A stretch of 64,000 bases of DNA from Octopus vulgaris (taxonomy: Eukaryota). Location of the stretch: positions 12,400,001 to 12,464,000 of the forward strand of contig OX597826.1 of the NCBI GenBank assembly GCA_951406725.2, given 5' to 3'. The translations under genes and the position numbers were made by a program. This document shows positions 1 to 64,000 of the stretch, piece after piece. Below the pieces are notes generated by a model. It made no database searches, had not been told where the DNA came from, and was given only the letters and a program-made list of their open reading frames with translations. Numbering within the stretch: position 1 is the first letter of the stretch; each line of letters opens with the position of its first letter.

Positions 1-265
1 TATATGTATATTTATATATATGTGTGTGTATGTGTTTGTGTGTATGTGTTTGTGTGTCTGTGTTTGTCTCCCTAGCATTGCTTGACAACCGATGCTGGTG
101 TGTTTACGTCCCCGTCACTTAGCGGTTCGGCAAAAGAGACCGATAGAATAAGTACTGAGCTTACAAAGAATAAGTCCCGGGGTCGATTTGCTCGACTAAA
201 AGGCGGTGCTCCAGCATGGCCGCAGTCAAATGACTGAAACAAGTAAAAGAGAGTAAAAGAGAGAG
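1..265 (+). mobile_element. SINE family B (tRNA-derived, CORE-like, internal microsatellite), 3' half
   Basis: Tail ...ggcggtgctccagcatggccgcagtcaaatgactgaaacaagtaaaagag, shared with more than 12 other copies in the window. Confidence 0.9.
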
Positions 266-1249
266 TGAGTAACATTTTATTTTTGTTCTTTGTCTTTGGC
301 CAGTAAGTATCGTTTCCTATTTGCTTCTATCAAGAAATCAAAGGAAATGACAATTATTTTGTAACATGGACACTCAATGTTTTGAAACTGATCTATTTTC
401 CATTACTTTAGTGACAGATTCGGATCTGAGTTGCTGAGGCAAAAATATTGTTGTAGCAAATATTCTGCTCAATATCACTGATTTGCTTGTCAGTTGCTTG
501 GCTTTAACCACTTCAACATATCCCTTGGTGGCTCACAATATGTGCATATCTGATCATGAGCAGGCGTAATGGGGAAGCATCATAGCCTTGTGCTAGGAGC
601 ATATTTAAAGAAATGTCACAGAAGCAAGTTTTGAAGAAAATATTAGCAATTTTCATACTTTCTTGGGGAAAGCGAATAGGAAATAACATTTGCTACCTAA
701 GGACAAAAATCGTGTTACACACCGTAATTAATAATTCGTTTATGTATTTGGTTTGCTGAATTCTTGGTGTGAAAGTGTGAGTTGAAACAAATCTTTTTGT
801 GTTTAGGGAGGGTCATTTTACCAACAAAATTAAAGTAAACACACGCACTGCTTCAATACCACTTCTTCCTTTTTACCAACTAAGTATTCAATGGTTTGTT
901 TCCTGTGTTGATTGAATAAGTAATCGGTTGTTGGTTTTCTCTGTCAGACCCCATTCGTTACTATTCGCCACCTGGTTTGAGTCTGTCTGAGAACAATTCT
1001 TATGCTTATGTGTGTATGTGTGTGTATGTGTGTGTGTGTATGTATGCGTATGTAGATGTTTGAGGGTTTACTTATGCGTGTGTGTGTGGTATAGTCTGTT
1101 GCTTTTGAATAGGAAAGCGCCTGTGTACAAGCGTGTGCGTATTCTTGTCTCCAATGGACTACAGCACACTCAACAAACACATACACACACACACAATAAT
1201 ACATACGCGCAAACATCACCATACGCACAAACGTACCTACCAGGCTAAC

Positions 1250-1395
1250 TAGCTACCTACCTACATACCTACCTATCTACCTACGTACCTACCTGCCTAC
1301 ATACATACATACATACATACATACATACATACATACATACATACATACATACATACATACATACATACATACATGCATGCATGCATGCATACATA
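1250..1395. repeat. (CCTA)n/(ACAT)n microsatellite
   Basis: Direct reading. Confidence 0.95.
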
Positions 1396-1741
1396 AATAG
1401 GCATAGTACTAGTTCACAGTAGACCTTTAAGAGAGTGGACATGTCGGTCAAGATGCGGTCACAGATGGTGGCGAAAGGATTCTGACAGAGAAACCTACCA
1501 GGCGATTCATTGTTCGATCAACACATGAAACACACAGTTCGATAGTTAGTAAAACAGAGAAGTGATAATGAACCAGTGCGTGTCTTTATTTAAATTTTTA
1601 TTGGCATGATGACCCTCCTTCGACACAACATAATTTATAACTTTTAATTAAATCAAATGTTGTGACACTAATTTTTCTAAAACCTTTTTTAAATACTAAC
1701 CCACAAACATGCATACAAATATACACACCTGCATACATACA

Positions 1742-1775
<34 letters not shown>

Positions 1776-1782
1776 AATAGGA

Positions 1783-2125
1783 ATAGCTATGTGGTAAGGA
1801 GCTTGATTCCCAATCACATGGTTCCAGGTTCAGTCCCACCGTGTGACACCTTGGGAAAGTGTCTTCTACTATAGCCTTGTGAGTGGACTCGGTAGACAGA
1901 AACTGTCTGTGCTTGTGTGTGCGTGTGTGTGGTGTGTGGTGTGTGTGTGTGTGTATCTGTGTGCTTGCTTGTTCCCCTATCGTCACTTGAAAACCGATGT
2001 TGGTGTGCTTACGACTCCTTAACTTAGCGATTCGGAAAAAGGGACCGATAGAATAAGTACTAGGTTTACAAAGAATAAGTCCCGGGGATTGATTTGTTCG
2101 ACAAGAGGCAGAGCTCCAGCAGAAG
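1783..2125 (+). mobile_element. SINE family B, diverged copy
   Basis: A/B-box-like head gtggtaagg...ggttcagtccc, then accttgggaaagtgtctt, internal (TG)n and tail. Confidence 0.85.
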
Positions 2126-2758
2126 TGTGATCATGTCGGTTCTTGAAGTGCGTCGTGTTAGAAGTTGACAAATTGTAGCTAGAGTGAGAAGGAAACCATT
2201 TTGAAGAAGCATCGCCAAACAGTGGTATGTGCATGTGAAACAACCACTGCGAATGTCTGTGTGTATGTGTGCGCAAATATATGTGTGTTAAGTGTGTGTG
2301 CGTTTGTGTGTGCATAAACTAAACTCACAAAATTATAGGTGAATGGAAATATGTGTGTGTGTATGTGTGTATGTGTGTATGAGGGTGCGCATGTGGCAGC
2401 TGTGAGTGTGCGTATGGTAAATGTGTGTGTGTAAGTATAAAGGAGATGTGAACGGAGAATAGCTGAGGTGCGGCGAGTGTTTCTGAGGGCAGGACTGCAT
2501 GAGGGAGGGAAAGGTGGAAATCGAGAGCGGTTACAGAAGTGGAACACAAGAGAAAGCATTGAGGCTATACATATGCGCGCAAACACACACATGCACATAC
2601 ACACACATACATGCATACCTAGACACGCCAAATTTATATGTATAAATACGCATATATACACACATACACACATATATGTGTGTGTATGTGCATATATATG
2701 CATATAGATATATATATCTATATTCAATATATTTATAGTGAAAAATATTTATGTAGCA

Positions 2759-2814
<56 letters not shown>

Positions 2815-2822
<8 letters not shown>

Positions 2823-2875
2823 GAGTAAAAAGTGCATAAAACTGCACCGATTACGAAATCACAGTGTGATATGCG
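2815..2875 (+). ncRNA. Candidate decayed hammerhead ribozyme abutting a (TA)n run
   Basis: CAGAAGA (U4>A) gtaa...ttac GAAA tcaca-g-tgtga TA. The 5' strand of stem I is replaced by the TA run. Confidence 0.35.
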
Positions 2876-3122
2876 GCTAAATTCTGTTTTTAAATGACCT
2901 GCTTCGAGAATTGTTTCGGTACGTTGTGTTTATTTATTTTAGTAATTTTGACTTTAAGGGTCCCTCCTAGCGTGAGGCATCTATGTGTAAGATCGCACTC
3001 TATATAACATAAAGAAATAAATTTAAAAGAAAAAACATTGAAGTTTTTTTTTCTCTTACGATGTTTTTCACGCTAACTACTTGATAAATTCTTATGAAGA
3101 TTTAATCCTATTTTTAAATTTG

Positions 3123-3265
<143 letters not shown>

Positions 3266-3804
3266 GGAGAGAGAGTGAGAGGAGAGACAGAGAGGAAGAG
3301 AGAGACGAATATATTCGTAGGTATAAATATAGTTGAGTAACCCAAGGCAGTGCGTATATATTTATGCCCTACCCCTGCGTGCGCGCATTAAATCAGTATG
3401 AATTGGAAGAGATATCCAAATTACTTAGAATTTGCAAGTAGTTTAGAGATAGAAACGTACTTTTGTCTCGGTGGTATATCTTATTGCTTAAACAGACGGA
3501 ATAAATCAAAGGCAGAAATTTGGCCTGTGCATTGAAGTCTGCTGTGATTGATATGATTCATGTGAGTCGACACCTGAGGGGAAACTGTAGATCTGAATGG
3601 GTTTCAGAGAACTGGTACTGAGTTGATGAATGGTTTTGTCAGAGAGGATACAGAAACGGCGATGCAAATAGGACGAACTTGAGAGTTCGTCAGATCCAGT
3701 AATTTCGAAATATTAGTTCTTCGGAGGAGTACATGCCAAGTGCACTTGATTTGAACAGAAACCGTGTGTTGAAACTAAAATGATTTATTGGTAAAATGAT
3801 GGTA

Positions 3805-3898
3805 AACTTTTCGTCGCGCGAACGGCGACCTGGTCACTGACACTGTAGCGTATCTTTGTCCCTGACCAGGTCACATTTCGCTCAACGAAAAGTTGGAC
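3805..3898. ncRNA. Inverted pair of minimal hammerhead-like motifs (G3:C8 core variant on the minus strand)
   Basis: 38-bp arms 3805-3842 and 3857-3894, 7 mismatches. Minus: gtca GTGACCA g gtcgc cgttcgc gcgac GAAA ag TT. Plus: gtcc CTGACCA g gtcac...tcaac GAAA ag TT ggac. Confidence 0.5.
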
Positions 3899-6043
3899 TT
3901 TATATAATAAATAATATGTGTTTTTGTGAAATTAACAGGTTTAGAAAATTTTCTGAGTGGTTAAGATGTATATTGCATGTTGCAATCTCAGTACTAGATG
4001 AATTAGCAGCACCTTGAAAATATACCATATTAGTCAGCCAGAGATGATTGTGTTATGTTAGTGAGACTGTAACAATAATCCAGATGGTAGTCTTTTTAAG
4101 GAGCTCATTGTAATTTTTGTTTATTGTATCACCACCGTCTCCAGGTTGAGAACAACGGACCATAGTCATTTTACCTTGGTCTAGAACTGTCTAAGATTTA
4201 CTGTCTATCAAGACTCACAATGAACATCATCAACAAATCGGAGTGTTTACTGACAGTCACACAAAAGCAATGCAAGTTTTGTGTCATTGTAATGGTGCCG
4301 TCAGTTATTATCTCTGTGTATTGTATGTCCTAGTATATGCATAGCGTTTTAAGCGTTTCAGTTGTGTTTTAATTTGGCTTCGACTAAAGATAATGATATA
4401 CAATGTGGCTTTCATGATATGTATTGTGAGTGTATGTGTAGTTTGTACTCATACTGCTGGGAGAATAAAACAAACATGTAGTCGAAAACGATACAAATTA
4501 AAAGATTTAATTGACTTTGAAATCTCGGTCATTTATTTCTAGAAACTATCTTTTCTGTTAGTTTTTTTTAAAAAATTTTATTCATTATTATTTATTTCTT
4601 TATATTGGTTTTGTCGATTTAAGGAACATGTTGTGGCAGGGAGAGAGGATTTTAAAATCAAATAATGCCAACCCACACACCCTAAAAAGCTAATATAAAA
4701 CCGCATAAAAGAATGTAATTTCTAGTTCATCTGCTTTCTATTCACTCAGTTTTCACTTAATGTAGTTTCCTTCAAATCTCTATAGTCGTAATTAGACCTA
4801 GCGGAAATTGTCTCTCTTCGTACTTTTTCGTTTTAATTGATTCATTTTCGTTACTTTCATCCTAAACACATACACACACTATATTTCGACTTTTGCAAAT
4901 ATCTTTTCGACACTTACTCCCCAATTAATATTTTTGGCACCACCACCACCATTACCAATACCACCACCACCACCCATAAAACACCTCACCCACCCGAATT
5001 ACCATCACCACTGCCACCCGATACGCTTACACCAACAACAACAACGAAACTACCATCGTAATCACTACCTCCACCACGCTCGCCATCACCATCACCAACA
5101 TCAACACCAACTACACCTCGCCCTTGACCATTCCGATCGCAGCCACTCGAAAAATAACTAACAATACCACTATCACCATCATCATCACCATCATCGACTC
5201 CTCAAAAACCATAACCATCAACACCCGCCTAATTTCCCCCGCCAACGCCATCAAAGCCTGTGACTATCAGTAAAACTATTACCACCACCATTATGACAGC
5301 TTCCAGCTTTATTACTTTATCATTACATTTCGATTTCTATCACCGCCATAACAATTGCTGCAACTATCATAATCCTCGCCGATAGCAAGGTAAACCAAAT
5401 TCTAACACCATAACCATTAGTCTACAGAGCAACTCTGTTAGTCGCCACAGCTGATGCCACCAGCACCGTTTTCTATCCATCATCACCGCCAACAAAACAT
5501 GTAGCGAATGGATCACGTGATGACCTCATATCAAGTCGACAGACGTCGAGGGATTTATAAATTCTAATCAGGAATATGGATTTAAAAGATCTATAACGGG
5601 TCTATTGACTGTGATTCAATCAAAGTAGGATCTGGGAATTTCATTCTCTTCTCTTCATTGTTACATTCTTAGATATGATTAAAACACATTGAGAATGTTA
5701 AGTTACAACAAAATAATAATAACGATAATTTCAAAAGAAAATATAGAATTCTAAATCTAAATAATTTCTATGGCTGTACAAATGAGAAGGAACTAATCTT
5801 AATTCACTGTCTTTTAAAGAAGCGTTCGTGGTGAAACTTGTTGAAATGGATTGCAAACTCTCAGAAGAGAAAACTGTTTTCCCCGGACAACAATTGTAGA
5901 ATGAAACACATTTTTTTTCTCATCGCGAAACTATAAATATAAATAAAATAACATAAGACTCTCCAGTGACGGCGAAATAAATATAAACAAATGGAAATGA
6001 TGTTTAAAATAATGGAATCTGTAAATCGGATATACATACATGT

Positions 6044-6076
<33 letters not shown>

Positions 6077-6863
6077 CACATACACACACACAAAGTTATT
6101 TGCTTAGCTTATGGAAAGCAAAAAGAAAACTGTCAATTACAGGTATCTATAGGTATATTCAATTGGGATATTTAATAATAAGCTTATTGGACAACACAAT
6201 ATCTATTTTAATATCCAAAATAAACAAAATAGTCAGTTCCGGAAGAAAGTTACTGAAATAACTACACATAGAGGCAGACAGATTAGTTCTGGTGATCGGT
6301 CAACTTCATTGTAGGTTGTTGTTAGAATAAATTGCATGAGAATACTGCAAAGGAGGCGGTTATGAAGCTATCTGTCCCAGTGATTTGAACCTCAACACTT
6401 GCAAATACTTAGTGATGCGTTCTCGCTATCGGTAGAGGAAGCACCAGCAATATAATTACTATTTATCTTCTCGGCTTGTAAGGTACTAATGAAATCTTCT
6501 AATGGGTTCTTTCAGATAAAACTTTTCCAAGAAAATCTAAAATCAATAGACACGTCTTTGTGTGCAGAATAATGACTATTGCTCCCACCCTTTCCGTTTT
6601 CCTCTCTCGCTCGCTCTCTATGTCCGGGTGGACTGCAAGATCATCACATTGTCGGAAAAAGTGTCTTATGATAGCTTTTAAACCTTTTTCATTTTTAGTT
6701 CAAATCTACCCACGGCAAAATACTGGTGGCAGTGGGATGTAGGAGAACGTTATGTAATTTCTAACAGTTTTTCTCTCTGATTCTTTTGTTTATACATACA
6801 TACATACATACATACATACATACATACATACATACATACATACATACATACATACATACATAG

Positions 6864-6990
6864 TGGCTGCCCCCTCGTTATCGAGTATGGCCATTGCACG
6901 AACATTAATCAATGTTGTTATCGCGCAATGCCTGTGCAAAATTTTCTTTTTCAAAGTGAGGAAAGGCTGTGCACTGAGTCAATCTCACTC
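6864..6990 (-). mobile_element. Retroposon 3' end with RTE-like tail and (TATG)n
   Basis: Minus gtgcaatggccatactcgataacgagggggcagccac matches the RTE-like 3' end at 45320-45360. Confidence 0.6.
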
Positions 6991-7667
6991 ACTAAGCAAC
7001 AGCAGCCATACATACATACATACATACATACATACATACATACATACATACATACATACATACATACATACATACATACATAGGTGCATATGTACATAGA
7101 TACACAAATATATACATGCATACATACAACCATACATACGTATATATGCATGTGTTTATATTCGTATATCTTCATATACGCACATAACATAGTAAATTGC
7201 ATCTCAGACAGTTGAGTATTATAATCTAACCTGCCGATAATAATCGATAAATTACTTGTCTTTGACAAATATAATCATTATATAATTGAAATAAAATATG
7301 AATATAGATTTACCTCTGTATTAACTGAGACTACGCCAAAGACTACAGCAACAATGCTATTAACACCAAGTCTATTGAAATCAGTAGCTTGAAGGGAAAT
7401 TATAAGCAGGTACAAATATCGGCTTTCCTCCTATTCTCAATAAAATAACTTTCAAAGGGAATCACAGTGTTTAAAGCTGTACAGATAATATCTTACTGAA
7501 GTATGTACTTACTATGAGAAGTGAGTTTGAAAGCTGTCAAAGGTAAATGCTTTTGTTATGCTACAACAGAACAAGGTTTGACAAAGCACAATACGCTGAG
7601 ACCAGACGTATTGAAGCAGGCACCGTTCTGATGCTGCAGCAACAACAACAATAACAATTTAAATAAT

Positions 7668-8028
7668 GTCCCACTGCGTGGCATCTTGGGCAAGTGTCAA
7701 CTGCTATAGCCCCGGGCCGACCAATGCCTTGTGAGTGGATTCGGTAGACGGAAACTGAAATAAAGCCTGTCGTATATATATATATATATATATATATATG
7801 GGGGGTGGGTTGTGTGTCTGTGTTTGTCCCCCTAGCATTGCTTGACAACCGATGCTGGTGTGTTTACGTGCCCGTCACTTAGCGGTTCGGCAAAAGAGAC
7901 CGATAGAATAAGTACTGGGCTTACAAAGAATAAGTCCCGAGGTCGATTTGCTCGACTAAAGGCGGTGCTCCAGCATGGCCGCAGTCAAATGACTGAAACA
8001 AGTAAAAGAGTAAAAGAGTAAAGAGTAA
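7668..8028 (+). mobile_element. SINE family B
   Basis: 5'-truncated head, internal (TA)n, full tail ending (gtaaaaga)n. Confidence 0.9.
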
Positions 8029-8709
8029 TGATAATAATAATAATATTAACTAACATACCAGCAATAACTACAACATTCAGCAACATGTTTTGGTCAAGAT
8101 GGTAGGAAATTATAATTGATGAAAAATGTGCGTAGACATAAAACGCCATTCGGTTTATAACTAATTGACTGACTGTTAGTCCACCCAGTAGGACTATTTT
8201 TTTTCACAAACTTCAGATAAAGTAGTGGTTTTGTTAATTAGCTGGACAGTTTGTGCAACTTTTGTCGACAGTACCACTAATTGTCAGAGACATGAGTGTA
8301 TTAATAATACATCTGCTGGCTGATGTATGTTACTATCCAATTTAGAACTAGTTTCACTATCCAAGAACTAGTTTCACTATTTTCATCTTAACAAACTCTT
8401 CTGCACTCTAAAATCCCTGACTATCATTAACTACCCAATTATTGTCAACCCTTAAGATTTGACTCAATATTTGATGAGATTAAAAGCTTTTGGTTACTCC
8501 GATTCACTCATATGCTTGTAGGACTTGAATCTCTGATGATATTTCATGCTTCGCACATATCTAAACAATCATTTAAAAGGTCACCCAAAGGCTATGCTCG
8601 ATGTCCAGGAAATGCTTTATCTTTACGGTGAAGTGCATTTTATGTTCTTAAGAGAACTCGGGTTAACTATTTGGCATTGTGCACCTCTTCACACACATAT
8701 TATTTTATT

Positions 8710-8900
8710 CATTTATTTGTTTCATTCATTTGACTGCGGCCATGCTGGAGCACCGCGTTTAGTCGAGCAAATCGACCCCTGGACTTATTATTTGTAAGCC
8801 TAGCACTTATTATATCGGGTTCTCTTGCCGAACCGCTAGGTGACGGGGACGTAAACACACCAGCATCGGTTGTCAAGCGATGTTGGCGGGACAAACGCAG

Positions 8901-8950
<50 letters not shown>

Positions 8951-9097
8951 GACGGGTTTCTTTCAGTTTCCGTCTACCAAATCCACTCACAAGGCTTTAG
9001 TCTGCCCGAAGCTATAGTGGAAGACACTTACCCAAGTTGTCATGCAGTGGGAGTGTACCCGGAACCATGTGGTTGGTAAGCAAGCTACCTACCACAT
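8710..9097 (-). mobile_element. SINE family B
   Basis: Reverse complement of the family consensus, with (CA)n(TA)n core. Confidence 0.9.
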
Positions 9098-10693
9098 TCC
9101 TTTAGAAATGCCTCATACTGCTCATTGGCAAAGGTTTGGTCACGAACACTTTACCGAATCTGGCCCACAAATCTGCCGTTACTTATAGCTTTACCAGGCA
9201 ACTTGGCATCTGTTGCTTCGTAGAATTTCTAATATCTCAAAGGGAAAACGGAGTTTATACGCTTTAGAATATTATTGACGTATATACTTACGTTTCTTTA
9301 TATTCTGCTCACAGGTTTCACCGGAATAGAGTTTTGCATTTCATTATTTCAGAATTAATCAAAATACGAGCCAGCTACACACCCCACATCAACATAAGCG
9401 TGTTCATGTCAATACTTGAAATCAGCATTTCAAAACTGTTTGCAATTTGCATATACACTATTTTCCAAATACTTTCGTCGTGTCATTTCACCGGATTGTA
9501 GGGTTTAACTGATAACCTCATCAAGTCCAATGAACAATAGCTGACAACGATAAGAGCAGTTGCACGCATTAGCTGCACAGCTAAAATCAGCTACGACAAA
9601 CAAGAAATTCTGGAGAGAAACCGTCAATCAAACATCAATCATAGCTGTAGTTAGCAAGACAAAATAGCTTTCGTCTTTCGTGTACTTTTACACTAATTGG
9701 GAAGGAGTTATTTTTATAATTAAACTTTATAAAATTTGATCGATATTTCGTCTGAGTATCACGCTAGGAGACGGTTGTAATAAAAATGTTTATAAGACAT
9801 GATAATTATATATTCAGACTTCAGATATTTAGTAAACCGACTTTGTTAATAGCAAAAGTTATATAACTACATTAATGCAAATTGCTTGTGCCGTATATAT
9901 TTGAATCTAGAATATAGAACAAAACGATAAGTGGCTTAATTTTGCATAAGTTATATATGTGTGTGTAAGAATGTGTTCATACATATTCTTTATATTTTAA
10001 TCTAAATATAGTCGTTCCAAACAAACTATTTATAATAGGGAAAGTAATATAAGAATAAATGCTAAAAATGACAGAAAAAAAGATTTTTTAGTAACAAAAC
10101 ATAAGGGGGAACACACAAGTGCTACACTGTACGTAACACAATTTGAAATTCTAATATATTTAATATAATTCTGCTTGATAGAAGCAGTGTTTGGCCATCT
10201 TGCATTCATTAATGCAAATGCATGTAAACATGGGACACTGATTGATACTTACATTTAAAAGAAGTTCATCAAACAAGTTTGTCTTAAGTGTATTTTTCCA
10301 AACAATTGTACCTGATATATGATATAATCTTATGCAGGTTATTGAATTTCTGAACGCATTTCATATAAACGGGTGACGAGAGAAAATATAGCTGAGTTAC
10401 CATGTGAAACTATACTGAAAATACATGAACCTGCATGGTCTGCTTTTTCTTTTAACTGAAATCTGAAATTTTATCGAGGGGCAGACACGTTCCAGCAAGT
10501 TTCATGATACTGATGTCATTTATATGACACTATCTATGTCATATAGATGTACAATGTACGCTGTTACGATGATATCGAACTGAGTTCACAGAGTTTGTTG
10601 TATTACTAACGAAACAACCAATTACATTGCTGCTATCATTTTATTACAAAGTACCCGCATGCTTTCTCAGAGTCACTATCAATATTGGTTTCA

Positions 10694-11085
10694 GGCGGCG
10701 CGCTGGCAGAATCGTTAGCACGCCAGGTAAAATACGTAGCGGTATTTTGTCCGTCTTTAAGTTCTGAGTTCAAATTCCGCCGAGGTCGACTTTGCCTTTT
10801 ATCCTTTCGGGGTCGATAAATTAAGTACTAATTACGCACTGGGGTCGATGTAATCTACTTGATCCATTTGTCTTTGTCCTTGTTTGTCCTCTCTGGATTT
10901 AGCCCCTTGTGGGTAGTTAAGAAATAGGTATTTCGTCTGCCGTTACGTTCTAAGTTCAAATTCCACCGAGTTCGATTTTACCTTTCATACTTTCGAGGTC
11001 GATAAATTAAGACTTAATAGTCGATGTGGACAACTTATCCTTCCTCATAAATTTCAGGCTTTGTGCCTATATTAGAAAGTATAAT
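10694..11085 (+). mobile_element. SINE family A (tRNA-derived; central gcctttcatcctttcggggtcgataaattaagtaccag domain), dimeric body
   Basis: Head ggcggcgcgctggcagaatcgttagc...gagttcaaattccgcc (A/B boxes). Body repeated twice. Confidence 0.9.
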
Positions 11086-11089
11086 TAAT

Positions 11090-11302
11090 ATTGGTTTCAA
11101 ATCTTGGCAGAAGGCCAGCAAGTTTCGAGGAAGGGCTGAGTTGAAGACATCGAATCCAGTGCTCAACCGATGCGTATTTTATCGACCCCACCTAAAAATG
11201 AAAAGCAAAGTCGAACTCGGCATAATTTGAAGAACGTAAAGACGGACGAAACGCCGTTAAGGATTTTGCCTGGCATGCTAACCATTCTGCTAGATCGTCA
11301 CC
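11090..11302 (-). mobile_element. SINE family A, diverged
   Basis: Reverse complement of family A, tail-to-tail with the previous copy. Confidence 0.8.
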
Positions 11303-12050
11303 TAGAGTCCTCTTTAATATTCCTGGAGATATTCTTGATATCTAATCCTATTGCAATTTTTGCGAGTTTATTTAATCTACATTTTAGAGTCTTGAAAAAA
11401 TTCCCTGTCTAATCCTTTATTATAATTTACGTTTTATTTTTAATTTACTTTCATTTACGCCCTATGATATTTCAAAATGCAAGTATATAGTCATTTAAAG
11501 GATAATGACAACGATAATCTTCAGCATCCTGGAAGGATTCTGCTCTTCCATAAAGATTTATGCATCGGCTAAAAAACTAGTACCTTTCATTTGATAACGA
11601 GTCGCTCGGTAGTCTTCTCATCCTACATATGATAGAAACACTAAGGCCGATGCTGCATATAATATACGATTATATGGAGATGAGGTTCTAGCCGTTTTAC
11701 CAATATTAGATCCAGTTAAAACGACTTAAATTGTACTAAACTCTGGCTTAACATTAGACATTACTACTAATTTTAGCGTTGATAATAAATTAAATCAAAA
11801 CCGCCGATGGATTTTGAGAACATAGTCAGTAAATTTAGTAAGTGGATCTCTAATCTCTCATCCAATAAGCAAACATTAACAAAGTGCTCATATTACAATA
11901 ATGCCGCTTGTAGATTCATCAAAAATATTTTTTACACGTAAATTGTGTACCTTCTCATACTAAAAGTAAGATTATTTGGTTTCCACTCACTTTTTCGCTT
12001 AAAAAGTAAATCAGACATTACCAGAAACTTATTAAGACTGGTAGATAATA

Positions 12051-12606
12051 CGAGGGGGGATCAAAAAGTAATGCCTTTTTGTTTAGGACAGGTGTAATTA
12101 CCAACGCAGGAATATGCATCATACATTAAAATGAAGCTGGTCCTCTGTAGATCACATCCTTACTTCTCAACATAGTCACCGTTTCTCTCAATAGCAATGT
12201 TTCACCGTCGAACGAGACCATATATACCTGCCGCGTAAAATTCTGTTCATTGTTCTTCGAGCCACTTCTCCATTACAGTTTTCACTTCCTCGTCGCTGGA
12301 ATAATGTTTGCCTCTCAAAGCATCTTTCGTGACGCCGAAGAGATGATAGTCTGAAGGCGCTAAATCTGGTGAGTGTGGAGGTAGTGAGGAAGTGACTCAA
12401 AGAACAGTCAACAGAATTTTACAAGGCCAGGATACATGGTCTCATTCGAAGGTGGAACATTGCTACTGAGGGAAACGGTGACTATGTTGAGGTATAGGGA
12501 TGTGATCCACAGAGAACGAGCTTCCTTTTGATGTATGATACATGTTCCTGTTTTGGTAATTATACTTATCCTAAACAAAATGGCATTACTTTTTGACTCA
12601 CCCTCG
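12051..12606. mobile_element. Mariner-derived palindromic non-autonomous element (two transposase 3' ends)
   Basis: TA TSD at 12049-50 and 12607-08. About 170-bp imperfect TIRs starting CGAGGG. Minus strand encodes LPPHSPDLAPSDYHLFG...NGDYVEK*; plus strand encodes ...STEFY..IHGLIRRWNIATEGNGDYVEV*. Confidence 0.9.
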
Positions 12607-13501
12607 TATTTTCTTATTAGCCGTCACTAGAGAAAGCTGTTCAAATGGAACCCTTTATAAAGTGAGCAAAAAGTATACCTTAAATATGGAAAATGCAAGA
12701 CTGTAGACAACTAAATAACCAGTGGTCAAATACGAACTAAAAACCAACACTCATGCACAATCGAACACTCATGACCTGCAACATTAAAAATATATGAATG
12801 TGGTGATATATAAAAGAGAAGCCAACTGTACTAAACCAAATTCTTCTAGAGAACACATATGATATATCGATGAGTATATCTGAATTTTGACGGAAGCCGT
12901 CTAGCTTAGCCGTGTGGTATTTCAGGGAGCTGCACACAGTTTGATATCTTAGAATCATTGTGCCTGATCGGTAATCATTCATAATTCCTTCAATTTCATA
13001 AGTCAGAGTCTTTGACAAATATTACCACTCTTATGCCATCTATCGGTTGATTCATATTCTAAATTTATCTTAAAATTTATACTAACGTAGGTATCAGTTC
13101 ATGCATAAATAAACATAAATACGCACGCACACACATACGTATATACTTATATAAGTACATGAATATATATATATGTGTGTGTGTGTGTATATGAGCACGT
13201 GTGTGTGTGTATCTGTAAAATTATCGTTTTTTTATCATTTCAAAATAGTGTGATTTACCTGCAAAAGCAAAAATTACTATGAATATTTATCTAAATTCGT
13301 CTAATTGAGGCATTTATTTTCCGAGACTAGTCTACCAATAATTATAAATTTCTTGGAACTATAAGTAGTGTATATTTGAAACACATAACGGAAATAATTA
13401 TTCCCCAGTATACTCATAAAACTTCAAAATAATTAACTGCTTTACTCTAAAACAAAAACTAGTGAAGAAATGTGGAATTCGCTGTATCGATTAGTTTGTT
13501 T

Positions 13502-13544
<43 letters not shown>

Positions 13545-13596
13545 ATATGTGCTTCTATGTATACATAAATATTTGCATACATAAACATATACTTGC

Positions 13597-13679
<83 letters not shown>

Positions 13680-13805
13680 ATGTATAAATTAGAGATAAAA
13701 CCACTATTATGCAACTCAAACAGCGATAGGCATAAAACAATACATAAATAACCAATATATATATATATATAATTTTTTTTTTAGATATAGAACTTATAAT
13801 AGTAG

Positions 13806-13940
13806 GATTTCTATTTAACCCTAGAAACAAAATCCTTAAATATTATTAAGTTTCAAAATATATTCTTTCCTAGAGGGTATTGGAATATCCTTCAAAGATG
13901 AATTCCAAAATAGCGGTTCTATCTTATCTGTAAGTTCCAT
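13806..13940 (-). pseudogene. N-terminal fragment of a Penelope-like element ORF
   Basis: MELTDKIEPLFWNSSLKDIPIPSRKEYILKL-(frameshift)-FKDFVSRVK*KSY resembles the SLKNIPIPS..Y..KL...F..R.RWK motif of some PLE ORFs (from recall). Confidence 0.55.
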
Positions 13941-14003
13941 AACATACGAAATTGAGATTTAAATGCATTCAATAAACGTAAGCTATCAATATAATAATAA
14001 TTC

Positions 14004-14049
<46 letters not shown>

Positions 14050-14050
<1 letters not shown>

Positions 14051-25896: not shown

Positions 25897-26179
25897 TAAA
25901 CTAACTGTTTTTGTTTTTTGATTAATCTCGCACTAAACTAAAGACGTCACCCATCACTTTAAGTAAATGAAAGAAAGTTTAATTCGACAATGAATTAAAC
26001 AAGCATGGTCGCGGCCTTCGGGCTAAAACATTTTTAAGGATTTAAGGAATGATATTAAAATGGTAGTGGAATAATGCAAATGTACGAACAGGATTAAAAT
26101 TATCATAGTTCATTATTAGAACGTTAAATTTCAACATCGGTATTAATGAATTAAAATCAACTCAAATGTTCAAAGACTT

Positions 26180-26396
26180 ACTCTTACTCTCTTTACTCTT
26201 TTACTTGTTTCAGTCATTTGACTGCGGCCATGCTAGAGCACCGCCTTTAGTCGAGCAAATCGACCCTGGGACTTATTCTTTGTAAGCCCAGTACTTATTC
26301 TATCGGTCACTTTTGCCGAACCGCTAAGTGACGGGGACGTAAACACACCAGCATCGGTTGTCAAGCAATGCTAGGGGGACAAACACAGACACACAA

Positions 26397-26443
<47 letters not shown>

Positions 26444-26614
26444 CATACATACGACAGGCTTCTTTCAGTTTCCGTCTACCAAATCCACTCACAAGGCATT
26501 GGTCGGCCTGGAGCTATAGCAGAAGACACTTGCCCAAGATGCCACGCAGTGGGACTGAACCCGGAACCATGTGGTTGGTTAGCAAGCTACTTACCACACA
26601 GCCACACCTGCGCC
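26180..26614 (-). mobile_element. SINE family B, full length
   Basis: Near-consensus. Confidence 0.92.
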
Positions 26615-26815
26615 CTTATTAAATTAAAAATAATAAAATTTAAAATTAAAATAGATTACTACAAAAAAAATTATGAAATCAATGCTAGATATAAATTAAT
26701 ACGTATAAGTGCACTCGGTATTCTGTTGTGTCTGGAGAGAGTCATTTTCTTTTTGTGCCTTATAATGTAACACACTCACCGGTAAAATTTCCACTTATTC
26801 CTTATTTTTATTTTC

Positions 26816-26852
26816 CTAAAATTTTCGTTGCGTCTTGCAACATTTTCAATAC
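26816..26852 (-). ncRNA. Minimal hammerhead-like motif, U3:A8 core variant
   Basis: gta TTGAAAA t gttgc aagac gcaac GAAA at TT tag; stem I only 2 bp in this copy. Confidence 0.4.
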
Positions 26853-27239
26853 TTTTGATTCTTGGTATGTTGTTCTGAACTGTAGTTTCAATATAATATA
26901 TTGGCATTTGAATAAACTAAATTGACGCTATAGGATAGTCAAATAAAATCTATTCACTGCATTCTACAATCATCATACTAAAACTGATATAGATCGACTT
27001 TATTCAGGACGAACTTGCGTACAAATTAGAAAATAATCACACTTAAGAAGGCAAATGAAAATGTATGCATGTATGTATATTTATATGTATGTATACTTAT
27101 ATGTCTATATATGTATGTATATAGGTATATACATATATATATATGTATGTAAATAAGGATAAGATCGATATTTAAATACCGATCTTATCAGGCGGCCAGC
27201 ATGGGAATAAAAACCTTTCAAAGGTAATAATTATTTAAA

Positions 27240-27314
27240 ATTATAATTTAGGGTATTTAAGTGATACCTAAGAGGATATTTAAGAGGTATCTCTTAGATA
27301 CCCTAAATTATAAT
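27240..27314. repeat. 30-bp-arm hairpin
   Basis: 27240-27269 pairs with 27285-27314, 2 mismatches. Confidence 0.85.
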
Positions 27315-27419
27315 ATATATTTATGTATATAGATATATACATACATGTATATATATGTTATAACAAAATAATAAATAAAACATGCATATATACATACATA
27401 TATGTACATACCTACATCT

Positions 27420-27610
27420 ATATTATATACATGCATATATAGGTACAGGACACCAAACAAACGTAGAACACAATGAGAACCGAAAACATAAAAACAAAAC
27501 CACGAAAACGGACTTTTTTCAAACAACGAAAAGACAGAATACAAGACATACAACACATGGAATATTCCCCTTCTTCAGCTGCCCCTGCTTCGTCTACTCC
27601 GTGTTTCGAA

Positions 27611-27612
<2 letters not shown>
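27420..27612 (-). mobile_element. Short interspersed module (probable PLE-derived end) ending gtcctgtacc(c/t)atatatgcatg
   Basis: Homologous to 30325-30470 and 41183-41570; abuts a (TA)n run. Confidence 0.6.
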
Positions 27613-27668
<56 letters not shown>

Positions 27669-27824
27669 CATACATATGCAAACACACACAATGTATGTAA
27701 TGTACAATCAGAGCATAACTGTAAAATAGACTAAAAATAGAACAGAGAGCTAATAAGTGTAACTCTGCATGATCAGCGTCCTGCAGGATTGGACAGACGG
27801 GAAGTGAATTAATATGAAAGCTAA

Positions 27825-28110
27825 GAATGGCTAGAAACCGCCAGACTAAAAGCAAAAATGGAAATTCTGATTTTAGCTGCAGCAGATCAATGTTCAACCC
27901 TCCTCTTAATTTCCAAAATGAAATAATAATAATAACACAAGAATCTAACATTATCTGCATATTATGCAATCAACATGAAGAAACAATCGATCACATCATA
28001 TCCGGTTCTACAGTCCAGGAAACGCCTGCATATAACCACAAACATGGTTTGGTAAGTAAGTTAATCTATTTTCTACTACAAAGCAGACATTTTCACTTAG
28101 AACCTCGAAA
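27825..28110 (+). pseudogene. R4/Dong-clade LINE C-terminal zinc-knuckle region
   Basis: WLETARLKAKMEILILAAADQ / CILCNQHEETIDHIISGS...YNHKH...LIY. Confidence 0.75.
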
Positions 28111-28554
28111 TAGAAATAACTAAAGTGTTTGGATAGAGAATGAAAACCGTACCAATATCTAATAGAGTTTCGGGTATTATGAAATAAAATGTCAACATGA
28201 AAAATAGAAAACGTATCAAGATTTAGAACTTTACAGCCCAATCTACATACCTGCAACGACAGCGTCTTCATAGAGTTTTCAAAATAAATTTTACCCCCCA
28301 AAATCCTTAAATTATAAATGAGATTTTTTTCAAACGTAAGCACCATTAATACAATAACATGAAACAATGAATCAATCCCCAAAACACAATAAATTAGATA
28401 TATCGTAATCCCTTTTCTTTTCACCAAAACACCCACACTTTCAAGAACGTAGAAATTTAATCGGTATTGCTATAAAATTCTCGCATAAAAGCGAGAAAAC
28501 GCAATACTGATGGGCAAAACTGGCATATATTCAGACATACAGTTATGAGTATAA

Positions 28555-28938
28555 TACTTTCTATTATATGCACAAGACCTGGAATTAGATCGACGCCAGT
28601 ATGTAACTGGTACTTAATTTATCGACCTCGAAATGATGAAAGGCAAAGTCGACCCCGGCGAAATTTGAACTCAGAACGAACTTTGAACTCAGAACAAATG
28701 AAATACCTATTTCTTTACTACCCACAATGGGGCTAAACACAGAGAGGACAAACAAGGACAGACAAACGGATTAAGTCGATTATATCGACCCCAGTGCGTA
28801 ACTGGTACTTATTTAATCGACCCCGAAAGGACGAAAGGCAAAGTCGACCTCGGCGGAATTTGAACTCAGAACGCAAGGACAAATGAAACACCGCTAAGCA
28901 TTTCTCCCGGCGTGCTAACGTTTCTACCTGCTCGCCGC
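28555..28938 (-). mobile_element. SINE family A, dimeric body
   Basis: Reverse complement of family A. Confidence 0.9.
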
Positions 28939-30324
28939 ATTATACAGTTATTAGTATAACGAATTCAATGTACCTTAGTGTGAGAATGCTACTGTTTATA
29001 TCGACTCTATACAGAATAAAAGACAAGTACGGAGCATGCATGTAAAATTTTAACCAAGTCCAAGAGACGTAAGTAAATAACGCAAGATTCTTTGTGAAGG
29101 AAAAAATGAATTTCTAATAACAGTACTCATTCATAACGTAATGAATTAAATCGATTTCTAACCTAGTTACATAATTGGAATCAGCGGGTAACTTTCTGAA
29201 TTTTGCACGTAATGCATTATTGCATTAACATAATGCAACAATAGTTCTGCGCCAGCACATCTTCAGGTGAGTAAAATCGGGAGCGCTGTTGAATCATCTT
29301 TAATTTCCCTTTGTTTTATACTCTTACGTTTTTTTGGCATTCCATTGACAACGAGTAAAGAGATCCAAAGTAGAAAGAAATATTAAAAAGATACGAAAAA
29401 TTAATGGAAATAAAGAACCAAAAATATAAAAGAGTAAAAGACGCCCTGTTCACCCCCATTCTTAAGCACAGACTTATTTCGACTTTTATAAAGATAAGCA
29501 TCGTGAGATTATAATGTTGTAGACTGGAGGAACTACTCTTGTATCTGTCAGCGTTCTACTTCAAAGGAAATCATTGGCGTGTGGTCAGTTCATTATCACA
29601 GTGGGATACCGAACTTGGTTGCTTGTTATACTTAGATTTGTCTGCCTATAAACTTAATTTTGGCCGTCAGCGGGCCTCGCCACAGTTGCTTTACCAGTCA
29701 TTAAGAGGTTATTAAACCAAGAAGACTTATTCGCACGCATCCTAATACATACATACATACGTACATACATTTACGTTGTACAAACATGAACACACACAAA
29801 TACATATATATATACACACAGATACACACATGTACATACATGTGAACACCGAACTAAATCATACAATCATTAGTATGAGGTTTAGTGAAGGCGACGTGCT
29901 GGCAGAATTGTTAACACGCTTCAAATTTTGCCCATGTCGACTTTGCCTTTCATCCTTTCGGGGTCGATAAATTAAGTACCAGCGAAACATTGGCAACCCG
30001 AAATTGATAAAAAGTTTAAACAGTCTTTTTTCTATATCGCTCCATTTCTACTTAACTATAACTGTCTACAATGACAAAAGCGTCATCCCTATATGTGACC
30101 TCCCACTAATCTAGGAAGCCAGGATTTCATCTGGAAAAGATATAAATTCCGACGAGTAGCTTGATTTCATCCTATCCGATCTGGAGCTTATTATTGTAGT
30201 AAGAGCAGCTAGTATAATATCTATCTTACGTCTGGATAAATTAGAACTGCGTATATATATAATAACAAATTAGTAAATAAAACATATGCATACATACATA
30301 TATGTACATACCTACATCTATATG

Positions 30325-30680
30325 TATATATGCATGCATATATGGGTATAGGACACCCAAAAAAAAACGTAGAACTCAGAACGTAGAAAACAGTGTACAA
30401 GACATACAACACAAGGAACATTTCCCTTCTTCAGCTGCCCCTTCTTCGACTACTGTTTCGAAGGTAAGGGCAAGACACGACTCCGTTGAAACAATCCTTC
30501 CAGCAAAGCAAATTAAATGAAATTTGGGATTTTTTGCGGAGGGGTAAAAATGGTGACAAGAAGAGTACAGTAAAAACAAACTATAAGGGCTTTTAAGCCT
30601 AGACGATGGAAAAAAATTAATTTGAACGCATTGAGAAAACGGCTTACGAGGACAGGAGAAGCCGTTGTGGACTTGTTGTA
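30325..30680 (-). mobile_element. Short interspersed module, same family as 27420-27612
   Basis: Shared GAAA...gcagCTGAAGAaggg...gtcctatacccatatatgcatg; bordered by TA-rich repeats. Confidence 0.6.
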
Positions 30681-30923
30681 TATATATATATATATGTAAA
30701 TGTAAAAAAATACAAACTGGGACAAGAACGTAAAACATTTAGAAGACGATACAAAAATCACGGACGGAACATTCGAAGCCTTCAATCTTCAGTCAAGAAC
30801 CAGATCATCTTCGCAATTTCGGCTGATATATATACAACATATTTCTTGAGAACATTTCTTAGTGGTAAGACCATAGCGGACCTATTTCTAGCATTAGGGT
30901 GTCCACATGGTGGCTTCCCACTA

Positions 30924-30971
<48 letters not shown>

Positions 30972-30976
<5 letters not shown>

Positions 30977-31180
30977 GGAAATGAAGAAAATGCTGACAAA
31001 TAATTGAAGTAATTTAAGTAATTTAATTAGGTGAAAGTTCTTTTTACCGGTTGCGCATTTGTTATGCTTATCATATTTTGATAAGCATAACAAATGCGCA
31101 ACCGGTAAAAAGAACTTTCACCTAATTAAATTACTTAAATTACTTCAATTATTTGTCAGCATTTTCTTCATTTCCTTTTT
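30972..31180. repeat. Perfect 102-bp-arm hairpin with 5-nt loop
   Basis: 30972-31073 is the reverse complement of 31079-31180; loop tattt; preceded by (TA)n. Confidence 0.95.
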
Positions 31181-31218
31181 TATATATCACCACTCGTGTT
31201 CGACATCTCCTTTTTTTA

Positions 31219-31267
<49 letters not shown>

Positions 31268-31913
31268 TCATGCATGTATAGAAGATGCCAATAAATTGCC
31301 ATTATATCGAACATTTCAAAACACATATAGGGATAAATCAGCAGGTTGCATGCAATCAATAGACCCCACGTGCATGTTTATTTGTTTGCCCTTGTTTTTT
31401 CAATAAATTCTGATGAGTTATCCTTCCTTCTTTTTTTTCTCTCTTTTCTTTCACACTGTAAAGTAATTTATGGACACCCAATATATATAAATATATGTAT
31501 ATATGCATGCATGTATGTTTCTTCTCCCCTCCCCTCACTCCCTTTGTTTATTTCCTTCATCCTCCCACTTGCCTCCATTCTTGCCTGTTTGTTCCCACGT
31601 GACTATTGGCCATTTCTTCTCACCTCTATCTTTTCTGGATGCAATGCGTACTTAGCTGGACGTAATTTTCTATCGCCTCCCGACATTTTCCCCCTTTTTT
31701 TTCTCTTCTACTGTTTTCTTCTCATGGATTTATTCTATATCCTTTCAAAATCTCTCCCTGGCGTTACTCATTACAATGCGTCTTTGCCTAACAGCCCTTA
31801 ATATTTGTCTTCGTCGATTGCTTACTCTGTACGTCCACTCTGTCGCTGTTTGTTCGTTCGCAGTTCCAACTTTCCAGAAATTTTATGTTTAAAATTTCTG
31901 GAAGCTGCTCTTA

Positions 31914-32285
31914 TACTCTCCTCTTTTACTCTTGTACTTGTTTCAGTCATGTGACCGCCGTTGGTCGAGCAAATCGACCCCAGGACTTCTTTGTAAGCCT
32001 AGTATTTATTCTATCGGTCTCTTTTGCCGAACCGTTAAGTTACGGGGACGTAAACACACCAGCATCGGTTGTCAAGCGATGTTGGAGGGACAAACACAGA
32101 CACACAAACATATACACACGCATACATACATTTCAGCTTCCGTCTACCAAATCCACTCACAAGGCTTTGGTCGGCCCGAGGCTATAGTAGAAGATACTTG
32201 CCCAAGGTGCCAAGCAGTGGCACTGAACCCGGAACCATGTGGTTGATAAGCAAACTACTTACCACATAGCCACTCCTACGCCTAT
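31914..32285 (-). mobile_element. SINE family B
   Basis: Consensus match. Confidence 0.9.
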
Positions 32286-33060
32286 GCTGTTTATGAAGTT
32301 TTCCTATATTGCCGTTGAAAGCTCGAAATAGGTAGTCATTAACAGTCGACAACTGAAGAGGGGTTAGACTTCTTTTGGCAATTTGTCCCTTACTTAATTC
32401 ATTCGTTACAACTGATCGCGATATTTGGGGCCACTAAAATCCGCAAGATCTTTTAATAGATGTTGGGTAAAAGATGATGCCTTCATTTGCAAACTTGTCT
32501 CCAAGTAGATGGCAGGTCAAAATTTATTCTAAATTTAAAAGAGAAAAAGAACGTACATACATACATTCATACATACATACATGCATGCATGCATACATAC
32601 ATACATACATACATACATGCATACATAGATACATACATACATACATACATACATACATACACACATACATACATACATACATACATACATACATGCATAC
32701 ATGCATACATAGACACATACATACACTGTCTTTCCTTGTGATATCTCCAATGGCTTCTAATATTAGTACAATGTCTGGGAAAATAAATACCAGAAGGTAT
32801 TTAGTCAGACACTTTATAGTCCATGTACATCATCAACAGTCTTCCCATGTAATAACAGCAACGGTTTCTAAGATTAGTACATGGTCACACATTGGTAGTG
32901 ATGGTGGTGGTGGTGGTGGTGATGGAAGAATAATCGATTTCATCGATTTCAATACTTCCCTGGTACTTGTTTTATTTTATCGAATTCGACCACAGAGAAA
33001 CGAAATTCTGTAAGACATTTTTTCCTGATGCTCTACCGATTCAGTAAATCAACAGATTTT

Positions 33061-33117
<57 letters not shown>

Positions 33118-33120
<3 letters not shown>

Positions 33121-33543
33121 TTACTCTTTTACTTTTTTCAATCATTTGACTGCAGCCATGCTGGAGCACCGCGTTTAATCGAGCAAATCGACCTCGGGAC
33201 TTATTCTTTGTAAGCCCAGTACTATTCTATCGGTCTCTTTTGCCGAACCGCTAAGTGACGGGGACGTAAACACACCAGCATCGGTTGTCAAGCAATGCTA
33301 GGGGGACAAACAGACACAAATATATACACACACACATACACACACACACACACACACATATACATATATATATACATATATACGACAGGCTTCTTTCAGT
33401 TTCCGTCTACCAAATCCACTCACAAGGCATTGGTCGACCCGAGGCTATAGCAGAAAACACTTGCCCAAGATGCCACGCACTGGGACTGAACCCGGAACCA
33501 TGTGGTTGGTAAGCAAGCTACCTACCACACAGCCACTCCTGCG

Positions 33544-33547
<4 letters not shown>
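33118..33547 (-). mobile_element. SINE family B between (TA)n runs
   Basis: Full length, TA runs on both sides. Confidence 0.92.
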
Positions 33548-33586
<39 letters not shown>

Positions 33587-33874
33587 ATGTAAACATAATA
33601 ACAGTCACAATAAACTATTTAGGTTTGTTCTTGTCACACCAAAATTCTAGAAATAATAGGTCTGCCAACTAAAACGATAAAATACTCCTAAATAAGACCA
33701 TACAGTCTCGGGACTGCTCAATCAAAGCCAGGCTGAAACTGAAAGAACGAATGGGTGCACGCGCGCGCGTACTCACGCACACACACACACACACACACAC
33801 ATGAACACATTTATTTAGGTCTACATACGGATACACATATGTCTGTCTGTCTGTATGTATGTATGTATATAAAC

Positions 33875-33907
<33 letters not shown>

Positions 33908-33972
33908 CAGACAGAGATATTCTTTTTTGCATCCAGTATGTACATACATATACACATATATAGATATATACA

Positions 33973-34382
33973 TTGGCTTGTCCGGAAAGTTCGTGCCGAT
34001 TTATAGTAGCTGACATTTCGACTTATTTGAGAACATGGTTGAGTTCATAAAATAGGATTTGACTACACCTCCATTTAGAGCACAGTTTAAGCTATCTTTT
34101 CCTGGAAGAAGGTTTATGTTCCTATAACCTGTGTTAATTCTGAAATCCTTTAAAATGAATGATAATACAAAAATTGCTGCAGCTCGGCTGGGATGTGTTA
34201 CCCCACCCTCCATATTCACCAGATATTACTCCTTCGGATTTCCATTTATTCAGGTCTCTGCAGAATAGTCTTAATGGTAAAAATTTCATTTCCTTGCATG
34301 ACGATTAAAAATGTAATGACAAGAATTTATTGACCGTTTTCTTTCCTTTAAAACTCGGCACGAACTTTCCGGACAAACCCAA
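33973..34382 (+). mobile_element. Internally deleted mariner element
   Basis: TIRs ttggcttgtccggaaagttcgtgccga / tcggcacgaactttccggacaaacccaa. 34168-34308 encodes QKLLQLGWDVLPHPPYSPDITPSDFHLFRSLQNSL. Confidence 0.92.
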
Positions 34383-34782
34383 TACCTGTATGTATGTATG
34401 TATGTGTGTACGCGCGTATGTGTGTGTGTGAGAGAGAGAGAGAAAGAGAGAGAGCGAGAGAGAAAGAGAGAGCGAGAGAGAGAGAGAGAAAGAGCGAGCG
34501 TATTTGTATGTATAGGAGTGTATGTGCGTATGCAGATATGCGTGCGTATATAAGTATGTGTGTGTGTGTGTTTTTTTTTTTACCGTGTGTATGCATCCCC
34601 GACAGTAGGTAAACTACATTTATTCGCATCACGGATTGGATAACCTCAGTACAGGTTAATTGTTGATTAAGAATTATAAAGAGGCAATTGGACGGTACGT
34701 TGCTCCACGACGACCATTTGTTTCATCTCGGCTGTTTGTCTTGGAACCAATGTAATGCTGTTGAAAGCTGGAGTTACTTAAC

Positions 34783-35282
34783 CTGTGGTTCTCAACCATT
34801 TTTTAACTATTGGCCCCTTTGATTACTATTTTATTCTGGTGGACCCCAGAATACTAGTTTTATAGATATTTCTTTCAAACTTCCTGTTTCGTTATTCACA
34901 CATCTGTAGGTTGAACTCTGTAAAGTGTTAGAGAAAGAAATATATCGCTGTTTCTTGCAATACATACCAATACATACATCTACAGCAAAATATTTTCATT
35001 ACGAAGATGTACTTGCATAGCGAGTGACTTGATCTGAGATCGTGTGCTGGAACGAAAACAATTGCAGCGTGGAAGGTGTTTATAAGCCATTTAAGAAACA
35101 CATTTAACAGTTAGATTCACTTCAACATTTGAATTTAATTTGTCAAAATATTTTCGTCGCTGCATCTCAGGGTCTCCTCAAAATGTTATTGTGGGTCTCC
35201 AATTTACTATTTTGTAGTGTGGAGTCCCAAAAGCCTTATATGGACCTTCAGGGGTCGAATAGACTCCAGCTGAGAAACACTG
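34783..35282. mobile_element. hAT (Charlie/MER5-like) MITE with a nested repeat fragment
   Basis: Ends ctgtggttctcaac / gctgagaaacactg; imperfect 8-bp TSD tacttaac/tactaaaa. Confidence 0.75.
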
Positions 35283-35606
35283 TACTAAAAGGTGTTTAAT
35301 GAAATGTGTATGTGTGGTTGATTGAGGAGTGTATTGTTTTGTTTAGTAATCGAGTTGTTTGTTTGTATATTCTTTGATTATTTGGGTCTGCCTCGTTTAT
35401 TTCTTTGTTCTATGTTTTGTAAGGGATTTAAGAGTTTAATCGGTTTATTGGGTCGTGTGTGTGTGTTCATATATGCAAGCATGAGGACATGCTCTTGTGT
35501 GCGTGTGTAGTTTCGTGCGAGCGTGTGTTTATGTATGTATATAATGTATATGAATAATGTTAATAATGTATGTATATGATTTGGTGTGAGTGGGTGTGTG
35601 CGTGAG

Positions 35607-35643
<37 letters not shown>

Positions 35644-36732
35644 GTGTGTATTTGCGTGCATACGTGATTTTGTTGATTTTGTGTGTGTGTGCGCGCGTGA
35701 GTAACGATGTGGACGTGTCGCGTCTGTGTGTGTTTGTGTGCGCGTTTATATGTGTGTGCACGTGTGTGGAAATGTCTCTGTGTGAAAAGATTTTGTGTGT
35801 ATGCATGTATGTATTTATGTACATATGTATGTGTGTATGTATGCATGTGTGTATGTGTGTATGTATGTATGTATGTATGTATGTATGTATGTATCTATGT
35901 TGTATGTATGTATGTGTGTATGTATGTATGTATATTTGCATGTAAGTGTATGTAATATGGACAGACCCATGTATGTATGTTAGTCGGTGCGTTTGTGTGT
36001 GCGTTTGTGTATACGTGTATGTATTTGTGTGTGCACGCGTATTTGTTAGTGTTTGTGCGTGAATGTGTGTGTGCGTGTGTGCATGTATATGTGTGTGCGT
36101 GTGTGTGTGTGTGCATTTCCTTAGTCATGAGGCATGTATCTGATGAATTGGAAACAAATTGTAAATGAAGCTTTTGCTTTTTTAAAAAAAAAATTTGGTT
36201 TGAACTAATTCCTGTAAGGCGCGGTACGAGAATGTATGTGTACAGTTGTGTATAGTTATGTATATGTGTACATAGTTCTGTGCCTATGCACGTGTGTATA
36301 AGTGCACGTGTTATGCGTGTGCGTGCTTGCGCACGTTTAGAGAATGATAAATTGCAATGAAATGGATTTTTAATTGATAAAAAGAATAATAGAAAAGTAA
36401 ATAAGTAATTTTTCAGTGAGAGTTCGCTGCGGAATTTAATGCCCAAAACCTGCAATGCATATGGATGTTGGTGGGAGAATGTGAACTTATTGGATTGCCT
36501 TCGCCCTAGCTGTGTGTATGCGGAATGATAGGGATACTCTCTTTACTCTTTTACTTGTTTCAGTCATTTTACTGTGGGCATGCTGGAGCACCGCCTCTAG
36601 TCGAGCAAATCGACCCCAGGACTTATTATTTGTAAGTGTAGTACTACCGAACTAAGTGACGGGGATGTAAACACATCACCATCGGTTGTCAAGCGATGTT
36701 GGTGGGGTACAAACACAGACACATAAACACAC

Positions 36733-36767
<35 letters not shown>

Positions 36768-36773
36768 TACACA

Positions 36774-36874
<101 letters not shown>

Positions 36875-37066
36875 ATTGATGAATGAATTATCCTTTGTTT
36901 ACCGTTAACATGGAAAATTCAATAAACAGTTACCAGGGTAGCAAAATTCACGCAAGTAACACGGGTGTAGCGACCTATTCAAAGGAAGAAATTCCGGGTT
37001 AGTGTGCAGCAATTTGTGTATTATAAGTAAATAAATGGAGTTGAACGAAGAATTAAAATTCTTTTA

Positions 37067-37148
37067 CTTTCGACATATGTTTCGAAGACAACATGGTTTT
37101 ATTCCAAACGAATAAACGGTGTAAAATGCAATCTTCTCATCAGGAAAG
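37067..37148 (-). ncRNA. Type I hammerhead ribozyme (PLE-type)
   Basis: Inverted copy of 37217-37298 with intact core. Confidence 0.8.
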
Positions 37149-37216
37149 AAAGAGACATTATAAACAACAAGACATTATAACAATTACGATGGCTGCCTAA
37201 ATGATAAACTCTCTTT

Positions 37217-37298
37217 CTTTCCTGATGAGAAGATTGCATTTTACACCGTTTATTCCTTTGGAATAAAACCATATTGTCTTCGAAACATATGTCGAAAG
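37217..37298 (+). ncRNA. Type I hammerhead ribozyme (PLE-type)
   Basis: ctttc CTGATGA gaaga [loop with tttattcc/ggaataaa hairpin] tcttc GAAA catatg TC gaaag; predicted cleavage after C37293. Confidence 0.85.
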
Positions 37299-38065
37299 TA
37301 AAAGAATTTTAATAACATCTTCGTTCAACTCCATTTATTTACTTATATATATTTATATATACGACGGGCTTCTTTCAGTTTCCGTCTACCAAATCCACTC
37401 ACAAGGCTTTGGTCGGCCCGAGGCTATAGTGGAACACACTTGACCAAGGTGCCACGCAGTGGGACTGAACCAGGAGCCATGTGGTTCGTAAGCAAGCTAC
37501 TTACCACACAGCCACTCCTACGCCAGTATAAAATTTTTTTTTTAAAGTTGAAATTTTATAGGGGAGAGTTATAGGCCTCTTGTTATGTGAATATGCCTGC
37601 AGCAGTGTGTGTGTCTGGAATGTGTTTGGCTTTGTAGAATTGGCTCAGGTATGGTAAATTTTTTTCGGGAACTGGGCCGCGTGAGACATGGCTGATAATC
37701 ATGTGGGCCGCACAGCTAAAAAATATTCAAGGAAATTTGAGTTAGGTGTTCCATTCGGAAGTTCAGTTTGTGAATCTTGACACTCCTACACGTACTTACA
37801 CAAGAACGCATGCGCACATGCATGCATGCGCGTGTGTGTGTGTGCGCAAGTGTGTGTGTATGTTGTGTGTTGCGTACTGTGTGTGTGTGTGTGCGTGTGT
37901 GCGCGCGCGTGTGTGTCTGTGTGTTTGTGTGTATGTGTGTGTGTGTGTGTGTGTGTTTGTGTGTGTGTGAATTGTGTGTGAATATATCTTTTACCTTTCA
38001 CGTTTTTTCTTGTACCTCTCTTTTGACTGCGGTCATGCTAGGACATCGCCTTGAAGGATTTAGAC

Positions 38066-38333
38066 CAGTGGTTCTCAAAGTGGGTAGTATTGTGTGTGAG
38101 TGTATGTGTGTGTGTTGTGTGTGTGTGTTTCCAAAGCGGGCGATAATGGGGTAGCGATTCCTGTTAAAACAAAATAATGGGTTCATTAGGTTAAGTTTTA
38201 TTTGTGAAATACAGTTGCTTTGGATTTGCTTCAGAAAGAGGTCTATGTTTGTGATAGTTAATTGGGGTGAGCTACTAAGAATGTGACCTGGGTGTCAAGG
38301 GGGTGGCAGCCCCAATAAGAATGAGAACTACTG
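38066..38333. mobile_element. hAT (Charlie-like) MITE
   Basis: cagtggttctca / tgagaactactg; imperfect TSD atttagac/gttcagac. Confidence 0.8.
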
Positions 38334-40339
38334 GTTCAGACCACGACTCATCTAGCTATTAATTAGGGATAAAGAATCTAAACTTAATTTAGCGGTATAC
38401 CTCATTTATAACAAGTCGTTTAGGGTTCGAATCTTAGGGCTGATAACGTTAGTGATTGAGAGAAGTTAGATGTAATTAAATTGTTGGGGTGGTGTTATGA
38501 CAGCAGCTGGATATTCGAGCCGGGTATAAAGCAAAATTGTTCGATGAGCTAGTTTGTACACATATTTATATAAATAGGTCGATGTGCGTCTGTCGTTATG
38601 TTTGTGTTCACTCCTCATTACAACCTGACAACTGATGCTGGTTGTTTAAGTCCCTGTAACATAGCGGTTCGACAAAAGCTTCCGATAGAAATACCAAACT
38701 TGAAAAAAATATATGTTCTATGGGTGATTTCTTGGTCTAAACCCTTCAATGTGATGAATGCCTCAGCATGACCGCAGTCAAAAGACAGAAGCAAGTAAAA
38801 GGTAAATTATGAAAGACACACGCACACAACTCTCTCTCACACACACACAACACACACATACATAAATACATACATACATACATACAACACACACACACAA
38901 ACACACACACAACTCACACACACAACACACACGTACATACACATACATGTGCGCATGCGTACTTGTGTAGGGCTGTCAAGATTCATTAACTGAAAGTTGT
39001 AGCATACGTTCTCTATGCTAAACCAAGGATAAAACCGAAAGTCCTGATTAACCATAAATGAATACACAAATAATTTACACTCAAACTGATTAATCTCAAT
39101 TCCGCTCGTTACAATTAACATAACAAGTGTGTGTATCTGTGTATTTACGTGAGTGTGCATGCGTTTATGCGAGTATGCGTTCGTATGCATTTGCTGATAA
39201 TGCATTTGAGCTTACATCGTAAATCGATAAAGAATGCCATGCACAGCGGTTTAAAAAACGTAGCCCTTTTTATAATATATTGACTACATAGCCCAGGGCT
39301 CAGGTTTCAGCAAAGAATTCCCTTTGCAAATCTTGAAAAACAACAGCACAACATTTCTACTGGCTTTTAGCAGTTGTTCGAATTCCTGTCAATAAAGCCA
39401 TCGATTAGGCATAACGTCTTCTAACTTTGGCACACGTTCCCCAGATAAAATCTCTAAAATGATTTGTTTGAAAATTCTTCTTGCAGCTTTAGAATGTTCC
39501 AGCGTCGAACAATAACCTCACCGAAGGTATTTTAATGTAATAAGCTTGCAGTTATTTTTGTTTTACTTACATTTCTCATCTCCATGCTACTTCTCTTACT
39601 ACACAAAACGACTGTATGTAGCTAGAATGAAATATATGGAGTGTATTGGATGTACTGTTAACACATTCACAGCAAAATTCAATTTCATGGTTATTCTGGT
39701 AATGATGTTAAATACCTACAAAAAAAAAAAAAAAAAAAGAAATAGAATTTGGCACTTTCTGCAAATCACGTAGCGAGAATAAACTTGACATATCTCAACA
39801 AAAAATAGCTTCCAACATGAATATTCTTCAACAAAAGATATACTGGTATATAAAGCTGCATCCTGCAGTTAAGCGTAATGAGTTTTTCATTGGATATTTA
39901 TCATTTCTATTATAAAATAATTAAAGGAATTAATAAGGTCGAATAATCAATGGATTCAATGACAAAAAGAATTCCTAAGATCATCTGCAGCTTTTTAACA
40001 ATTTATTTGCTTTTCTTTCCAATCTTTATTAAGGACATTCTATGCAGAAACATAAGATAAACTATATGAATAATTCATTCTAGAAAAAAATGGAGATATA
40101 AACAGTGAAAATAGTACTGGTGTCTCTCTTGCCTCTTTGAAATTGTATATACAATATTTCGGTTTCGTTACATACAGCGTTCCGTGTGTGTGTGTGAGAG
40201 AGAGAGTGTGTGTGTGTGAGTATATGTGTATGAGTGCGCGCGCGCGTGTATATATTATGAATATATACTAATATATATGTGTGTGTGTGTGTGTGTATAC
40301 ATACATCTGTATATATATAACTACATTTGTATATATATT

Positions 40340-40495
40340 TTCTTATTCTCCCTCTATTTTCCCTAATTTCTTTCTGCTGAAGAGCGTTGGCTCGAAACGT
40401 AAAAGACTGTCTCATTTTCCCGAGCATCAAACTAATACGCCTATTTGTACATACTCCTGTTTTCGTCTTTTGTTTTTCGTATAAATTTCAATTGC
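40340..40495 (+). mobile_element. Short HHR-bearing module related to 24088-24300
   Basis: HHR 40369-40406: tcttt CTGCTGA a gagc gttg gctc GAAA cg TA aaaga (A6>C). Confidence 0.6.
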
Positions 40496-40768
40496 ATACA
40501 CACACACACACAAACACACACACACATATATATATATATATACATACATACAAGTAGGTGTAGGTTTCCATCAGCCAGTTTGCTCTCTGTATACTTATAA
40601 TCGTGGTGAAACGCGTGTAGGAACTTCAATATAAACTTTTAGTTTATCTTTATTTTTCATCAGATACATACATACACACATACATGCATGCATACATATA
40701 TACAAACATACACACATACATGCATAAATACACATACACATAATAGTAAATAATATATAATATATATA

Positions 40769-40828
40769 CAGTAAAACCTCGGTTTACGAACGCGTCTGAT
40801 CACGAATAAATCGTGCTTTACATATCTA

Positions 40829-40875
<47 letters not shown>

Positions 40876-40951
40876 ACATACAAAAATTCAGGGTGCTTAC
40901 AATTAATAGTATATACAGGTGCTTATCTATACATACATATATCTATACATA

Positions 40952-41035
<84 letters not shown>

Positions 41036-41112
41036 TATCTATCTATCTATCTATCTATATATATATATATATATAATACGATTTATTCATGATCAGATAA
41101 TAGGTATTACTG
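40769..41112. mobile_element. pogo/Tigger-like MITE remnant filled with microsatellites
   Basis: ta-CAGTAAAACCTCGG ... aggtattactg-ta; subterminal IR tctgatcacgaataaatcgt / acgatttattcatgatcaga. Confidence 0.6.
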
Positions 41113-42431
41113 TATATGTATACATATATATATATATATGTGTGTGTGTGTATGTGTGTATGTATAGCTAGATAGATAGATACATGCATATATGGGTACA
41201 GGACATTAGCAACGGTACAAATAACATGAAATACGTAAAGAAAGGAGTTAAATACGTTTTTGGTCTAACGACACTTCATGTTTCGTTTGCATTCGGTTTC
41301 CTTGCATGTCTTCACTCTCATGTTTTTGTTCCCAACTTTGACTCTCCATTGATCCTAAATTTTATTTTAGAATTTATAGGAGCAACTGTCTGTGAAGCAA
41401 TTGTCGTTGAATGTTCGAAATGAGTAGCTAAACAGCCGATTATTGATGAAAGGTAATTTTTCAATGTTTACTTGTCCTGCTTTCCAATTTTGTTTACACA
41501 TTCAACTCGTTTGTTTACGCATTTTATATTATTTGCAAAGCTAGTGATGTCCTCTACTCATATATGCATGCATATATATATATTATATATTATTTACTGT
41601 TGTTCAACTGAACGCGACGTATCCATTTCCAAGTAAGTTGAGAAACGTATTAATGCGTAGCATTTATATACATAGATAGTTACATATTGTACGTGTGGGC
41701 GTGTGCGTGTCTGCAATCGTGGCCTTAGAACAAAAGCACATTTAATATATATAGATATATGTTACATGCAGAACTTGGACAGATTTTGATGATGCACGCT
41801 ATGTCTCTAAATGTCCATACGTCTTAATGTTTGTGTTTTGTAACTGTAGTGACTCGTGTATGTGTGTATATACATATATATATATATATCAATAATACAG
41901 TGATTGTTTCTTATCAGGAACAAAATGTTTAATAGGACTGCTATAGAAATGCTCAATTGAATGAGACAAATATATCAAACTAAAGTTACAGAACAAACAA
42001 ATGCAAGGTCATCCATATAACATTTCATAACTCGAACATTTAATCATAGAACATACATTTATGACATCACGGAAGATGAAACATAACTCATCTGTACAAG
42101 CATATAAGAAAGTGCGAGAAAAAAAGTGTGAATACAGTTCATCACGGTTAATGTTAATACTTTAGCGATTAAGAAATATATATTTTTTTAAAAACCTTAC
42201 AACACCTAGAAAATAAATACGTAAAAATATAGTATAAAGTAATATATAAATATATAGGTATATATAAAAATATATATATATATATAGGAAGCATATAAAT
42301 AAGTAATATATAATGTAAAAATAAAAGTTCATCGTTTAGAAAATCTTTTTTTTAAAAATTACTTTTCAAATAAAGGAAACATATAGTTAAAAACCAGTGT
42401 CCAAGCAAAGAAAGAAGAAACCATATTTACA

Positions 42432-42513
42432 TTCCCTATGGCCATTTCAGGGGTACTTTACTGTATTTAAAGCACTAGGGTGCATCACAGTAATAACTCC
42501 TTCGTCAGGGGAA
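42432..42513 (-). ncRNA. Type I hammerhead ribozyme in PLE 3' terminal region
   Basis: ttccc CTGACGA aggagt...acccct GAAA tggcca TA gggaa; about 280 nt downstream of the GIY-YIG stop. Confidence 0.85.
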
Positions 42514-42789
42514 ACAATAGAGAGACAGGCATCATCCCGTACCGGGGCGAGACCTCCTTAACTAGACTTAACACAATATTGTGTGCTTATTTATTGAAGA
42601 AGTTATGCTTCGACGAGCCAAAATGAAAGAATTAGAGCAGTAAAAAAAAACAAAAAAAAAACCGTTAAAGTTTAAAAAAATTTTTTTTTAATATAAATTA
42701 AATTAAATTAAGAAGAAAAAAAAATGGGTGTATTAAATTAAATTAAATTCAACCTCCGTGGTTTCAATTCCCTGTAAGAGCTAAATCAT

Positions 42790-43230
42790 TTATTTGCTAC
42801 AACTTATTTTATTCCTATACACTTTTAAGAATGTAGATGAAAATTTATGGATGCAAAAAGGAATCACGTCAGTAAATTTATTCAGAGTGTGTGGTCCATA
42901 ACACCTAAGGATGGTAAGGGATTCCCTTATGCACAGCTTACACTTGTTAATATTTCCCTTGAAATTTGGGGTTTTAGAGACAATGGACCATTCTAGATAA
43001 TAATTCTTATTATTTTTCTTCAAATTATGTATATGGGATGCAAGTGTTGTAGAATTACAATATTTATCGTTAGAAAATGAGCTCATATGCAATCTATATC
43101 TAGCCTTAAAATCTACCGTGCTACCTATATACAATTTATTTAACTTATCCTCGTCCTTGACTACACATTTATATATGACGTTAGTAACTAGACAGGAACC
43201 AACTAAAGGACATAATTCGAGGTTTCTACA
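42790..43230 (-). pseudogene. Penelope-like element GIY-YIG endonuclease C-terminus (5'-truncated, uninterrupted 146 aa)
   Basis: CRNLELCPLVGSCLVTNVIYKC...LYIGSTVDFKARYRLHMSSF...STTLASHI...LEWSI...CKLCIRE...LNKF....FCIH. Confidence 0.88.
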
Positions 43231-43689
43231 AGATCAGACAAAAAGGATGTGTTTATTAATTGACATGAGTATTCCCTGTGATCACAATATAGCGGCGAAA
43301 GAATTTGACAAGATTATAAATATAAAGAACTGCTAATAGAAATTGAAAAAAATGTGGCATCTCAAGGCGACTACAGTACCAGTGATTGTAGGATCTCTAG
43401 GAATGATAAAAAAAGGTACTGAAACCTATTTGAAAATGATTCCAGGCTTACCATCCCTACAGAAAGGGTAAAAAACCGTATTAACTGGAACGGCTCATCT
43501 ACTGAGAAGAGCATAATCGCTGTGAAAACAACATCCATCCATGAATTTATTTATTTATTAATTTTTAAATACATATTTTATCTGTGAATTTGCGTGTGTA
43601 ATCTGGGAATGCATACAATGAGCTTCTCTGCCCTAGGTGTATGGAAAACACTCGGCGAGAAACGGAAGAAAATTTGAAGAAAGAAAAAA

Positions 43690-43752
<63 letters not shown>

Positions 43753-43755
43753 CTT
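43231..43755 (+). mobile_element. R4/Dong-clade LINE 3' end (restriction-like endonuclease) with (TAA)n tail
   Basis: DQTKRMCLLIDMSIPCDHNIAAKEFDKI(frameshift)KYKELLIEIEKMWHLKATTVPVIVGSLG...TAHLLRRA. Confidence 0.88.
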
Positions 43756-43883
43756 TTCTATTTTAGGCACAAGGCATGAAATTTTGGGGGAGGTGGCCAG
43801 TCAATTAGATCGACTCCTGTACGGAACTAGTAGTTAATTTATCGACCCCGAATGGATGAAAGGCAAAGTCGACCTCGGTGGAA
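43755..43883 (-). mobile_element. SINE family A fragment
   Basis: Central domain and tail. Confidence 0.8.
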
Positions 43884-43897
43884 TAATAATAATAATG

Positions 43898-43998
<101 letters not shown>

Positions 43999-44680
43999 AA
44001 GAAGAAGAAGAAGAATAGTAAAGCTGAAGTGAAGATAAAATATATAGTGCGTGTGTTTAACTGGTAGAATAAGATCATCCCCAAGTATAACAATATCTGT
44101 TTAAACACAATTTCGCTTCAAAAATCTTGCAAAACAAATATATAAACGTAATAATTTCAAAATCAATCATGAAAAGCAATCGAACGGTGTTTCGGACATT
44201 AACCTCTTTTGAATATCAGAAAAGATGAAAGACAAAGCAAAACTGGAAAATGAAGGAAGATGAAAAAAAAAGAAATCTAAAAAACGAAAAAGCGAATTCC
44301 GGTGAAAGAAGCCATTCACATATGTTAGCAGTTGACTGACCGGAAATAGAGTATTGGAGACACAAAATGGCGTATTTTGAGACAGAAGAATGAATGCTAA
44401 GACTGGTGTATGTATAGGTACGCTTTGGTGTTTAGGTGTATGTATGTGTATAAAGGGTACGTGTGTATGTGGTGTATTCTATGTCGTCTGTCGTGTTATG
44501 TTGTGTTCGTATGGGGACGTAGACATGTATTTATTGGTCGCAGTGAGTTCTGAGTGTGTCTATATATGTTTGACGTATGAAGTAGGAGGTAAGCTAATGA
44601 GAGTTTTTAGTCAGCAAGTTAATCTGTGTTTGTGTGTGTGCGCGTGTGCACATGTTTGTGTGCAATGTGTGTGAGAATCA

Positions 44681-44900
44681 TGTGGCGAGCTGGCAGAAAC
44701 GTTAGCACGCCGGGCGAAATGCGTAGCCGTAACGTTCTGAGTTCAAATTCCACCGGGATTGACTTTGCCTTTCATCCTTTCGGGGTCATTAAATTAAGTA
44801 CCAGTTACGCACTGGGGTCGATATAATCGACTTAATCCGTTTGTCTGTCCTTGTTTGTCCTGTCTGTGTTTAACCCCCTGTGGGTAGCAAAGAAGAAAAA
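44681..44900 (+). mobile_element. SINE family A with 17-bp TSD
   Basis: aatgtgtgtgagaatca at 44664-44680 and 44901-44917. Confidence 0.92.
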
Positions 44901-44939
44901 AATGTGTGTGAGAATCAGTGCGCATGCGTGTGTACTTAT

Positions 44940-45128
44940 ATTGATTTCAAATTTTGTCACAAGGCCAGCAATTTCAGGAGAAGGGTAAGTCGATTACATC
45001 AACCCCAATGCTCAACTGGTGCATATTTTATCGACCCAGAAGGGATAAAGGGCAAAGTGGACCTCGGCAGAATTTGAACTCAGAATCTGAAGACGGACGA
45101 AATACCGACAAGCATTTTGCCCGACGAG
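44940..45128 (-). mobile_element. SINE family A
   Basis: Diverged reverse complement. Confidence 0.8.
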
Positions 45129-45221
45129 CTATATATACATATATACCTATATATATGTATATATGCTTATATATATACGTATATATACATATATATATAT
45201 ATGAGTGTGTGTGTGTGTGTG

Positions 45222-45253
<32 letters not shown>

Positions 45254-45313
45254 TACATATATATACACATGTAAATATATATGTATATATACATATATAT
45301 GTATGTATACATA

Positions 45314-45572
45314 TTATTATGGGTGCCCCCTCACTGTCGAGTACGGCCATTGCACGAAGCTTAACTGTTACTGGTGCTGTGATCGAATGTGACTTTTTAG
45401 CCCAGCTAAAGATCTACAATGTCTTGTACAGAACTGGCAATTAAAACATTTACCGGTAATGGCCGGCTGTAGTTGTAACTGGGCTTCATATACCTTTGCA
45501 CGTCGTTTAAGTCCTCCTGCCAAATTACACTCTCTTCCACATGCCTGACAGATATGATTAGTATGGTGTGTA
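45314..45572 (-). mobile_element. RTE-like LINE 3' end with two C2H2-like zinc fingers
   Basis: HICQACGRECNLAGGLKRR...FNCQFCTRHCRSLAGLKSHIRSQH*; short 3' UTR and (AAT) tail. Confidence 0.7.
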
Positions 45573-45581
45573 ACATATATA

Positions 45582-45628
<47 letters not shown>

Positions 45629-45690
45629 CATTATTGGTGAATTGAAGAAATGGAGCTGAACGCAGATTGAACAGAAATCGTTTTATTTCA

Positions 45691-45771
45691 TTCTACACGT
45701 GTTTCGAAAGGCACAAATTACCAAAATCCGATGGAATAATGGGACCATATTGCGTCTTTCTTCTTCAGGAA
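45691..45771 (-). ncRNA. Type I hammerhead ribozyme, inverted copy
   Basis: ttc CTGAAGA a gaaag...ctttc GAAA cacgtg TA gaa. Confidence 0.75.
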
Positions 45772-46256
45772 GAAAATAGGAAATCCGTTGGAAAAACAAA
45801 AACAGAACAGAGGCGGAGCAAAAACAAATCGAACTATGCTCCTAAGAGCCCATGGCGAAACTGTTTATCAGTGTATGTTGAGAACCGGTGGCTGAAGAAT
45901 TCAACGGGTCAGGCATCGGTCAATCATGTGGGTGAGGGGGCGTAGATGTTCTTTGTGACCGAGAATAAAGTTCTGACAATTTAAGGAATATTGGATGTTT
46001 TATAAATGTTTTATTGGATGTTTTATAAAACATCCAATATTCCTTAAATTGTCAGAACTTTATTCTCGGTCACAAAGAACATCTACGCCCCCTCACCCAC
46101 ATGATTGACCGATGCCTGACCCGTTGAATTCTTCAGCCACCGGTTCTCAACATACACTGATAAACAGTTTCGCCATGGGCTCTTAGGAGCATAGTTCGAT
46201 TTGTTTTTGCTCCGCCTCTGTTCTGTTTTTGTTTTTCCAACGGATTTCCTATTTTC

Positions 46257-46336
46257 TTCCTGAAGAGAAAGACACAATATGGTCCCATTATTCCATCGGA
46301 TTTTGGTAATTTGTGCCTTTCGAAACACGTGTAGAA
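46257..46336 (+). ncRNA. Type I hammerhead ribozyme (PLE-type)
   Basis: ttc CTGAAGA gaaagacacaa...ttgtgcctttc GAAA cacgtg TA gaa; predicted cleavage after A46333. Confidence 0.8.
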
Positions 46337-46547
46337 TGAAATAAAACGATTTCTGTTCAATCTGCGTTCAGCTCCATTTCTTCAATTCACCAATAATGTT
46401 CTAATTTCAATTATCCGCACCAACGCACGGTTGCAACACCATATGGTTGTACCTCCAACCGTGCTGTTTTACTGCTGTGATTTTTGCTACTAAGGTATCG
46501 GTTAAACTTTTGATTAATCTACTACAAGATTATTCATCTTTCTATTT

Positions 46548-46603
<56 letters not shown>

Positions 46604-46623
46604 TATGTATATATATGTATGTA

Positions 46624-46731
<108 letters not shown>

Positions 46732-47344
46732 TAAATATATAAATACATATATTGTGTATATATATATATATATATATACACGTATACATGTATATGCCTA
46801 TATATATATATATATATAGGCATATACATGAGATATGCATTCTTGAATTTTCGTAGTACACTTATTCCAACAACACATACTAAAATTTATGCATCTTCCA
46901 TGGAAAGTGGATGTATTGGCACTTTCAAAGGGGCTCTGTCCCGTTTATAACTACATTCGTGTGGTTAAATAATATTGTAAGATAGTGAAATTTTGGAAAT
47001 TGTCTTTATTTAGCACCTAGTAATTATGTTGTTATTTTCATTGAAGCCGGAGTTATTTGAATTTTCACAGGGGGTGGGTATGTTTCCCCCATTTAAACTA
47101 CCTAATCGCAATGGAAATAAATTTTATGTAACTTATTGTCTTTCTCGTAAAATCTCACATGAGAACACATATTTTGCTTTTATGTATCTATTCCTTTTCG
47201 TCCTACAGATGTACAGACACACAGACACACAGATGTTGAGCTTTATGATTTAATATTATATATATTATATTACTTATATATTATATGCATATATATACAT
47301 GTGTGTGTGTGTTTGTGTGTGTGTGTGTATACTCACAATATATA

Positions 47345-47868
47345 GGAAGGGTTTAAAAAGTCTACTACTTGAGTCCCCGGAGCGCAGACGCAAGAGATAA
47401 CTAATAATCTACATATGGAATATTCTGGGAGAGCCATTACTTAATTTCCTCATCGAACGTTATACAAATCTCCGCACTGGACGCTATTGCTTCGAACTAA
47501 AGGTTCTGTCCACCCTGTCTAAAGTCAGGACCAGGTAGTGCAATAGCTTAGAGTGCAAAGACCCACAACCCATTAATGCTTTGCGTAAGAAAATTCGGAG
47601 ACCTACGTAATGTTGATGTGGGTGTATTCAAAAAGGAACTGGCCATTCTCCTATCGATGATATCAGTCGAACCACTGTCCCTATAGGGTGTACAGATTGG
47701 GGGAGCAGTGTCAACAAAGGAGGCAAATCCAGCTGAGAATCACTTGTAGGAGTGGTGATATTATATGAAGTCTGGTCACTCTGAAGATGCAGAAAAGGTA
47801 GAAAATCACGGCGTTGCTCTAACATGCCCGCACCAGTCGTATAGATGAAACGAATTAAAGAAATAAAA
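47345..47868 (+). mobile_element. CR1-like LINE 3' end, degenerate
   Basis: LKSLLLESPERRRKR*LIIYIWNIL...RTGRYC...VRTR*CNSL..KDPQPIN..(frameshift)VDVGVFKKEL...EP, then 3' UTR. Confidence 0.75.
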
Positions 47869-47882
47869 TATCTATGTATATA

Positions 47883-48069
47883 TAGGCGCGAGAGTCGCAG
47901 TGTGGTAAGCAGCTTGCTTACCAATCTCATGGTTCCGGGTTCAGACCCACCGCGTGGCACCTTGGGCAAGTGTCTTCTACTATAGCCTCTGGCCGACCAA
48001 AGCCCTGTGAATGGATTTGGTAGACGGAAACTGAAAGAAGCCCATCGTATACATATATATACACACACG

Positions 48070-48102
<33 letters not shown>

Positions 48103-48422
48103 GTGTGTGTGTGTGTATGTGTATGTTTGTGTGTCTGTGTTTGTTCCCCCACCGTCGCTTGACAACCGATGTATTTGCATCCGCTGGTGACGATGCGCTT
48201 CAAATGACGCCACCCCACTGGCTAAGCGAGTAGGCCAACAGAAGAGAGAGTGAGAGAGAGGTGTGGCGAAAGAGTACAGCAGGTATCGCCACCACGCCCT
48301 GTCGGAGCCTCGGGGAGCTTTAGATGTTCTCGCTCAGTAAACACTCACAACGCCCGGTCTGGGATTCGAAACCGCGATCCTGCGACCGCGAGTCCGCTCC
48401 CCCAACCACTGGGCCATTGCGC

Positions 48423-48474
<52 letters not shown>

Positions 48475-48505
48475 GATGGTGCGTTTACGTCCCGGTAACT
48501 TAGCG
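47883..48505 (+). mobile_element. SINE family B interrupted by family D
   Basis: Head at 47883; resumes at about 48476 (gatggtgcgtttacgtcccggtaacttagcg). Confidence 0.85.
48172..48425 (-). mobile_element. SINE family D (tRNA-derived)
   Basis: Minus head ggcgcaatggcccagtggttgggg...ggtttcgaatccc; 3' part also at 50149-50268. Confidence 0.8.
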
Positions 48506-48654
48506 TGTGTGTGTGTATAAGGGTGAGAGAGGGAGAGGGAGACAGAGAGAGAGAGAGAGAGAGTGAAAGAGAGCGTGTGTGTGCAGTTTTTTCTTTCAGA
48601 AAGTAATGCACACAGTCACACACGTACAGAAACACGTGTGTGCGTCTCAGTGCA

Positions 48655-49545
48655 TGTACGTTGCATGTATGTATGTATATTGCATGTATGTATGTTGCAT
48701 GTATGTATGCATGTATGTATGTTGTATGTATTTATGCTGCATGCGTGTATGTATGTTTGTATGTATGTATGTATGCATGTATGTATGCATGTATGTATGC
48801 ATGTATGTATCTATGTATCTATGTATGTATGTATGCATGCATGTATGTGTGTATGTATATATGTATGTATGTATGTATGCATGTATGTATGTTTGTATGT
48901 ATGTTGTATGTATGTATGTTGCATGTATGTTGCATGCATGTATGTATGTTTGTATGTATGTATGTATGTATGTATGCATGTATGCATGTTTGTATGTATG
49001 TCTGTATGTTTGTATGTATGTATGCATGCATGTATGTGTGTATGTATATATGTATGTATGCATGTATGCATGTATGTATGTTTGTATGTATGTATGTATG
49101 CATGCATGTATGTATGTATGTATGTGTGTATGTATATATGTATGTATGTATGTATGCATGTCTGTATGTTTGTATGTATGTATGTATGTTGCATGTATGT
49201 TGCATGCATGTATGTATGTGTGTATGTAAGTTGTATGTATGTATGTTGCATACATGAATGTATGCTTGTATGTATGGTGTATGTATGTATGTTGCATGTA
49301 TTTATGTTGCGTGCATGTTGCATGTATGTATGTATGTTTGTATGTATGCATGTATGTATGTATGTTTGTATGTATGTTGCATGTATGTTTGTATGTTTGT
49401 ATGTATATATGTATGTTGCATGTATGTTACATGCATGTATGTATGTGTGTATGTATGTTGTATGTTCGTATATTTGTATGTATGGTGTATGTATGTTGCA
49501 TGTATGTATGCATGTAGGTATGTATGTACGTATGCATGCTTATAT
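48655..49545. repeat. Degenerate (TATG)n array with TGCA/TTTG variants
   Basis: Direct reading. Confidence 0.95.
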
Positions 49546-49912
49546 GCAAAGATACACACACACACACACCTTTGTATATGCAAAGCCTGTATGCATGTGC
49601 ACAGAAGCAAAAGTGCACGCGTGTATGTCCGTGCGTGTGCCTGTGCAAACGTGCATATACATACATACACACCATTAAACGGAGAAAATTCACATCTACA
49701 CGCTCACACACACATGCAAGCACAGCACTACACTCAAATACAAACACAGACAACCACACCTGCACATAAGCGTACGTGCACACACGCACTCACTCATTTT
49801 CACAGACTTGCAGGCACAATCGCACAAGCGTTTGCGGGAAATCAAGCATGAATTATGGTATTTCGTAATAGACTAAAAACTAAGAAATCAACAAAAGGAA
49901 ACGGAGAAGTAA

Positions 49913-50945
<1,033 letters not shown>

Positions 50946-51071
50946 GAGTATGAAACCGCTGTACAACTACTATGTACCCGTTGTCAGCCCTGGTAGAGCA
51001 GACTTACATCAAAGCCATTACAGCCACGACCAACACGCATTAATTATTAAGACAACTTCATCTAAAGTATC

Positions 51072-51300
51072 TCTCTCTTTTACTCTTTACTCTTTTACTT
51101 GTTTCCGTCATTTGACTGCGGCCGTGCTGGAGCACCGCCTTTAATCGAGCAACTCGACCGCGGGACTTATTCTTTTGTAAGGCCAGTACTTATTCAATCG
51201 GTCTCGTTTGCCGAACCGCTAAGTAACGGGGACATAAACACATCAGCATCGGTTGTCAAGCAATGCTAGGGGAACAAACACAGACACACGAACACACACA

Positions 51301-51362
<62 letters not shown>

Positions 51363-51530
51363 TATATACGATGGGCTTCTTTCAGTTTCCGTCTACCAAA
51401 CCCACTCACAAGGCTTTGGTCGACCCGAGGCTATAGTAGAAGACAATTGCCCAAGGTGCCACGCAGTGGGGCTGAACCTGGAACCATGTGGTTGGTAAAC
51501 AAGCTACTTACCACCCAGCCACTCCTTACT
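51072..51530 (-). mobile_element. SINE family B
   Basis: Full length. Confidence 0.9.
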
Positions 51531-51905
51531 TTTTTCGAGGCAAACTGGGTGTGATTTAAGGGAGATGTCGGCTTCTATTTCTAGATTGATGAGTTCGTGT
51601 GTAGAGTTTCCTTCCTTATCTGTTTGCATATACATACATATATACGACGGGCTTCTTTTCAGTTTCCGTCTACCAAATCCACTCACAAGGCTTTGGTCGG
51701 CCCGAGGCTATAGCAGAAGACACTTGCCCAAGGTGCCACGCAGTAGGACTGAACCTGGAACCATGTGGTTGGTAAACAAGCTATTTACCACCCAGCCACT
51801 CCTTACTTTTTTCGAGGCAAACGGGATGTGATTTAAGGGAGATTTCGGCTTCTATTTCTAGAGAGATGAGTTCGTGTGTGGAGGTTCCTTCCTTATCTCT
51901 TTGCA
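51361..51905. repeat. About 275-bp tandem duplication (SINE B head plus flank)
   Basis: 51361-51627 resembles 51637-51905. Confidence 0.9.

Positions 51906-64000: not shown

Follow-up and report, generated by a model that had tools for sequence, protein, structure and literature searches.

The window analysed here is a 64,000-nucleotide stretch of Octopus vulgaris DNA (contig OX597826.1), and at 36877-37347 it carries an insert that forms a head-to-head inverted repeat across both strands, as delimited from the sequence and from read contigs. The host is a high-copy SINE on the minus strand, whose 3' half lies at 36538..36730 and whose 5' half lies at 37360..37525; by BLAST, the window holds 15 matches to the 5' half (head) and 14 to the 3' half (tail). 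The 5' half has what we take to be A-box- and B-box-like motifs, and ARAGORN found no tRNA gene in it. The SINE, together with an Argonauta match among the relatives of a neighbouring ORF, points to an octopod as the probable source of the DNA. The insertion target is the internal (CA)n(TA)n tract of the SINE (36731..36876, by sequence), in agreement with the first-pass annotation, which had placed the insertion in the TA run of a SINE. Other copies of the SINE have just a short CA/TA tract, whereas 630 nt separate the halves at this locus, and the halves are still colinear across the insert. Summed read depth at the SINE 3' half is about 1e7, against about 50 in unique flank. Flanking the insert is a 14-mer, a TA run with a TTT interruption, at 36856..36869 and again at 37348..37361 (both plus strand). 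This candidate target-site duplication is of low complexity; the 14-mer is present in 4 of 80 merged TA tracts and at the same position in 0 of 7 other SINE copies. A (TA)n target, as found here, is a trait of insertions by EN+ Penelope-like elements (PLEs), in which a target-site duplication is optional.

Within the insert lie two 5'-truncated copies of one repeat, with their 3' ends outward. The long copy is on the minus strand (36877..37209, 333 nt, by contig colinearity) and comprises a 145-nt 3' tail (36877..37021), a 134-nt arm of the inverted repeat (37022-37155, by sequence alignment) and the segment that leads up to the junction. The tail belongs to this arm only, as seen from the comparison of the arms and from its homology to the tail of a relative at 46 kb. 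The short, inverted copy is on the plus strand (37210..37347, 138 nt, by arm comparison) and stops at the short end of the family, 54 nt beyond the predicted cut. The arms, put at about 135 bp before, thus measure 134 and 138 nt, and they differ by two substitutions and one 4-nt indel. No microhomology or palindrome is visible at the junction 37209|37210, and the ends of the insert are asymmetric, without terminal inverted repeats. We rejected the idea that the 54 nt at 37156-37209 are a spacer that forms a loop: contigs run colinearly past the arm to 37209 and then share a loose end, so that the segment is the upstream sequence of the minus-strand copy. An 11-nt direct repeat also lies here (37153-37163 and 37170-37180), and its first copy does not have the letters of the family at 37157-37162, which gives it the look of a replacement templated from nearby.

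Hammerhead motifs

The plus-strand motif spans 37217..37298, with CUGAUGA at 37222-37228, domain II at 37229-37281, GAAA at 37282-37285, a palindrome at 37285-37292 and C17 at 37293; its minus-strand counterpart spans 37067..37148, with the same parts at 37143-37137, 37136-37084, 37083-37080, 37080-37073 and 37072. Both are type I hammerheads with an intact core (CUGAUGA, GAAA and a GUC triplet), as had been read in the first pass, and are predicted to be cut after 37293 on the plus strand and after 37072 on the minus strand. Helix III is in both the palindromic ACAUAUGU, which gives 2 bp in a monomer; stem I has 5 bp and can be extended past a mismatch, and the 6-bp base of stem II closes a 53-nt domain II. 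We used a descriptor of our own (CUGANGA, GAAA and NUH core, three helices, stem I open, no loop required in helix III), and the type I core with its three helices was found in both arms. The background was 0.03 loose matches per shuffled 64 kb and 0 strict matches in 100 dinucleotide shuffles. Rfam returned no hammerhead family among the 11 matches at E<=10 in the region and none among the 150 of 351 matches listed for the whole window, and the ribozyme call therefore rests on our descriptor; the long domain II is the likely cause of the miss.

Each arm has a private change in domain II, which weakens the apical hairpin on the minus strand (37109) and the middle helix on the plus strand (37273). 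Folded in isolation, the two catalytic structures exceed the MFE by 3.3 and 2.2 kcal/mol; the folding score is -36.2 when two units swap strands in a dimer and -31.0 when both are left as relaxed monomers. These values make it plausible that the motif would act as a dimer-type ribozyme of the parent RNA, and PLE hammerhead dimers have reportedly been described by Lunse et al., according to a review passage. The two motifs at 37 kb are unable to form a palindromic-helix-III dimer with each other because they lie on opposite strands. Among the 40 of 59 family variants listed, none falls at a core position, and several preserve pairing (37069, 37100). Between the 37-kb family and its relative at 46 kb, the letters of domain II differ and the fold is alike (helix, 1x1 loop, helix, asymmetric loop, hairpin), at modest folding z-scores of -1.6 to -2.6.

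Copies of the repeat in public runs

In two DNA-type public runs, 1638 and 1543 contigs mapped on 36874-37212. Summed depth over the repeat is about 1e4 to 4e5, against about 50 in unique flank, which is to be read as many copies and not as a copy number. In three runs, contigs were colinear over 37052-37209, 37056-37201 and 37099-37209, a common loose end past 37209 occurred in 12, 24 and 6 contigs, and loose ends that enter TA or CA repeats near the short end occurred in 37, 39 and 11. Joints in other copies join opposite strands in 4 of the 9 listed. The right arm agrees with the family at 37109 (93 and 97 contigs) and the left arm at 37273; the 4-nt indel state of the right arm also occurs in the family. 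Since the family-majority letters are split in this way between the arms, and the SINE is colinear, a fold-back artefact of the assembly is unlikely, as the first-pass annotation had argued from the differences between the arms.

Two runs guessed to be RNA contain contigs of the family (222 and 101), which shows neither expression of the locus nor RNA ends; some of these contigs pass through 37072, a position at which contigs cannot resolve cleavage. The tail departs from the family majority at about 7 sites within 36962-37021 and the hammerhead region is close to it; judged by these letters, subfamilies seem to differ less in the ribozyme part than in the tail. Two joints in other copies, each in a single contig, end a single base away from the predicted cut, at 37073; they are too few for interpretation, and the palindrome may bias mapping there.

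Relatives and other elements in the window

A diverged relative with the same layout lies at 45624..46550, with 383-nt arms, TA flanks and a 150-nt one-sided tail. Its hammerheads, at 46260 (plus) and 45768 (minus), have a CUGAAGA core, a 55-nt domain II and the palindrome ACACGUGU. The likeness of the termini, from which this relationship was proposed in the first pass, amounts to 44 of 61 aligned columns; the whole 37-kb long copy matches the 46-kb element in 190 of 282 columns and the tails (145 and 150 nt) match in 60 of 84, and in each of the three comparisons 0 of 1000 shuffles reached the score. The short ends of the two elements align within a few bases, and the families are about 67% alike. 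Upstream of the hammerhead they are not alignable (754 of 1000 shuffles scored as high). The apex of the 46-kb palindrome (45980-46030) has short re-copied pieces, which suggests that the template was switched repeatedly where the copies join.

Further palindromes, with TA runs at their flanks or centre, lie at 30964-31187, 18802-19093 and 20573-20828, with no hammerhead core found in them; the first of these (98% perfect) may represent an inverted insertion of very small size. A degenerate long inverted repeat (12043-12614, 76%) between TA dinucleotides is mariner-like by eye.

A third hammerhead lies at the 5'-truncated end of a Hydra-type PLE on the minus strand (42290..43254), which consists of a GIY-YIG remnant (43254-42790), about 280 nt of 3' UTR and an end in a TA run. 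This hammerhead (42508-42437, minus strand) has a CUGACGA core, an AUA triplet, a 53-nt domain II and an 8-nt palindromic helix III, AUGGCCAU. By DNA, the element has no homology to the 37-kb and 46-kb elements (939 and 898 of 1000 shuffles scored as high), and since it cannot be aligned to the 37-kb element, it ties the ribozyme build, and not the 37-kb family, to PLEs. Its GIY-YIG remnant shares 53% identity with the C-terminus of a protein of 806 aa. This protein has RT-like motifs, judged by eye, Pfam giving no hit, and it bears the Hydra marks CxCX5C, DKT, RWR, CxxC and CxH. The Hydra-clade motif set (CxCX5C, DKT, RWK, CxxC, CxH) was found in protein P0003 and in part in the remnant at 42.8-43.2 kb. 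A HMMER search with the 42.8-kb GIY-YIG piece gave 3351 matches, a word-index search for homologs among longer proteins gave none, and Pfam GIY-YIG matches stayed below the cut-off. We had considered the neighbouring endonuclease Neptune-like and dropped this, as section 11 of PMC8557442 and the motif check indicate Hydra. A second GIY-YIG remnant at 14210-14596 (plus strand) has a CxxC just upstream and a weak Pfam match (E 0.055); by these motifs it would be Naiad-, Neptune- or Nematis-like. Decayed LINE-like ORF pieces were seen by eye at 16552-17031, 21802-22197 and 43200-43530, the last of which adjoins the 5' truncation of the Hydra-type element.

For comparison, 77 metagenome PLE loci were taken from the best 80 of 277 confirmed ones. 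A sense-strand type I hammerhead is present in 24 of the 77, with a domain II of 10-25 nt. A locus was evaluable when 200 nt or more followed the ORF; of the 59 such loci, 16 have a hammerhead at most 450 nt from the ORF end, against 2 of 1180 shuffles. Helix III of these 16 measures 8-10 nt, and 4 of them have it as a perfect palindrome. The other 43 of 59 have no hammerhead under our descriptor, and several of the matches are near-duplicates, which counts against a PLE reading. Several metagenome elements enter TA repeats 34-110 nt past the cut. In seven Hydra-type loci (L011, L029, L038, L042, L043, L051, L053), a short GCTC...GAGC hairpin lies about 45-70 nt past the hammerhead cut; it occurs twice in loci that continue into a next ORF, where element ends lie after the first. 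The hairpin may mark RT start sites, and it was not seen in the 37-kb or 46-kb tails. A pattern scan of the metagenomes for the 37/46-kb hammerhead gave 0 matches, and the 37-kb family has no DNA match among the 77 loci.

Discussion

Observed as two joined copies with a one-sided tail, a TA target and intact motifs, the insert is most likely the usual trace of a single Penelope-type insertion, and not a two-way RNA switch. In our reading, Penelope-like (probably Hydra-clade) enzymes likely placed two copies from a multi-copy repeat in the TA tract of the SINE in one event; both copies derive from the hammerhead-bearing 3' end of the repeat, are 5'-truncated and lie head to head. We give this reading a probability of about 85%. 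In the course of events that we propose, a GIY-YIG endonuclease would make a staggered cut in the TA run, and both target 3' ends would prime reverse transcription, one at the long start site of the RNA and the other at the short start site, which lies 145 nt deeper in the RNA. The two cDNAs would halt early, after 333 and 138 nt, and would be end-joined at 37209|37210, leaving two copies with their 3' ends outward, one long and one short, and a duplication on the flanks. We infer the two-ended priming from the geometry only. The hammerhead would likely be a dimer-dependent or protein-assisted cutter in the RNA of the parent element, and a passenger at the 37-kb locus, where the hairpin is predicted to silence it.

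PLE insertions are often 5'-truncated, inverted and tailed at one end (PMC8557442, PMC3846280), and PLEs target TA (PMC8557442). The 37-kb insert likewise has the 5'-truncated head-to-head copies, the tail at one end and the sense hammerhead near the 3' end that go with EN+ PLEs. Among Hydra-clade EN+ elements, Penelope-13_HM and Hydra-1_Obim share with it the (TA)n target, the one-sided tail and a sense type I hammerhead near the 3' end, theirs with a near-palindromic helix III of 8-10 nt (Craig et al. 2021, PMC8557442), and Penelope-13_HM also has an inverted 5'-truncated copy with hammerheads on both strands (File S2 of PMC8557442). Unlike here, where domain II is 53-56 nt, it is 12-26 nt by our own count in the Hydra elements of File S2, and the 37-kb family is without a linked ORF; the hammerhead of Hydra-1_Obim also differs in sequence from that at 37 kb. 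File S2 lists a 54-nt domain II only for the spike-moss PLE-X1_sMoe, flagged there as deviating. Pairs of hammerheads on opposite strands, some 100-700 bp apart, have already been described in truncated PLEs (Cervera and de la Pena 2014, PMC4209133), and these share with ours the small palindromic helix III, the G10.1-C11.1 pair and the dimer-type design. Ours departs from the minimal motif of that work in that its helix III is explicit, A9 is not followed by an extra nucleotide, and domain II is long and nested. In Poseidon_Ac of the green anole (Frangieh et al. 2024, PMC11167929), the PLE protein, when purified, cleaves AT-rich DNA on both strands and extends each of them, and reverse transcription begins at two internal sites that define the tail, much as we propose for the 37-kb family. 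The Poseidon_Ac hammerhead needs the protein, another point of likeness to our proposal, and can be dispensed with in vitro. Unlike the 37-kb family, Poseidon_Ac has a tail of 30-40 nt and an ORF that begins inside the hammerhead (PMC11167929); no ORF start is evident in the 37-kb tail. Relative to the published PLE ends compared here, whose tails measure 30-40 nt, the only departures are the long domain II and the 145-150-nt tail. On octopus PLE hammerheads, our literature search found nothing beyond PMC8557442 in the sources it covered; subscription journals and Repbase lay outside its scope, and PLE hammerheads with a long domain II may be in print.

Who the parent is can be read in another way, to which we give a little less than even odds: the family could be non-autonomous, a non-LTR retrozyme or a pLTR-only rider whose unit exceeds 360 nt and is copied by PLE enzymes. 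Insertion by the PLE mechanism agrees with this reading too, which alters just the identity of the parent. There is no ORF in the 66 nt upstream of the hammerhead at 37 kb or in about 240 nt at 46 kb, copy number is high, and animal non-LTR retrozymes, which are non-coding and PLE-related, have type I hammerheads and derive from pLTRs (PMC7229834; bioRxiv 10.64898/2026.07.22.740005). What defines retrozymes, however, is a head-to-tail tandem arrangement of units of about 170-400 nt, whereas the copies here are head-to-head with no tandem unit visible: the long copies (333 nt at 37 kb, 529 nt at 46 kb) contain no internal direct repeat and no head-to-tail hammerhead units, and 0 of the 9 joints listed for other copies goes back. 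Moreover, the 42.5-kb element has about 280 nt of UTR between its ORF and its hammerhead, so the absence of an ORF within 66-240 nt says little. Upstream extension with reads gained 30 letters and reached no ORF, and neither this, nor the metagenome scan, nor the 77-locus comparison reached a parent ORF (PLE RT and GIY-YIG) for the 37-kb family; a link to an RT/GIY-YIG ORF is seen for the separate 42.5-kb family of the same ribozyme build. The PLE origin suggested by the first-pass annotation thus holds indirectly, through this build behind a PLE endonuclease, and the search for a parent PLE that it called for came back empty.

Within the reading as a Penelope-type insertion, we tentatively raise a further possibility, which we think less likely than not, namely that the two families represent a distinct subtype of PLE end, in which a PLE protein would dock as a dimer on the long nested domain II, and reverse transcription would start at two sites 145-150 nt apart at once, from both ends of one staggered cut. 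If so, each palindrome would be a fossil of two-ended priming, with one long end and one short.

The inverted copy could also stem from one cDNA or template that folded back and primed itself, in place of two-ended priming. Self-priming has been proposed for head-to-head structures in Adineta Penelopes (PMC3846280), and the minority variants 37048 and 37055 are common to both arms, which points to one template or subfamily. We nevertheless hold this route unlikely: it finds no palindrome or microhomology at 37209|37210, and it gives no reason why, in two families that have diverged, the second arm should finish at the same short end.

Far less probable is a functional bidirectional cassette that would cut or terminate host transcripts from either strand. 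The statement of the first-pass annotation that transcription from either strand would meet a ribozyme is right for the sequence and is not supported as a function. The intact cores, the small cost of the isolated folds and the core free of variants among those listed, several of which keep pairing, might speak for such a cassette. A read-through RNA, however, carries one sense ribozyme, and the antisense arm precedes it and is predicted to pair with it in a 134-bp hairpin, such that the catalytic fold would cost 117.9 (plus) and 121.5 (minus) kcal/mol; with this penalty, two-way action at the locus is unlikely. In addition, helix III has 2 bp in the monomer, each arm already has its private change in domain II, the activity of PLE hammerheads is low or protein-dependent in the literature consulted (among it PMC11167929), and the conservation of the core is a property of the family, not of selection at this locus. 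Least probable of all is an assembly fold-back artefact or a MITE-like DNA transposon, for which one could cite a long palindrome between microsatellites and an exact junction bridged by none of the contigs listed for other samples, against arms that differ at family-informative sites, a SINE that is colinear on both sides with a candidate duplication, and asymmetric ends without terminal inverted repeats.

The locus itself is, on the reading as a Penelope-type insertion, ordinary retroelement debris. Any transcript of it would be more likely to enter double-stranded-RNA pathways, by way of its 134-bp hairpin, than to cleave itself. What the locus adds is a data point on the question, left open in PMC8557442, of how PLEs form inverted structures: two diverged families share a layout with one long and one short end, a tail four times the published length and a long-domain-II hammerhead that Rfam misses.

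Follow-up and report, generated by a model that had tools for sequence, protein, structure and literature searches.

A probable 5′-truncated Hydra-clade PLE in Octopus vulgaris with an open GIY-YIG endonuclease frame and a long-armed predicted hammerhead

Results

An endonuclease frame and a hammerhead motif lie on the same strand

The window analysed here is a stretch of 64,000 nucleotides from Octopus vulgaris (contig OX597826.1, positions 12,400,001 to 12,464,000), and all positions below are counted from its first letter. It is AT-rich animal-type DNA composed mostly of microsatellites and retroelement debris. The features annotated at the locus are given with the evidence used for each in brackets.

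43230-43690, plus strand: 3′ end, decayed, of a LINE that has a very high copy number and a restriction-like endonuclease tail, with (AAT)n at 43690-43752 (translation, contig depth)
43230-43231, no strand: junction, two bases (AA) common to the 5′-truncated PLE (minus strand) and the 5′-truncated LINE (plus strand), head to head (contig ends)
42790-43231, minus strand: end of a Hydra-clade PLE ORF encoding the GIY-YIG endonuclease, with 146 open codons and the stop, reverse transcriptase missing (translation, Pfam, phmmer, profile, contig ends)
42296-42789, minus strand: 3′ UTR of the element, with an approximate left edge (contig cover in four of four runs)
42432-42513, minus strand: type I hammerhead motif, predicted cleavage after A42437 (descriptor; a contig of another copy spans 42335-42565)
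42449-42501, minus strand: long stem II region with closing and inner helices of 3 and 8 bp and a terminal hairpin of 4 bp (predicted fold)
42242-42295, no strand: TA-rich tract with (TA)n at the 3′ end of the element, likely target site (sequence; contig cover drops here, though the tool skips the repeat)

The stop-to-stop open frame covers 43233-42790 on the minus strand, is 147 aa long and ends with the stop codon at 42792-42790. Its first codon (Ser) and the preceding stop sit in the adjoining LINE fragment; therefore, 146 codons, from Cys at 43230 to Lys at 42793, were counted as belonging to the element. The translation contains CPLVGSC (residues 8-14), VIY (19-21), YIG (35-37) and R45, followed by CKLC (98-101), E104, N118 and CIH (127-129). 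This agrees with the initial annotation, which had described a 146-aa stop-free PLE endonuclease with CPL.G.C, VIY, YIG, CxxC and CxH motifs. Between VIY and YIG there is a single Cys (C23) and no CxxC. The match to Pfam GIY-YIG was weak (E 0.0022, 18.7 bits, under the cut-off of 22.6). The element-derived part has no start codon and begins at the second Cys of a CxCX5C linker, of which CX5C is retained and the first Cys position lies beyond the truncation point. The full CxCX5C linker was present in the relative P0004 (described below) and in 94 of 151 proteins of the phmmer set. When the reverse transcriptase (RT) of the element was sought in the window by tblastn with P0004 and P0039, the sole match was the endonuclease frame. 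The frame had also been called uninterrupted, which holds for the endonuclease fragment and not beyond it, there being no RT in the window.

The element meets a decayed LINE head to head

The contigs of four runs were compared with 41900-43680 at 80% likeness; statements on individual pieces and differences below refer to the 32 of 9829 pieces and 40 of 188 differences listed. Contigs covered the element in all four runs from ~42320 up to the ORF, except for a skipped low-complexity segment at 42635-42757. Contigs on the element side end at 43231 and then continue with other letters. Those on the LINE side start at 43230, and loose ends before 43230 were found in all four runs (35, 15, 25 and 45 contigs). 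Since PLE contigs stop at 43231 and LINE contigs start at 43230, the two pieces meet head to head over two shared bases. No junction-spanning piece was among the contig pieces listed.

The translation of the LINE piece is interrupted by frameshifts and stops, and its motif is what we take to be that of an R4/Dong-like element. Contig depth over this piece was roughly 10- to several-hundred-fold that over the PLE, and the short piece gave no Pfam or PDB match. Dong-R4 elements are described as abundant in octopus in the relevant part of PMC13282606. Just past the 3′ end of the PLE, between two TA tracts, lies a further dispersed repeat (41895-42240), which was deeper than the PLE in four of four runs and is found just once in the window.

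The endonuclease is of the Hydra type

Where Craig et al. 2021 (PMC8557442) describe the Hydra clade, its endonucleases are without CCHH and have a CxCX5C linker together with CxxC and CxH motifs around the conserved E and N. Further traits named there are (TA)n targets, hammerheads and, in the RT, the motifs RWK and DKT. The window element is similar in all of these that it covers. CCHH is absent from its endonuclease, in contrast to the Neptune, Nematis and Penelope-Poseidon types; the CxxC and CxH around E and N are present (C98/C101, E104, N118, C127/H129); the linker keeps the CX5C part of CxCX5C; and the element has a type I hammerhead and, at this one site, a (TA)n tract (42242-42295) at its 3′ end. 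By its translation, the frame thus appears to have every Hydra endonuclease feature that it still contains. The RWR and DKT motifs were seen in P0004, and the corresponding region is absent from the window copy.

Relatives of the frame were identified by phmmer against 1.84 billion representatives, which gave 3351 matches at E <= 0.001. The top relatives were P0003 (57% identity), P0002 (65%) and P0004 (54%). YRDD was visible in 10 of the best 150 matches, most of the others being short. P0004 is the nearest full-length relative, with 806 aa and an endonuclease at 661-801 that is 54% identical to the frame, and it contains in order RWR at 37, DKT at 130, YRDD at 361, WFNPP at 553 and CxCX5C at 660. 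A search with P0004 returned 43 long proteins including itself, the next best at 38%. An endonuclease matching the frame was found in 38 of the 43 and was C-terminal with YRDD upstream in 34 of these 38; none of the 43 was nearer to the frame than P0004. Based on its motifs, the alignment and by-eye agreement with the published Hydra alignment, we classify the RT of P0004 as Hydra-type. The peptide had been proposed as a probe for full-length RT-EN copies, and it led to one at the protein level, in which a PLE RT is joined to a C-terminal endonuclease (EN).

A word-based protein search for longer relatives of the frame gave 0 of 117 candidates, which is weak evidence; longer relatives were later obtained in the exhaustive phmmer search. 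Pfam at E 0.01 returned no RT family in 11 long relatives, P0004 included, and a PDB sequence search with P0004 gave no match. An atlas search returned animal PLE-like clusters. No relatives were obtained with P0004 among metagenome contigs, or with P0039 and A3 among viral contigs. P0165, an RT fragment of the Hydra type from Argonauta hians, bears the name 'GATA zinc finger domain-containing protein 14-like' in its source, which is probably a mislabel.

To place the frame, we built an unrooted tree of 49 endonucleases comprising the frame, 15 chosen matches and every second of 66 endonucleases from the metagenome loci described below. The frame, P0004 and six close matches (8 rows) fell on one branch with support of 100/99 in a bootstrap that had not fully settled. 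This sub-lineage is set apart from the other sampled Hydra-type endonucleases, to which it is ~30-41% identical, the clade being taken as delimited in the relevant sections of PMC8557442. Judged from these comparisons, with the published references compared by eye, the endonuclease very probably belongs to a distinct sub-lineage of the Hydra clade of PLEs.

The same window contains another PLE-type endonuclease. An open 128-aa frame at 14210-14596 (plus strand) reads as a Neptune/Nematis-like GIY-YIG endonuclease, with a CxxC linker and a CxxC before YMG. No exact hammerhead core lies within ~360 nt downstream of it; a core-like string with one mismatch is found at 14670. The two frames are alike in being GIY-YIG endonucleases that end a PLE ORF. 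However, Neptune/Nematis-type endonucleases such as that at 14.2 kb have a CxxC linker and a CxxC between the tyrosine motifs, and the frame at 43 kb has neither. With a Hydra-type profile made from the 66 distinct locus endonucleases, the latter scored 116 bits and the 14.2-kb frame 10 bits, so the separation made between them in the initial annotation is correct. A Neptune type was rejected for the 43-kb frame on both grounds.

Another cephalopod Hydra family is Hydra-1_Obim from Octopus bimaculoides, for which the part of PMC8557442 that treats it also gives a (TA)n insertion and a 3′ hammerhead, with no pLTR noted. By eye, its start and RT motif B are similar to those of P0004. In contrast, its endonuclease is different throughout, with a long insert before YVG, and its published hammerhead differs in stems I and III and has a stem II of 22 nt. 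Because of these by-eye differences in endonuclease and hammerhead, the window element appears to be another family.

The hammerhead motif has an unusually long stem II region

The hammerhead core starts 282 nt past the endonuclease stop on the same strand. Stem I is formed by TTCCC (42513-42509) pairing with GGGAA (42436-42432) over 5 bp and is followed by the core CTGACGA (42508-42502), with GAAA at 42448-42445 and the palindrome ATGGCCAT at 42445-42438. Stem III would have 2 bp and a GGCC loop in the monomer and 8 bp in the dimer, the 8-bp palindrome duplex being calculated at -13.3 kcal/mol. The motif has the CUGANGA, GAAA and UH of a type I core, and stems I, II and III are able to form, with a constrained fold of -17.2 kcal/mol compared to -18.7 kcal/mol for an unconstrained fold without the drawn stem I. 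Folding of a 106-nt stretch gave z = -0.98. When the 495-nt 3′ region was shuffled 5000 times with dinucleotides preserved, a matching motif arose in 2 shuffles, and block-shuffled whole windows had a mean of 0.005 descriptor matches compared to 3 in the real window. These shuffles, together with the homologues, led us to reject a chance frame or a chance motif.

The stem II region is 53 nt long here and 10-30 nt in 45 related loci (see below), although the descriptor applied to those loci permitted up to 80 nt. Its predicted fold has -13.2 kcal/mol, and 11 of 500 shuffles were as stable. The pair 15.2-16.2 is U-A, which gives an AUA cleavage triplet, whereas C-G and GUH are found in 45 of 45 loci. 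Rfam (42000-43700, E up to 10) returned four matches, none of them a hammerhead family; over the whole window, the 150 matches listed of 217 were to microsatellite-driven miRNA and snoRNA only. The motif, its strand and its 5-bp stem I were as initially annotated. The term canonical, however, was overstated, because stem II is about twice as long as in any of the 45 homologues, 15.2-16.2 is U-A rather than C-G and there is no Rfam match.

The long arm was also seen outside this copy. The contig of another copy spanned 42335-42565 and differed by 14 substitutions and 8 gap letters. At position 42457, nearly all other copies (2173 of 2240 depth in run X3) have a base that would lengthen the inner stem II helix by one pair. 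On the basis of this contig and this base, the long stem II arm is a family trait. One contig each in runs X3 and X8 had a joint at 42464-42533 and represents a rearranged copy of the hammerhead region, apparently without the 5′ part of stem II.

We compared the motif with published hammerheads. A known hammerhead system shares with it the complete core, a helix I of 4-5 bp, a helix III of 1-2 bp and a small palindromic loop suited to dimers. Its helix II is 4-8 bp with G10.1-C11.1, in contrast to the A-U-closed, 53-nt multi-part arm in the window. In the Hydra rows of PMC8557442 File S2, compared by eye, stem II is ~24 nt or less, and stem III of the clade opens with AC...GU rather than the AU...AU of the window motif. 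Two spike-moss PLE-X rows in that file have loops of ~30 nt, meaning that a long loop II is not unprecedented in PLEs. In the literature searched, no long-stem II cephalopod PLE hammerhead was found, though such forms may already be present in Lunse et al. 2017, which covers PLE hammerhead variants.

Hammerheads follow the endonuclease in related loci

To examine the order of endonuclease and hammerhead in relatives, a metagenome scan was performed with a five-protein Hydra-type alignment, in which 426 stretches were confirmed and 79 loci kept. All 79 matched the frame at the protein level, and none matched the element at the DNA level by blastn. We set aside one locus with its best endonuclease match on the other strand and 18 with <250 nt downstream, leaving 60. 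A sense type I hammerhead was present downstream in 45 of these (39 distinct), at 101-549 nt beyond the end of the endonuclease match, and an antisense one in 2. Upstream controls had a hammerhead in 0 of 73. The descriptor detected no hammerhead in 15 of the 60 loci, 7 of which have <=402 nt downstream. Homologues lacking a PLE RT or a downstream hammerhead would have spoken against the original reading, which was not refuted: P0004 has a PLE RT, and three-quarters of the loci (45/60) have a sense hammerhead.

Other hammerhead-like motifs in the window

The window contains five hammerhead-like motifs, all with a stem II region of 53-56 nt. The other four form two inverted pairs, each with its own perfect 8-nt palindromes, and two of the four fail the strict descriptor. 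The arms of the first pair (37022-37161 and 37204-37347) are 94% identical over 144 nt and have one hammerhead each, with cores at 37143 (minus strand) and 37222 (plus strand), a 53-nt stem II region, the palindrome ACATATGT and a GUC triplet. This pair looks like the PLE-type inverted 3′ end of another family. The second pair (45630-46006 and 46022-46397) is 99.5% identical over 377 nt, has a 15-nt spacer and lies beside (TA)n. Its motifs have cores at 45768 (minus strand) and 46260 (plus strand), a stem II region of 55-56 nt and the palindrome ACACGTGT; the near identity of the arms suggests a recent insertion. Two further open frames, at 16552-17031 (plus strand, 159 aa) and 21802-22197 (minus strand, 131 aa), resemble C-terminal parts of RTE-type LINE reverse transcriptases.

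In blastn within the window, the four other motifs shared no match with the element, and the frame therefore does not tie them to a PLE ORF. The claim that this locus ties the ribozymes to PLEs directly thus applies to the hammerhead of the endonuclease-bearing element and not to the rest.

The lineage appears older than the copy

A young lineage, as initially suggested, was not borne out. The closest proteins are 44-65% identical to the frame and several have lost core residues, and the 14 contig pieces listed over the element, which are the longest rather than the closest pieces, have 6-18% substitutions. In run X3, at least 22 of ~810 comparable positions (at least 2.7%) differ from at least 70% of the depth of other copies. 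Assuming 0.05-0.10 indels per substitution, the probability that the 146-codon frame stays open is 0.24-0.40 at a neutral divergence of 3%, 0.09-0.22 at 5% and 0.02-0.09 at 8%. An old, diversified sub-lineage combined with a copy of low to moderate age is a fair reading of these data.

We also considered a young and recently active family, in which a Hydra source that is still active would have given rise to the copy recently, as its open frame would reflect. In its favour, the catalytic-type residues Y21, Y35, G37, R45, E104 and N118 are all kept in the frame, while the close relatives P0003, P0007 and P0011 have an altered YIG. Moreover, 6 of the 11 listed in-frame differences from other copies are synonymous compared to 27% expected (binomial by hand ~0.05 for a selected subset), pointing to selection in a source lineage; two runs contain 0.41 of the sampled 31-mers; and O. 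vulgaris has 31 recently active PLE families according to the part of PMC13282606 on this species. The divergence just described argues against it, both that at 22 or more positions in X3 and the 6-18% of the contig pieces, as do the adjoining frameshifted LINE piece and the protein searches, in which nothing exceeded 65% identity and no long protein was nearer than P0004. We regard such a family as rather unlikely. The copy itself is possibly a fairly recent one of an old lineage.

Discussion

Collectively, these results suggest that the locus very probably holds the 3′ 0.94 kb of a Hydra-clade PLE, an open endonuclease domain followed by a hammerhead motif, which likely arose by 5′-truncated retrotransposition into a TA repeat. 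The copy would be unable to move by itself because it is without a reverse transcriptase. Following established PLE biology, a full-length source element would have made a single RT-EN protein, whose endonuclease would have nicked the (TA)n tract and whose RT, primed there, would have copied the RNA from its 3′ end. Synthesis ending at the linker, or later decay, may have produced the 5′ truncation. The hammerhead is predicted to cut the element RNA after A42437, ~140 nt before its 3′ end. As stem III of the monomer has only 2 bp, cutting is predicted to depend mainly on pairing through the 8-nt palindrome between two copies of a tandem transcript, and a lone copy like that in the window would have almost no activity. 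The long stem II is probably a peripheral extension that the ribozyme tolerates.

The join of the PLE to the LINE likely reflects end joining guided by microhomology, whether during insertion or in a later deletion. It could be imagined instead as a single chimeric insertion, in which one break would have primed two different retroelement RNAs, one on each strand, the PLE at TA and the LINE at TAA, and their cDNAs would have annealed over 2 nt. Both pieces are indeed 5′-truncated, and they abut head to head with 2 nt in common and no filler between them; each also has its 3′ end on its own kind of microsatellite. However, a deletion between two older neighbours, or the insertion of one beside the other, would look alike in so repeat-rich a window, an AA overlap of 2 nt is common by chance in AT-rich DNA and the LINE piece is apparently more decayed than the PLE piece, making a joint event quite improbable. 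The hammerhead, for its part, might derive from a separate non-autonomous ribozyme repeat (retrozyme or SINE-like) that came to lie beside the endonuclease by chance. Contig depth in X3 was 3330 over the hammerhead and 507-1702 over the endonuclease, and the other hammerhead motifs in the window have no adjoining endonuclease; for endonuclease-hammerhead linkage in other copies, none of the contigs listed bridged the low-complexity gap at 42635-42757. Yet 5′ truncation is expected to raise the cover of 3′ parts, no tandem array is present at the locus, and the strand, the order and the 282-nt distance from the stop are within the range of the 45 relatives. We therefore consider a separate origin highly improbable. 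A non-LTR retrozyme, consisting of non-coding tandem repeats with a hammerhead per unit, was rejected as well, since a single motif lies behind a coding frame and has no second copy in the window. That the frame is a domesticated, stand-alone GIY-YIG gene held open by host selection would fit its openness and intact core residues, but it begins at a repeat junction, a stop precedes the domain, no start codon lies before it (Met first occurs at residue 50) and the frame belongs to a set of many dispersed copies; the likelihood of this is close to negligible.

The link between PLEs and hammerheads is itself not new, as it has been published (PMC4209133, PMC8557442), including for Hydra elements and an Octopus family. 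Cervera and de la Pena 2014 (PMC4209133), in the parts concerned with PLEs, report hammerheads in the flanking repeats of all PLEs examined, with a short palindromic helix III. Dimer dependence of such motifs is also reported there, a Schistosoma example being inactive as a monomer and of low activity as a dimer, and the dimer model is summarised in a section of a review (PMC6765202). In the sections of PMC8557442 on ribozymes, hammerheads are universal in Hydra, another Octopus Hydra family is listed, and the role of hammerheads for EN+ PLEs is described as still open. A 2026 preprint (10.64898/2026.07.22.740005) derives animal retrozymes from PLE repeats; parts of PMC6155905 and PMC8967140 served as background only.

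The new findings are modest and comprise a distinct sub-lineage of Hydra elements and a hammerhead whose stem II region is 53 nt long and whose cleavage triplet is AUA. Their value lies in adding to the Hydra clade a sub-lineage that has one full-length representative (P0004), and in a hammerhead variant overlooked by standard searches. With its long stem II, AUA site and perfect dimer palindrome, this natural variant is a convenient construct for comparing monomer and dimer cleavage and for examining the role of the peripheral arm. The sole lead that merits follow-up is the long-armed hammerhead common to three repeat families in the window. Since three unrelated families within 64 kb have a stem II of 53-56 nt and a perfect 8-nt stem III palindrome, we speculate, at low probability, that the PLEs of the host genome share a distinct class of long-armed hammerheads, in which the arm would be a selected module, serving either as a tertiary contact that licenses cleavage or as a handle for the RT-EN protein. 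If true, neither Rfam nor descriptors limited to short stems would detect this class, and thousands of ribozymes would be uncounted in cephalopod-type genomes.
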